Both the position numbers and the translations under genes were made by a program. Under the pieces are notes generated by a model. That model saw only the letters and a program-made list of their open reading frames with translations. It was not told where the DNA came from and did no database searches. This document shows, in pieces, positions 1-55,307 of a stretch of 55,307 nt of DNA (position 1 is its first letter; every line of letters begins with the position of its first letter). The DNA comes from an uncultured Candidatus Sumerlaeota bacterium (GTDB taxonomy: Bacteria; Bacillota; SLNR01): assembly GCA_964503545.1 (NCBI GenBank), contig CAZDAI010000001.1:1-55307 (forward strand), in the 5' to 3' direction.

Positions 1-104
1 TCTTCTTTTTGCTTGTTCTTGCCTTTTCGCACTGTTCAGTTGTCAAGGACCAGAATGCTCTCAAAAAGAGATGATGCAATACCTTCCCTCACTTGAGATG
101 CTTT

Positions 105-136
105 ATTATAGTATCATAATCAAAAAGGCTTGTCAA
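105..136 (-). promoter_or_regulatory. sigma-A-type promoter reading leftwards out of the window (candidate rRNA-operon promoter)
   Basis: The minus strand reads TTGACA (136..131) and TATAAT (110..105). An alternative extended -10, TGaTACTAT, sits at 17-nt spacing. The element lies just downstream of the lysS terminator, and there is no convincing ORF to its left. Confidence 0.5.
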
Positions 137-250
137 ACATGAATTTAAGATTAAGCAGTCGTTTTCCCCAGTCCAGCGCTTTAGATAACCCGATTCCAGA
201 GAAGAGCACTTGATGTGCAGGATGCGGGATTCATCGTCCTGATCTAACTG

Positions 251-279
251 AAAAGGAGAGGGTTCATTCACCCTCCCCC
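251..279 (-). terminator. rho-independent terminator of lysS
   Basis: Hairpin GGAGAGGGT/ACCCTCCCC (255..263 / 270..278, one mismatch), followed on the minus strand by TTTT. Confidence 0.6.
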
Positions 280-303
280 TGAAAATGCCGTATCGTTTCG
301 CAG

Positions 304-1785
304 TTATTCTTTGGGCCGCATCTGTGGAAACAGAATGACATCTCGAATCGAAGCAGAATCCGTCAGCAGCATCACCAGCCGGTCAATGCCGATCCCCATG
401 CCGCCAGTCGGAGGAAGACCATACTCCAGAGCCGTTACATAATCTTCATCCATCTGGTGCGCTTCTTCATCACCTTTTTCCCGTTCTGCCATCTGCTGCA
501 TAAAACGGTTCCTCTGATCCACCGGATCATTAAGCTCTGAGAACGCATTGGCCATCTCCCGACCATAGATGAATAACTCAAATCGGTAGGTTAACCGCGG
601 ATCATCTTTCTTCATTTTGGCCAAAGGTGATATCTCTGTGGGATAATCGAGAACGAATGTTGGCTGGACAAGATTCTTCTCAACAAATTCACTCCAGATC
701 TCATCTAGAACCTGAGAGCGAGTCATCTTCGGAGATACATGGATTTTCAGATCCCGGCCAACTTTTCTCGCTTGTTCATCATCATCAATGGTGAAGAAAT
801 CGACCCCGGTATACTTTTTTACCGCATCCAGCATTGTAATCCGATCATATGGCGGAGTAAGGTCAATCTCCTGCCCTTGATAGGTCACTTTGCTGGTCCC
901 CAACACTTTTTGTGCAGCATAATGGATGATTTCCTCTGCTAATCTCATCATATCATCGTAATCTGCATAAGCCTGGTACAGTTCCATCATTGTAAATTCC
1001 GGGTTATGTTTGGTTGAAATGCCCTCATTGCGAAAGTTTCGATTGATTTCATAGACTTTTTCCAAACCACCGACAGTCAGTCTTTTCAGATAGAGCTCAG
1101 GTGCGATGCGTAAATACATCTTCATGTCGAGTGCATTATGATGGGTAACAAATGGCCTTGCAGTAGCCCCCCCTGCGATGGGATGCATCATCGGTGTTTC
1201 AACTTCAAGGAAATTATTCTGGTCCATGAACTGTCGGATCGCCTGAATGATTCGCGTTCGCTTGATGAAGGTATCCCGTACTTCCGGATTAACAATCAGA
1301 TCCAGATACCTTTGCCGATATCGCAGATCCACATCCTTTAATCCATGCCATTTTTCAGGCAGCGGCCGAATCGTTTTTGTCAGCATCGTATATTCTTTCA
1401 CTGCCACGGAGATCTCTCCCCGGCGGGTGCGAAAAACATTACCTTCCACACCAATAATATCTCCGGTGTCAATCAGCCGCATATAGTCATCAAATGCTTC
1501 TTCACCGATGTCATCTTTCCGGAAATAAAGCTGAATCTTTCCGCTCATATCCTGTAGATCCGCAAAAGCCGCCTTGCCGTGTTCTCGCCGGCTCATCAAA
1601 CGCCCGGCGATCCGCACAGTTGTATTCTCATATTCTTCAAAACGTGCCAGGATATCCGCTGCATGAGCATTCCTGATGAATTTATTGCCGTAGGGGTCTA
1701 TACCCTTTTCCCGCAGTTCCTGCCCTTTGGCCATCCGCAGTGCGACTAGCTCATGAATCTCCTGACTGTTGTTTTCATCGGTCAT
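304..1785 (-). CDS. lysS: lysyl-tRNA synthetase (class II)
   Basis: 493-aa ORF with an OB-fold N-terminal region and class II aaRS motifs (..FRNEGIS.., ..GGMGIGIDRLVM..). SD GGAGGG lies 5 nt upstream of the ATG. Confidence 0.97.
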   Translation of the reverse strand: MTDENNSQEIHELVALRMAKGQELREKGIDPYGNKFIRNAHAADILARFEEYENTTVRIAGRLMSRREHGKAAFADLQDMSGKIQLYFRKDDIGEEAFDDYMRLIDTGDIIGVEGNVFRTRRGEISVAVKEYTMLTKTIRPLPEKWHGLKDVDLRYRQRYLDLIVNPEVRDTFIKRTRIIQAIRQFMDQNNFLEVETPMMHPIAGGATARPFVTHHNALDMKMYLRIAPELYLKRLTVGGLEKVYEINRNFRNEGISTKHNPEFTMMELYQAYADYDDMMRLAEEIIHYAAQKVLGTSKVTYQGQEIDLTPPYDRITMLDAVKKYTGVDFFTIDDDEQARKVGRDLKIHVSPKMTRSQVLDEIWSEFVEKNLVQPTFVLDYPTEISPLAKMKKDDPRLTYRFELFIYGREMANAFSELNDPVDQRNRFMQQMAEREKGDEEAHQMDEDYVTALEYGLPPTGGMGIGIDRLVMLLTDSASIRDVILFPQMRPKE

Positions 1786-1811
1786 CGTAAGCCCTCCAGT
1801 TTAACATTTAT

Positions 1812-2288
1812 TCATCGGGCAATTGCCAGTATTTCATACTTCATTAACCCTGCCGGTACATTCACTTCTACTGTACTGCCCGGAGCCAGACCTAAAAGTG
1901 CCTTGCCCACAGGGGATTCGTTGGAAATTTTGCTTTCCTTCGGATTGGCTTCAGCAGAACCAACAATCAGATATTGAAAGATATCGCCCGATTCTACATC
2001 TTTCAACGTAACTTTGCTGCCCACATTCACTTGGGTCGTGCTGACGTCACTGTCATCGATCAAACGGGCTCCGCGAAGCATCTTTTCCAGGGTCAGAATT
2101 CGTCCTTCGATAAAAGCCTGTTCATTCTTCGCATCTTCGTATTCCGAGTTTTCACTGATATCGCCAAATTCTCGTGCCTGTTTGATTCTTTCTGCAACCT
2201 CGCGCCGTTTAACAGTTTTTAAATGTTCTAGTTCGGATTCCAGTTTGAACAGCCCGCCGGCTGTCAGGATAACTTCTTTGTCCGCCAT
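1812..2288 (-). CDS. greA: transcription elongation factor GreA
   Basis: [24 protein letters not shown].. is a typical GreA N-terminus. SD AAAGGAGAG lies 8 nt upstream of the ATG at 2288. The longer ORF reaching 2405 adds a non-conserved extension with no RBS. Confidence 0.93.
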
Positions 2289-2333
2289 TTTCTTCGCTCT
2301 CCTTTGCCTGTGCATAAGTTTGTCGGCATGATA

Positions 2334-2362
2334 GAAAAAATAACCGCATTTCTGTGCGGGTT
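2334..2362 (-). terminator. terminator-like attenuator hairpin 2 in the greA leader
   Basis: The minus strand reads AACC(C)GCA-cagaaa-TGCGGTT followed by ATTTTTT, about 50 nt upstream of the greA ATG. Confidence 0.45.
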
Positions 2363-2387
2363 CACGATTCCAGGTTCGCTCATAAAG

Positions 2388-2424
2388 AAAAAACGAAAAC
2401 AGCATATCAGAATTCCACTGATAT
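2388..2424 (-). terminator. terminator-like attenuator hairpin 1 in the greA leader
   Basis: The minus strand reads ATATCAG-tggaatt-CTGATAT followed by GCTGTTTTCGTTTTTT. Confidence 0.4.
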
Positions 2425-2461
2425 CTATTTCCCTAAGCTAACCGATGCAATTATCGATACA

Positions 2462-2491
2462 ATTATAAGACTCTACAGACAATTTTGTCAA
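2462..2491 (-). promoter_or_regulatory. sigma-A-type promoter of greA
   Basis: The minus strand reads TTGACA (2491..2486), an 18-nt spacer, then TATAAT (2467..2462). This implies a 5' leader of roughly 165 nt. Confidence 0.55.
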
Positions 2492-2644
2492 TATCTGGCC
2501 ACCAACTCTCTGCTTTCCGGTTCTTGTTGCATTTTTCCCGTCCGTCATTGCAGTCAGCTTCCTTATTCTATATAAATCCATATACTCCTTTAAAATTAGG
2601 ATTTTTGTCGGGGATCGCTGGTTGGCGTAACGATTTATCAATTT

Positions 2645-2678
2645 AAATAAGTAAGGGGGAGCTGCCTAGCACTCCCCC
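2645..2678 (-). terminator. rho-independent terminator of the 2689..3783 gene
   Basis: 7-bp GC-rich stem GGGGGAG/CTCCCCC (2655..2661 / 2672..2678), followed on the minus strand by the T-rich TTACTTATTT. Confidence 0.6.
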
Positions 2679-2688
2679 TTTGGCCGTT

Positions 2689-3783
2689 CTATCGGTTTTT
2701 ACCTTGGATATCCATCCTGCGCTTTTGAGCATTTTTCTTGATATTCTCAATATCTTCTGGCATCAATGCCTTCTCAAAACTTCGAAATCCTGCCAGTTTG
2801 AAACCGTGTTTGTCTGCCAAAGCTGAGATCTCTTCGATTTGCGCAACAGTCATTTCTCTGCCCAGCGAAAAATTCTCATACCGTCTTTCCAGTGCCAGAA
2901 TCATGGTCTCTGACATACAGGCATATGCATTTTTCGGCGGGAAGCCGAAATTGAAGTTGAATTCAATATCTCCTGGTGGTTCAACGACTCCACCTTCGAT
3001 CACCAGCACATCATTGCGGGTTTCACTGACTGCTTTTGAGACACTGCGAGGCCGAGCAACATCGCAGACGATTGCCCCGGGTTTTAAGTCATCCCCGTCA
3101 ATCAGGGTATCAACAGCACTGCTGACTGCGACAATCACATCGGCTTTTTGCACCGATCCCTTGACATCGGTGGAAACATTAACTGCCGCATCGTACTCTG
3201 TAACAAGTTTTTGTGCCAAGCCTTCTAGGCGAGATTCATCGCGTGCCACAAGGGTTAAATGCCTGCCATCCCTGGCAAGTATCTGTGAGCAGACACTGCC
3301 GATCGCGCCGGTTGCCCCCAAAACAACCACATGAGCCTGATCCATATCAATATCCATGAGTGCAGCGGCTTTTTCAGTGCCCTGCAGGGCTGTGGCAACC
3401 GTATAGCTATTCCCGGTGGTTACTGCAATATTCAAATGCTTGGCCACTGTGATGCCTGCATCACCAACAACCGATGTGAAGGCACCCAGGCCCACAATCT
3501 TCGCTCCCTGTTTTTCAGCAATTTTTCCTGCTTGAATAATACGATTCAGGACAAACTGTAGCGGCAAACTGGTCATTTGTTTTGGTGTAAGGGGCACTGC
3601 AACAAACCAGCCTTCGGCTTCATTGAAGTCAGATTTCAAACCGGTAATGTGAGAAACCTTCAACGGTGGGACCATCTTAAACAGACTTTCAAGAATATGA
3701 TCAGGCAATCTCTTGGCAAAGCCAAACTTCCGTGCAATATCGCGAACAGTAATTGGGTGAAGGATAAATGCATATTTTTCCAT
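2689..3783 (-). CDS. NAD(P)-binding oxidoreductase of the acyl-ACP reductase (AAR)-like family, usually annotated as shikimate/quinate dehydrogenase-like
   Basis: 364 aa. Contains a Rossmann motif (VVVLGATGAIGS) and motifs recalled from cyanobacterial AAR (GLGAFTSVV, TTGNSYT, YACMSE with a conserved Cys, NFSLGRE). Confidence 0.6.
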   Translation of the reverse strand: MEKYAFILHPITVRDIARKFGFAKRLPDHILESLFKMVPPLKVSHITGLKSDFNEAEGWFVAVPLTPKQMTSLPLQFVLNRIIQAGKIAEKQGAKIVGLGAFTSVVGDAGITVAKHLNIAVTTGNSYTVATALQGTEKAAALMDIDMDQAHVVVLGATGAIGSVCSQILARDGRHLTLVARDESRLEGLAQKLVTEYDAAVNVSTDVKGSVQKADVIVAVSSAVDTLIDGDDLKPGAIVCDVARPRSVSKAVSETRNDVLVIEGGVVEPPGDIEFNFNFGFPPKNAYACMSETMILALERRYENFSLGREMTVAQIEEISALADKHGFKLAGFRSFEKALMPEDIENIKKNAQKRRMDIQGKNR

Positions 3784-3801
3784 ATGAAGCTCCTCTCTAA
3801 A

Positions 3802-4704
3802 CTAATTCAAATCTTCGATTCTCGGCGTAAACCCAATCCGATCCAGAAGGTCGGTATAGTCCTCGGCTGACAGGTCTTTGGCGGGTTTATCCGCCAGAGA
3901 GACTAGTACTGCTTCCATTACATTGGTTCCGAATGAGCGGCCATTAAGTTCTGGGGTGGTTGTAATGAGTGTCTTTACGCCACGTTTCCTAAGCTCTTCC
4001 ACATCATCCTTGGTAACGGTATTGGTAATGATAATCTTATCCTTCATATCCATGGGCATATAGCGTCGGATGAAATGAAAATCACCGGCAATGATTTCAT
4101 TCTCATGATAATAGCGGGAATGCTTTGGCTGAACTTTCTCCTGCTTTTCGCCTGTTGGGTAAAGCATTCTAAAAGGTAGCTTGCTGATAATCGGCCCCAG
4201 CACAGCGGCTGTCATATGCAACGTTTTTAACGAGTGCAAAGGGACCGGGCACCCAACGACGAAGATAAGATCGCCAAAAGTCATCTGGCAACCCGCCTCA
4301 GATAAGGCTTCAGCCATGCCGAAACGATCGACTCCACATACCATCAGTACTTTTTTCCCTTTAAGATCAATGATGTTCTCTTCTTGAAGATAGCGAACGA
4401 CCCTTCTTTCCAGGGTATTCTTCAATCCGCTGCCATCCACAATGGGTGTTTTTTTCGCTGCTCGGGCTATGGGTACAGCATCCCGGAGAATGTATCTCTT
4501 TTTACCTGCCCAAACATATAAATCAATCCCGCCCATTCCGAAAGCATCTACATGTCCGTCTAATTCTTCAATAAGTTTAATTGCTTTGGCCTGATCTCCA
4601 TCAGTACCGATTCTTTCAATCCGGACCATCTGACCCAGGATTTCCAGCTCAGCAACACTGTTCCTCTTTGAGGAGCCTAGGCTGACACTAATGACTTTTT
4701 TCAT
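3802..4704 (-). CDS. conserved uncharacterised protein, partner of the AAR-like gene (often auto-annotated as quinate 5-dehydrogenase)
   Basis: 300-aa ORF lying 18 nt upstream of the next gene in the same operon. I recognise no catalytic motif. Confidence 0.5.
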   Translation of the reverse strand: MKKVISVSLGSSKRNSVAELEILGQMVRIERIGTDGDQAKAIKLIEELDGHVDAFGMGGIDLYVWAGKKRYILRDAVPIARAAKKTPIVDGSGLKNTLERRVVRYLQEENIIDLKGKKVLMVCGVDRFGMAEALSEAGCQMTFGDLIFVVGCPVPLHSLKTLHMTAAVLGPIISKLPFRMLYPTGEKQEKVQPKHSRYYHENEIIAGDFHFIRRYMPMDMKDKIIITNTVTKDDVEELRKRGVKTLITTTPELNGRSFGTNVMEAVLVSLADKPAKDLSAEDYTDLLDRIGFTPRIEDLN

Positions 4705-4729
4705 GGAAAGAACCTCCTCGAAAGCCTCG

Positions 4730-5263
4730 TCACTTTTTTACAGTCCTGATGATTTCAATAATCTTATCAGGATCCACATGAACATCACTGCCAAGAGGGG
4801 AATGCCCAATTTCGACACGAATCACTTCTTTATCCAGCAGCCCTTCGACCAAAGCTACACGTTTATTGGAAGCCATTATGATGACAACATCAAAACCGCG
4901 GATTTCGGACAGGATCCGCATGATCTCATCAAATACTTCTAGACCGCTTTTCTCTTGTACAAAACCCCACCGCTCCTTTTCTGTCAGAAGCAGGGTAAAT
5001 TCAACCCCTTCATTTTTTGCAATCTGCTCTATTTCATCCTTGTTGGCGATCGGGAATCCAACCAGCGCGATTCGCTTACCACGCCGGACTTCAGCCAATG
5101 TTTCCAGGCGTGATACAAAGCTCCTGTCAGTACCCAATTCATTTGCGATCTCCTGTTGAGACCAGCCCCGGCTCCGTAAGGCAAATATTTTGTCAACTAC
5201 ATTAATCACTTTGTTTCTGCTGATGATCTTATCGCCAATACGCACAAAATCCATTATCCCCAC
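4730..5263 (-). CDS. HTH transcriptional regulator with a C-terminal alpha/beta domain
   Basis: 177 aa. HTH segment GWSQQEIANELGTDRSFVSRLE. First gene of the 5263..2689 operon. Confidence 0.6.
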   Translation of the reverse strand: MGIMDFVRIGDKIISRNKVINVVDKIFALRSRGWSQQEIANELGTDRSFVSRLETLAEVRRGKRIALVGFPIANKDEIEQIAKNEGVEFTLLLTEKERWGFVQEKSGLEVFDEIMRILSEIRGFDVVIIMASNKRVALVEGLLDKEVIRVEIGHSPLGSDVHVDPDKIIEIIRTVKK

Positions 5264-5381
5264 CTCCCGGCTTTGTGCACATTTTTGTGTCCAAAATAAT
5301 TCTACCAGTCCTACTTCAAGAAAGCAACAAAAAAATGAGACAAATAAAGTCCCATTTTACATGTATGAATCTAGTTTAAAA

Positions 5382-6377
5382 CTAACCTATGTGCCAACCT
5401 GAGCGACTCACCCTGGTAAGTTCTTCTCCAAATGCCACCAGTATACTCTCCATTTCAAGCAGTGTACTGGCATGGTTAATTTTTACCCTCAGTTCTGCAG
5501 CGCCCCGCATTCCACGAATGTACCAGGATGCATGTTTTCTCATTTCCTTAACACCGGTGATCTCTCCCTTATAGTTGACCAGACTGTGCAAATGCAAGAC
5601 TGCTGTGGCTATTCGCCCCGGGATTGACGGAGCAGGCGGGATTCTGCCAGTTTCCAGGTATGTCCGTGCTCGGGAAAAAATCCAGGGATTACCCATAGCC
5701 GCTCGCCCAATCATCACACCGTCGCAGCCAGTCTGTTCCATCATTTTTAGAGTGTCCTCCGGTTCTAAAATATCACCGTTACCAATTACTGGTATTGATA
5801 TCGCTTCCTTCACTCTTGTGATGATATCCCAATCGGATTTTCCACTGTAAAACTGATCCCTTGTCCGACCATGTACAGCAATTGCAGAAGCGCCTGCCTG
5901 CTCTGCAATTTGGGCAATCTGTACTGCATTAATCCGTCCATGATCCCATCCTTTCCGAATTTTTACGGTAACTGGCACTGTCAGTGCATCTGTCAGATTT
6001 CTGATTATGATGCCAACCAGATCTGGATTCAGCATCAGATGGCACCCCTCTTTGTTTCTGGCAATTTTTGGTACAGGACAGCCCATATTTACATCGATAA
6101 TGGCTGCACCTCGCTCGACTGCCATGTGAGCGGCCTCAACAAGGATTTCAGGTTCTTTCCCGAAAATCTGGACGCTTACGGGTTTTTCTTTCTGGTCAAT
6201 ATCGAGAATCCGGTGGGTTTGCTGATTATTATGAATTAGCCCTTGGGCACTGACCATCTCTGTGTAAACCAGCGCAGCGCCATGATCTTTAATGATCTTC
6301 CGAAACGGCAGGTCTGTGACACCCGCCAGCGGCGCCATAATTAACGGATTACTTAGATATACATCACCAATCTTCAT
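5382..6377 (-). CDS. dusB: tRNA-dihydrouridine synthase B
   Basis: 331 aa. Dus family TIM barrel (..APLAGVTDLPFR.., ..DVNMGCPV.., ..VHGRTR..). Conserved position near lysS. Confidence 0.93.
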   Translation of the reverse strand: MKIGDVYLSNPLIMAPLAGVTDLPFRKIIKDHGAALVYTEMVSAQGLIHNNQQTHRILDIDQKEKPVSVQIFGKEPEILVEAAHMAVERGAAIIDVNMGCPVPKIARNKEGCHLMLNPDLVGIIIRNLTDALTVPVTVKIRKGWDHGRINAVQIAQIAEQAGASAIAVHGRTRDQFYSGKSDWDIITRVKEAISIPVIGNGDILEPEDTLKMMEQTGCDGVMIGRAAMGNPWIFSRARTYLETGRIPPAPSIPGRIATAVLHLHSLVNYKGEITGVKEMRKHASWYIRGMRGAAELRVKINHASTLLEMESILVAFGEELTRVSRSGWHIG

Positions 6378-6424
6378 CGGGGATCCCCTCTCCAGTCAGT
6401 TGTCCCTATTTTAGCATAACCACT

Positions 6425-6454
6425 GAAAAAAAGCTCCTGCCAGAGGGCAGGAGC
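6425..6454 (-). terminator. rho-independent terminator after the ferredoxin gene
   Basis: Perfect 9-bp stem GCTCCTGCC/GGCAGGAGC (6433..6441 / 6446..6454), followed on the minus strand by TTTTTTT. Confidence 0.7.
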
Positions 6455-6467
6455 CTTGAATCAGTCA

Positions 6468-6656
6468 TTATTCGATGGAGATCGCACCCATGGGACATCC
6501 GTCAGCTGCAGCTCTCACAGCATCTTCCCATTCACTCTTGATTTCATCCACATAGACTTCACTCTTCCCTGAATCGCCCAGGCGGAAAACTTCTGGACAG
6601 GTTCCGGCACATGCGCCGCAGCCAATACATTCTTCCTGATTAACTTTTGCGATCAT
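6468..6656 (-). CDS. small [4Fe-4S]/[3Fe-4S] ferredoxin
   Basis: 62 aa. CIGCGACAGTCP motif plus a distal Cys-Pro (DGCP). Confidence 0.85.
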   Translation of the reverse strand: MIAKVNQEECIGCGACAGTCPEVFRLGDSGKSEVYVDEIKSEWEDAVRAAADGCPMGAISIE

Positions 6657-6744
6657 CGGTCAGTCTCCTTTCAAATTTTCTATGTCCAGCAGATTTAAAT
6701 CGGGAGCCCAAATTTAGATCAACACCTCAGGCTCTCCTATTCAT

Positions 6745-8196
6745 TTACTCTTGCCATTCCGGAATCGACATGGGTGAGAGGTCTTCCATGCTTCTCCCTG
6801 CTCTATCATATTTTTCTGCTTGCGGCCAGAGCCGATCCAGCGCCTTCTGGAATTGGGATACAATTCTTTCTTCGTCCAGATTTACTGCTTTGCCATTCTC
6901 TACAACAAACTTACCATCAACCATCACTTTATCCACATCTTCACCGCTTGCATTGTACACAATGTTCTTGATCGGATCGCGCAAGGGCGACATCCGCAGT
7001 GTGTCTGCTTTGAAGAATACCATGTCTGCTTTTGCCCCTTTGGCGATTTTCCCGAGATCATCACGGTTTAATGCTTTGGCACCCGTTAGGGTAGCAGCAT
7101 CAAAAACTTGACGGGCTGTGGCAGTGACAGTATCCTGATCATAGATTTTTGAAGCTACGGCTGCAATGCGCATTTCATTGATAAGATCCTGTGGGAATGT
7201 ATCCGTGCCCATGGCTACAGGAATGCCGAGTTTAAGATATCTGGATAGTGATTCAAGAATGATTGAGCGCCGGGCAAACACCCAAGGACAGTGGGCAACA
7301 TAGGCTTTCGACTCTGCCAGAAGCTCTAAATCACGATCACCGGGATACGCTACCGAACTGTGTCCACTGATGAATATACAGTGGCCAATGATCAGATTAC
7401 CGTTGAGAATTCCCAAATCATGCAGCCATTCAATGGGCGTCATGCCATAGCGTTCCATAATTTCACGAAACTCTACCAGTGACTGTGCAGCATGCACCTG
7501 AAGCCTTACGCCAAGCTTTTCTGCCTGTTCTTTGGCCGCAGCAAAAAGTTCAGGCGTACAGGTATCAATCTGGTAGGGGCTCAACATTGAATCAATTCTG
7601 CCATCATATGTGTTCTTCACTTTCCCGATAAAATCTACAGCATATTCCAGCCCCTTCATACCGGCTTCTTCATTCCATTTGTAATGGACTTTCTTACCGT
7701 CTGGAGTATACCAGGCCCCTGACTTAAAGGCGGGCACCACATAGCCTCGCATACCGCTGTCCCCTATGATCTGATGTGCTATCTCAGCATTCTGACGATT
7801 GAGTTCAACTACAGTTGTCGTACCGGTCTTCATCATCTCGGCGGCGGAGAATTCGCCGCACAATCTGAAGTCATCTTCCGTTGCTGCACTGTCCACGGCA
7901 CCATAATCATAAAGAGCACTCATTCCAAACTGGCGACTTCCTGTGTCCTCAAAGAAACTTTTATTGAGCGGGCTGTTCATCATATGCGCATGCACACTGA
8001 TAAATCCAGGTGATATTACATATGAAGAAGCATCAATTACTTTGTCTACGGGTTGGGAATAGTCTTTACCCACATGGATTACCGTGTTGCCTTCAACAAC
8101 AATCACTCCATCCCGAAGCAAGGCATGTTCTTTTCCGTTAAATGCAATGATCCAGCCACCTTTTATCATGGTCTTCTTACCAGCTGTCAAATTCAT
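6745..8196 (-). CDS. metal-dependent amidohydrolase (chlorohydrolase / aminohydrolase family)
   Basis: HxH motif (SVHAH), internal HAAQS, GHCIF and a terminal ..GTD.. The start is set at MNLTAGKK (8196), which is preceded by AGAGAGGAG. The maximal ORF extends to 8256. Confidence 0.8.
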   Translation of the reverse strand: MNLTAGKKTMIKGGWIIAFNGKEHALLRDGVIVVEGNTVIHVGKDYSQPVDKVIDASSYVISPGFISVHAHMMNSPLNKSFFEDTGSRQFGMSALYDYGAVDSAATEDDFRLCGEFSAAEMMKTGTTTVVELNRQNAEIAHQIIGDSGMRGYVVPAFKSGAWYTPDGKKVHYKWNEEAGMKGLEYAVDFIGKVKNTYDGRIDSMLSPYQIDTCTPELFAAAKEQAEKLGVRLQVHAAQSLVEFREIMERYGMTPIEWLHDLGILNGNLIIGHCIFISGHSSVAYPGDRDLELLAESKAYVAHCPWVFARRSIILESLSRYLKLGIPVAMGTDTFPQDLINEMRIAAVASKIYDQDTVTATARQVFDAATLTGAKALNRDDLGKIAKGAKADMVFFKADTLRMSPLRDPIKNIVYNASGEDVDKVMVDGKFVVENGKAVNLDEERIVSQFQKALDRLWPQAEKYDRAGRSMEDLSPMSIPEWQE

Positions 8197-8264
8197 CGCT
8201 CCTCTCTTAATCTCAGGTATGGTAATAATTCGTGCAATGCAAAATTTTCCCTGCATGGATTCCT

Positions 8265-11105
8265 TTAAAGCCGTATTCTGCAGTCAACAACTACAAATCG
8301 ATCTTTGTTGGAATCATAAATGAGTGGATTCAAATCCATTTCTGAGATTTGCGGCATATCCATTACAAGCCAGCCAACGCGGGCAATCAGGTCCGCCAGT
8401 TTTTCCAGGTTAATTCCCTTAGCACCTCTGAAACCTTTGAGGATCGGATAGCCGCACAACCGGCGGATCATCTCCATTGCCTGTTCATGACTAACCGGTG
8501 CGTAGCCGAAGGTTATGTCTTGATATACTTCTACTGCTGTTCCGCCAAAACCGATCATGATGCCATGCCCCAGCGAACCATCTCTGACGGCTCCGATGAT
8601 GACCTCCTGACCCGCAGGGATCTGTTCCTGAACTTCTACGCCTTCTGAACCTGGGAAGCGCTCTAGCATTGCCGCCACAGCCTTCTCCAGTTCCTGCTGA
8701 GATTGAATATTCATTACGACTCCGCCCACATCGGTCTTGTGGGTGATATCCGGATGTACAATTTTCAGTACAACCGGGTATGACTGTACCCGCTCTATCT
8801 GCTCCTCACCAGGCTTTAGCATAACTGTATGGGCAAATTCAAATCCATAAGCAGTCAGAAAATCCCTAGAAATCGGATTCGGAAGATAGCTGCCTCGTTC
8901 ATAGTCTGCAATGGAAAGCCTAAGGTTAGGGTTTAGTTTGTTCGGTTTGCTCCCTGCATCTACCGCTGCTGCAACAGGATGATCGCGCATCTGTGCCAGG
9001 GTAATGACAGTTTCTTCCGGAAAACCAAACGATGGAATGCTGCCTTCAATCATCACACGCCGTCCACCACTGCCTAAGGTCGGCCCGAAAAATGAACTAA
9101 GAACTGGAATTTGGATATTCTTCAGTTCTGTCTGCACAGCTTCTGCGACCTTGCCCGTATCGATGGTTGCCGGCGGAACACAGATCAACAGTAAAGCATC
9201 ATAGAGACCACTGTCTGCCATGGCTTTAACAGCCAAAGCATAGTGTTCAGGCGGTGCCGGTGCTACCAGATCCACGGGATTGCCAGTGGATGCTTCAGGT
9301 AAAAGTTCCTGCCCCAGGGCTTCTCGGGTTCCAACTGGCAACAGGGGGAGCTCAAAGCCATGGTCATGGAGCATATCAGCCACTAGAATACCGGGGCCAC
9401 CAGCGTTGGTGACAACCCCTACACGATTTCCCTTCACTTTAGGCATTACACTCAAGGCTGCCGCCAGGGTGAAAGCTTCACTTAAAGTCTTTACCCGTAT
9501 TGCGCCTGCTTGAGCTAGAAGTGCATCGGCTACTTGGTCATTTCCAGCCAAACTGCCCGTATGCGAACTGGCAGCCTGTGCCCCAGCTGCCGTCCGCCCT
9601 GCTTTTATAACAACGACAGGTTTTTTCCGAACCGCCTGGCGAATCAGATCACAAAAACGCGCTGGTTCTGTAATCGCTTCCAGGTATAAGAGCACCACCT
9701 TTGTCTGTTCATCGTCGATCAGCAAAGGCAGCAGATCATTGCTGGTAATATCCGCCTGATTGCCAAGGGATGCAATAATGGAAAACCCGAGCCCCATCGA
9801 TTCTGCATAATCAACCATCGCAGCCCCCAATGCTCCGCTTTGTGTCACAAAGCCAATACCGCCTCGTGGCGGGGCTGACTGGAGGATGTTCGCAAACAGA
9901 GACACCTCAGGATCTGTGTTTGCGATACCCATGCAGTTTGGGCCCAGAAGGCGCATATTATAATGATTCACAACCGCCAGAAGCTCTTTTTCTCTGGCAA
10001 GCCCTTCACTGCCAACTTCTTTGAATCCTGCAGAAATGCACACCAGCGCCTTGACCCCTTTTTCACCACATTCACTGGCAGCCTGGATCACTGCAGAAGA
10101 AGGAACAGCCAGAACAGCCATATCTACTGGTTCAGCAATATCCAGAACCGTAGTGTATCCGGGGACGTCCATCACATTTTCTCCCCGTCGATTGACTGCA
10201 AATACCTGCCCTGTAAAGCCTCCCGCTGCGAGATTGCGCACGATTGCATGGCCGATTCCTCCTTTGGCCGATGCTCCGATGACAGCCACACTGCGCGGTT
10301 TCACAAAAGCATCCATTGGCCGCATATACAAAGGAATGTTATTATCCCAGCTGGCGAGCCTTACCCCATGTGGCGCAGGTTCATTTTTGTAGTATACATT
10401 GCCTTGCTCGTCTTCCTGAAAAGCACCGCGAGCAATTTCCCAAATTGTTCTGGCAGCAATAGCCCGAGATTGTCGATTTACTGCGCTAAGATAATGGCGT
10501 TCTCCTTCGTCCCCTTTTAATCCGAGGGCTTTGTCAACGGGCACTGGTGGCGAAATCATCAGCAAAGGTCCGCCATCCAGTTTCTTGGTAGCAATGTGGG
10601 ATGACGAGTGCAGAGTATCGGCATCGGCATCCAAAGCATCGCGAATGCCGTGGGCTCCGGCATAAAGACGATGACCGTCTTTTTCTACAGACAAGTCCGC
10701 TGGATGCACATTCACAACTCTGTAAGTGTCAACCACGGCATCTGTCGTTGCCCAAACATAACCTGCCAACAAAATCAGATCAGGTTGGAATGGTTCAATC
10801 AATTTTAATACTTCCGCATCAAACATCGCGCGTACAGTTCGATCTTTCAGTGGGGCATTGCGATCTTTATGATACTGACGCAGATTCAGGCTCACATGGG
10901 GAAACCCATATTTTTCTGCTGTCTCAATCGCCTTGGACTGCGGATTATCAGAGAAAACACCCACCACTTCAAAGGGTGAACCTTCGGGGGATTTCTCCAA
11001 TTCTTTCTGTAGCTCCAATACTTTCCATAAGGTATTCCCTGATCCAGACGCAAACCCTACAACACGCATTTTCCCTTGACGAGGGTTATGAATTGGCAAC
11101 AACAT
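8265..11105 (-). CDS. fusion protein: PurN/Fmt-like formyltransferase domain + ADP-forming acyl-CoA synthetase (CoA-binding, ligase-CoA and ATP-grasp domains)
   Basis: The N-terminal region has GFASGSGNTL, NVHPADL and LDGGPL (Asn/His/Asp formyltransferase triad positions). It is followed by PRSVAVIGAS CoA-binding, SSHTGSLAG (phospho-His loop) and a C-terminal ATP-grasp. SD GGAGGAGG lies 9 nt upstream of the ATG at 11105. Confidence 0.8.
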   Translation of the reverse strand: MLLPIHNPRQGKMRVVGFASGSGNTLWKVLELQKELEKSPEGSPFEVVGVFSDNPQSKAIETAEKYGFPHVSLNLRQYHKDRNAPLKDRTVRAMFDAEVLKLIEPFQPDLILLAGYVWATTDAVVDTYRVVNVHPADLSVEKDGHRLYAGAHGIRDALDADADTLHSSSHIATKKLDGGPLLMISPPVPVDKALGLKGDEGERHYLSAVNRQSRAIAARTIWEIARGAFQEDEQGNVYYKNEPAPHGVRLASWDNNIPLYMRPMDAFVKPRSVAVIGASAKGGIGHAIVRNLAAGGFTGQVFAVNRRGENVMDVPGYTTVLDIAEPVDMAVLAVPSSAVIQAASECGEKGVKALVCISAGFKEVGSEGLAREKELLAVVNHYNMRLLGPNCMGIANTDPEVSLFANILQSAPPRGGIGFVTQSGALGAAMVDYAESMGLGFSIIASLGNQADITSNDLLPLLIDDEQTKVVLLYLEAITEPARFCDLIRQAVRKKPVVVIKAGRTAAGAQAASSHTGSLAGNDQVADALLAQAGAIRVKTLSEAFTLAAALSVMPKVKGNRVGVVTNAGGPGILVADMLHDHGFELPLLPVGTREALGQELLPEASTGNPVDLVAPAPPEHYALAVKAMADSGLYDALLLICVPPATIDTGKVAEAVQTELKNIQIPVLSSFFGPTLGSGGRRVMIEGSIPSFGFPEETVITLAQMRDHPVAAAVDAGSKPNKLNPNLRLSIADYERGSYLPNPISRDFLTAYGFEFAHTVMLKPGEEQIERVQSYPVVLKIVHPDITHKTDVGGVVMNIQSQQELEKAVAAMLERFPGSEGVEVQEQIPAGQEVIIGAVRDGSLGHGIMIGFGGTAVEVYQDITFGYAPVSHEQAMEMIRRLCGYPILKGFRGAKGINLEKLADLIARVGWLVMDMPQISEMDLNPLIYDSNKDRFVVVDCRIRL

Positions 11106-11134
11106 ACAATGCATCCTCCTCCATAGACAAGTTT

Positions 11135-11866
11135 TTACTTCATCTCAATTCGATTTCTCAGCGCTCCGACCAGCACCTTGTTTTCCGATGACCGGATGAT
11201 TTCTGCTGTAATTTCTTCTCCCGCGGTGCTGTTTACAGCCTCAATCGCGTCCAAAGCCAGCATCTTTCGGTATACATAGAGCGGGTAGGTGTAATAGTAT
11301 GAGAATTTTCCCGGATGATCGAAGGAAGGATGGAACAGGCGCAACATGCTCTTCCTTACCGGCTTACCGTAAGTATGGATGCTGATCGCGGTCTTGTCAT
11401 CGATGGCTCTCATGCTATGTGGTCCTTCCTCCAAAGGCAGTACATGGAAAACCTGCCCCTGCCCATAATTCTTTGGTTCCTGAGAATCAAGCATTACTGC
11501 ATGATCCTCTTCTCCCTGCCAAAGCCATTTTGTCTCTTCAATCTGGCCGCGATACAATCCGACAATTCCCCAAGAACCATGGTCATGGATCGGGTATGGT
11601 ACATGGGGCGCCCAGATAAAACAGTGCATAGAGAAATCTTTATCCGGATCGCGGTAGAGGCTAAAGCCGTTAATATCCGGCGGTAAAAAAGACTCCGGCT
11701 CTTCCTTTCTAGCTGCCTCAGCCAACACTTCAATGAGCAAATCCGGCTGGTTCATCAGCATTTCTTTGCATTCTTTTACCCGTTCAATTTTCTCATCGCG
11801 TTGCATATCACTGCTGCTGATCGCTTTTACTTGAGATAAATACTCATTGAACTCAATTTTTTTCAT
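11135..11866 (-). CDS. cupin-fold protein, cysteine dioxygenase type I-like
   Basis: 243 aa. FIWAPHVPYPIHDHGSWGIVGLYRGQIEE resembles the CDO metal-binding cupin motif. The start overlaps the upstream gene by 14 nt. Confidence 0.65.
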   Translation of the reverse strand: MKKIEFNEYLSQVKAISSSDMQRDEKIERVKECKEMLMNQPDLLIEVLAEAARKEEPESFLPPDINGFSLYRDPDKDFSMHCFIWAPHVPYPIHDHGSWGIVGLYRGQIEETKWLWQGEEDHAVMLDSQEPKNYGQGQVFHVLPLEEGPHSMRAIDDKTAISIHTYGKPVRKSMLRLFHPSFDHPGKFSYYYTYPLYVYRKMLALDAIEAVNSTAGEEITAEIIRSSENKVLVGALRNRIEMK

Positions 11867-12713
11867 GCTTTCTTATTTCCTCCTCTGACCAACTGCCCCA
11901 TTGGCGGTAATGATTCCATACCTGGCTTTCCGGAGAATGGGCATACGTTTCTAAATTGTCTTTCTCCGCCAAATACAGACCGGTCTTCTTTTCTCCGTTG
12001 AAAAGCTTTCTATCATTGCCAACAGGGCAGACTTTGATACAAATCCCACAAGGGTAGCAGCGTCTGCGTGTCAGATCTTCTGCTCGCTGAGCACAAGCCA
12101 GTGAGTTAAAATCTGGTTTGTATCTGTCATCCCTGGGCAATATCGCATTCACCGGGCAACACTGCGCACATGCGCGGCAGCGAATGCAGAGTTCTTTTTC
12201 CATGATGGGATCACCTTCAATTACAGCGTCAGCAAAAACAGAAACCCAGCGAATCCGAGGTCCATATTCAGATGTGAGGATGACATTGTTCATGCCGATG
12301 GTACCTAGCCCCGCATATTTTGCTGCATAGACATGGGAAAATGCAGCACGCGGTTTATCTTTAATAATGCGGATATTGCCATACCCATCTCTGGGAAACG
12401 AATAGGAGGCGATTCCTTTTCTGCATAAATGCCGGGAAAGTTGATACGCCAAATCATCCAGGACCCGGTTTACGGTGTTGTAGAGTTCCATATGCATAGC
12501 AGAAGGAGTGGTTTCAACTACAGGGAGAGGCATCCCCATTCCAAAAACGATGACTGTCTTGCCTTGAGGGAACAGACGGCCTGGGCGAAAATCTGGATGC
12601 ACCTCATTCAACTCATCCCACCGATTGACAGGTGCAAATCCAATTAAATCAGCACCTCGTTCTTTGAGAAACCCTAATACCTCGTCTTTTAATTCACTCT
12701 GTGCGATCATCAT
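11853..12713 (-). CDS. 2x[4Fe-4S] protein of the reductive-dehalogenase / epoxyqueuosine-reductase-like family
   Basis: CIRCRACAQCCP and CYPCGICIKVCP motifs. Paralogous to 51473..52249. SD GGGAGGTG lies just upstream of the tandem ATGs at 12713/12710. Confidence 0.7.
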   Translation of the reverse strand: MMIAQSELKDEVLGFLKERGADLIGFAPVNRWDELNEVHPDFRPGRLFPQGKTVIVFGMGMPLPVVETTPSAMHMELYNTVNRVLDDLAYQLSRHLCRKGIASYSFPRDGYGNIRIIKDKPRAAFSHVYAAKYAGLGTIGMNNVILTSEYGPRIRWVSVFADAVIEGDPIMEKELCIRCRACAQCCPVNAILPRDDRYKPDFNSLACAQRAEDLTRRRCYPCGICIKVCPVGNDRKLFNGEKKTGLYLAEKDNLETYAHSPESQVWNHYRQWGSWSEEEIRKHEKN

Positions 12714-12799
12714 GTCACCTCCCATTTATCATTGTGAGAGTAGAGGATTTTCTTTATATTAATCGAACATTTATGTAACCACACAAAGGGGGTATGAAA

Positions 12800-13060
12800 A
12801 TGGACTGCAAACTGATGGCTATCCGTGTTGACCAAAGAACCCTTCATGCTGTTGCTGTTCAGAAGTTGCTGACCGAATATGGGTGCCATATTAAAACTCG
12901 GATCGGCTTCCATGAAGCTCGTAAAGATTTTTGTGGTGAAGACGGGATTATTGTCCTGCATTTGTGTGCTGATGACCAAGGCGCAGCAGCTGAATCCCTA
13001 GCTACTGAATTGAACAGTCTCGATGGTGTGTCAGCAAAGATTGTCTCTTTTGACTGCTAG
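12800..13060 (+). CDS. small ACT/NikR-C-like putative regulator (resembles the TM1266-type Fe-only hydrogenase system regulator family)
   Basis: About 86 aa, divergent from the Fe-S/cupin operon. SD AAGGGGG lies 7 nt upstream of the ATG at 12800. The family assignment comes from a remembered sequence pattern only. Confidence 0.4.
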   Translation: MDCKLMAIRVDQRTLHAVAVQKLLTEYGCHIKTRIGFHEARKDFCGEDGIIVLHLCADDQGAAAESLATELNSLDGVSAKIVSFDC

Positions 13061-13163
13061 TATATTATATCATAGGGAAAACACCTGGATAAGTTTCAAA
13101 TGAGATTTCAGGACAAGCGTCCCGATTGGCTATGGTCGATCGGGACTGCCATTTTAATGTCCA

Positions 13164-13195
13164 TAAAAAAAGATTTCCAGTGCAGGAAATCTTTT
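13164..13195. terminator. bidirectional hairpin terminator between convergent genes
   Basis: AAAAAAAGATTTCC-agtgca-GGAAATCTTTT. Confidence 0.55.
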
Positions 13196-13226
13196 GTACT
13201 ATTTACTCGTCCCCTCGCAGAATCGC

Positions 13227-13853
13227 TTATTCCTCTGGAGGCGCTTTATACAATAGAGCGCGGATCTGCTCTTGTGCGTTTACCAGCAGATGGTCACCAT
13301 GGGAAAGAAAAGCTTTTTCAAAGGGGTACGACAGAAGTCTTTCGATGCTGTCTCTGGCCTTTATCACATCTTCTGAATACACTCGCGGCGGACTTGATAA
13401 CACTCCCCGATACCCCCCTGCTCCGAAGACACTGTCACCTGTGAACAAGATTCTTTCCTTCTCATAGTACAGTGCAATGTTGCCTGCTGAATGCCCCGGT
13501 ACATGGATTACACGCAGTATGCCTGCGACTAGGTCACCATGCTCAAGCGTTTGGGTAACAGGCACCGGAATCTTATCGATTTCCAGACTGTGAGCTGCAA
13601 TGGTAACTTCTGGCATCTTTGCAACAATCCCAGGCAATGCACCAGTATGATCGCGATGATGATGAGTAAGAATAATCATTGCAATGTTAAGGGGCATGAT
13701 TACACTAAGGAATTCTTTTGTGTCGTCCTCCATACAGGTGTCAATCAGAACATACCCATGCGATGTTTCCAATAAAAATGCGCGAAAACGATTCCCCCTA
13801 AACTCAGTCTGAATCTCGAAAATCCCCGGTAAAAGCTCGATTTTTTGAATCAT
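13227..13853 (-). CDS. MBL-fold metallo-hydrolase
   Basis: 208 aa with the THHHRDHTG metallo-beta-lactamase motif. The start overlaps the ACT gene stop by 1 nt (TAATG). Confidence 0.85.
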   Translation of the reverse strand: MIQKIELLPGIFEIQTEFRGNRFRAFLLETSHGYVLIDTCMEDDTKEFLSVIMPLNIAMIILTHHHRDHTGALPGIVAKMPEVTIAAHSLEIDKIPVPVTQTLEHGDLVAGILRVIHVPGHSAGNIALYYEKERILFTGDSVFGAGGYRGVLSSPPRVYSEDVIKARDSIERLLSYPFEKAFLSHGDHLLVNAQEQIRALLYKAPPEE

Positions 13854-14233
13854 TAATTATCACCCCTAAATTTGAATCCTGATTCTTCGAGTACTGTCTG
13901 CGCTAGCGCTGCCCCATCAATTTTTATCATAATATAGTCTGTACTGAATGTCGAGAGGGTATACACACTGATTCCTGTTTTTGCCAGAGGATCTAGAATA
14001 GAAGAGAGGATACTGACGAGAGAAAAACCCAGATGCCCTGCAACACGCAGCAGCTTCCAGCCTGCTTCTTTTCTGATTTGGTCAGGAATATTCTTATCCA
14101 GGCATACGATTGACAGCTCCTCTTCTGTCTTTGTTACAGACCAAAAGCCAGACCGGTTCAGCCATGCCGCTTCAGTTTCTTCCGGCGGGCATTGACATCC
14201 AGCATAACTGCCTGCCAGCCATTCCAACTCCAT
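13853..14233 (-). CDS. ACT-domain protein (ACT_7-like)
   Basis: 126 aa. Pattern ..EELSIVC..GWKLLRV.G.L.F..VSILSSI...LA..GISVYTLSTFSTDYIMIK. Confidence 0.6.
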   Translation of the reverse strand: MELEWLAGSYAGCQCPPEETEAAWLNRSGFWSVTKTEEELSIVCLDKNIPDQIRKEAGWKLLRVAGHLGFSLVSILSSILDPLAKTGISVYTLSTFSTDYIMIKIDGAALAQTVLEESGFKFRGDN

Positions 14234-14235
14234 GG

Positions 14236-14985
14236 TTAATCCTCAGAATCTTTATTAAACTGCCACAAGCTGTTGTAGCCAGTAATTTCTTTCTTCTCCG
14301 GCCATGCAAATGTTTTTATTTTACTCGTTTTCTTTCCTAGGTCGAAAAGACTTTCCACCATTTTTACAGCGGCTGCAACGCCATTGATCACCGGAACTTT
14401 GAGCTCATCTTCAATTTCTTCTTCCAGCCCCGCCATTCCGGCACAACCCAGCAGCAATGCTTCAGCTCCATCTTCTGCAACGGCTATTCGGCCCGCTTCT
14501 TTTAAAGCTTCCGCACCTCTTTTCGGATCCTGTTCAAAGTCCAGCACGCTCAAGCCGGTAGAGCGCAAAGATGCACAGCGATTCCATAATCCGTATTTGT
14601 GAATCAGCTCTTCGGTGATCATTTGGGATCTGGCCAGCACTGTCAGAACAGAGAATTTTGGTGCAAGCATGCAGGCGGTCAACATTGCTGCTTCAGCGAT
14701 GCCGATCACAGGGACACGCGTAATTTCACGTGCTGCAAAAAGCCCCGGATCACCGAAACAGGCAATGATATAGCCATTAAACCCTTCTTTTTCTCCCTGC
14801 AGCACTTCTTCTAATACACCCATAATCGCAATCTGCTCATCGTAGTAGCTTTCGATCGAAACCGGTCCGCGCCGCGGACTCACGGTCACGATCTCAGTGT
14901 CATTGCGGGCAATGGCTTTTGCTGACAATTCAATGGATCGTGTCATACCCCAGGTTGTATTGGGGTTAATTATTTTAATGCGCAC
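14236..14985 (-). CDS. Asp/Glu/hydantoin racemase family protein (hydantoin racemase-like)
   Basis: 249 aa with two conserved Cys-containing halves (..IIACFGDPG.. and ..LLLGCAGM..). Confidence 0.85.
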   Translation of the reverse strand: MRIKIINPNTTWGMTRSIELSAKAIARNDTEIVTVSPRRGPVSIESYYDEQIAIMGVLEEVLQGEKEGFNGYIIACFGDPGLFAAREITRVPVIGIAEAAMLTACMLAPKFSVLTVLARSQMITEELIHKYGLWNRCASLRSTGLSVLDFEQDPKRGAEALKEAGRIAVAEDGAEALLLGCAGMAGLEEEIEDELKVPVINGVAAAVKMVESLFDLGKKTSKIKTFAWPEKKEITGYNSLWQFNKDSED

Positions 14986-15012
14986 CTTGTTGCCTCCTTA
15001 TTATCGATTTCC

Positions 15013-16452
15013 TTAAATCGACTTGAATCTGCGTAACAGGGCCGGATCGAGTTTTCTTTTCACAAATCGTCCGATACCCGGTTCAGCCACCAGCTTACCA
15101 TCCTCAATGACCAACTGGCCCCTAAGATATGTGGCCATCACAGATCCTTTTGCTTTCATGCCCTCCCAAGGATTGTATTGGGTATCCAGATGGAGTTTGT
15201 CGTAGGTAAGTGTAGATTCCTGCTCTGGATCCACGAGAACAAGGTCGGCATCAAATCCGACGCCAATATCTCCTTTATGAGGATACAGACCAAAAATTCG
15301 GGCAGCATTGTAGCTGGTAATTTTCACAAACTCATTCCAGGTCAGCCGGCCCTTATTGATTCCCTCCGACACGATAACGTGGAACCGGCTTTCCATCCCG
15401 GTAAGACCATTGACAACCTTATGGAACTCCGGAATTATTTCACCCTGGGCATCCACATCCATGGGGGCACGTTTCGCTGCCGCAGAATAGTTGCAGTCAT
15501 CCGATCCCGTTACTGACAGGGAGCCTTCTGATAATCCGTCCCACATAGCCTGCACATGGTCTTCGGATCTCAATGGCGGACTGCAGATATACTTGTAGCC
15601 ATCTTTGCGTTTTAGCAATTCATCGGTCAGGCTCAAGTAATGGGAGCAGGTTTCCCCGTAAACCGGCTGCCCAGTCTTCTGAGCTGCTGCAATTGCTTCC
15701 ACACCGCCGCGGGTTGAAACATGATAAACAAAGATAGGGCACTGTGTTCTGCGTGCCAGATACACTGCCCTTTGTATTGCTTCCTCTTCTGCGATGGGCG
15801 GCCGAGTTCGTGCATGTGCGTGCCAATCTGTCTGCCCGGAAGCTACAGCTTCGTCAATGAGCGATTCAACAATATCATTGTTTTCTGCATGCACACCCGG
15901 CAGGGCATGGTGTTTGCGTGCTTCTTCCAGTACTTTAAGCATTATCCCGTCATGAGCCTGTATTCCCTGTTTCCTGTAAGTCATAAACATCTTGAATGTT
16001 GGTACTCCATAGGCGACCAATTCCCGAATCTCTTGGATGATCCGCTCCGGTGCTTCTACAATCCGTGGGTGAAAGGAATAATCGATCACTGCCTTTCCTT
16101 TTGCTTCCGCATCTTTTACCCGGACAGAATCAAGCATGGTTTGACCGATATCTGTGTTGGTAAAATCGAGAATGGTGGTTACACCGCCGAAAGCAGCGGC
16201 TGCAGTCCCGCTAAAAAAATCTGCGGCTCCCATCTGTCCCATAAATGGGGACAGAAAATGAACGTGCATATCGATAAGTCCGGGTAGTACCAGTAATCCA
16301 TCAGCATCAACTTCACGGTGCGCAGGTGGAACATCCTTGGTTGAAAGGATTGCAGAAATTTTCCCCCCGGAAATGGCGATATTCCCCTGGTAAGAATCTC
16401 TCGCTGTTGTAATCATGCCATTCTTAATGATTAGATCATACACAATACTCAC
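15013..16452 (-). CDS. dihydropyrimidinase / D-hydantoinase
   Basis: 479 aa cyclic amidohydrolase. DMHVHF metal motif, TFKMFMTY (carbamylated Lys region), HAEN, and a terminal ..SDDC... Confidence 0.88.
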   Translation of the reverse strand: MSIVYDLIIKNGMITTARDSYQGNIAISGGKISAILSTKDVPPAHREVDADGLLVLPGLIDMHVHFLSPFMGQMGAADFFSGTAAAAFGGVTTILDFTNTDIGQTMLDSVRVKDAEAKGKAVIDYSFHPRIVEAPERIIQEIRELVAYGVPTFKMFMTYRKQGIQAHDGIMLKVLEEARKHHALPGVHAENNDIVESLIDEAVASGQTDWHAHARTRPPIAEEEAIQRAVYLARRTQCPIFVYHVSTRGGVEAIAAAQKTGQPVYGETCSHYLSLTDELLKRKDGYKYICSPPLRSEDHVQAMWDGLSEGSLSVTGSDDCNYSAAAKRAPMDVDAQGEIIPEFHKVVNGLTGMESRFHVIVSEGINKGRLTWNEFVKITSYNAARIFGLYPHKGDIGVGFDADLVLVDPEQESTLTYDKLHLDTQYNPWEGMKAKGSVMATYLRGQLVIEDGKLVAEPGIGRFVKRKLDPALLRRFKSI

Positions 16453-16575
16453 TCCCCTCAGTCCTCTGCTCCTGCTTTTTGTTTGTACTTTCGAACTTCT
16501 CCACGACTAAAAAGCTGTTTACACCTGTTTGTATTCGGCGAGTAATTGGCTACCTGGTTCCTTCATCATATCCCG

Positions 16576-17793
16576 TTAATCACCAGTGTCCTGATCGATC
16601 GCCACAATGGCATGAAGAAGCACATCAGCACCATGCCCCACATCCTGCCAGTCTGTCCATTCATCAGGAGAATGACTGATGCCACCTTTGCTGGGCACAA
16701 ATATCATGGATGTTGGGGTCAGATAAGACATAGCCACCGCATCATGTCCGGCGGCGCTGGGCATGACATGAAAATCGACCCCCACTTTTTTGCATGCTTC
16801 CTTGATCTTCTGCTGAATTCCCGGATGTAGACGAACAGGTTCCTTTTCAACAATTTTTTTGAAAGTGATGCCACCCAGATTATCAGCAAAATGGCGCAAG
16901 CGTTCATAAACCAGAATCGGATCCCAGGCATTGATATCGCGGAATTCCACATTCAGTTTTACTTCACCCGGTATAACATTGATGGCATTCGGTTTTACCT
17001 GTACGGAACCCACTGTGCCAACCATATCGGCACTTTCCTCCATAACAAATTGCTGAACAGCCAGTATGATCCGGGCCGCTTTAACGAGTGCATCATCACG
17101 CTTATCCATGGGTGTTGATCCTGAGTGATTGGCTTCCCCCAGTACAGTCACCTCATAGCGGTAAATCCCTACGATCCCGTATACAATGCCGATTGGCGCT
17201 TTCCTCTCTTCCAGAAGACCTCCCTGTTCAATATGCATTTCCAAAAAAGCCTTCAATGTCCTCGGATGGCGCTTTGCCGTCTCCAGATTCTCCAGTGTTA
17301 AGCCGAAGGCATGCAGATTGCCCTCCATGATCAGTTTTTGCTGTTCTGTCAGCACATCCAATTGGACCTGCCCAGCCATTGCTCTGCTGCCAAAAGTTCC
17401 GCCCAATGCGCTGCCTTCTTCCGCAGAGAAAGCAATTATCTCCATTGGATGCCTCAATCGAACGCCCTTCTCCTGCATTGTCTGCAGGCATTCAATACCG
17501 CTGAGCACACCAATATTGCCATCGAACAATCCTCCATTGGGGACTGTATCGATGTGGGATCCTACCACAATTGAGGGCAGTCCTTCTTCTGAGCCGGGAT
17601 AATAGCCGATCAGATTGCCTGCCGGATCCACTCTGACGCGGCAACCCAGGCTTCTCATCAGATCCCCGACAAAGCGTCTCCCTTCAATATCTTCTTTTGT
17701 AAACGCACGCCTCGTAACCCCTCCATCTGGAGCCTTGCCGATCTCTCCCAGATCCAGAATCATCTTCTTGAGTCGCTCTCGATTGATTCTCAC
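16576..17793 (-). CDS. M20-family N-carbamoyl-amino-acid amidohydrolase / allantoate amidohydrolase-like
   Basis: 405 aa with GSHIDTVPNGGLFDGNIGVLSGIE and the C-terminal ..PSAAGHDA.. motif. Confidence 0.88.
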   Translation of the reverse strand: MRINRERLKKMILDLGEIGKAPDGGVTRRAFTKEDIEGRRFVGDLMRSLGCRVRVDPAGNLIGYYPGSEEGLPSIVVGSHIDTVPNGGLFDGNIGVLSGIECLQTMQEKGVRLRHPMEIIAFSAEEGSALGGTFGSRAMAGQVQLDVLTEQQKLIMEGNLHAFGLTLENLETAKRHPRTLKAFLEMHIEQGGLLEERKAPIGIVYGIVGIYRYEVTVLGEANHSGSTPMDKRDDALVKAARIILAVQQFVMEESADMVGTVGSVQVKPNAINVIPGEVKLNVEFRDINAWDPILVYERLRHFADNLGGITFKKIVEKEPVRLHPGIQQKIKEACKKVGVDFHVMPSAAGHDAVAMSYLTPTSMIFVPSKGGISHSPDEWTDWQDVGHGADVLLHAIVAIDQDTGD

Positions 17794-17818
17794 AGTAACA
17801 CCTGCCTTTGTTCACGGA

Positions 17819-18607
17819 TCAGTGATCATGGGATCCTTTGACTTCTTTATTTCGCTTGTACAAGATCAAAAGTCCTTCCAAGGTCAAGAAAGGATCCACC
17901 CGCTGGATGGTGTCTGCTTCTGATCCGATCAGTTCCGATAAGCCTCCTGTTGCAATCACTTGCGCTTTTTCACCCATTTCCTCCTGAATCCGTTTCACCA
18001 TTCGGTCCACAAGTCCTGCATAGCCGAATATGATCCCTGACTGCATACTGGAGACAGTATTTCGGCCGATTACTGTTTTAGGCTTTACCAGTTCAATTCT
18101 GGGCAGTTTTGCTGCCCGTTGAAACAAAGCTTCCATAGAGATCCCAATTCCCGGGACGATGGCACCACCTAGATAATCCCCCTGCCTGTTTATGGCGCAG
18201 AAAGTTGTTGCTGTGCCGAAGTCTACCACGATAATGGGTCCGCCATATTTTTCGAAAGCAGCCACAGCATTAACAATTCTGTCCGCTCCTACTTCCTTTG
18301 GATTATCATATAGGATTTTAATTCCCGTTCTGATCCCTGGGCCTACCACAACCGGCTCAATGTGGAAATATTGGCGTGTCATTTTTTCTAAGCTGTCAAT
18401 AAGCGGCGGTACAACCGAAGAGAGTATCACCGCATCAATTTCTCCGGGATCAATCTGGTGATAAGAAAAAAGGTTTTGGATCGTCATGCCATACTCATCG
18501 GCTGTTGCCTGCCTGTTTGTCGAAAGTCGCCAATGTGCAATCAGCTGATCTTCTTTGTATACCCCAAGGACTATGTTTGTGTTCCCAACATCCATTACAA
18601 ATATCAT
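17819..18607 (-). CDS. coaX: type III pantothenate kinase
   Basis: 262 aa with [11 protein letters not shown] and ..VVDFGTATT.. ASKHA motifs. Confidence 0.93.
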
Positions 18608-18763
18608 GTCAGCACCTCACTGTGGAATAAATTAAAAACACAAAGAGATTCAGCCCCGGCTCAAACCCGAGTAGAATTCTTTGCTGTCAATTATCCTTCA
18701 TACACCTCCGTTCCAGTTCATTTCAGATACCGGACGTTTTTCACTGACTTGTTTTGGTCAGGA

Positions 18764-19756
18764 CTAAAGCGTCAGTTCCTGCCCCAGTTGATCCCGCCTA
18801 AATTCCCGTACTGATGCAATACTGCCAACGGACTCAGCTGCCAGGACTGCCCGCCGTATTGATTCTGCTACCACTTCTGCTGCTACGGCAGCGATGGCAT
18901 TTAAGTCTCCGCGTTCATTCCCCGTCGACAATGCAAATACAATATCCCCATCTGCCATGGTATGTACCGGATTAATGGCCTTGGCCATGCCATTGTGAGC
19001 TACTTGAGCAACTTTGTTGGCCTCCTCTTTCGACAGCAGAGCATTGGTAGCCACCACGGATAAAGTCGTATTTTCAGCAAACATAGCAGCTGGATCTTTG
19101 CCCTCTTTCATCATCTCTACTGCTGTCCTAATTCCATTCTTGCCTTTTTTTCTTGGTGCAGCCAGTACCTGCCCATTGCGCCAGTCATAAATATCCCCAA
19201 AAGCATTGACTGCTGTAATCGCACCCACAATAATGTTATTGCCGATTTTTTCGCTGTGAGTACCGATACCTCCTTTTAGAGAATGCTCCATACCGCAAAA
19301 TTTTGCAACTGTTGCCCCCGTGCCTGCCCCGCAGTTTCCTTCCTCAACATACTCTGCCGTTGCAGTCAGACATGCTCGATAACCCATCTTCTTATCCGGT
19401 CTTATATTAGCATCACCAACTGCCAGATCATATAACACTGCCGCTGGAACAATCGGTACACAAGCACAGCTCGTATCGAAACCGATGTGGTTTTCTTCCA
19501 GATATTCCATAACGCCGGAGGCTGCTTCCAGACCGAAAGCACTTCCGCCACATAATACGACAGCATGAACCCGCTGTACGAGATTCATTGGCCTGAGGAG
19601 ATCCGTTTCACGGGTGCCCGGTGCCGAACCGCGAACATCAACACCAGCCACTGCCCCTTCCTTTGGAACCAGCACGACAGTACAGCCTGTCAGACCAAGC
19701 AGATCTGTCTGCTGTCCGATGCGAATCCCTGGCACTTCTGTTATTCCTTTAGTCAC
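18764..19756 (-). CDS. peptidase S58 (DmpA/P1 aminopeptidase) family protein
   Basis: 330 aa with ..GLTGCTVVL.., ..GSAPGTRETDLL.. and a self-processing-type ..NTTLSVVATNA.. region. Confidence 0.85.
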   Translation of the reverse strand: MTKGITEVPGIRIGQQTDLLGLTGCTVVLVPKEGAVAGVDVRGSAPGTRETDLLRPMNLVQRVHAVVLCGGSAFGLEAASGVMEYLEENHIGFDTSCACVPIVPAAVLYDLAVGDANIRPDKKMGYRACLTATAEYVEEGNCGAGTGATVAKFCGMEHSLKGGIGTHSEKIGNNIIVGAITAVNAFGDIYDWRNGQVLAAPRKKGKNGIRTAVEMMKEGKDPAAMFAENTTLSVVATNALLSKEEANKVAQVAHNGMAKAINPVHTMADGDIVFALSTGNERGDLNAIAAVAAEVVAESIRRAVLAAESVGSIASVREFRRDQLGQELTL

Positions 19757-20654
19757 CTGTGCACCCCCTATTCACATGTCGGAGTGAAATATCCCCCATA
19801 TAGATTGTTCGCTGTACTCCGAATTCATCCTGTACAATCAACCCACCATCTTGATTAAGAGCGCAGGCCGTTGCTCGAAATACTTCATTAGGTAAAACCA
19901 CATCCACGACCTGGCCTATGGTAGCTGAATATGCCAGCCAGTTATTTAAAACAATCTGGGGATCGCCTTGTATTAGTCGTTCAATTTCTCTTTCATTTTC
20001 TTCACACACAGCCTGAAGGACTTCCTGACGCTTAAAGAAAACACCCGTTATCTGAAAGACAGAAATTGCTTTGTTAGTCAGTTCAGCGGGCCATTCATGG
20101 GTCTGCAGGTGCATGTTGATGCCAACCCCTACCACCACGGCTTTGGGATGGCTATGCTCAAAGCGAGCTTCGGCCAGAATACCTGCTACCTTTCTTCCCT
20201 CAAAAATAATATCATTGGGCCATTTGATCCCTGGTCGGATACCGGTTGCTTTTTCCAGACCGCGGGCTGTACCTACTGCTGCTGCTAGTGTAATCAGGGG
20301 AATTTCTTTCGCTTCAATCTCCGGCCTGATGAGATATGAGAAAAGCAATCCTGAACCAGAAGGCGCAGACCAGGATCGTCCGGCTCGACCGCGCCCTGCG
20401 GACTGATAATCAGCTGTAACAACAGTCCCATGGGGTACACCTTGCTCCCCAAGTTTTTCAAGAATATCATTGGTCGAAGACACGGATCGCAAACAGCATA
20501 CTTTTTTACCCAACCATTGATTTTGAATCATCTGTATCAACAGCTTGGGATCGATGGGATCCGTTTCTGAAGACAAAGAAGATCCGCACGGATCAGCAGT
20601 CTCGTTGAAATAACCGCATCTGTGCAGATCGTTCATAATTACATTAATCTCCAT
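19749..20654 (-). CDS. birA: biotin--[acetyl-CoA-carboxylase] ligase
   Basis: GRGRAGRSW signature. The roughly 40-aa N-terminus is not a recognisable wHTH, so the start is uncertain. Confidence 0.88.
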   Translation of the reverse strand: MEINVIMNDLHRCGYFNETADPCGSSLSSETDPIDPKLLIQMIQNQWLGKKVCCLRSVSSTNDILEKLGEQGVPHGTVVTADYQSAGRGRAGRSWSAPSGSGLLFSYLIRPEIEAKEIPLITLAAAVGTARGLEKATGIRPGIKWPNDIIFEGRKVAGILAEARFEHSHPKAVVVGVGINMHLQTHEWPAELTNKAISVFQITGVFFKRQEVLQAVCEENEREIERLIQGDPQIVLNNWLAYSATIGQVVDVVLPNEVFRATACALNQDGGLIVQDEFGVQRTIYMGDISLRHVNRGCTGD

Positions 20655-20682
20655 TTGGGAATTCTCCTCATCCGTGATTCGG

Positions 20683-21573
20683 TTATTCGTTTTCTTCCTC
20701 TGGTACTTCGGAGGTTATAAGCTCTCCTGGCTTGATTTCACCGATCCGCAACTCCATTCCCAGAGGTACTGTGGAGTCTGTCAGACAACCCAATGATATG
20801 TAATCTACTCCTGTCTTCGCTACTTCCACAATTTTATCACTGCATACATATCCGGACGCTTCGATCAGAGCCTGACCATCAACCCGTTGCACAACCTGCT
20901 TGATCTGCTCTGGTGGCATATTGTCCAGCATCAGGATATCCACTTTTGCAGCCAATGCTTCTTCGACCTGTTCCATATGTGTAATTTCAATTTCGATTCT
21001 CATCGTATGGGGAATATTTTCCCGAGCAAGCACAACGGCCTGCTTAATCCCACCCGCTAATCGTATGTGATTGCCCTTTATCAACACCGCATCGTATAAT
21101 CCACTGCGGTGATTGAATCCTCCACCTAGCTTTACGGCATATTTTTCCAGCAGCCTCATTCCCGGGGTTGTTTTTCTCGTATCTGTCAGTTTTGCGTTGT
21201 AATACTTGATGGTGTCCGTAAAATGGTGAGTTCGTGTAGCAATCCCTGACAGGTGCTCAAGAAAATTCAGCGCTACTCGCTCACCAGTAAGAATCGATCC
21301 CGCCGGACCTTCCAGAGTAGCGACGGTCTGTCCTTTCTCAACCTTTTCCCCATCATTTACCAGGGTGCTGAAAATGATTCGTTTATCGATCATTTGGAAA
21401 ACCAATTTGGCAACATCATTACCTGCAACAACACCGTCATTTTCTGCATAGATTGCAGCAGTAGCAAAAGCATCTTCTGGAACGACAGAATCCGTGGTCA
21501 CATCGCCGCTCCCCACATCTTCATTGAGAGCCAAGCGAACCACTTCTTCGATCTGATAGGTGCGAAGTCTCAT
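20683..21573 (-). CDS. nadC: nicotinate-nucleotide pyrophosphorylase (carboxylating)
   Basis: QPRTase family. SD GAAAGGAG lies 8 nt upstream of the ATG at 21573 (MRLRTYQIEE..). Confidence 0.93.
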   Translation of the reverse strand: MRLRTYQIEEVVRLALNEDVGSGDVTTDSVVPEDAFATAAIYAENDGVVAGNDVAKLVFQMIDKRIIFSTLVNDGEKVEKGQTVATLEGPAGSILTGERVALNFLEHLSGIATRTHHFTDTIKYYNAKLTDTRKTTPGMRLLEKYAVKLGGGFNHRSGLYDAVLIKGNHIRLAGGIKQAVVLARENIPHTMRIEIEITHMEQVEEALAAKVDILMLDNMPPEQIKQVVQRVDGQALIEASGYVCSDKIVEVAKTGVDYISLGCLTDSTVPLGMELRIGEIKPGELITSEVPEEENE

Positions 21574-21634
21574 GAGCATAGCTCCTTTCCCAGGTTGCAA
21601 TTGGAAAGACTAACTTCATTCTATATGCTTCCCG

Positions 21635-22135
21635 TTAGTATGTCAAGAATATGTCCTTTCTGAGCGATACTTTGTCTTTGCCAGATAGATTCGCCAGACA
21701 ATCCGCCAATCGTGAGCCGTCAGGAAAAGAAAAATCAGAAACTAATTCTGCCAATGGGACCAGCACAAATGCCCGGTTCTTCATTTCAGCATGGGGGATG
21801 GTCAGGCTCTCCGTCTTCATTTCAATGTCGTCAAATAGAAGAATATCAATGTCAATGATCCGTGGGCCCCAGCGAACGGTCGCAATTCGACCCATATCCT
21901 TTTCGATATCCTTGACATAATCAAGCAGTTGCATGGCTGACAGGTTGGTGGTCCCCTGAATCACAGCATTGAGAAAGTCCGGCTGTTCTGTTATGCCCAA
22001 GGGGCTTGTTTCATAAACCGATGAAACCCCAATGACCGTAACCTGCCGATCACTTTTAAACCGCTCAATTACATTCTGGAGGTTATACTCACGATCGCCC
22101 AAATTTGATCCGATACTGAAAAAGACGTTAACCAT
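21635..22135 (-). CDS. folK: 2-amino-4-hydroxy-6-hydroxymethyldihydropteridine pyrophosphokinase
   Basis: MVNVFFSIGSNLGDR.. is an HPPK N-terminus, with ..RWGPRIIDIDILLF.. further on. Overlaps the folB stop by 8 nt. Confidence 0.92.
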   Translation of the reverse strand: MVNVFFSIGSNLGDREYNLQNVIERFKSDRQVTVIGVSSVYETSPLGITEQPDFLNAVIQGTTNLSAMQLLDYVKDIEKDMGRIATVRWGPRIIDIDILLFDDIEMKTESLTIPHAEMKNRAFVLVPLAELVSDFSFPDGSRLADCLANLSGKDKVSLRKDIFLTY

Positions 22136-22499
22136 TGGATCGCCCCCGGACAATCTCCACTCCTGCATAATCCAGGCACCCTTCGATGGGTGCTTCTGGC
22201 TTGCGAATTCTTACTCGAATGCTCTGTACTCGGTGAAATTTCGCTAGTACTTGTCGTGCAATCTCCTCGGCGACGGCTTCAATCAAATCTTTGGATTCTC
22301 CTGTAACGATTTCTTTAACAAGTTTGTAGACATGGCCATAATGCACAGTTTTATCCAGGTCATCAGAGCATCCCGCTTCTTCCAATGGGAGAAACATTTC
22401 CATATCAACAATGAAGCGCTGCCCAAGTTCTTTTTCTGCTGCCTTGACTCCGTGAAAACCATAAAATACCATCCCGTGCAGAATGATGTTATCCTCCAT
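22128..22499 (-). CDS. folB: dihydroneopterin aldolase
   Basis: 123 aa with ..FYGFHGV..EK.LGQ.F.VD... Confidence 0.92.
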   Translation of the reverse strand: MEDNIILHGMVFYGFHGVKAAEKELGQRFIVDMEMFLPLEEAGCSDDLDKTVHYGHVYKLVKEIVTGESKDLIEAVAEEIARQVLAKFHRVQSIRVRIRKPEAPIEGCLDYAGVEIVRGRSNG

Positions 22500-22501
22500 C
22501 G

Positions 22502-23695
22502 CTATGCCTCCTGTAAACGAACGATATGATCGCTCATTGCCGCAACACGCTTCATTTCACGGACATCGTGCACGCGGATGATATCAGCACCCTTTTCGAT
22601 GGCCAAAGATACAGTAGCTGCAGTTCCTTCCAGTCGGTCATCCACGGGGAGGTCCAAGGCTTTACCGATGAAAGACTTTCTAGAAGTACCTACCAACAGA
22701 GGGTAACCAAGCCCAGTCAGTTCCTTCATCCTTTTCATTACGATCAGATTATGCTCAGGCGTCTTACCAAAGCCAATCCCCGGATCCAAAATGAGTTGGG
22801 ATTCCCTTACCCCTGCCGCAAGTGCCGCATCCACCATGTGCCGCAAATCAGCAATAATCTCAGCCATGAGATCCTTGTATTCAGCTTTAACCCGATTATG
22901 CATAAGAATAATAGGGGCCCCTGTTTCAGCTGCCAGTTGCGCCATTGCTGTATTCCCCTCGGGGCCGGATACATCATTAATCCAAACAGCACCCATGGAC
23001 AGTGCTTTGCGAGCAATCACTGCTTTGGTAGTATCAATTGAAATCGGAATGTGTACTACTTTGAGAATCTTCTCCAACACCGGGAAAAGCCGCTCGGCTT
23101 CCTCAATTTCGGAAAGCTTACCATGTCCTGGCCGTAAAGATTCAGCACCAATATCAATGATATCGGCACCTTGCGCTGCCATCTCTTTTGCCCTCGCCAC
23201 AGCAGCTTCTACACTATTGAATTGGCCCCCGTCAGAAAAAGAGTCGGGCGTTACATTCAGAATACCCATGACATATGTTTTTTTACCCCATTCTAGCCGA
23301 TGTCCTCCGTAACTCAGTTCGCCCATCTGATTTCGTTCGTGCCTGTTTAACAGGTGCTCGATTTCTCTCCCAATGGCGGGCAGTTTGAATTGTTGGAGCT
23401 TCAGCTTTGCGATCAGTGCTTTGAATTGCTTCATTGTACCCATCAGCAACACTGAACTATACTTATCCGAAAGATCAACCGATCCTTTACTGACGGCTGC
23501 CTCACCGCCTTTGGACAGCATTTCCTGTTTGAGGATATTAGCACCGATTGCAGGCACATTGTCAAGCCGAATCAGATAGAATCTTGCTTTATCGGCCATC
23601 GCTCGAACGCCGGCTCCGCAAGCTCCAACAGCAGAAATTTCACGCATTGCTTCTTCAACCGAATCAACTGTGATAATTCGTGGATTGCTAATCAT
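22502..23695 (-). CDS. folP: dihydropteroate synthase with a roughly 125-aa N-terminal extension
   Basis: The pterin-binding domain begins at ..YVMGILNVTPDSFSDGG... It is preceded by an extra N-terminal domain. Confidence 0.93.
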   Translation of the reverse strand: MISNPRIITVDSVEEAMREISAVGACGAGVRAMADKARFYLIRLDNVPAIGANILKQEMLSKGGEAAVSKGSVDLSDKYSSVLLMGTMKQFKALIAKLKLQQFKLPAIGREIEHLLNRHERNQMGELSYGGHRLEWGKKTYVMGILNVTPDSFSDGGQFNSVEAAVARAKEMAAQGADIIDIGAESLRPGHGKLSEIEEAERLFPVLEKILKVVHIPISIDTTKAVIARKALSMGAVWINDVSGPEGNTAMAQLAAETGAPIILMHNRVKAEYKDLMAEIIADLRHMVDAALAAGVRESQLILDPGIGFGKTPEHNLIVMKRMKELTGLGYPLLVGTSRKSFIGKALDLPVDDRLEGTAATVSLAIEKGADIIRVHDVREMKRVAAMSDHIVRLQEA

Positions 23696-23708
23696 GCTCG
23701 ATTCCTCC

Positions 23709-24266
23709 TTACCCCCTGATTAGAGAAAACAGTTCTGCCCGGGCAGCCTCGTCTTGACGGTAAAGCCCACGCAGTGCTGAAGTTACTGTCATCGAGCCAG
23801 GCTTATTTACTCCTCGCATCGTCATGCACATATGTTCCGCTTCAATAACAACGGCTGCCCCATAGGGTTTCAGTTTTTCCATAATGAGATCTGCGACCGT
23901 ACTGGTTAGTCTTTCCTGCACCTGCGGCCTTCTGGCGACTGTTTCCACCACTCTGGCAATTTTACTTAAACCTGTGATCTTCCCATCCCGGGGGATGTAT
24001 GCCACATGGGCTTTGCCGATAAACGGAAGCAGATGATGCTCGCACATGGAATAGACCGGAATGTCCTTGACAAGAATCATCTCATCATATTTTTCCTGAA
24101 ACAAGATGGTCAGTTCTTCACGCGGATCACTTCGAATGCCTGAAAAAACTTCTGCATACATTCTAGCTACCCTGGCCGGTGTATCTCTTAATCCTTCGCG
24201 ATGCGGATCCTCACCAATCGCTTCCAAAATCATACTAACAGCAGCCTCAATTTTTGCCATGTCCAT
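23709..24266 (-). CDS. folE: GTP cyclohydrolase I
   Basis: ..[10 protein letters not shown].. and ..[12 protein letters not shown].. motifs. The start is set at MDMAKIE, and the ORF can extend to 24281. Confidence 0.95.
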
Positions 24267-24289
24267 TCTGATCCCACCCATCTTTTTAA

Positions 24290-24697
24290 CTAGCTTTCAA
24301 GCCTTTGTTTTCGCTGCGCTTTTCCCACAAACCTGCTTTCATCTACCAAAACCCTCTGATGCGTTCCGACACCAATCTGTTCACAATCATCGGCAGCTGC
24401 CAATGCAAATCGTAAGATTCTACCGTCAACAGCCACAAGTTCTGCACTGACAGTCACCGATAATCCCATGGGAGTGGGTGCCATATGCTTGAATTCTAAA
24501 TATGAGCCTACGGATGTTGTCCCCGCTGGCATGACATCTGCTATTGCTTTGCATGCAGCTTGTTCAAAAAGTGCTGCCAGGACTGGAGAAGCCAATACCT
24601 CAAGGGACCCGCTGCCCACAGCTCTGGCAGTATGTTCTGTATCAACCTGGCTTAAAATGATTTCCCCTTTTTGTCCCGGGAAAAAACCCTCACTCAT
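24290..24697 (-). CDS. hotdog-fold thioesterase (FlK-like family)
   Basis: 135 aa. Pattern ..[42 protein letters not shown].. Confidence 0.75.
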
Positions 24698-24823
24698 TTA
24701 CATCGACCTCCTTTTCAAACTCATCAGGGAAGTGTTTCTCAGGAAGTATTCGCCCCAGGAACTGGACATGTCCTGCAGTGTGATCTGTCAACTTATCCTG
24801 TTGACAGGGATGAAAAACCGCTG

Positions 24824-24851
24824 ATAAAAAAAGCCGGTTATTCGCCGGCTT
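24824..24851 (-). terminator. rho-independent terminator of ftsH (the stop codon lies in the loop)
   Basis: Stem AAGCCGG/CCGGCTT (24831..24837 / 24845..24851), followed on the minus strand by TTTTTTAT. Confidence 0.65.
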
Positions 24852-26760
24852 CTTTTCCCATGCTGTTTCTTTCAAAATCGTCCTCAGCATCCGTGATCCT
24901 GTCTGCTTCAGAATCTGCTTCTTTGTCTGGTGAAGTCAATGGTTCGTCTGTCTCTAGATGCTCATTGTTCAGCAAAGCTTCCAGCTCTTTTCCTTCTATG
25001 GTTTCTTTCTCAAGCAACAGTTCAACGATCTGATGCATTTTATCTTCGTTATCAAGAATTACCTGCTTTGTTCGCTCGTAGCACTTGTCAATGATCGCTC
25101 TCATCTCTGCGTCGATGGCGGATGCAATCTCTTCACTGTAGTTTCTCTCGCGCACAATATCACGGCCGAGGAATACCTGGTCCTGCTTATGTCCTAAGGT
25201 AACCGGTCCCAGTTTATCGCTCATTCCGTATTCTGTGATCATGCGCCGTACAAGTTTTGTAGCCTGCTCCAAGTCGTTCTGAGCTCCTGTGCTAACATCA
25301 CCAAAGAATATCTTCTCAGATGCTCTGCCAGCCAGCAATACGGAGATCTTATCCAAAAGCTCATTCTTTGTAACAAGGTAACGGTCTTCAGTCGGCAGCT
25401 GCAGCACATAGCCAAGTGCAGATCCTCGCGGAATGATGGATACTTTATGCACCGGATCGGTTTTATCAACCATTCGTGCTACCAGTGCATGAGCCGCTTC
25501 GTGATATGCAATGGTTCTCTTTTCTTTTTCGCCTACCATTCGCGTTTTTCTCTCTGGTCCTGCCATCACGCGATCTATGGCCTCTTCCAATTCTTCCATG
25601 CCAATTTTCTTTTTACTTAATCGCGCTGCAAGAAGCGCTCCTTCGTTTACCAGATTTGCCAGATCCGCACCGGTAAAGCCAGGTGTTCTTCTCGCTAGAA
25701 CTTCCAGATTCACTGTTTCATTGACAGGTTTTCCCTTAATGTGTACTTTTAGAATCTCCAAACGCCCTGTAACATCGGGGCGATCAAGTACTATCTGCCG
25801 ATCAAATCGGCCTGGCCGCAGCAAAGCTGGATCCAGCACGTCCGGTCTGTTGGTAGCTGCTACAACGATAATCCCCTCATTCATGCCAAAGCCATCCATC
25901 TCAACCAGGAGCTGATTCAGTGTCTGCTCCCTTTCATCGTGACCACCGCCGTACCCCGCACCACGCTGCCTTCCCACAGCATCAATTTCATCAATGAAGA
26001 CGATGCAGGGTGCATTCTTCTTGGCCTGATCAAAAAGGTCACGGACACGGGATGCACCGACCCCAACAAACATTTCAACAAAATCAGATCCACTGATGCT
26101 GAAAAAAGGTACGCCTGCTTCACCGGCAATCGCTCTTGCCAAAAGCGTCTTTCCCGTCCCGGGCGGTCCAAACAGCAGTACTCCCTTTGGAATCAATGCG
26201 CCAATGTCGGTGTATTTCTTAGGGTGCTTCAGGAAATCTACAATTTCCTTAACTTCTTCCTTTGCTTCCTCAATACCGGCGACATCAGCAAAAGTAACAC
26301 GTTTTTTCTGCTCAACATGCAGCTTTGCTCGACTCTTACCAAATTGCATCACCCGATTGCCGCCACCTTGAGTTTGCTGCATGAAAAAGAACAGTACCCC
26401 GACGACAAGCAAAATCGGAAATATGGTAGTCAGCATGGAAATCCATATTGAAGGTGTTGGTGGTTTTTCGACATCTACAGCGACATTTCGATCACGTAGC
26501 TGCTGTGGCAGTGATGGATCTGCTATAACAACAGTCGTAAATATACGGCTATCTTTAAGTGTGCCGGTTATCGTGCTTGTACCGTCTGTATCGCTGATGA
26601 TCGTCACACTTTCAATTTGATCATTCTCCATATAGGATGCAAATTCAGAGTAATTGATCTGAATAACTTCCTGCCTCTGACCTTGAAAATAGGTGCTGAT
26701 CATGATTGGAATCAGAAACAACAAAGCATAGAACATGAGATTCCGTACGCCTCTGTTCAA
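24838..26760 (-). CDS. ftsH: ATP-dependent zinc metalloprotease FtsH
   Basis: Walker A GPPGTGKT, an AAA SRH region and the HEAAH zinc site. The TTG start at 26760 is preceded by AAAGGAGGG at 6 nt. The ORF track extends to 26796. Confidence 0.97.
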
Positions 26761-26833
26761 AAACAACCCTCCTTTGACCCCGTTTAGTACTATCACAGAG
26801 CTTTATTTTATCACATCTGGCAGGAATGCACAA

Positions 26834-27376
26834 TTACTGCCGTGTGTAGATTTCCGGCTTTAAAACCGCCACAAACGGTAAATGCCGATAATGACCAGCA
26901 TAATCAAGACCATAGCCAACAACGAATTTATCGGGAATTTCAAACCCAATCAGATCCACCGGTATACTTACTTGCCGATTGGCTATCTTATTGAGCAATG
27001 AGCATATTCTCAGGCTGGCGGGCTTTCTTTCCTTCAGATTATTCACCAGATATTGCAGGGTCAAACCGGTGTCTACTACATCTTCAACCAAAAGAACATG
27101 TTTCCCTTGAATGCTTTTATCCAAATCCTTCAAAATTCTCACGATCCCTGACGTTTCTGTAGCAGCGCCATAACTGGATACAGCCATGAAATCCAATTGA
27201 CAGGGTATGCTGATCGATCGGGCCAGATCGGCGAGAAACATGACCCCGCCCTTTAGAATACATACAAGAAGCAGCTCCTGCCCTGAATACATGCGTGAAA
27301 TTTCTACACCCATTTCTTTTACCCTCTGTTCAATTTCTTCTTTGGAAATCAGTACCTCTTCAATGTCCTGAAACAT
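26834..27376 (-). CDS. hpt: hypoxanthine phosphoribosyltransferase
   Basis: 180 aa with the PRPP-binding motif LLVEDVVDTGLT. Confidence 0.95.
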   Translation of the reverse strand: MFQDIEEVLISKEEIEQRVKEMGVEISRMYSGQELLLVCILKGGVMFLADLARSISIPCQLDFMAVSSYGAATETSGIVRILKDLDKSIQGKHVLLVEDVVDTGLTLQYLVNNLKERKPASLRICSLLNKIANRQVSIPVDLIGFEIPDKFVVGYGLDYAGHYRHLPFVAVLKPEIYTRQ

Positions 27377-27380
27377 GCGA

Positions 27381-28790
27381 TCAACTCCCCTGAATATTTC
27401 GTTTCATTTCTAATCGTATCCACCCTTTGCAATAGGGCTTCCTTCTACAGTAATCCGATTTTCTATGTTCTACAATCCACAGGATCTGTCCTACGCTATC
27501 AACAATGAGGGGGATCTTCATCCGGTCAGATTGGGGTATTTTCATGTCGATCATGATTTTTTTTACTTTGCTGTGGCCTATGCCCCCGGGAAGTTTCATC
27601 TTGTCCCCATCTTGCCGCTGGCGAATCATCAGGGGTAAGGTAATTTCGGCAGGATTCAGAAAAACAACTGAATTGTCGTTTTCTTCTTCCATCAAATCCT
27701 GTTCCAAATAATGGGCCTGAAAGTGCATATCCAATTCCGGTACGGGTGTAATCCCTGGGATGCTTAGATCCCGTTGTTTCAAGAGCAATTCAGTATCTTT
27801 TTTTCTGAATCGTAGGCACAAATTGTCATATTCAATAAATACCACAAGTCCTCCGGGCAAATCAATCCTTTTTCCTGTGCGCGGATTGGTTCCCAGACGG
27901 ATAACCTGCTCTATGTGTTCAAACCCGATTCCCTGTGTTGAATCTCTCAGGCATACAATCATTTTCCGCACTATTCTTCTCTGCAGAGCAATGGGTTGGT
28001 TTTGCATGATACGAATGGGAATCATGCAACGTTTGCTTTGCTTCGTCAGATGGTTATTCAATATCTCTTCGACTCGATTATTCAGATAATCGTTTTCATC
28101 CGTAAGGATCTCTGCTGTTCTTATCAGAGCTTGCCGGAAATTTGGATTAAATTCCTTTTCAATGTATGGAATCAGTTGCAAGCGGATCCTGTTTCGCCGA
28201 TAATCAGGTTTCAGATTTGTCGCATCAAGTCGGCTTTCCAGCCGGTTCTCTGCACAATATGCTTCTATCTCCTGCCTTGTGACATAGAGCAAAGGCCGGA
28301 TGATATTCTGCTCGCGAATCACCTTCATACCTGTCAATCCTGCCATGCCGGTTCCTCGAATCAAGTTAAGGAGGATTGTTTCAGCCTGATCATCACTGTG
28401 ATGTGCTACAGCGATTTTACGGCAATTGAAATCCTTGGCAACTTCCGAAAAGAGGGAATACCTGGCTTGTCTTCCCGCTTCTTCCGGGGATATTCCCTCT
28501 GTCTTGCTAAGCATGGGCACATCCACTACTCTGATCGTACTATCCAAACCCCATTCCTTGGCCACTCGCTCAACAAAACGTGCATCTTCATCCGCGTCGT
28601 CTCCACGAAACTGATGGTTCAAATGAGCAACGTGGAGATACAAAGCATACTCTTCTTTAAGGATTTTGAGGATATGGAGCAAGACTATAGAGTCAGGACC
28701 GCCCGATACTCCAACCACAACCCGATCCCCACGGGTAAGCAAGCCTTTGCTTTGAATGATGCCGCGCACTTTATCCATCAAATTTTCCAT
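27381..28790 (-). CDS. tilS: tRNA(Ile)-lysidine synthetase
   Basis: 469 aa with the PP-loop VGVSGGPDS. Conserved tilS-hpt-ftsH order. Confidence 0.93.
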   Translation of the reverse strand: MENLMDKVRGIIQSKGLLTRGDRVVVGVSGGPDSIVLLHILKILKEEYALYLHVAHLNHQFRGDDADEDARFVERVAKEWGLDSTIRVVDVPMLSKTEGISPEEAGRQARYSLFSEVAKDFNCRKIAVAHHSDDQAETILLNLIRGTGMAGLTGMKVIREQNIIRPLLYVTRQEIEAYCAENRLESRLDATNLKPDYRRNRIRLQLIPYIEKEFNPNFRQALIRTAEILTDENDYLNNRVEEILNNHLTKQSKRCMIPIRIMQNQPIALQRRIVRKMIVCLRDSTQGIGFEHIEQVIRLGTNPRTGKRIDLPGGLVVFIEYDNLCLRFRKKDTELLLKQRDLSIPGITPVPELDMHFQAHYLEQDLMEEENDNSVVFLNPAEITLPLMIRQRQDGDKMKLPGGIGHSKVKKIMIDMKIPQSDRMKIPLIVDSVGQILWIVEHRKSDYCRRKPYCKGWIRLEMKRNIQGS

Positions 28791-28943
28791 CCCCCTGATC
28801 TTTGACAGCAGCCGCCCCTGTCAGGGATAAAATGAGAATAATTCACGAAAAAGAATAAAAATTCTCCCGAAAGAAGTAATTTTCAACTTTTTGTCGAACT
28901 AGTCTTTCGGTGTTACAGAAATACAACGATTGAGGTGGTAATC

Positions 28944-29576
28944 ATGACAACCGGAGACCGACTGCGTCTTGAGCGCGAGAAAAAAGGCTGGACCCAGTTA
29001 CAAGCTGCAGAAATCTTAGGGATTTCCAATGCCGCCCTGTCAAATTATGAACGCGATGTCCGTCAGCCAGACTATGATATGCTACGCCGTTTTGCCAGGA
29101 TTTTTGGCACCTCCATCGACTATCTGCTTGGCTACAGTACAGCACGACGAGCCAACCCCAGCGGACAGCCAAAACCGGAAAGTGAACCGTTTGGTGTTCC
29201 GTTGCTGCCTATCTACAGGATTCCCCTGGATGCTGATTCACCATTTAATCCTGATCACCAGATCGGTGTAATGCCTCACATAACTGGTGATGATCCTGAG
29301 AGTTATTTCTATGTAAAGTGTGGTGGTGAATACAAATCCCTGGCTTTTATCGATTCGGGGGATTTGCTGTTATGCAGAAGACAGAGCAGCATTGCTTCCG
29401 GGGCAGTTATGCTGGCACAAACTGAAAGCGACCCGGTAATCGTTGCTCGCTTCTATGAAGATCACCACCGGTTTATCATATTAAGTGAAAATGCATCCCA
29501 ACCTCCAAAAATCCTGCAGAAAAAAGATGTCATCATATTGGGAAGAGTCATCGCTGGGGTCCATTACTACCTATAG
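28944..29576 (+). CDS. XRE-family HTH regulator with a degenerate S24/LexA-like C-terminal domain
   Basis: HTH LRLEREKKGWTQLQAAEILGISNAALSNYERD. The C-terminal beta-rich domain aligns to the S24 fold but lacks the GDSM Ser and the catalytic Lys. SD GAGGTGG lies 5 nt upstream of the ATG at 28944. Confidence 0.8.
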   Translation: MTTGDRLRLEREKKGWTQLQAAEILGISNAALSNYERDVRQPDYDMLRRFARIFGTSIDYLLGYSTARRANPSGQPKPESEPFGVPLLPIYRIPLDADSPFNPDHQIGVMPHITGDDPESYFYVKCGGEYKSLAFIDSGDLLLCRRQSSIASGAVMLAQTESDPVIVARFYEDHHRFIILSENASQPPKILQKKDVIILGRVIAGVHYYL

Positions 29577-29590
29577 GATCCCTTTCTTTT

Positions 29591-30352
29591 TTATTTGAGA
29601 ATCAGCTCGATGGGACAATGGTCTGAACCGCCCACCTGATCGAGTATTTTAGCATCTGCAATCTGATCGACCATTCCCTGTACAACAAAGAAGTAGTCAA
29701 TCCGCCATCCCACATTTCTTTCTCTGGCTTTAAACCGATAAGTCCACCAGGAATACTGCACACGATCGGGATAAAGGTGCCGGTAGATATCGATATATCC
29801 GGCCCTGATCAGATCATCCAACCGTTTCCGTTCGATCGGCATGAATCCTGAATAATTTTCGTTTTTTTCGGGATTCTTCAGATCAATGGGATGGTGAGCT
29901 GTGTTAAAGTCTCCGCAAACAATCACATTTCTCCCAGCCACAGCAAAATCAGCTAAATAAGGAATCAGGGTGTCGTAGAATTTTAGTTTGTATGTCAGTC
30001 TTTCCTCGCTGGACTGACCATTTGGGAAGTAAATATTCAAAAGTGTGAAGTTTGGATATTCAGCCTCCAGGATCCTACCTTCCCCATCATTCAGTTCCGG
30101 CATGATCATCTCCCTTACAGCTATTGGGTTTTCCTTTGTGAACAGTGCAACTCCACTGTAGCCTTTCTTCTCTGCACAGGACCAAAAACTCTGATAACCT
30201 TCCAACTCTAATTCAGACTCTTCGATTTGTGTCCGATGAATTTTCGTTTCTTGCAGACATAAAATGTCCGGATCTGATTCCGTAATCCAATTACGCAAAT
30301 CTTTTTTCATTAAAGCACGAATTCCATTCGCATTCCAGGATATTATCCTCAA
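29591..30352 (-). CDS. xthA: exodeoxyribonuclease III
   Basis: 253 aa with MRIISWNANGIRA, LCLQETK and a C-terminal GSDHCP. The TTG start is preceded by GGGAGGG at 7 nt. Confidence 0.93.
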   Translation of the reverse strand: MRIISWNANGIRALMKKDLRNWITESDPDILCLQETKIHRTQIEESELELEGYQSFWSCAEKKGYSGVALFTKENPIAVREMIMPELNDGEGRILEAEYPNFTLLNIYFPNGQSSEERLTYKLKFYDTLIPYLADFAVAGRNVIVCGDFNTAHHPIDLKNPEKNENYSGFMPIERKRLDDLIRAGYIDIYRHLYPDRVQYSWWTYRFKARERNVGWRIDYFFVVQGMVDQIADAKILDQVGGSDHCPIELILK

Positions 30353-30772
30353 TTAACGACCCTCCCTGCGATATACGCAAACGTATCCTTATTCTTTCGC
30401 CCAATCGAGCGCTCTTCCTTCCTCAAAACCCTAATTCAGAGTTGATTCATCATGTTTGCTCGTCAACTTATCATTGTGTCAAACCATGAGGCACTACTCT
30501 ATATGGAGCATCCACTTTTAGAGAAAATGCAAACCAAAGAGTAATCGTCTGCGACTAACCAGTAGCAAACAAACACTTCCTCACCAGCTCCATCCGAATT
30601 GCATAGGACGAGAATGGTAGCTCGAATGGTGTATCCATTAATTGGATTGCTGTGGGATGACCTAAATAACCTCAAAAAAGAAACTCAGACAAATCAGTCG
30701 TGTTTCGAGGGTATAAATTGAAAGTACCGAAAAACAATAACACTTCAGCACCTGTACTGCCGCAGGTTAAAT

Positions 30773-30792
30773 AAAACCGCTTTCGCGGTTTT
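30773..30792. terminator. perfect 8-bp hairpin in a long non-coding gap (terminator-like, better T-run on the minus strand)
   Basis: AAAACCGC-tttc-GCGGTTTT. The minus strand continues with ATTT. Confidence 0.4.
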
Positions 30793-31081
30793 GCAAAACT
30801 TTGCAGCATATTTACAATAGCAGGCAGATTCCAGGGGACTCTTATTAAAGTAATATATACTCCCATTCAGGTTTCAAATATTCGTCAGCAATCTCTTTCC
30901 AATTAAGAGGCTAGGCCAAAATTGATTCATTTATCATTGGAGTCCTCTTCAAGCATGGGACCATCCTTTGAGTATCGTCCGAAGAGTTAACCTCCTTTGA
31001 GCATACGGCAGGGGATCTTGGCCGTTCTGGTGAATTATCTACTTGAATCACGCAAATCAAAAAATTTCAGGGGTTGAGGAA

Positions 31082-32311
31082 ATGTACGGAATTGCCCTTG
31101 AGGGTGGTGGAGCCAAAGGCTCCTATCAGATCGGAGCATGGAAAGCCATAGAAGAACTCGGGTTGGAAATCGGCGGTGTTGCAGGAACATCTGTTGGCGC
31201 AATCAATGGTGCCCTGATTTTACAGGAAACTCTTGATGAGGCACTGGAAATCTGGTCCACTATCGAACCCAGTCAGCTGTTTGATGTGGATCACACATTA
31301 TTAGATCGGATGCGAAAGCTGGAAAAATTGCCTGGCAATATGGCTCGTTACATCAACTATTTTCAGGCAGCTGTACAAGACAAAGGGATTGATATAAGGC
31401 CGTTGCGTAATCTGTTGGAAAAACATATTGACGAGGAGAAAATCAGAAAAACAAAGAAAGATTTCGGACTGGTGACCATCTCGCTCTCTGACCGGACGCC
31501 CGTGGAGATATTTCTGGAAGAGATCCCGGAAGGAGAATTGGTAGATTATATTCTAGCTAGTAGCCGCCTTCCCATATTCCAGAGTGATTTTGTTGACGGC
31601 AAACGGTATCTGGATGGTGGTTTTTACAACAATCTTCCTATCAATATGCTAATAAGTCGCGGTTATAAAGAGATAATCGCTATTATGATCGGCGGACTTG
31701 GTGTTCACAGAAAAGTACGAGATAAAGGGATAAATATTATTGCCATACAGCCAAAAGAAAATCTTGGAGCGATTCTAGAGTTCAATCCTGATCGAGTCAG
31801 AACAAATATTGATCTTGGTTATTATGATACACTGCGTGTCTTTAGAGGATACCGCGGGCAGCGTTACTATATCAAGGATGTTCCAAACGACGACTACTTT
31901 ATCGCTGTGCTGGCCAAACTTCCCCAAGAGCGAATGAATGACCTTCTTACCAAGCTTAAATTACCCGGTGACGATCTATATCTGCGGTCAATTTTTGAGA
32001 AAATGATGCCTGCAGTAGCACGAACGCTGAAGCTGGACAACCAGTGTAATTATGGTGATATAATAATTGCCCTCATTGAAAGAATAGCGCAAACCCAGAA
32101 AATTGAGCGATTTAGAATCTACTCGTTCTCGGAGCTGCTCAGTGTATTGGATCCCCGTCAGTTGACAACCCCCCCGCCAAAATCGAAGCTGGTTCGTATT
32201 TTGAAGCGATCCGATCTACTTCCTTGGTCTTTACGGCAAGAGATATTCAGCACGTTATCTGCACTACTGATCCAGACCATGCAAAAAGGATTCGGCCCTG
32301 AAAAGCCGTAG
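31082..32311 (+). CDS. patatin-like phospholipase with a roughly 150-aa C-terminal extension
   Basis: GGGAKG oxyanion loop, GTSVG (GxSxG) and the LDGG catalytic Asp motif. SD GAGGA lies upstream of the ATG at 31082. The ORF track begins at a TTG at 31043. Confidence 0.88.
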   Translation: MYGIALEGGGAKGSYQIGAWKAIEELGLEIGGVAGTSVGAINGALILQETLDEALEIWSTIEPSQLFDVDHTLLDRMRKLEKLPGNMARYINYFQAAVQDKGIDIRPLRNLLEKHIDEEKIRKTKKDFGLVTISLSDRTPVEIFLEEIPEGELVDYILASSRLPIFQSDFVDGKRYLDGGFYNNLPINMLISRGYKEIIAIMIGGLGVHRKVRDKGINIIAIQPKENLGAILEFNPDRVRTNIDLGYYDTLRVFRGYRGQRYYIKDVPNDDYFIAVLAKLPQERMNDLLTKLKLPGDDLYLRSIFEKMMPAVARTLKLDNQCNYGDIIIALIERIAQTQKIERFRIYSFSELLSVLDPRQLTTPPPKSKLVRILKRSDLLPWSLRQEIFSTLSALLIQTMQKGFGPEKP

Positions 32312-32332
32312 ACCGAATCCACACCCGCATCA

Positions 32333-33919
32333 TCACTCCTTGGCTTTGATCTCATCTTTCGTTTCACTCTCAGGGGCAGAAAAGAAACTGAAACTTTTGT
32401 GAAAAAGCAGAGGTATCCTGCCTAGTACGCCATTCCTGTTTTTGAGAATCTGTAAGGTGATTGCCGATGGATCATCGCCGTTGTCTTTGCTTTCTTCTCT
32501 TCCAGTCAAATTCATCACCACATCTGCTGTATAGAGGACTCCGGTAATCTTATCACTCGAATCCTCATTGCCAGTGTAAAGTTTCTCCAGGGATGATGCT
32601 ACAATAACCGGACATGAATATTTTTGCGAAAGCTTTTTTAGCATGAATGCGTTATAGCTGTCAAACACTTCCTGAGAAGGCGGCTGAATCTGGATATCAA
32701 CGGGAATCCTCTGCAGGTAATCGATAATGATTACCGGTACCACACCGAGTTCGTTAACAGTCTGGTACACATAGGAATCGACTGCACTTACCGGGATCGG
32801 TCCCATTCCTTCTACCGTCCAGGTCAACGAAGCAATCCCTGCATACTCTGAATTGGCTTCAGTGATGATTTCCATTTCAGTTCTGCCGCAGAGCACATCA
32901 GAAACCTTCGTCTTGGTAATTCGTGCCATACTTTTTGCCCATAGCTCAAATGCCGATGTTTCAAGGGATACAAATATTACCGGGATTTTCATGCCAGCAA
33001 TTCGGTCTGCCAGATTCTTAAGCAATGTCGTCTTGCCTGACCCAGGTTTGCCGGTTACAATATATAACCCATCCCGAAGACCGCCAAAGAGAATCTTATC
33101 GAGCTTCTCAAATCCGGTCGGAATACCCACCATTTTCCCTTCATTGCGCCGTGCATATTCTTGATGAAAAGCATTCAGATGGCGGATATCTGCTGGAAAC
33201 TGGCGGTATTTCCCGACATCCACAGCCTGATAAACCAGCAACACAAAACTCTTTGCGGCATCTTTAACCCGCACGAAATAATCATTAATATCTTTAATCC
33301 CTTGTGGCAAATCAATAAAGTATACTTCGGCTGCGCTTTCACTAATCTGTCTGGCAACAGCCTCTTTGCCCATCCGGCCGATTTCATCATTGTCAAAACA
33401 GAGAAATACATGCTTGTCTTTGAATTTCTCTGCCCATTCTGGCTTGAAACTATTTACACCTAAGATCGAAACTGCAGGAAAGTTTGCCTGTATTAGGGAA
33501 AGAGCATCAATAATTCCCTCGCAAAGAAAAACCGTATCGTTGTCTTTCATAACTCCTTCATTGAAGAGCACATTGGGATCGATCACATAGTGGGCAGGCA
33601 GATTCTTGTACAGGGGCTGAGCATTTGTCTTTGACCGCCCAACCATATTTACCACATTCCCATCCGCATCCATTATCGGGAATATAAACCGATCCTTGAA
33701 GAAATCCCCCAACGCACTGACCTCAGCGCTGGCAAATCCCAATCGGCTTCCGTCATCATAGCCTAAGAGGAATTTCTCAATGGTCGCATCATTAATGCCT
33801 CGCTGATTCAACATACCCCGGGTCTCTGGATTTAAGCGATTGTGATAGAATCGTGCAGCTTCATTCAGATCAGGTTTTCTCACGCTCATATCTACTTTCT
33901 CATCGGTTGTGTCTGCCAT
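32333..33919 (-). CDS. Toprim primase-like domain fused to a DnaB-family (RecA-fold) helicase domain
   Basis: DnaG-core-like AARFYHNRL..RGI..TIEKFLLGY. Toprim VFLCEGIIDALS and FDNDEIG. DnaB C-terminal GIPTGFEKLDKIL.GL..G.LYIVTGKPGSGKTT, VIIIDYLQ and ILKNRNG. There is no Zn-finger N-terminal domain. SD AAGGGGGA lies 5 nt upstream of the ATG at 33919. Confidence 0.8.
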   Translation of the reverse strand: MADTTDEKVDMSVRKPDLNEAARFYHNRLNPETRGMLNQRGINDATIEKFLLGYDDGSRLGFASAEVSALGDFFKDRFIFPIMDADGNVVNMVGRSKTNAQPLYKNLPAHYVIDPNVLFNEGVMKDNDTVFLCEGIIDALSLIQANFPAVSILGVNSFKPEWAEKFKDKHVFLCFDNDEIGRMGKEAVARQISESAAEVYFIDLPQGIKDINDYFVRVKDAAKSFVLLVYQAVDVGKYRQFPADIRHLNAFHQEYARRNEGKMVGIPTGFEKLDKILFGGLRDGLYIVTGKPGSGKTTLLKNLADRIAGMKIPVIFVSLETSAFELWAKSMARITKTKVSDVLCGRTEMEIITEANSEYAGIASLTWTVEGMGPIPVSAVDSYVYQTVNELGVVPVIIIDYLQRIPVDIQIQPPSQEVFDSYNAFMLKKLSQKYSCPVIVASSLEKLYTGNEDSSDKITGVLYTADVVMNLTGREESKDNGDDPSAITLQILKNRNGVLGRIPLLFHKSFSFFSAPESETKDEIKAKE

Positions 33920-34103
33920 GTCAATCCCCCTTCTCAAACAATCAGATATAGTTTTCTTCGCTGATTATGATAATTTCCCTGCAAAAAAAGACCGATATCA
34001 GTTCTTTCTCCATCAGCTTGGCCAAATGCTATAGAAAACAGGAATTGTCTATGTTATCATAGTAATAACAAGATCCAATGCAAAGTCAGAAAGGAGGCTC
34101 TTT

Positions 34104-34769
34104 ATGGGAGGACGAACCATATTTGGTGCAGCTCTGATTTTTTTCGGTGCGGGGTTTTTGATGCAACAGCTAGGCTATTTTCATTTCGGTGCTTTTTTTG
34201 CGACCTGGTGGCCAATGGTTATCCTCTTCTTGGGTGCTTCCCAACTATTTGCGCGACCCCCTGCATACACACCTGCATTGATCCTCATTGTTATCGGTGC
34301 TTTTTTGCAGATGCGAATTCTTGGCTACGTTCAATTTAATCTGTTCCGTCTTTTCTGGCCCATGCTTCTGATCCTGATCGGCATTCAAATCCTGTTGAAT
34401 AATTCCGCGCGAAGAAAAAATTCGGCTGCAGACTCTTATTTGAGTAATTTTAATATTTTCTCTGGCTATGTGGCCCGTGTTACATCCCAAGAATTCCGCG
34501 GTGGAAGCGTAACCAGCTTGTTCGGTGCTTCGGAGATTGATTTGAGACAGGCAGATCTGCAAAATGGTACAGCTGCCATTGATGTCACGGCAATGTTTGG
34601 TGGGAGCGAGATTATTGTCCCGAGCCATTGGGTCGTGAAAGCTGATGGTATCCCCGTTTTTGGAGATTGGGAGAACAAAACCAAACATGTTCCCCTTGAA
34701 GATCAGCCATCACCCGTTCTTCATGTTCGTTGTCTTGCTCTGTTTGGCGGTGTAACAATCAGAAACTAA
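34104..34769 (+). CDS. membrane protein with a LiaF-like (cell-wall-active antibiotic response) C-terminal domain
   Basis: About 4 TM helices, then a beta-rich domain (..FGASEIDL..FGGSEIIVPSHWVV..). SD AAAGGAGG lies 6 nt upstream. Confidence 0.65.
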   Translation: MGGRTIFGAALIFFGAGFLMQQLGYFHFGAFFATWWPMVILFLGASQLFARPPAYTPALILIVIGAFLQMRILGYVQFNLFRLFWPMLLILIGIQILLNNSARRKNSAADSYLSNFNIFSGYVARVTSQEFRGGSVTSLFGASEIDLRQADLQNGTAAIDVTAMFGGSEIIVPSHWVVKADGIPVFGDWENKTKHVPLEDQPSPVLHVRCLALFGGVTIRN

Positions 34770-34806
34770 ACAGCAGCTTCACCTGCAATGTGCATAGAAC
34801 AGGAAA

Positions 34807-34842
34807 ATGACTCCAGCATCACCCGGAGTCATTTCTTTTTTT
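34807..34842 (+). terminator. rho-independent terminator after the LiaF-like gene
   Basis: 8-bp stem ATGACTCC/GGAGTCAT (34807..34814 / 34825..34832), followed by TTCTTTTTTT. Confidence 0.65.
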
Positions 34843-34896
34843 CCGACTCAATCATTTAGTTATTCACAATGAAATAATTCTGGTTTTGGGAGAATT

Positions 34897-35358
34897 CTAG
34901 CCATCTGAAACATCGATCCAAACGGCACCGGTTATTTCTGCTAGCTGGGCCACACTCATTTCTATCGCTGCGTTTCTGGCACCAGCAGCAGGGTACACGA
35001 TATCATATTTTGCCAATGAATGATCCATAAATATACGTAGATCGCGAATTAATCCAAACGGGCATACTCCACCCATGGGATGCCCTGTAATTTCAACCAA
35101 CTCTTCGGGTTTGATCATTTTCGCCTTGCACCCAAATACGTCTTTAAATTTTCGATTGTTCACCTTGGCTTTCCCAGCCAATACAACCAAGATATCTTCA
35201 TCTTTCAAATGAAATGCCATTGTCTTTGCTATCTGATCCGGGTCAACTCCAAGGACCTCAGCCGCAAGATCAACCGTGGCACTGCTTTGCGAAAACTCTA
35301 AAACTACTAGGTTTGGATCATACTCCAGCAAATGTTTTTTTACTTCAGCAACACCCAT
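34897..35358 (-). CDS. YbaK/EbsC-type aminoacyl-tRNA deacylase domain protein
   Basis: 153 aa with ..IAKTMAF.., ..GHPMGGVCPFG.. and a ..PAAG.. pattern. Confidence 0.85.
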   Translation of the reverse strand: MGVAEVKKHLLEYDPNLVVLEFSQSSATVDLAAEVLGVDPDQIAKTMAFHLKDEDILVVLAGKAKVNNRKFKDVFGCKAKMIKPEELVEITGHPMGGVCPFGLIRDLRIFMDHSLAKYDIVYPAAGARNAAIEMSVAQLAEITGAVWIDVSDG

Positions 35359-35384
35359 TTCTTTGGATCCCCCTTTGAACGTTA

Positions 35385-35957
35385 CTAAACCTTGCTCATT
35401 ATCCTATATACAGCCCTAAAACGCACGATGGATGACGTGATTGCCAAAATGGTTACCACTGAAGCCATCCAGGCAAGTTGCACTGGCAGAAGATTGATCT
35501 CCCACTGCCCCATAATAATCAGTATCGTCGGAGTCAGATAAAAGACAAGTGCGACCCCTCGGCCTAATGGATCATGGACTGCTCTGATATGATTCTCTTG
35601 CTTTGACAGGATGTATGAGGTCCCGATGAATTCTGTACATTTCCAAATGATTACCCACGTGTACCAGTAGGGCAGCATTCCCAGGCGAACAAATAGAATA
35701 TGCATAATGAGTATGAAATAAAAATCAGCCAGAACATCCAGCAAAGCACCGCGCGGTGTCTCAATGGCATAGAGTCTGGCTACCTTGCCGTCCAAAAAAT
35801 CAGTCAGATAGATAACCGCGATCAAAAGCAGCATTATCACTGCCGAGTCTGTGGAGTTCCAGAATATTGCAGCCGCCAGCGTCGTCAGAACGAAACGAGA
35901 ATAAGTCAGCAAATCTGCAGGGCTTATTCCCGCCATTTTATTCAGCCACATCGGCAA
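35385..35957 (-). CDS. CDP-alcohol phosphatidyltransferase family protein
   Basis: Exact DG(x2)AR(x8)G(x3)D(x3)D motif, DFLDGKVARLYAIETPRGALLDVLAD. Polytopic membrane protein. Confidence 0.82.
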   Translation of the reverse strand: MPMWLNKMAGISPADLLTYSRFVLTTLAAAIFWNSTDSAVIMLLLIAVIYLTDFLDGKVARLYAIETPRGALLDVLADFYFILIMHILFVRLGMLPYWYTWVIIWKCTEFIGTSYILSKQENHIRAVHDPLGRGVALVFYLTPTILIIMGQWEINLLPVQLAWMASVVTILAITSSIVRFRAVYRIMSKV

Positions 35958-36510
35958 TATACTTGCCGTATTTCATAGCCTCATCAATCATTACCTCATC
36001 TGCATCCATCAGGAATTTCTTCCTGTCTTTGGCCACAGCCTTTCCCTGAATGGCATTCTCCATGCTTTCCCATTCGGGAGAATCTTTTACTCCACCGGTC
36101 ACAAAAAGATAGATGTTTTGCTTTTCATCGAATACTGCTCTTTGCATATACGTAAGCAACGCACCCGACGGCCGCCCTACATAGACCGGAGAACCAAACA
36201 TGACCACTTTATACTCAGCAATATTGATCGGTAAGTGATCACCCGGATGGTCCATGTAGACATAATACCCTGATTCATTCAGCTCTTCGGCAATCGCATT
36301 TGCGATTCTGTCTGTAATGCCCGATCGTGAGGGTTGATAAACGATCAGCGCTTTTTTTGCATCTTCATCATTCTGACCGTAAATAATTGGATTGCTAGCT
36401 GCTGCTCTGTTATTTTGAGCGATGAACCAACTGAACATGACTCCAGTTGCAACCAGAAGGACAAAGATCAGCATACCTATTAATCTTAGAATCTTCATCT
36501 TAATCCCCAC
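35938..36510 (-). CDS. membrane-anchored flavodoxin-like protein
   Basis: N-terminal TM helix, then a flavodoxin-fold pattern (KALIVYQPSRSGITDRIA.., ..VVMFGSPVY..). Confidence 0.6.
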   Translation of the reverse strand: MGIKMKILRLIGMLIFVLLVATGVMFSWFIAQNNRAAASNPIIYGQNDEDAKKALIVYQPSRSGITDRIANAIAEELNESGYYVYMDHPGDHLPINIAEYKVVMFGSPVYVGRPSGALLTYMQRAVFDEKQNIYLFVTGGVKDSPEWESMENAIQGKAVAKDRKKFLMDADEVMIDEAMKYGKYIADVAE

Positions 36511-36519
36511 CTGTACCTC

Positions 36520-37236
36520 TTAGTCGGAATCCATAAATTCACGTACAATTTCAGCCTTCAGTTTTTCGATTTCTGCCGTCTTTTCCCACCGGCAATTGGT
36601 ATCCACCGGATTCTGAAATACTTTTTTAACCATGGCAGGCTTATCGGTTAGAATAACAATCTGATCTCCCAAGGTAACCGCTTCATCCACATCATGGGTC
36701 ACATATATTATCGTTCGATTATCATTTTGCCGAAGTTTACAAAATGTTTTCATTAAATTGGTTTTCATATTCATATCCAGTGATTTAAACGGCTCATCCA
36801 TAATCAGTATCTCGGAGGGGTATGCAAATGCCCGAACAATGCTCACTCTCTGCCGCATGCCACCACTGAGTTTTCTTGGGTAATATTGCCTGTAATCCTG
36901 CAGTCCGACAGCATCTAAGTAGTAATCTATGATCTTCTTCCGTTCTGCATAGTTGAGCTTGTTCCTGAGAACGAAATCAATATTTTCTTCAACATTCCGC
37001 CATTCAATAAGACGATCTTCCTGAAAAATTGTGCTGATATCCTTACCCTGAAAACCCACAACACTGCCTTCTTCAGGTTTGATCACAGACATAATAATAT
37101 TGAGCAATGTGCTCTTGCCACACCCCGAAGGACCGAGTATACAGGTTACCATATTCTCCTTGAAGTGAATGCTCAGTCCCTTAAGTACCTCCAGGGAATC
37201 AAACTGCTTATGAATATTGTCAATGTAACATTCCAT
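36520..37236 (-). CDS. ABC transporter ATP-binding protein (NitT/TauT family)
   Basis: Walker A GPSGCGKST, signature LSGGMRQR and Walker B ILIMDEP. The start is set at MECYIDN, 4 nt after the permease stop. Confidence 0.9.
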   Translation of the reverse strand: MECYIDNIHKQFDSLEVLKGLSIHFKENMVTCILGPSGCGKSTLLNIIMSVIKPEEGSVVGFQGKDISTIFQEDRLIEWRNVEENIDFVLRNKLNYAERKKIIDYYLDAVGLQDYRQYYPRKLSGGMRQRVSIVRAFAYPSEILIMDEPFKSLDMNMKTNLMKTFCKLRQNDNRTIIYVTHDVDEAVTLGDQIVILTDKPAMVKKVFQNPVDTNCRWEKTAEIEKLKAEIVREFMDSD

Positions 37237-37240
37237 CGCA

Positions 37241-37993
37241 TCACTTCCAGTTCTCCGTTTTAGCAAATGCGAAGCGAACCACATATTCCAAAAGAGAAGC
37301 CAAAATCACAACAATCACAATCCAGGCGAATACGCCTCCGGTATTTAGGAACAGCTTTTCAAGCTGCAGACTTGCTCCAATTGAAAAACGGGGCTGACCT
37401 AGAACCTCGCCGGCAATGACCGTCTTTAGTGTCAACCCCAACGAAGATCCCATAACTGAGCTGAGATACATATAGATTGTGGGCATGTAAATATCTTTGA
37501 CAATATCCACTTTATTAACAGCGTAAAGATTTGCCATTTCAATAAGACGACTGTCTACATTCATCATGCCCCGTCGCACACTCTCATACAGGATCGGGAA
37601 AACGACGATTAATCCGATCAAAACTGGCGCAGTATCACTGCTCAGCCAGATCAGGGCCAGAATGATCACTGCCATGGTCGGAACAGATCGTAAAAGCGCC
37701 AGGATCGGTACCATAAAATGGTTCACCCAGCGGAAGAACCCAGATAGAACTCCCAATATGAGAGCTAAGGCAACAGAAAGACCAAAACTCTGGAAACTGC
37801 GTACCAGAGTTCTGGAAATGTGCATAGCAAACCTCTCCCTGCCAGCGATCTCGATCAGGCTTTGCATCGTCTGCCCAGGGGAAGGAACAATGATCGGATT
37901 ATTGACCATACGGGACAGCACTTCCCAGATGATCACAAGCCCAATGGTTGCCAGATAATAATTCGCTCTGCTACTGAATAAAGAACTCCTCAT
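37241..37993 (-). CDS. ABC transporter permease (NitT/TauT family)
   Basis: 250 aa, polytopic, BPD-type inner-membrane component. Confidence 0.85.
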   Translation of the reverse strand: MRSSLFSSRANYYLATIGLVIIWEVLSRMVNNPIIVPSPGQTMQSLIEIAGRERFAMHISRTLVRSFQSFGLSVALALILGVLSGFFRWVNHFMVPILALLRSVPTMAVIILALIWLSSDTAPVLIGLIVVFPILYESVRRGMMNVDSRLIEMANLYAVNKVDIVKDIYMPTIYMYLSSVMGSSLGLTLKTVIAGEVLGQPRFSIGASLQLEKLFLNTGGVFAWIVIVVILASLLEYVVRFAFAKTENWK

Positions 37994-38942
37994 CAGGCAA
38001 GCTTCCCCCTATAACATTCGGGTCAAATTCTAATATAGCTTCAAAGAAACTCTGGTATTCAGCCACCGACTCACCGGCAATTACAAAATCCTGATTCGCT
38101 CGGGTCATCGAATCAGCAACAGCTGCTGCAGGAACACCTATCTCCAGCTCTTGAGCATAGGCAACGAGCTCTTCCGGATTGTTTCTTGCCCATTCAATGC
38201 TTTCTTCAAACAGCCTGATGAATTCATCAATAACAGCCTTGTTCTCTTCCAGGAGAGTTGTTTTTACGATCAGACTGGATTGAGGATATCCCAAATCGTT
38301 CTCTGACGCAGCTTTCCATTCTTCATTTAAATTCAGGACAATTTTGGCGTTTCCTACATTGTTCAGCACAGATGTCAGCATCGGCTCTGGCATTACAGCT
38401 ACTTTGCTGGTTCCGCTGATAAAGGCGGGTGCAAGTTCTGTCGCTGCGTTCAGGTATGTTAGGGTCAAGTCCTCATCCGGGTCGATGCCGTTCGCATTCA
38501 AAAGATACTGGAATACTGCGTCCGGTGTCTGCCCTCTCCCAATCAGATATACTTCTCTGCCCTTCAGATCTTCCCAGTCATCAATATCTTCTGTTGTTAC
38601 CAGGTAGAATGATCCCCAACCCATAGTGCCAGCCAGTGCATACGGTAGATCGCGATTATATGCAACGGCAGCCAAAGTGGATGGAACAACGGCAATATCA
38701 GCTTCCTGTCCCATGATTCTGGACGCAAGAATATCGGGTGTCTTTGTGATTTCATATTCCACAGTCACATGTGCTGCTAGCTCAGGATTCTCTTTTATCA
38801 TTTTGGCAGCACCCAAAGCCGTGATCCCATCCGGAATATACACTTTAAGTGTAATTTCCTCTGGTGGTTCTGTTGGTCCACAACCGGCCGTTGCCAGCAG
38901 TGCAATAATTAGTAGACCGATAATTATCCAGCTCTTTCTCAT
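37971..38942 (-). CDS. ABC substrate-binding lipoprotein (NMT1/THI5-like, SsuA-type)
   Basis: Lipobox LLATAGC after MRKSWIIIGLL. SD AAGGGGAGGA lies 6 nt upstream of the ATG at 38942. Confidence 0.8.
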   Translation of the reverse strand: MRKSWIIIGLLIIALLATAGCGPTEPPEEITLKVYIPDGITALGAAKMIKENPELAAHVTVEYEITKTPDILASRIMGQEADIAVVPSTLAAVAYNRDLPYALAGTMGWGSFYLVTTEDIDDWEDLKGREVYLIGRGQTPDAVFQYLLNANGIDPDEDLTLTYLNAATELAPAFISGTSKVAVMPEPMLTSVLNNVGNAKIVLNLNEEWKAASENDLGYPQSSLIVKTTLLEENKAVIDEFIRLFEESIEWARNNPEELVAYAQELEIGVPAAAVADSMTRANQDFVIAGESVAEYQSFFEAILEFDPNVIGGSLPDEEFFIQ

Positions 38943-39073
38943 TCTACATCCTCCCCTTTTTCTTATTTCAGCCAACATGGTAGTATACATTATGGATTCG
39001 CCGGGAATACCAAACATCCTGCTTGAATTGTAATGAATATAATAATGTTATAATTACAACAATGCCTCTTCGC

Positions 39074-39753
39074 CTACTCTTCCAGAGAATCAATATATTC
39101 AATTTCTTTGACTCTCCTACGCGTGGAACTCCACATTAGAACAATCAGCCCTGTGCCTAAAAGAACCATGCTCGCTAGGCATAGTAATTCAGGCTTTCTC
39201 GCAGAACCAAAACTCCCAGAGCTGCTACTGTCAGAGGTTCTGCTAGGGTAAGTGCTAGAGATGTCGCGGCGGGCGTATTGTGTAACCCTTCCGAGAAAAC
39301 CACATAGGCAAGAGATGCAGTAATCAGGCCTAGATGCAGACTTACAGCCATCCCTCTTGCTGTCAGAACTCATAAAAAACTCTGCCCCCGCGATATAATG
39401 ATCAATGCAGCCGCACTTAACAGAAAAACTAAAGACAAATCAGCAAACAGGTGATGGTTCTCCAGAAGCCTCTTTGAAACGATTGCATATGTTGAATATG
39501 AAAGTCCTGTACATAAAGCATACACTATCCCCAATGAATTCACAATAATATCGGGCTGATTGAGAAACAGAAGTGCACAACCTGCAATACCGCCCAAAAT
39601 CATACGCACTGGACCAAGCATCATCGGCGTTGCATCCGCAGGGGCAAAAGCTTGACTTGTTCCGCTTGTAACCCACAACATTGAAGCTGCCAGAATAAAA
39701 AGCAGCGCAAGTGTCGCACTGCGGGTGGTCATAAGGCGAACACCACTTGTCAT
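39074..39753 (-). pseudogene. EamA/DMT-family transporter remnant, frameshifted and internally truncated
   Basis: EamA-like sequence is spread over three reading frames: MTTRSATLALLFILAASMLW.. in frame A, GLITASLAYVVFSEGLHNTPAATSLALTLAEPLTVAALGVLVLRE in frame B, and LASMVLLGTGLIVLMWSS in frame C. Confidence 0.7.
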
Positions 39754-39761
39754 TATTGATA

Positions 39762-40751
39762 TTACAACACTTTACCAAACACGTCGCATACATAATCAGT
39801 AATGTCCAAGATTGATGTCATGCGATACTTTTCTTTAATATTGCAAAAATGCTTCGCGATCAACTCTTTAGAAAAAATCAATTCATCATCATATTCATGT
39901 TCCTGTTGCAGGAAGCAGAAGCACTCTGCTGTTATCATTCTTTTCAGCGTGGCAACAGTCAGACACCCCAGTCTATTCAGGAGTGTTTCAACTAGCAAGT
40001 TTTCTGCTTCTGACAGCAATGGCAAATCTGCAGAATGGAACGCGTCCTTTAGTTTGCCGGTGGGGAATAGTGCTGCGATGGCTCGATATTCTGGCACTAC
40101 ACCTACTGCAAAACAGTCTTCTGGGAACATCTCTCTCTGCCAGAAAGCCATATGAAATCCTTGGAGATAGTACAGCATTATTTGCAGTTTGTCCAGGCAA
40201 ATCTCTGGCGCACCGCGCAGAATACTTGCAGCGGCCAATGCCAATCTCTCACTGCACAAAGATTCCACCGTCATCTGCTGGGTTGCATATCCTAATACTT
40301 CCAACGCTTTTTTTGTCCTGCTGTATGCTTGGTATGTGATCGCTCTCCTGTTGTCTTCCAATACTTCCTCATAATATGCGGGATCATCCATAATTCGCTT
40401 GAGGGTAGCTGAATATTGCCTTGTCGGGAGATCTCCTGCAATATAACGAGTCAGCGTCCCCTCTCCCCAACCGAGGAGCAACGATAATGGTCGCTTGCCA
40501 ATTTTGTATTTTTTGAGAATTTCTTCAATTTCATGCACAGAGATCAGTTTTTCTTTCTCTCGAAAAGCTTCTTTAGCAGCGCTCTGATTTTCTTCATCAA
40601 TCAGCTGGCTGTCAACATATTGCCCACAACGGCTGCATATGGCTTCTTTCCCTGTGAAATGGATATCTCTTCCCCGGATCTTCTCAGACTTTGTGATTTC
40701 CTTAATCAATAACTCTGTAATTTCATTGCACTTTGCACAAAAACTTTCCAC
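39762..40751 (-). CDS. Zn-ribbon + HTH + DUF4065 (Panacea/SocA-like) antitoxin-type protein
   Basis: CAKC..CSRC MqsA-type zinc ribbon and an XRE-like HTH (ISVHEIEEILKKYKIGKRPLSLLLGWGEGTLTRY). The C-terminal LQIMLYYLQGFHMAFWQREMFPEDCFAVGVVPEY matches the remembered DUF4065 pattern. Confidence 0.65.
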   Translation of the reverse strand: MESFCAKCNEITELLIKEITKSEKIRGRDIHFTGKEAICSRCGQYVDSQLIDEENQSAAKEAFREKEKLISVHEIEEILKKYKIGKRPLSLLLGWGEGTLTRYIAGDLPTRQYSATLKRIMDDPAYYEEVLEDNRRAITYQAYSRTKKALEVLGYATQQMTVESLCSERLALAAASILRGAPEICLDKLQIMLYYLQGFHMAFWQREMFPEDCFAVGVVPEYRAIAALFPTGKLKDAFHSADLPLLSEAENLLVETLLNRLGCLTVATLKRMITAECFCFLQQEHEYDDELIFSKELIAKHFCNIKEKYRMTSILDITDYVCDVFGKVL

Positions 40752-41014
40752 TCGAATCCCCCCTTCTCATCAGGAATGAATTGTGTATTATCCGATTCGC
40801 GCTCCATGTTTCAATTGGACGAAAAAGCATGGATTCGCCCCTGCAGCTTTCTCCATAAATGTACCGATAAATATATTATACGCTGAAAAAAACAATCACT
40901 CAATACATACCATTAATATGCTTGTGTCACTCTTTTTATGAAGGATTTACCGATTGTTTGGGTAAATATATCTTTAATATATTCGGGAGATCATATGGGA
41001 AATGGGGGATTCAT

Positions 41015-42568
41015 TTGAATGATGTCATCATTGGATCAGGTGCCTGCAGTATTCAGGATGTGATCAAGGTAGCCAGACATGGATACCGGGTCACGTTAGC
41101 GGAGGAAGCCCATGAACGAATGAACAGGTCACGGAAAATTGTTGAAGACCTGGTGGAGAATGAACAGGTGGAATACGGAATCACCACCGGTTTTGGCAAG
41201 TTTTCCAACGTCGTTATATCCAAGCAGGATGCAATGCAACTTCAAGAAAATCTGATCATGTCCCATGCCTGTGGTGTGGGTGAACCCTTCCCGGATGAAG
41301 TCGTTCGCGCAATGATGTTTTTGAAAGCCAACGAGATGACCAAAGGGTATTCGGGTGTCCGCCCGGCGACAGTCGCCACCCTTGTCAGCATGCTCAATAA
41401 TAACATTACACCAATTGTACCCCAGCAAGGATCCCTGGGAGCCAGTGGTGATTTAGCCCCGATGGCCCATATCGTCCTGGTGTTGATCGGCAAAGGAGAA
41501 GCCAAAGTGGATGATCAGACTATGCCAGGCGCTGATGCGCTGATGAAAGCAGGCATTGCTCCGGTCCGACTGGCAGAGAAGGAAGGACTTGCTCTGATCA
41601 ACGGCACCCATGCTATGAGCGCTTTGGGCTGTCTGGTCGTTCAAGAATTTGATCAGCTGGTAAATTCCATGGATATCATTGCAGCGCTAACAGTGGAAGC
41701 TTTACGTGGTGTTACTGATGCCTTCGACCCCAGAATTCATCAGGCCCGTGCCCACCCTGGGCAAATTTCAGTTGCTAAAAATCTGCGCCTGCTGCTATCT
41801 GGCAGTGATTACACTACACGCCAAGGTGAATTACGCATACAGGATGCATATTCGATCCGGTGCACACCACAGGTCCATGGCGCATCCCGGGATGCACTTT
41901 CATATGTCCGAAGGGTAATCGAAACAGAAATCAATAGCGCTACGGACAATCCCCTGATTTTTTCTGACAGCGCCAGCATCCTTTCCGGAGGGAATTTTCA
42001 CGGGCAGCCCTTGGCGATTGCCATGGACTTTCTTGGTATTGCAGCTTCCGAAGCAGCCAATATTTCCGAGCGTCGTCTAGAACGCCTTGTGAATCATCAA
42101 CTCAATGATTTACCGCCTTTTTTGACAAAGGGTCAAGGAGGCCTTAATTCAGGATTTATGATAGCTCAATACACTGCAGCTGCGCTTGTATCAGAAAACA
42201 AAGTGCTGGCACATCCTGCATCAGTTGATTCCATTCCCTCTTCTGCTAATCAAGAGGATCATGTCAGTATGGGGACAATTGCAGCCAGAAAAGCACGTAA
42301 CATAGTGAAGAATTCACTGCGCGTATTGGGCATTGAATACTTGGCAGCTGCCCAGGCAATTGCCCTGCGCAACCATCCCGGCACTCTAGGCAAAGGAACG
42401 CAAGCTGCCTATGCACTGCTTCGGCAGATTATTCCCCCACTGGAGAACGATCGCATCATGTACCTGGATATGGATGCTGCTGCAAACATGATATCAAGCG
42501 GTTCGCTTGTGTCCGCAGTCAGTCTTGAAGTTCCGGAAATAAATTCTATGGAGGAGGCAAGACAATGA
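41015..42568 (+). CDS. hutH: histidine ammonia-lyase
   Basis: MIO-forming GASGDLAP motif. The TTG start at 41015 is preceded by GGGGGA at 5 nt. The ORF-track start at 40922 adds a non-homologous extension. Confidence 0.95.
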
Positions 42569-44214
42569 GCAGGCTAGTCAAAGCACCAAGAGGTAATACT
42601 TTGCATTGTAAAAGCTGGCAGCAAGAAGCTGCTTACCGCATGATCATGAACAATCTTGATCCTGAAGTCGCTGAAGATCCTCAGAACCTGATTGTTTACG
42701 GAGGCCAGGGTAAAGCCGCAAGAAACTGGGAAAGTTTTGATATGATCGTTAAGACCCTATCAGAACTGGGCAATGACGAGACCCTACTCGTTCAATCCGG
42801 AAAACCAGTTGGTGTCTTTAAAAGCCATCCTGGCGCTCCGCGGGTTCTGCTATCCAACTCCATGCTAGTTCCTCAGTGGGCAACTTGGGAACACTTCAGA
42901 GAACTAGAAGACAAAGGATTAACCATGTATGGGCAAATGACAGCTGGAAGCTGGATCTATATTGGCACTCAGGGGATCCTCCAGGGAACATTCGAAACCC
43001 TGGCATCAGTGGGGGAACAAAACTTCTCAGGATCACTTAGTGGAACCATCACGCTAACTGCTGGACTAGGTGGAATGGGTGGAGCACAACCTCTTGCAGT
43101 TACAATGAATGAAGGGGTAGCCCTGTGTATCGAAGTCGATCGCGAGCGAATTGAGAAGCGCTTGCGTACCCGCTATCTGGACCGCTTTGTGGAAGACCTG
43201 GATGAAGCGATCCGCATGGTTACAGAAGCCAAAGATCAAAAGAAGGCACTTTCTGTCGGCCTGCTGGGGAATGCTTCAGACATCCTACCTGAACTGGTTA
43301 AGAGAGGTTTTACGCCAGATATTCTAACCGATCAGACCTCTGCTCACGATACTCTGAACGGGTATGTGCCGGGTGGCATGCCCTATGAAGAAGCTCTGGC
43401 TTTGCGTAAAAATGATCCCAAGAAATATATCGCACTCAGCAAACAAAGCATCGCCAAGCATGTACAGGCTATGCTGGATATGCAAAAAGCTGGAGCTATA
43501 ACCTTTGACTATGGTAACAACATTCGCCAAGTCGCCTTCGATGAGGGAGTCGGCAATGCATTCGCATTCCCCGGCTTTGTGCCTGCCTATATTCGGCCAC
43601 TTTTCTGTGAAGGTAAGGGACCATTCCGCTGGGCAGCACTGTCCGGTGATCCAGAAGACATTTATCGTACCGATCGGCTTGTGCTGGAACTTTTCCCTGA
43701 AGACAAAAAACTGGCGCGATGGATTAATATGGCTCAGGAAAGGGTGGCTTTTCAGGGTTTGCCCGCCAGAATCTGCTGGCTGGGTTATGGTGAAAGAGCA
43801 AAATTTGGTCTCGCTTTGAATGAGTTAGTTGCAAAGGGAGAGCTAAAAGCACCGATCGTTATCGGGCGCGATCATCTGGACTGTGGGTCAGTTGCATCCC
43901 CCCGCAGGGAAACAGAGGGGATGCTAGATGGAACAGATGCTGTAGCCGACTGGCCCATCCTCAATGCCTTGATTAATGCTGTTAATGGTGCAACATGGGT
44001 TTCCGTTCACCATGGTGGTGGAGTCGGAATCGGTTATTCAATCCATGCAGGAATGGTCATTTGTGCAGATGGTACTCCTGAGATGGCTGAACGACTGGAA
44101 CGGGTTCTGACCAGCGATCCGGGCATGGGCGTCATTCGTCATGCCGACGCAGGCTATCAAGATGCAATGGACTTTGCAGAAAAACATGGCGTACGGGTGC
44201 CGATGAAAAAATAG
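42565..44214 (+). CDS. hutU: urocanate hydratase
   Basis: 549 aa with ..[12 protein letters not shown].. NAD-binding. 4-nt overlap with hutH. Confidence 0.96.
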
Positions 44215-44230
44215 CAAGGAGGTCTATGGT

Positions 44231-45127
44231 ATGGCAAAAATTGTTGAATGCGTTCCGAACTTCTCTGCTGCTAGGAATCCTGAAGAGGTGGAAGCAATTA
44301 TTGATGTTGTCCGCTCTGCGCCAGGGGTAACTTTGCTGGACTATGCCCCGGATAATGATCATAACCGTACTGTTGTCACATTTATCGGTCCCCCTGATGA
44401 GGTAGCCGAGGCAGCTTTCCAGCTGGCCAAAAAAGCAGCTGAAGTTATTGATATGTCTAAACACAGCGGCGGGCATCCTCGCATTGGCGCCATGGATGTA
44501 TGTCCCTTCATTCCTGTTCGTGATGTATCCATGGAAGAGTGCTCAGATATTGCTCGGCGCGTCGGTGAGCGAATCGGTAGAGAATTGAATATTCCGGTGT
44601 ATCTCTATGAGGAGGCCGCCAGCAAGCCGGAACGCAAGAATTTGCCTACCATCCGCAAAGGTGAGTACGAGGGATTCTTTGAAAAAATCAAGAAGGATGA
44701 ATGGGCACCGGACTTCGGTCCTCAAGAGATGAATGCTAAGTCAGGTTGCACAGTCATTGGCGCCAGATTCTTTCTCATTGCGTATAATATCAATCTCGCC
44801 ACCGACAACATGGAGATCGCCAATGCGATCGCTAAGAAAATCCGCTTTATCGGTGGGGGACTGCGTTTTGTTAAAGCAATGGCAGTAAAACTTGAAGATC
44901 GTGGGATTGTGCAAATATCCATGAACCTGGTCAATTTTGAAAAAACAGCAATCTATCAGGCTTTTGAAATGGTAAAAATGGAGTGCCGACGCTATGGCGT
45001 TTCCGTGGTCGGCAGTGAGGTTGTTGGCTTAGTCCCAAGCGCTGCCCTGATTGCCTCTCTCGAATACTATCTGCAATTGGAAAACTTTCGTATGGACCAG
45101 GTTCTAGAATACAAACTAGGCGAATAG
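44231..45127 (+). CDS. glutamate formimidoyltransferase
   Basis: 298 aa. MAKIVECVPNFSAARN.. is typical of the FTCD N-terminal transferase domain. Confidence 0.92.
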   Translation: MAKIVECVPNFSAARNPEEVEAIIDVVRSAPGVTLLDYAPDNDHNRTVVTFIGPPDEVAEAAFQLAKKAAEVIDMSKHSGGHPRIGAMDVCPFIPVRDVSMEECSDIARRVGERIGRELNIPVYLYEEAASKPERKNLPTIRKGEYEGFFEKIKKDEWAPDFGPQEMNAKSGCTVIGARFFLIAYNINLATDNMEIANAIAKKIRFIGGGLRFVKAMAVKLEDRGIVQISMNLVNFEKTAIYQAFEMVKMECRRYGVSVVGSEVVGLVPSAALIASLEYYLQLENFRMDQVLEYKLGE

Positions 45128-45137
45128 GAGTGACACC

Positions 45138-46421
45138 ATGGCTGATGTACTGATCAAACGGGGACACATCCTTACATGTGCTGGTAGCAGTCCAAAGAAA
45201 GGCGCAGACTTGAATGACCTGCAAATCATTCATGGCGGTTATGTTGCTCTCGAAGGAGGACTCATCCTGGATGTAGGCCCGGGAGATGGAGATCAACATC
45301 TTTCGAAAGACACAGAAGTAATCGATGCATTGGGCAAAACGGTTATGCCGGGGTTGGTTGACCCACACACACATGCTGTTCATTACGGTTCGCGAGAACA
45401 TGAGCTGGAAATGAAACTAAACGGTGTCCCGTATCTGGAAATATTGAAGCAAGGCGGGGGGATTCTGAACACGGTCCATGCCACTCGCCAGGCAGACCGC
45501 TCTCAATTAAGCCAAAAATTGAGAAAGACCCTGGATACGATGCTGCTATGGGGGACAACAACCGTTGAGATCAAGTCGGGATACGGACTGAATTTTGCTG
45601 ATGAAATCAAGTGTCTTGAGGTTATTCGGGACATCACACACCCGATGGATACCGTTGCAACGTACATGGGTGCCCATGCCATTCCTCCAGAATTCAAGCA
45701 TGATCGTCAGGGATACATTACCTTAATGCTTGATAGGGTCATTCCATATGTCGCACAACACCATCTGGCCGAATTTATTGATTGTTTCTGCGAGCATGGT
45801 GTTTTCTCTGTAGAAGAGAGTGAAAAAATCCTCAGACACGGCAAGTCCCACGGCCTGGACATAAAAATTCATGCAGATGAAATTGAACCGATGGGTGGCG
45901 GGGAACTGGCGGCAAAGATCGGTGCAATAACCGCTGAACATCTTGTCGCTGTATCTGATCAGGGTATTGAAAAAATGAGAGAATCAGGTACGATCCCGAT
46001 TCTCTTACCGGGAACATCCTTCTATTTGAAACTCAAAAACTATGCTCCAGCAAGAAAAATGATTGAGATGGGCCTGCCCGTAGCACTGGCTTCGGACTAC
46101 AATCCGGGATCCTGTCCAACAGAAGCCGTTCAGTCGGTGATGATTCACGCATGTTTGGGTATGGGATTGAGACCCGCTGAGATCATCAATGGCATGACAA
46201 TTAATGCAGCCTGCGCCATTAAGCGCGAAGATCAGGTAGGCAGCATTGAACCCGGCAAACAGGGCGACATTCTGATTATGGACGCGCCCAATGAACAATA
46301 TTTAATATACCATTTTGGCATTAACCATGTTGATACGGTTTTTAAAAAAGGCCAGATCGTTGTCCGAGAAGGCTCACTCATCCGGTCTGCAGGAGGTGCA
46401 GCAAATGAGTCTGGAGTTTAA
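45138..46421 (+). CDS. hutI: imidazolonepropionase
   Basis: 427 aa amidohydrolase with ..GLVDPHTH.. and ..KIHADE... Confidence 0.94.
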   Translation: MADVLIKRGHILTCAGSSPKKGADLNDLQIIHGGYVALEGGLILDVGPGDGDQHLSKDTEVIDALGKTVMPGLVDPHTHAVHYGSREHELEMKLNGVPYLEILKQGGGILNTVHATRQADRSQLSQKLRKTLDTMLLWGTTTVEIKSGYGLNFADEIKCLEVIRDITHPMDTVATYMGAHAIPPEFKHDRQGYITLMLDRVIPYVAQHHLAEFIDCFCEHGVFSVEESEKILRHGKSHGLDIKIHADEIEPMGGGELAAKIGAITAEHLVAVSDQGIEKMRESGTIPILLPGTSFYLKLKNYAPARKMIEMGLPVALASDYNPGSCPTEAVQSVMIHACLGMGLRPAEIINGMTINAACAIKREDQVGSIEPGKQGDILIMDAPNEQYLIYHFGINHVDTVFKKGQIVVREGSLIRSAGGAANESGV

Positions 46422-47052
46422 AGATATGACTCTGACTGAATTTATTGAAACCGTAGCTTCCGATGCTCCTACTCCTGGTGGTGGCACAATGTCTGCCTGG
46501 TGTGGCGTTCAATCGGTTGCTTTAATTCAGATGGTCTATGCACTTACAATTGACAAGAAGTGTTTTGCTGAAGTGCTGACTGAAAAGAAGCTGGAATTCA
46601 AACACAGATCCTTTGAACTCTCTGAATTATTAGCCCAGTTCTACCGATTCATGGATGAAGATAGTGCGGCCTTTGCCTGTGTCATGAATGCCTTCAAGAT
46701 GCCGAAAACTTGCGAAGAAGAAAAATTTCAACGTAGCTGTGCTATCCAAACCGCTTATATGCAATCCGCGGAGGTCCCCCTCAGTGTGGCAAAATTGGCT
46801 GTCACACTTTATCCCTATATTCGCCTAGCTGCAGAATACGGAAATACCAACGCGATATCGGATGCTGGAGTCAGCGCCTTGTTGGCGCACTGTGCTGTTG
46901 AAGGTGCTGCAATGAATGTTCGGATCAACACCATGTCTATGAAAGACAAAGAAAAAGCCCAGAGGCTCAATGAGGATGCATCCGAACTCCTTAATGCCTC
47001 GCGGGCTCAAAAAGATGGAATCGTGTCACTGGTGCACACAAAAATTTCATGA
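46405..47052 (+). CDS. formimidoyltetrahydrofolate cyclodeaminase
   Basis: ..SDAPTPGGGTMSAW.. is typical of the FTCD C-terminal (cyclodeaminase) domain. SD AGGAGGTG lies 7 nt upstream of the ATG at 46405. Overlaps the hutI end. Confidence 0.85.
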   Translation: MSLEFKDMTLTEFIETVASDAPTPGGGTMSAWCGVQSVALIQMVYALTIDKKCFAEVLTEKKLEFKHRSFELSELLAQFYRFMDEDSAAFACVMNAFKMPKTCEEEKFQRSCAIQTAYMQSAEVPLSVAKLAVTLYPYIRLAAEYGNTNAISDAGVSALLAHCAVEGAAMNVRINTMSMKDKEKAQRLNEDASELLNASRAQKDGIVSLVHTKIS

Positions 47053-47084
47053 TATATCATACAAACTTCTCTGACACTACAAAT

Positions 47085-47120
47085 AACTCTCCTTCTGGCC
47101 AATGGCAGGGGAGAGTTTTT
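47085..47120. terminator. bidirectional terminator between the hut operon and the HD/GIY-YIG cassette
   Basis: AACTCTCC..(16-nt loop)..GGGAGAGTT followed by TTTT. The reverse complement is followed by TTATTT. Confidence 0.6.
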
Positions 47121-47130
47121 CGTATCCTCG

Positions 47131-48318
47131 TTAAAACAAACTGTAAAGGGCTCCGAAATTAATGCCGCCAACCACCAGTGTCTTGTTATCCTTTTGCAAA
47201 GCCTCAAACGCATTTACTATATGGCTTGATCGGATTCCATGCTGGAGCGACATTGCCGCTTCCAGATACGCTGCCAGCTGATCGCAGGCCCGAAGAATCT
47301 CGCCGTCGAGAGGATCATAGCTTCCGTCATTGTATTGGCGTGTGATCTGATCACTCGTAACCTTCATAATGTGGCCGTCAATAATAATTTTTGATTCAAA
47401 TTCATCTTCTGTGAAGTAACGTATCTTGGCATGCAGTTCTGCAGGTATGAGAGGCAGAATCTGCTCCTCAACCTGCCTGCTCTCAATATCCTTGATCAAT
47501 ATGTCTAATCCTTTGACTGCACGTTTTACGGGAGATACAATATCTCGCGTCAGAACTTCCGGTAGATCATGGAATAGCCCGCCGAAGAAGTTGTTCTCTG
47601 ATCGCCCAGAACATGCATTTATTTCAAGTGAGCAAAAATATGCCATCAGCGCAACAATTAACATGTGCCCCATAACAGATGTCTCAGGAATGCGCGGAGA
47701 TTGAGCCCACCGTTGTTGAAAACGCAATTGACCAACGAGATCAAGAAAGCTGCTAGTCTTTTTACTCAGACTAAGTTTTTGCACCCCTGAAATGTTGTAA
47801 TGTTCTTCAATCTCGCTTTCGATTTTCAGTTTCGTTTCATCCAGACCATACAGCCCAGCACTCATGTGATAAATGAATTTAAACTCCCAGTTGGTCGCCA
47901 GATAATGAGCGGCCTTGAGGATTCTCTTCTCAAGCCGATTTGCTTCAGGTTCCAACATATAAGCTGCAAATCTGTCTCTAAATCCTTCTGGGAGGGCAAC
48001 TTCTCTTTCCTCCAATTCCAATAGCACCCACTGATTGAGTTCTTCACGCTTTTTCTCCATCAGTTTGTAAAATATTGGCGGTTTAATATCAGTTACGATA
48101 ATCCTGTGCAGGAATTCGAATATTCCTCCTTCAATCAGATAGGACCAGTCCAATGAAACATCATTGGCGAGTTCCTCCAGTTTACCCAAAATATAAGCAA
48201 AATACATTTTATGTCCTTGCTTATCGAGTTCAGTAAATCCCTTATGTGGCCGGATATGATCATTCCACCTTTGGATACTGGCAGCTTCATACACTAATTC
48301 CAATAATGCTTTGTTCAT
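47131..48318 (-). CDS. tandem YfbR-type HD-domain phosphohydrolase (N-terminal copy degenerate, C-terminal copy intact)
   Basis: The C-terminal half has QQRW..ETSVMGHML..GGLFHDLPEVLTRDIVSPVK..ACDQLAAYLE, a YfbR/5'-deoxynucleotidase pattern. The N-terminal half repeats that pattern as IQRW..KQGHKMY..FEFLHRIIVTDIKPPI..AAHYLA. Confidence 0.8.
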   Translation of the reverse strand: MNKALLELVYEAASIQRWNDHIRPHKGFTELDKQGHKMYFAYILGKLEELANDVSLDWSYLIEGGIFEFLHRIIVTDIKPPIFYKLMEKKREELNQWVLLELEEREVALPEGFRDRFAAYMLEPEANRLEKRILKAAHYLATNWEFKFIYHMSAGLYGLDETKLKIESEIEEHYNISGVQKLSLSKKTSSFLDLVGQLRFQQRWAQSPRIPETSVMGHMLIVALMAYFCSLEINACSGRSENNFFGGLFHDLPEVLTRDIVSPVKRAVKGLDILIKDIESRQVEEQILPLIPAELHAKIRYFTEDEFESKIIIDGHIMKVTSDQITRQYNDGSYDPLDGEILRACDQLAAYLEAAMSLQHGIRSSHIVNAFEALQKDNKTLVVGGINFGALYSLF

Positions 48319-49505
48319 TTATCTACCCTCCGGAATACTACTGAATTCCCCAGATCAACTCCCTTAATGCGCCATCCGGCTGCAAGCCAAGCGACCGCCT
48401 GGGTTCGATTACCGTTGGACCACCACGCCAGGTACTTGTATGCAGAAGGTGGTAGTTTACGCTGAATAATGTCCTCAATTTCTTCATATTTTAAGGTGAT
48501 TTCGTCACTATCGACATTTCTCAAATGTTCAGTCAGATCCTTATACCGTCTGCCCGGAACAAGCCCTCTTAGCGCCCATTCACCAGTTATGAATCCAGTT
48601 AGCCCGCCAACATCTAAGGGGAATCTTTGTCTCGGGGCTCTTTTCCCATGGATGTTCCATTTTGGTTTCAGTGTGCGAACGAGATCCATCTGCAAAGCAT
48701 CTTTTTCGCGTGTTTCTAGAAAATATAGTTTTAGACTCTTCCCCTCTTTTACTTCACTCATAACCAGGTGGTTCATCCTGCACTGTTCAGGATGTCCACC
48801 GCTGTAGCAGTCTCTTGGTTGGATATGGCCATATTGAAAATGAAATTTATCATACAAATCATCAGTAGCGCCAACATACAGAACTTCGTTTTCACCAACT
48901 ACAGCATAAATACCGTTCGCTCCACTCACAGTTATCGGAATCGTAAACACACAGAATGGTCCTTTCCCATACTTATGCAATGGTGCAGTACCTCGATACT
49001 CCTGATCAGGATAGAATTCCCTAATCTGACCGGTTACATAATCACGCAGCGGTTCGATATTGCAGATGAAGCGGAAAGATCGTTCTCCCAAAGAGACCTC
49101 GTTTTCTGTACGACTCAAGGAGAGCTCTTTCGGATCATATACCACAAGTCGGATACTGGGGTTATTCTCCATGAATTTGCTGATTGTATGATCTTCCTTC
49201 GTGCTGAGAATGACGATGAGTGTTGCCTTCGCTCCATGATTCTTTTCAAGAAGTACTGCACCGATGGTAGCCATACCAATGAGGGATACCGATGGGCTGC
49301 CTTCCACTGCGTAAATAATTATTGCCTCACGACCGAGAACCTCTTTGTCGCGACTATCCCTTTTTAGTCCGTCTGGCAGCAGAATGATGGCATCTGCAGT
49401 AATCGCCTCACCATTCTCTGTGGTGGCAATAAAGAAATCTTCAATTAGTGTACCGCCAGATTCTTTCCAATAGGCCTGGATCATTTTTTTTTCAGTTTTG
49501 TTCAT
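48315..49505 (-). CDS. multidomain GIY-YIG nuclease-like protein
   Basis: 396 aa with a central GIYAVVGENEVLYVGAT ... LYFLETREKDALQMDLVRTLKPKWN. SD GGAGGG lies 9 nt upstream. ATGA overlap with the downstream HD gene. Confidence 0.7.
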   Translation of the reverse strand: MNKTEKKMIQAYWKESGGTLIEDFFIATTENGEAITADAIILLPDGLKRDSRDKEVLGREAIIIYAVEGSPSVSLIGMATIGAVLLEKNHGAKATLIVILSTKEDHTISKFMENNPSIRLVVYDPKELSLSRTENEVSLGERSFRFICNIEPLRDYVTGQIREFYPDQEYRGTAPLHKYGKGPFCVFTIPITVSGANGIYAVVGENEVLYVGATDDLYDKFHFQYGHIQPRDCYSGGHPEQCRMNHLVMSEVKEGKSLKLYFLETREKDALQMDLVRTLKPKWNIHGKRAPRQRFPLDVGGLTGFITGEWALRGLVPGRRYKDLTEHLRNVDSDEITLKYEEIEDIIQRKLPPSAYKYLAWWSNGNRTQAVAWLAAGWRIKGVDLGNSVVFRRVDK

Positions 49506-49833
49506 CGTAATGGTCCCTCCAGAATATTAATCCACATCGGCCCCGGGGCATATCTTTGCTATTATTCAACAGGATTCAAATATTTACCTGTCTAACTATT
49601 TCAACTACTGACATATTGAAAAAATATTTACCGATGTGATAATAATTAGCTTGCCATGGAGTTATGGTCATATCGTAATCCAATTCCAAATCCGTCCTGA
49701 AGTCTGCTATAATAGTGACAGTGCAGTAATGGTAATTTCCTTACTATCGAGTATTTGGCCCCGATTCAGATACAAATACTGTGGCCATGATGGATAATCA
49801 CTGACATAATTGGATAATCAAGGGGGTATTCTT

Positions 49834-51414
49834 TTGGCTGATACGATCATAAAAAACGGCTATATATTCGATGGCTCTGGAAACTCATGGTTTTATGGGG
49901 ATGTGTCGATTACAGACGGAATAATAAGCAAAGTGGGCAATGTATCGGAATCCGCTCGCAATATTATTGACGCAAAGGAGCTGGCTGTAGCGCCAGGATT
50001 TATTGATATGCATACCCATTCAGACACCACCCTGCCTGTTAATCCCTTCGCTGAAAGTAAGATTCGTCAAGGAGTGACCACTGAAGTAACCGGAAATTGC
50101 GGAAATTCTTCAGCGCCGATTGCGAACGATGCCATTGAGGAAATTCGCTATAAATTTGAAAACTTAGGTTTGAAAATTGAATGGCGCAGTCTAAAAGAAT
50201 ACTTAAATTTCATTGAAAAGCAGGGATGTTCAGTGAACTTTGCTGCTTTAGTTGGGCATGGCACAATCAGAAAATCCATCGTTGGGTATGATAACCGGAC
50301 CGCTTCTGAAAACGAAATTGAAAAGATGAAACAATTTCTGGCGGAGGCAATGGCGGATGGAGCCTTTGGCATGAGCACTGGCCTGATTTATCCTCCGGGC
50401 TGTTACACAGACACAGATGAGCTGGTAAAACTTACGCAAACAGTAAGCGACCATCATGGTATTTACGTGAGTCACATCCGTGATGAGGGGGCAAAAGTTC
50501 TGGAGGCCGGCGAAGAAGCAATCCATATTGGCAGACAAACCAAGGCCCCCATCCACTGGTCCCATGTAAAAGCAGCTGGAAGTCAGGTCTGGGGGAAATC
50601 AAAAGAGATTTTGGCCTTAATTGAACAGGCCCGATCAGAAGGCATTGATGTATCAGGAGACGTGTATCCTTATGAAGCAACAAGCACCGGTCTCTCAATG
50701 TTTCTGCCTAAGTGGGTGCATGAAGGTGGCCGTACAAAACTCATAGAACGGTTGAAGGATCCAGCAATCAGAGCGCGACTCGCAGAAGAAATTACCGCCC
50801 GAAGAAAAACCAGGGGCAATTGGGACAAAATCATTATTGCATCTGTCTCAAAAGATCATAACAGGCTATTTGAAGGCATGAGTGTCGATGCCATCTCCGC
50901 AAAATTAACGAAAGATCCTGTGGATGTGGTTATCGATTTACTGGCAGATGATGATGGAGAAGTCGGCATGGTGAGTTTTGCTATGTCTGATGAGGATATC
51001 CAAGCATTTCTAAAACATCCCCAGATCATGGTGGGCAGTGATGGTAACTCTCTCTCCCCTCATGGTGTCTTGGGCAATGGCAAACCTCATCCCCGCCACT
51101 ACGGAACTTTTCCAAGAATTCTCGGACATTATGTCAGAGAAAAACAGGTTCTGCCTCTTGAACTTGCCATTAAAAAAATGACATCTTTACCAGCCTGGCG
51201 ATTAGGTCTCCACGATCGCGGTTTTCTAGCTCCAGGAATGAAAGCTGATATCGTCATCTTTGATCCAGATAAAGTTGCTGATCAGGCAACTTATGCGGAT
51301 CCTCACCAGTATCCAACTGGGATCCCATATGTAATGGTAAATGGAGTAATGACGATCCATGAAGGCAGCCACACTTTAGAAAAGGCCGGACAAATCCTGC
51401 GCAGAAATGCATAG
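49834..51414 (+). CDS. N-acyl-D-amino-acid deacylase (D-aminoacylase) family amidohydrolase
   Basis: ..GFIDMHTHSD.. and ..SHIRDEG.. motifs. The TTG start at 49834 is preceded by AAGGGGG at 7 nt. The ORF track begins at 49810. Confidence 0.88.
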   Translation: MADTIIKNGYIFDGSGNSWFYGDVSITDGIISKVGNVSESARNIIDAKELAVAPGFIDMHTHSDTTLPVNPFAESKIRQGVTTEVTGNCGNSSAPIANDAIEEIRYKFENLGLKIEWRSLKEYLNFIEKQGCSVNFAALVGHGTIRKSIVGYDNRTASENEIEKMKQFLAEAMADGAFGMSTGLIYPPGCYTDTDELVKLTQTVSDHHGIYVSHIRDEGAKVLEAGEEAIHIGRQTKAPIHWSHVKAAGSQVWGKSKEILALIEQARSEGIDVSGDVYPYEATSTGLSMFLPKWVHEGGRTKLIERLKDPAIRARLAEEITARRKTRGNWDKIIIASVSKDHNRLFEGMSVDAISAKLTKDPVDVVIDLLADDDGEVGMVSFAMSDEDIQAFLKHPQIMVGSDGNSLSPHGVLGNGKPHPRHYGTFPRILGHYVREKQVLPLELAIKKMTSLPAWRLGLHDRGFLAPGMKADIVIFDPDKVADQATYADPHQYPTGIPYVMVNGVMTIHEGSHTLEKAGQILRRNA

Positions 51415-51446
51415 GATCAACTCAGCCCTTTATCCCATGAGAGAGG

Positions 51447-51469
51447 AAGCGCCCTGCAGGGCGCTTTCT
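51447..51469. terminator. bidirectional hairpin between convergent genes
   Basis: AAGCGCCC-tgca-GGGCGCTT followed by TC. Confidence 0.5.
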
Positions 51470-51472
51470 AGT

Positions 51473-52249
51473 TTACCAACCTTCCTCACGATCAAGCCAG
51501 GGGTAGGGACGCTTCGGGTCCATTCGCGCTTTATGAAGCTCCTGATTATGGGTTTCAATGATGCCCCGGACTTGCTCTGGATCATACGGCGGTTCTATGG
51601 ATTTCAATGCCTCACTGGTTCCGGAAAAGGGGCATGAGGCAAGGCAGATTCCGCAATCTGTAAATACTCTCTTCCAGACAGAATAGCACAGGTCATCTGA
51701 AATTTTCTTATGATCTTCTTTACTAGCCAAATCCAGAGGGATAGCTTGGGAAGGGCACCGAAGAGCGCAGTTGTTGCAAATATTACAGAAAGAAAGCATA
51801 TCAAATGTATGTGGTTCGTCCGCAATCAAGTCAACATCTGTCGTAACGGCACCCAGCCGGATCCGCGGACCAAAATTGCGTGTCACCAGCACGCCAATCT
51901 TCCCGATTTCTCCTAATCCAGCATCTTCCGCCAGTTTGGGAAGGGGGAGCAGATAGTTGCCATCCATATGGTTTCTGGCTTCATAGCCCAGTTCGCGCAG
52001 ATAATAGCTAAGAGCCATCCCTGTTACCGCAGCCGAAAGATAACCCTTCGTTACTTCGACAGCCTCCGGAGCAAACGGCGCTTCATTAATCATTTCGCGA
52101 TCCATCTCATGGGCAAACACAATTGCATACTTGTGGTATTTATCGATCTTCTGACCGTACATCGAAGCATCTCTGCCTCTGTGAGAATAATAGTAATCGG
52201 GATTGAGTCGGGCAATACCGACGAGCACAGCTCCATAGTATTTGGCCAT
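51473..52249 (-). CDS. RDH/QueG-like 2x[4Fe-4S] protein, C-terminal main segment
   Basis: CNICNNCALRCP and CGICLASCP motifs. Paralogue of 11853..12713. In frame with the upstream 88-aa ORF across a single TGA. Confidence 0.7.
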   Translation of the reverse strand: MAKYYGAVLVGIARLNPDYYYSHRGRDASMYGQKIDKYHKYAIVFAHEMDREMINEAPFAPEAVEVTKGYLSAAVTGMALSYYLRELGYEARNHMDGNYLLPLPKLAEDAGLGEIGKIGVLVTRNFGPRIRLGAVTTDVDLIADEPHTFDMLSFCNICNNCALRCPSQAIPLDLASKEDHKKISDDLCYSVWKRVFTDCGICLASCPFSGTSEALKSIEPPYDPEQVRGIIETHNQELHKARMDPKRPYPWLDREEGW

Positions 52250-52270
52250 CCCTTTTAGAATCTCTGTTAA

Positions 52271-52537
52271 TCAACCGGGATCAACAGCAACTGAAGGTTT
52301 GACAACATCTCCTTCAGCGAATTTTTTAATATCGGCTAAGAAGCGAAAAACAGCATCACCAATGGGTGTTATATAGGGTTCATAGGATGGATTACCCTCA
52401 ATTATTGGTGGCTCACGCAGTTTTTTATCGCTTTCTTCTTTATGCGGATTACGACTGTAATAATCTTTATACGCATCGGAGCCTTCCTGATAGTTAAGTC
52501 TTGAAAACATGATATCGCGCTCATCCACTCGTTTCAT
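52271..52537 (-). CDS. N-terminal segment (88 aa) of the RDH-like protein, or a separate small protein
   Basis: MKRVDERDIMFSRLNY... Ends at a TGA (52271..52273) that is in frame with the ATG at 52249, with 7 sense codons between them. The start abuts the ankyrin gene stop (TGAATG). Confidence 0.55.
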   Translation of the reverse strand: MKRVDERDIMFSRLNYQEGSDAYKDYYSRNPHKEESDKKLREPPIIEGNPSYEPYITPIGDAVFRFLADIKKFAEGDVVKPSVAVDPG

Positions 52538-53650
52538 TCAATCACCCCATTTTGTCAGATCATATTTATATTTTATTCTACCCACCAGCTGATTCAATGC
52601 GATTGCTGCAGTTTTTCGCAGTATAGGGATCCGTACAACAATTTCGGCCACTTTTGGCCCATGTGCATTATACAGCCCGATAAATGCTCTACCCCGTGGA
52701 TCATTAGCCAGTATGTGATCTCGGTACCATCTTAAAATCATGACGGGACTGGTGTCCTCATTTCCATAAACTGCTGTTGCGACAAAACACATCCCGGGTC
52801 TTCGATCAGCGGCTCCAGACTCGGCCAGTACTTTCGCTACAGCAGCATGCCTTGGACTGATACTTGCTTTTGAACGAGCGTAGCCTAATGGTGAAAAACC
52901 ACTATCGGCAATGTGATTTCTATCTGCCCCATGCCCGATCAACAATTTTACTACATTTGGATTTCCTCCTAGATAAGCAATCCTGCTTAACGGCGTCCAT
53001 CCTTTTAGCTGCTGAATATTTGGATTTGCTCGGGCAGAGAGCAGAGTGAGTGCAATCTCCTCCTGTCGATGCTCAATGGTTTTAAGATATTCAGGGTCAT
53101 CAGCAAACATTGCTTCTTCATGCAGCTCTTCTTCCAAATAGTCATAGGGCTCTCCGCAATAGTGGAGAGGCGTCATTCCATCTTCGCCAACAGCATTCAC
53201 ATTTGCACCATGCATAATCAAACTATTCACAACGGGCAGGCAGATATACCGAACAGCTGAGTGCAGGGGACAATTTCCCACACTATCGCAAATATTGACA
53301 TCGGCACCTTGTTCGATCAGTAGCAATGCGGTATTTACGAAAACCTCCTGGTTATCCAAACCAATGTGATCCACAGCATATTTCAGGCATGTTTTGCCGT
53401 CAAAATCAATCCGGTTAATATCGTATCCGCCCTCAAGCAACGTATTGATCTCGTCATGCCAACCATGACGTACTGCAATACGCAGTGCGGAAATGAACTT
53501 TCCATCAGCAATTTCGAAATCTTTTCCTGAAAGAACTTCAGTTCGAACATCGAAGTTCTTCCCGCATGCATCACATTCAGCCCCATCCATCTCTGCCAGG
53601 AGGAGCGTTCCCGAATCGCAGTACGGACATTTTAGATAGAAATCATCCAT
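52538..53650 (-). CDS. Zn-ribbon / ankyrin-repeat protein with a C-terminal Cys-motif module
   Basis: N-terminal CPYC..CDAC, several ANK repeats (..G.TPLHYC.., ..GNCPLHSAV.., ..GWTPLSRIA..GADRN) and a C-terminal MCFVATAVYG...LRWYRD. Confidence 0.8.
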   Translation of the reverse strand: MDDFYLKCPYCDSGTLLLAEMDGAECDACGKNFDVRTEVLSGKDFEIADGKFISALRIAVRHGWHDEINTLLEGGYDINRIDFDGKTCLKYAVDHIGLDNQEVFVNTALLLIEQGADVNICDSVGNCPLHSAVRYICLPVVNSLIMHGANVNAVGEDGMTPLHYCGEPYDYLEEELHEEAMFADDPEYLKTIEHRQEEIALTLLSARANPNIQQLKGWTPLSRIAYLGGNPNVVKLLIGHGADRNHIADSGFSPLGYARSKASISPRHAAVAKVLAESGAADRRPGMCFVATAVYGNEDTSPVMILRWYRDHILANDPRGRAFIGLYNAHGPKVAEIVVRIPILRKTAAIALNQLVGRIKYKYDLTKWGD

Positions 53651-53772
53651 CCTAGCTCACCCCTTGTCAGCAAATATTGTTCTACGCTTTCTCACAGTCT
53701 TTACCGGTCTAGAAGGTTTTCATAGAATTCTGCTGAATTATATCTTCATTTGAAACATGGAGGGCATCGGCA

Positions 53773-54009
53773 ATGAATAAAAAGTTTCTTGCACCTGTGA
53801 TAATCGTTGGAATCATCTTAACATGGATTGTTTATCAGGCTTTCAATCTAATCACAATATTTCGTGTCTATGGCGAACAGATCCCCGCCATTCATAAGTA
53901 TGTTCTGATCGCAGTCATTTTCTGTTTTTCAATTGCTCTCGTGTATGTTTTATTCCAAAGAATTGATGAGTTAAAAAAGGAAGATAAGAATGATCTCGAA
54001 AAATACTAG
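53773..54009 (+). CDS. small two-TM membrane protein
   Basis: 78 aa with two hydrophobic helices and a charged tail. Confidence 0.5.
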   Translation: MNKKFLAPVIIVGIILTWIVYQAFNLITIFRVYGEQIPAIHKYVLIAVIFCFSIALVYVLFQRIDELKKEDKNDLEKY

Positions 54010-54051
54010 TCCTTCGGCTTATCCTAAAACCACTACGGAAGCTCACACTGC

Positions 54052-54441
54052 TTAGGCCTTTGATTTCTTTTTCCTGAAGAATTTCATGCCGGCTTGTGCG
54101 AGCAGGCCCAGACCTAATCCAATTGCTGCCCAGAAAAAAAGAGAGAATAGGCCAATCAGATCACCCCAACCTGCCATATCGCGAGAAAAGATACGGTACA
54201 TCTCAATAAAACCAAGTCCCAATCCAATGATGAACAACCCTGCAGCAATTCTGGCTTCAAAGAATACTAGCAATGAGGTAATGCTGCCGGCTGTTAACGA
54301 GAATACAAGGAAAGCTATATAATTTCGTGATTCAAGAGGTGTCCCGAGAATTACCCGGACTGCAAATGCCAGTAGGATAAATGTAATAACTGTAACTAGC
54401 AGACCAAATCGAAGGAACTGTTTACGATGAACCATTGCCAC
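54052..54441 (-). CDS. four-TM membrane protein
   Basis: 129 aa, hydrophobic, with a basic C-terminus (FFRKKKSKA). Confidence 0.6.
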   Translation of the reverse strand: MAMVHRKQFLRFGLLVTVITFILLAFAVRVILGTPLESRNYIAFLVFSLTAGSITSLLVFFEARIAAGLFIIGLGLGFIEMYRIFSRDMAGWGDLIGLFSLFFWAAIGLGLGLLAQAGMKFFRKKKSKA

Positions 54442-54533
54442 TCCTCCTGATGTATGTCTAATGTATGTCTTATTACTATCTTATCAAATATTCTATACAG
54501 ATTCATCCGTTATCTGCTTCATCATTATATAGC

Positions 54534-54563
54534 AAAAAACCTCCTGGGGGTAGGAGGTTTTTT
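54534..54563. terminator. bidirectional rho-independent terminator
   Basis: AAAAAACCTCCT-gggggt-AGGAGGTTTTTT. Confidence 0.7.
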
Positions 54564-54616
54564 ACTATGGGTCTGGCTCTACTTTCTCGGAAATTCCCGA
54601 TCAAGCAGCTAATTAG

Positions 54617-55307
54617 TTATCTCTCGATGATTACTTTACGAACAGTACTCTGCCAGCTAACGTCAGCTCCCAATGTTTCACTGATAAATCGAATCGGAAC
54701 GAAGGTTCTCCCCCCCGAAACAACTGGCGTAACATCCAAGATCCTTTTTTGCCCATTTACATAAACAACTTTGGAGCCAATCGTCAATACCACAGACTGA
54801 TTATTCCCTTTGATCGTAACTTGCTTTTTATCTTGATTCCAAGAGACATCTGCACCCATGTTTTCTGAGACAAATCGAATAGGAAGCATAGTTCTGTGAG
54901 CCTGTGCATCGATATAAGGTTCAACATCCAAGATCATCGTTTTGTCATTGACAACTGTCTTCTTAGAACCTACTGTCAATGTGATCCGGAGATCGAAACT
55001 GGCTGCTGGTTCAGGATTAGCTGGAGTTTCCTGAGGAATCAAACTGCTCAGGTTGATGACACCATATCCGTAATGAGCAGTAGAGCCTGCCTGTTCTGCA
55101 CTTTCTCGCAGCGCACCACGTACTTGAACATTCGAGAATCCTGGGTTTTTCGCCCAAATCAATGCTGCCGCACCGGCAACGTGAGGTGCTGCCATGGATG
55201 TTCCACTAGCCAATGCATACCGGCTTCCCGGTATTGTTGAATATATTGATACCCCGGGAGCAGTTAATTCTAAGTCAGGTCCTGTAGCCGAAAATGAAGC
55301 GCGAGCA
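54617..55307 (-). CDS. subtilisin-like S8 serine protease, partial (N-terminus off-window), with two C-terminal Cu-amine-oxidase-N-like stalk domains
   Basis: GTSMAAPHVAGAAALI catalytic Ser motif. Two repeats of ..LPIRFVSENMGADVSWNQ.. and ..VPIRFISETLGADVSWQS... The ORF is open to the window end. Confidence 0.9.
   Translation of the reverse strand, partial: ARASFSATGPDLELTAPGVSIYSTIPGSRYALASGTSMAAPHVAGAAALIWAKNPGFSNVQVRGALRESAEQAGSTAHYGYGVINLSSLIPQETPANPEPAASFDLRITLTVGSKKTVVNDKTMILDVEPYIDAQAHRTMLPIRFVSENMGADVSWNQDKKQVTIKGNNQSVVLTIGSKVVYVNGQKRILDVTPVVSGGRTFVPIRFISETLGADVSWQSTVRKVIIER

Follow-up and report, generated by a model that had tools for sequence, protein, structure and literature searches.

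What would a formyltransferase do in one chain with an acyl-CoA synthetase, and is such a chain real? The question is raised by a gene at 8265-11105 on the minus strand of a 55,307-nt stretch of DNA from an uncultured Candidatus Sumerlaeota bacterium (the whole stretch is here called the window). It encodes 946 aa plus a stop, in which a PurN-like formyltransferase (FT) domain is fused to what is, by its domain content, a complete ADP-forming acyl-CoA synthetase (ACD). The protein, referred to below as FT-ACD, belongs to a conserved, uncharacterised family and, judged by its residues, is probably a genuine bifunctional enzyme.

Reality of the fused gene

The open reading frame listing and translation give a longest frame of 949 aa at 8265-11114 on the minus strand. 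Because a Shine-Dalgarno sequence (GGAGGAGG) lies 9 nt upstream of the ATG at 11105 and the N-terminus ML.P.HNP is common to all homologues, we place the start at this ATG, which results in 946 aa. A previous sequence-only reading had given the same length without stating the strand, and each of the motifs it quoted (NVHP, LDGGPL, PRSVAVIGAS and SSHTGSLAG) is found in the translation.

An assembly or annotation artefact, in which a sequencing error joined two neighbouring genes into one frame, might be suggested by the split two-gene versions present in other organisms, where an FT gene of 259-260 aa overlaps or abuts an ACD gene of 682-695 aa (L091/L092; L095). The existence of these split forms also means that the fusion links real partners. 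The fused gene is found in 76 loci from independent assemblies of at least five phyla, its junction region is conserved, and the single-chain AF2 model is confident (pLDDT 90.9, pTM 0.89). Among the 120 matches listed, of 199 in all, ACD domains occur in all 120, a PF00551 match in 118 and a length of 905-977 aa in 117. Since orthologues are intact in 76 species genomes, an assembly chimera is untenable, and we regard the chance of an artefact as negligible. The proposed 946-aa fusion is real by its open reading frame, domain searches and intact homologues; a survey of its distribution, likewise proposed earlier, recovers the architecture in at least 199 protein clusters and 76 species genomes from at least five phyla.

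The acyl-CoA synthetase half

The C-terminal 680 residues appear, from their sequence, to be a catalytically complete ACD. All five subdomains are matched above the Pfam cutoffs (CoA-binding 1, flavodoxin-like 2 and 5, ATP-grasp 3 and 4), among them Succ_CoA_lig (PF13607, E 1.5e-51) and ATP-grasp_5 (PF13549, E 2e-58), with CoA_binding and Ligase_CoA_2 also matched; the NCBIfam ACD alpha model reaches E 9e-142. On the minus strand, the CoA-binding Rossmann fold of subdomain 1 (PRSVAVIGAS...) is encoded at 9918-10301 (PF13380, PF02629 and the alignment to 8wzu), and subdomain 2 with the swinging phosphohistidine loop SSHTGSLAG at 9453-9866 (PF13607; His at 9561-9563). Subdomain 5 follows at 9009-9419 (PF19045), and the ATP-grasp domain, with subdomains 4 and 3, at 8268-8897 (PF13549, invariant columns and a match to 4xyl_B).

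Residues 265-946 thus have the single-chain order 1-2-5-4-3 of the ACD superfamily, as in the Nitrosopumilus 4-hydroxybutyrate-CoA ligase (8wzu) and Ca. Korarchaeum ACD1 (4xym), and share with this superfamily the CoA-binding motif, the phosphohistidine loop and the ATP-grasp domain. The match to 8wzu has E 9e-124 in phmmer and TM 0.89, over 696 columns, when the ACD body of the AF2 model is compared by Foldseek. The ACD hallmarks named in the earlier reading (CoA-binding motif, phosphohistidine loop and C-terminal ATP-grasp) are not only present, they are invariant across the family: S514-H515-T516-G517-S518 of the loop is unchanged in 76 fused homologues, as are K781, H789-K790-x-D792 and E922-x-D924-x-N926-P927 of the ATP-grasp domain, in keeping with the second conserved His and the nucleotide/Mg ligands expected of an ACD. 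H789 is presumably the counterpart of the archaeal beta-subunit His of the Pyrococcus work. In alignment, the SHTG motif falls on SHTG of 8wzu, and we infer that its histidine corresponds to H256, named as the conserved swinging-loop histidine (PMC11494057). The predicted chemistry would be acid + ATP + CoA <-> acyl-CoA + ADP + Pi via the swinging phosphohistidine.

FT-ACD homologues carry the NCBI product name acetate-CoA ligase (ADP-forming), whereas the equivalogs of this name are not reached (TIGR02717, 472.8 against a cutoff of 567; NF045494, 424 against 1200); in fact FT-ACD scores below every NCBIfam equivalog cutoff. Its 262-aa N-terminal formyltransferase domain is not known from any characterised ACD. 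ACD members with a second function or domain are found among the structure matches, namely PatZ/Pat (an ACD-like module with a GNAT) and DddX (an ACD-family DMSP lyase). The appendage of Pat is a C-terminal, acetyl-CoA-using GNAT and that of FT-ACD is N-terminal and folate-type, while DddX has no extra transferase domain; the ACD of FT-ACD keeps both histidines.

Origin of the formyltransferase domain

The N-terminal domain (aa 1-262, at 10320-11105, minus strand) is of the long-PurN type including a C-terminal beta-hairpin extension, as delimited by Pfam, NCBIfam, PDB alignments and Foldseek, and is homologous over its full length to stand-alone proteins of about 250-290 aa. Formyl_trans_N (PF00551) matches at aa 16-187 of the 949-aa translation (E 1.3e-11, 45.1 bits against a cutoff of 26.1; 48.4 bits in the genome-wide profile search), and the PurN model TIGR00639 matches with E 1.3e-18 and 67.2 bits, under its equivalog cutoff of 150.1. 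A domain search, suggested with the original reading, therefore returns both Formyl_trans_N/PurN and ACD models from Pfam and NCBIfam. The modelled domain has the fold of E. coli PurN (Foldseek TM 0.89 to 1cde) and shares HPADL with its 7-aa insert and the C-terminal hairpin with a "long PurN" clade.

A tree of the N-domains unites the fused and the split FTs in one group, clade A (SH-aLRT 99). Its sister, clade B, comprises stand-alone FTs beside genes of the benzoate-CoA-ligase family, whose products score above cutoff as such enzymes. Both clades together (support 99) are sister to PurN-like proteins that are encoded in pur operons or fused to PurD or 5-formyl-THF cyclo-ligase. Within clade A, the gene cluster of one subgroup (L086/L087) has, in place of the ACD, a family III CoA-transferase with best scores to CaiB, succinyl-CoA:mesaconate and succinate-hydroxymethylglutarate transferases and not to Frc (248 vs 125 bits). 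The offshoot of clades A and B is always found beside a CoA-thioester-forming enzyme, be it an ACD, a family III CoA-transferase or an AMP-forming ligase. From the tree and the partner replacement it follows that what constantly accompanies this FT lineage is an enzyme forming CoA thioesters; the whole PurN-derived lineage has left purine synthesis and now travels with such enzymes of three unrelated families.

The residues of formyl transfer are retained, as the sequence-only reading had held for the Asn-x-His and the Asp. N132 and H134 of the N-V-H (10704-10712, minus strand; 946-aa numbering) align in HMMER to N106 and H108 of E. coli PurN (1c2t), and the catalytic D177 in the LDGGP loop (10575-10577, minus strand) to D144. 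Across the 76 fused homologues H134 and D177 are invariant, D177 being invariant in all three clades, and N132 is conserved in at least 90%, with replacements in a minority of members such as Gly in P0118. N132, H134, D177 and R92 are conserved across all clades compared; R92 is aligned to E. coli R64, which we take to hold the folate glutamate tail. The FT domain is at least as conserved as the remaining protein (51-79% vs 49-71% identity).

Other positions differ from E. coli PurN. In clades A and B, N13 is replaced by T or S (T in FT-ACD), E173 by S, H174 by an invariant R and R90 by an invariant W; the substitutions at N13, E173 and H174 are fixed in both clades, unlike in the PurN-like sister clade, and Arg214 and Asn210 are newly invariant. 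N13 in the phosphate loop and the E173/H174 helix are, as we understand the E. coli PurN structures, GAR-binding positions, with E173 and N13 presumably binding GAR ribose and phosphate. With an invariant Trp in its folate loop, the domain may have an altered donor pocket as well. We interpret this pattern as descent from the "long PurN" GAR-transformylase lineage, with the formyl-transfer machinery apparently kept and the acceptor site remodelled. By their conserved residues, both halves of FT-ACD look catalytic.

That PurN is the nearest known family, and that among deep relatives some are encoded behind purL/purQ and others fused to PurD, could indicate an alternative GAR transformylase for purine biosynthesis, with the ACD activating formate, as a third solution beside PurN and PurT. 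However, a canonical PurN (180 bits) is encoded on contig C11 of the host genome, a pur-operon arrangement is found in none of 58 loci (judged from gene orders, not by a pur gene-name search), the positions E173 and N13 are replaced, and the PurN model gives 67 bits against 150. We consider a purine role very improbable. The earlier assignment to a PurN/Fmt-type domain accordingly stands for the fold and the catalytic residues; an ordinary PurN it is not.

The remodelled pocket, with its invariant Trp and the new Arg214 and Asn210, and the pairing with three unrelated families of CoA-ester-forming enzymes are also consistent with a change of donor. The FT-fold domain would then move an ACD-made acyl group from acyl-CoA to an amine as a folate-independent N-acyltransferase, yielding an N-acyl amino acid by the Pat-like logic of a CoA-ligase-type module with a transferase. 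Against this stand the invariance of R92 and a site built for a one-carbon unit, where clade B would need aromatic acyl groups, and we know of no FT-fold enzyme with an acyl-CoA donor. Such a switch appears improbable.

Gene neighbourhoods

The operon in the window starts with a 2x[4Fe-4S] protein of distant QueG/reductive dehalogenase likeness (11853-12725), whose gene overlaps by 14 nt that of a 243-aa CDO_I-like cupin (11135-11866; PF05995, E 2.3e-5). The cupin stop at 11135 is 29 nt ahead of the FT-ACD start. Downstream follows an amidohydrolase of the chlorohydrolase/deaminase family (PRK06151; 6745-8196; NCBIfam 419.5 bits, cutoff 416), which starts at 8196 or 8256, that is 8-68 nt past the FT-ACD stop, with a Shine-Dalgarno sequence in support of 8196; it is a possible deformylase or deaminase partner. 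The last gene, an open reading frame for a 62-aa ferredoxin (6468-6656), has an orthologous Fer4 gene in L006 and L007. All four lie on the minus strand, and their spacing bears out the tight operon described before. The amidohydrolase beside the fusion is conserved in L006, L007 and L009-L012, and the cupin adjoins the fusion only in the window's own clade. The neighbours named in the earlier reading are thus present in the window, but hold only for its small clade, and elsewhere other genes take their place.

Outside this clade the usual neighbours are an isopropylmalate/homocitrate-synthase-like (IPMS/HCS-like) enzyme, an aminotransferase, a transporter and a regulator. The IPMS/HCS-like gene lies within six genes in 34 of 58 loci (24 of the 36 with enough flank), and transporters (SNF or TRAP), regulators and aminotransferases are near FT-ACD in 37, 35 and 20 of the 58, respectively. 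The host genome likewise encodes an IPMS-like gene (60% identical) and a MerR-HTH-cupin regulator of the type seen at other loci, both on another contig. A second plain ACD occurs in six loci, and four have FTHFS at no more than 10 kb. Transporter types vary (SNF, TRAP, DASS, HAAT ABC), hence the substrate may differ among subclades, or be a hydroxy-dicarboxylate without an amine to formylate. Hydrolases of different families recur, namely the amidohydrolase of the window, Abhydrolase_3 in L095 and Synergistaceae loci, and a creatininase-family protein in L093; these could serve as deformylases. A hydrolase is found within six genes in only about 10 of 58 loci, and the gene neighbourhoods of the core Oscillospiraceae and spirochaete clusters hold no obvious deformylase.

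This setting also permits a pathway without a formyl step, since the ACD, the DRE-TIM (IPMS/HCS-like) enzyme, the aminotransferase or 2-hydroxyacid dehydrogenase and the TRAP/DASS dicarboxylate transporters are coherent by themselves. The FT domain would then no longer be a transferase and would instead serve an otherwise ordinary ACD in ligand sensing, regulation or oligomerisation. This ACD would supply acetyl-CoA or another acyl-CoA to the linked synthase, or else activate a hydroxy-dicarboxylate for lyase-type cleavage, as do malate thiokinase/malyl-CoA lyase and citryl-CoA synthetase/citryl-CoA lyase. The CoA-transferase that replaces the ACD indeed resembles dicarboxylate/hydroxymethylglutarate CoA-transferases working with HMG-CoA-lyase-type enzymes, the second plain ACD could recover ATP from acetyl-CoA, and E. 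coli PatZ, among the structure matches, also joins an ACD-type module (presumably non-catalytic) to a second, transferase domain. However, His134 and Asp177 are invariant, Asn132 nearly so, and the R64 equivalent is kept in more than 70 sequences at 50% overall identity. Moreover, the FT is kept as a separate gene where the fusion is split or the ACD replaced, a pattern to be expected of an enzyme that catalyses a separate step and not of an appended regulatory domain. The loss of transferase function is in our view unlikely, with a real chance of being correct.

Comparison with formyl-CoA and formyl-phosphate chemistry

A further alternative keeps the transferase and changes its acceptor. In a HypX-like shuttle, the FT would move formyl between 10-formyl-THF and the thiol of CoA and the ACD part would catalyse formyl-CoA + ADP + Pi <-> formate + CoA + ATP, a second, FTHFS-independent link, usable both ways, of formate and ATP with the folate C1 pool. 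Transfer to a thiol has a parallel in ALDH1L1, which hands a formyl group to a phosphopantetheine thiol. The ACD, the family III CoA-transferase (the archetype of which is formyl-CoA transferase) and the AMP-forming ligase all handle CoA thioesters, neither the formyl-transfer residues nor the R64 equivalent have been lost, and the FTHFS genes near four loci would fit. The best precedent for a folate-CoA link is HypX, which joins an FT-fold domain and a CoA-ester-processing domain in one chain and for which formyl transfer from 10-formyl-THF to CoA has been proposed (PMC6802093). Its FT domain, however, is FDH/Fmt-like with an OB subdomain and not PurN-like, and its partner, in a hyp-gene context, is a crotonase-fold decarbonylase with constitutively bound CoA in place of an ACD. 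We read the likeness as an analogy of logic only. The partner enzymes also argue against formyl-CoA, as the replacing CoA-transferase is CaiB/dicarboxylate-like and the clade B partners are of the benzoate-CoA-ligase family; FTHFS is already encoded in the host genome and in some of the loci examined. The IPMS/HCS-like enzyme, whose gene is the most strongly linked, cannot take formyl-CoA as Claisen donor because it has no alpha-carbon. A shuttle of this kind is unlikely, if worth keeping in mind.

The sequence-only reading had pointed to PurT, with formyl phosphate as intermediate, and to a reverse, ATP-yielding direction. These ideas are possible only in the form of the formyl-CoA shuttle and share its poor fit to the partner enzymes. 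PurT resembles FT-ACD only in its logic, an ATP-grasp enzyme coupled to formylation, with homology limited to the generic ATP-grasp fold. Formyl phosphate is its direct product, and it lacks a CoA site, a phosphohistidine and a PurN domain; the PurT model is absent from the NCBIfam matches to FT-ACD.

A proposed function

Building on the observed architecture, residue conservation, phylogeny and gene linkage, we propose a substrate class, an order of steps, a direction of the ACD reaction and a formyl donor. Tentatively, and with somewhat less than even confidence, we favour a shared substrate for the two halves, a single amino-carboxylic acid that would be both N-formylated and CoA-activated for the IPMS/HCS-like C-C enzyme. 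The FT domain would formylate the amino group from 10-formyl-THF and thereby mask the amine, and the ACD would turn the carboxyl group into a CoA thioester. The N-formyl-aminoacyl-CoA would pass to the DRE-TIM enzyme, which would make or break the C-C bond adjacent to the thioester, while the linked aminotransferase or 2-hydroxyacid dehydrogenase would deliver or take up a 2-oxo acid. The formyl group would later be removed by a hydrolase, in the window the downstream amidohydrolase. N-acyl masking ahead of carboxyl activation has precedents in ArgA/ArgB and LysW/LysX/LysZ, and PurD-PurN fusions pair an ATP-grasp ligase with formylation of the glycyl amine. We know of no precedent, however, for an IPMS-type enzyme working on an N-formyl-aminoacyl-CoA, and the Fe-S protein, cupin, amidohydrolase and ferredoxin of the window operon are not accounted for by this model.

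The narrower statement, that the PurN offshoot and a CoA ligase make N-formyl-aminoacyl-CoA which the IPMS/HCS-like enzyme condenses with, or cleaves from, a 2-oxo acid, we hold to be rather unlikely. An example of such a product would be N-formylglycyl-CoA, the thioester analogue of FGAR.

Implications

Literature and database searches found neither a characterised enzyme nor a paper with the FT-ACD architecture, in agreement with the earlier statement that no enzyme with this fusion has been characterised. The physical and genetic coupling of an ACD and a PurN-type formyltransferase, each a textbook enzyme by itself, is previously undescribed. The FT lineage with CoA-ester partners spans at least five bacterial phyla, with members living in the gut, the rumen and the termite gut, and marks a metabolic module of transporter, aminotransferase, IPMS-like enzyme, FT, CoA ligase and dedicated regulator. 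FT-ACD suggests that anaerobic bacteria have a so far undescribed way of metabolising amino acids or organic acids. Solving its function would reveal either that formyl groups mask amines on CoA esters, a new use for them, or that folate and CoA are joined by a new one-carbon link. It would also put right the catch-all annotation "acetate--CoA ligase family protein" and assign a role to widespread IPMS/homocitrate-synthase paralogues outside leucine and lysine synthesis. If the N-formyl-aminoacyl-CoA reading is true, this compound would represent a novel type of building block, activated and with its amine masked, and the module a new C-C bond pathway of amino-acid metabolism that depends on folate and CoA, in anaerobes of gut, rumen, termites and sediments.

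Gene structure and domain architecture

The gene under study, FT-ACD, joins a PurN-like formyltransferase (FT) domain to an ADP-forming acyl-CoA synthetase (ACD) and reads as one long minus-strand ORF (8265..11114), encoding 949 aa from its first ATG. A ribosome-binding site (GGAGGAGG) lies 9 nt ahead of the second ATG (11105), and the N-terminus ML.P.HNP is common to every FT-ACD homologue; the start at 11105, and with it the 946-aa product proposed in the sequence-only reading, is retained on these two grounds. The catalytic residues named below are numbered on this product.

The motifs from which that reading recognised the two halves (NVHP, LDGGPL, PRSVAVIGAS and SSHTGSLAG) are all found in the translation, and the Pfam search places Formyl_trans_N and the full ACD domain set on one chain: Formyl_trans_N (E 1.3e-11) at aa 16-187, counted on the 949-aa translation, then CoA_binding, Succ_CoA_lig, Ligase_CoA_2 and ATP-grasp_5. 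Among the NCBIfam models, PurN matches at E 1.3e-18, under its cutoff, and the ADP-forming CoA-ligase models at E 1e-112 to 1e-147, each under its equivalog cutoff. Among solved structures, residues 270-947 match the Nitrosopumilus 4-hydroxybutyrate-CoA ligase end to end (E 9e-124), and the N-domain matches several PurN structures, its N-x-H falling on N106/H108 and its Asp on D144 of the E. coli enzyme. In an AlphaFold2 model built from 76 homologues (mean pLDDT 90.9, pTM 0.89) the ACD part superposes on 8wzu and the N-domain on E. coli PurN 1cde, both with TM 0.89. FT-ACD belongs to both the ACD superfamily and Pfam Formyl_trans_N; tested for membership of PurN, the acetate-CoA ligase equivalogs, HypX and PurT, it failed each time.

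Distribution of the fusion

A search with the N-domain alone as query, in which candidate length was limited to that of the whole protein, returned 199 protein clusters. Among the 120 matches listed from these 199, all carry ACD domains, 118 have a precomputed PF00551 match and 117 are 905-977 aa long. JGI names them 'acyl-CoA synthetase (NDP forming)/PurN', and elsewhere their name is 'acetate--CoA ligase family protein'. When a single genome of each species was scanned, 76 FT-ACD loci emerged, in the Bacillota families Oscillospiraceae, Lachnospiraceae, Tissierellaceae and Acidaminobacteraceae and also in Spirochaetota, Synergistota, Thermodesulfobacteriota (Ca. Adiutrix) and MAGs labelled Ca. 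Sumerlaeota, which hold the nearest relatives of the window's protein (75-79% identity). Carriers in culture include Cuneatibacter sp. NSJ-177 and Gudongella sp. DL1XJH-153 (loci L021 and L045). Because the same architecture is conserved across species, an assembly chimera of two genes is rejected, and the chance that FT-ACD is an artefact is negligible.

Two details of this distribution bear on taxonomy. Loci L066 and L067, deposited in one Synergistales and one Phycisphaerales MAG, have one contig label (contig_20860) between them and agree in length (2010 bp) as well as in the coordinates, identity and E-value of their match; judged from these scan-table values, they are probably a binning duplicate, which makes the lone Planctomycetota count for the family doubtful. 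The conserved housekeeping gene order lysS, greA, dusB ... coaX, birA, nadC, folK, folB, folP, ftsH, taken from window positions 1-25000 and from loci L006/L007, looks Bacillota-like, and the Ca. Sumerlaeota label of the closest-relative MAGs may be questionable.

Catalytic residues and the formyl acceptor

In the alignment of 76 FT-ACD sequences, H134 and D177 are invariant and N132 is kept in at least 90%, which bears out the earlier proposal that the N-domain retains its catalytic positions. Equally invariant are the phosphohistidine loop S514-H515-T516-G517-S518, H789-K790-x-D792 and the nucleotide-site residues E922/D924/N926. The N-domain is conserved no less than the remainder of the protein (51-79% against 49-71% identity). 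Both halves thus look catalytic at the level of sequence, and we regard FT-ACD as a putative bifunctional protein in which each of the two active sites is intact. The notion that the FT-fold domain is an acyl-CoA N-acyltransferase seems to us quite improbable.

Column conservation was further compared between clade A (fused and split FTs), its sister clade B (stand-alone FTs) and a PurN-like clade. R92, N132, H134 and D177 are kept in all clades; R92 aligns to E. coli R64, which binds the glutamate tail of the folate. Clades A and B share fixed differences from the PurN of this genome and from the PurN-like clade: the phosphate-loop Asn (E. coli N13) is Thr/Ser, the folate-loop R90 position is an invariant Trp, the E173 position is Ser, the H174 position is an invariant Arg, and there is a new invariant Asn210. 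Since E173 and N13, which we take to be the GAR ribose and phosphate ligands in E. coli structures, are replaced, the formyltransferase chemistry appears to be kept while the acceptor appears no longer to be GAR. An acceptor other than GAR is consistent with the presence in this genome of canonical PurN (180 bits), Fmt and FTHFS, by which a role as housekeeping PurN substitute is rejected; that FT-ACD is an alternative GAR transformylase is very improbable.

Origin of the formyltransferase domain

Searched exhaustively with HMMER, the N-domain gave 259 representatives at E <= 1e-10, most of them stand-alone proteins, 250-290 aa long, whose match spans the full N-domain. They share with it a C-terminal hairpin which ordinary PurN lacks. 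The deep relatives include fusions with PurD or with 5-formyl-THF cyclo-ligase (P0168, P0159, P0169, P0174, P0213, P0260) and one protein whose gene lies directly 3' of purL/purQ; such proteins are evidently genuine GAR transformylases, of a 'long PurN' type. The cyclo-ligase architecture joins 5-formyl-THF salvage to a formyltransferase.

In the maximum-likelihood tree all fused N-domains fall, with some stand-alone proteins, in clade A (SH-aLRT 99). Clade B, of about 250-aa stand-alone proteins, is its sister; a node with support 99 unites the two, and the PurN-like group is sister to this node. Split forms of clade A have an FT gene that overlaps or directly adjoins the ACD gene (L091/L092; L095). 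One clade A subgroup (L086/L087) has no ACD and carries a family III CoA-transferase in the same cluster. Clade B FTs are flanked by AMP-forming ligases of the benzoate-CoA-ligase family and by HAAT-type ABC transporters, with a creatininase-family hydrolase in one locus, and represent a second uncharacterised module of FT and CoA ligase. At L088, L089 and L093 the clade B gene lies around 8001-8750, between or beside the benzoate-CoA-ligase-family genes, and one of these loci also holds an aldehyde:ferredoxin oxidoreductase.

Fusion and split forms constitute a Rosetta-stone linkage of FT to CoA ligase. As ACD, family III CoA-transferase and AMP-forming ligase alternate, what stays constant beside this PurN offshoot is a CoA-thioester-forming enzyme, of whatever family. 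AMP-forming ligases in practice run only toward CoA esters, and their use in clade B leads us tentatively to favour the CoA-ester-forming direction for the clade A ACD as well.

A formyl-CoA shuttle (10-formyl-THF <-> formyl-CoA <-> formate + ATP) would, if real, realise the idea of the sequence-only reading that deformylation could be coupled to ATP synthesis, and HypX is a good structural precedent for its logic (PMC6802093). It fits badly, however, with partners of the CaiB/dicarboxylate and benzoate-CoA-ligase types, with FTHFS in the same genome and with a partner resembling isopropylmalate synthase (IPMS), and we consider it unlikely. The CoA-transferase of L086/L087 was considered as a Frc-type formyl-CoA transferase, an identity that would have favoured the shuttle, and was rejected on scoring CaiB/dicarboxylate-like instead.

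Genomic neighbourhood

ORFs were called in all fetched loci and clustered by BLAST; the spurious antisense clusters 10, 31, 32 and 39 of the simple ORF caller were discarded, and genes up to six genes from the fusion were counted in the 58 loci with an FT-ACD gene. A DRE-TIM protein of about 405 aa, resembling isopropylmalate, homocitrate or citramalate synthase, occurs in 34 of the 58 loci (24 of the 36 well-flanked ones), a transporter (SNF symporter or TRAP DctPQM) in 37, a regulator (MerR-HTH_3-cupin or GntR-FCD) in 35, a class I aminotransferase (LysN/KAT-like or AspAT-like) in 20 and a second plain ACD in six. Genes for D-2-hydroxyacid dehydrogenase, SDR and alpha/beta-hydrolase recur in Synergistaceae-type loci. 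FT and CoA ligase are thus linked to a DRE-TIM carbon-carbon enzyme, to 2-oxo-acid-generating enzymes and to uptake systems. Compared with the PDB, the TRAP and HAAT binding proteins gave generic DctP and amino-acid-binding matches only, with no clue to substrate. Four loci (L001/L017, L013, L019, L069) have an FTHFS gene no more than 10 kb away from the fusion, which gives a weak hint that 10-formyl-THF supply is linked to the module.

These neighbours might also be read with a non-catalytic FT domain and the ACD as thiokinase for a lyase-type DRE-TIM enzyme, much as malate thiokinase serves malyl-CoA lyase. Such a reading accounts for the transporters and the plain second ACD, but leaves unexplained both the invariant catalytic residues and the upkeep of FT as a separate gene, and we hold it to be doubtful.

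The window and loci L009-L012 depart from this pattern: a 2x[4Fe-4S] protein comes first, then a CDO-like cupin, FT-ACD, a chlorohydrolase-family amidohydrolase and ferredoxin, with a PALP enzyme between the last two in some members of the window's clade. The cupin and amidohydrolase noted earlier as flanking genes therefore hold for these loci; elsewhere the usual neighbours are the IPMS-like enzyme, transporter, regulator and aminotransferase. Divergent from the operon is an 88-aa ORF (12794-13060, plus strand) without a Pfam match on record, possibly a dedicated regulator, whose 84-85-aa orthologue occupies the corresponding position of L006 and L007. The operon island sits between coaX and dusB and adjoins a minus-strand operon directly upstream (13227-17793) for carbamoylase, D-hydantoinase, hydantoin racemase, an ACT_7 protein and an MBL-fold hydrolase. 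Hydantoinase and carbamoylase are strong sub-cutoff matches to ErtD (253 bits) and ErtE (413 bits) of the ergothioneine pathway, and on this account the FT-ACD operon may receive glutamate, or some other amino acid, from the island.

FT-ACD is the sole ATP-grasp_5 ACD of this genome, whose IPMS-like gene (60% identical) lies on another contig, C69, at about 7332-8555 (minus strand) of the fetched locus L085, divergent from a MerR-HTH_3-cupin regulator (8728-9555). Within 4524-11376 of L085 the IPMS-like gene is followed by genes for a 128-aa protein, an MtnX-like HAD-IB phosphatase, a PALP enzyme resembling threonine/serine (or 3-hydroxyaspartate) dehydratase and an ankyrin-repeat protein, and the regulator by a 554-aa Amidohydro_3 protein. 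Comparing the two promoters, of the window operon and the C69 IPMS-like gene, by eye gave no convincing shared operator.

Possible function

Amino acids activated at the omega position react with themselves, as do free aminoacyl thioesters, and masking of the amine ahead of carboxyl activation is an established strategy, with N-acetylglutamate in arginine and LysW in lysine synthesis; PurD-PurN fusions likewise couple ATP-grasp glycine ligation to formylation of the glycine amine. On these grounds we tentatively propose, as our preferred reading, with a real though less than even chance, that FT and ACD jointly formylate and CoA-activate an amino-carboxylic acid for the IPMS-like enzyme, with deformylation later. 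The FT half would N-formylate the amino group of the acid or of its CoA ester with 10-formyl-THF as donor, the ACD half would make the CoA thioester, and the IPMS-like enzyme would take or yield the masked aminoacyl-CoA. Deformylation would then fall to varying hydrolases, the amidohydrolase here, Abhydrolase_3 elsewhere and the creatininase-family protein in clade B.

A search of the full-text literature found no publication on this architecture, and databases carry generic names only for what is a joining of known kinds of enzyme inside an unassigned pathway.
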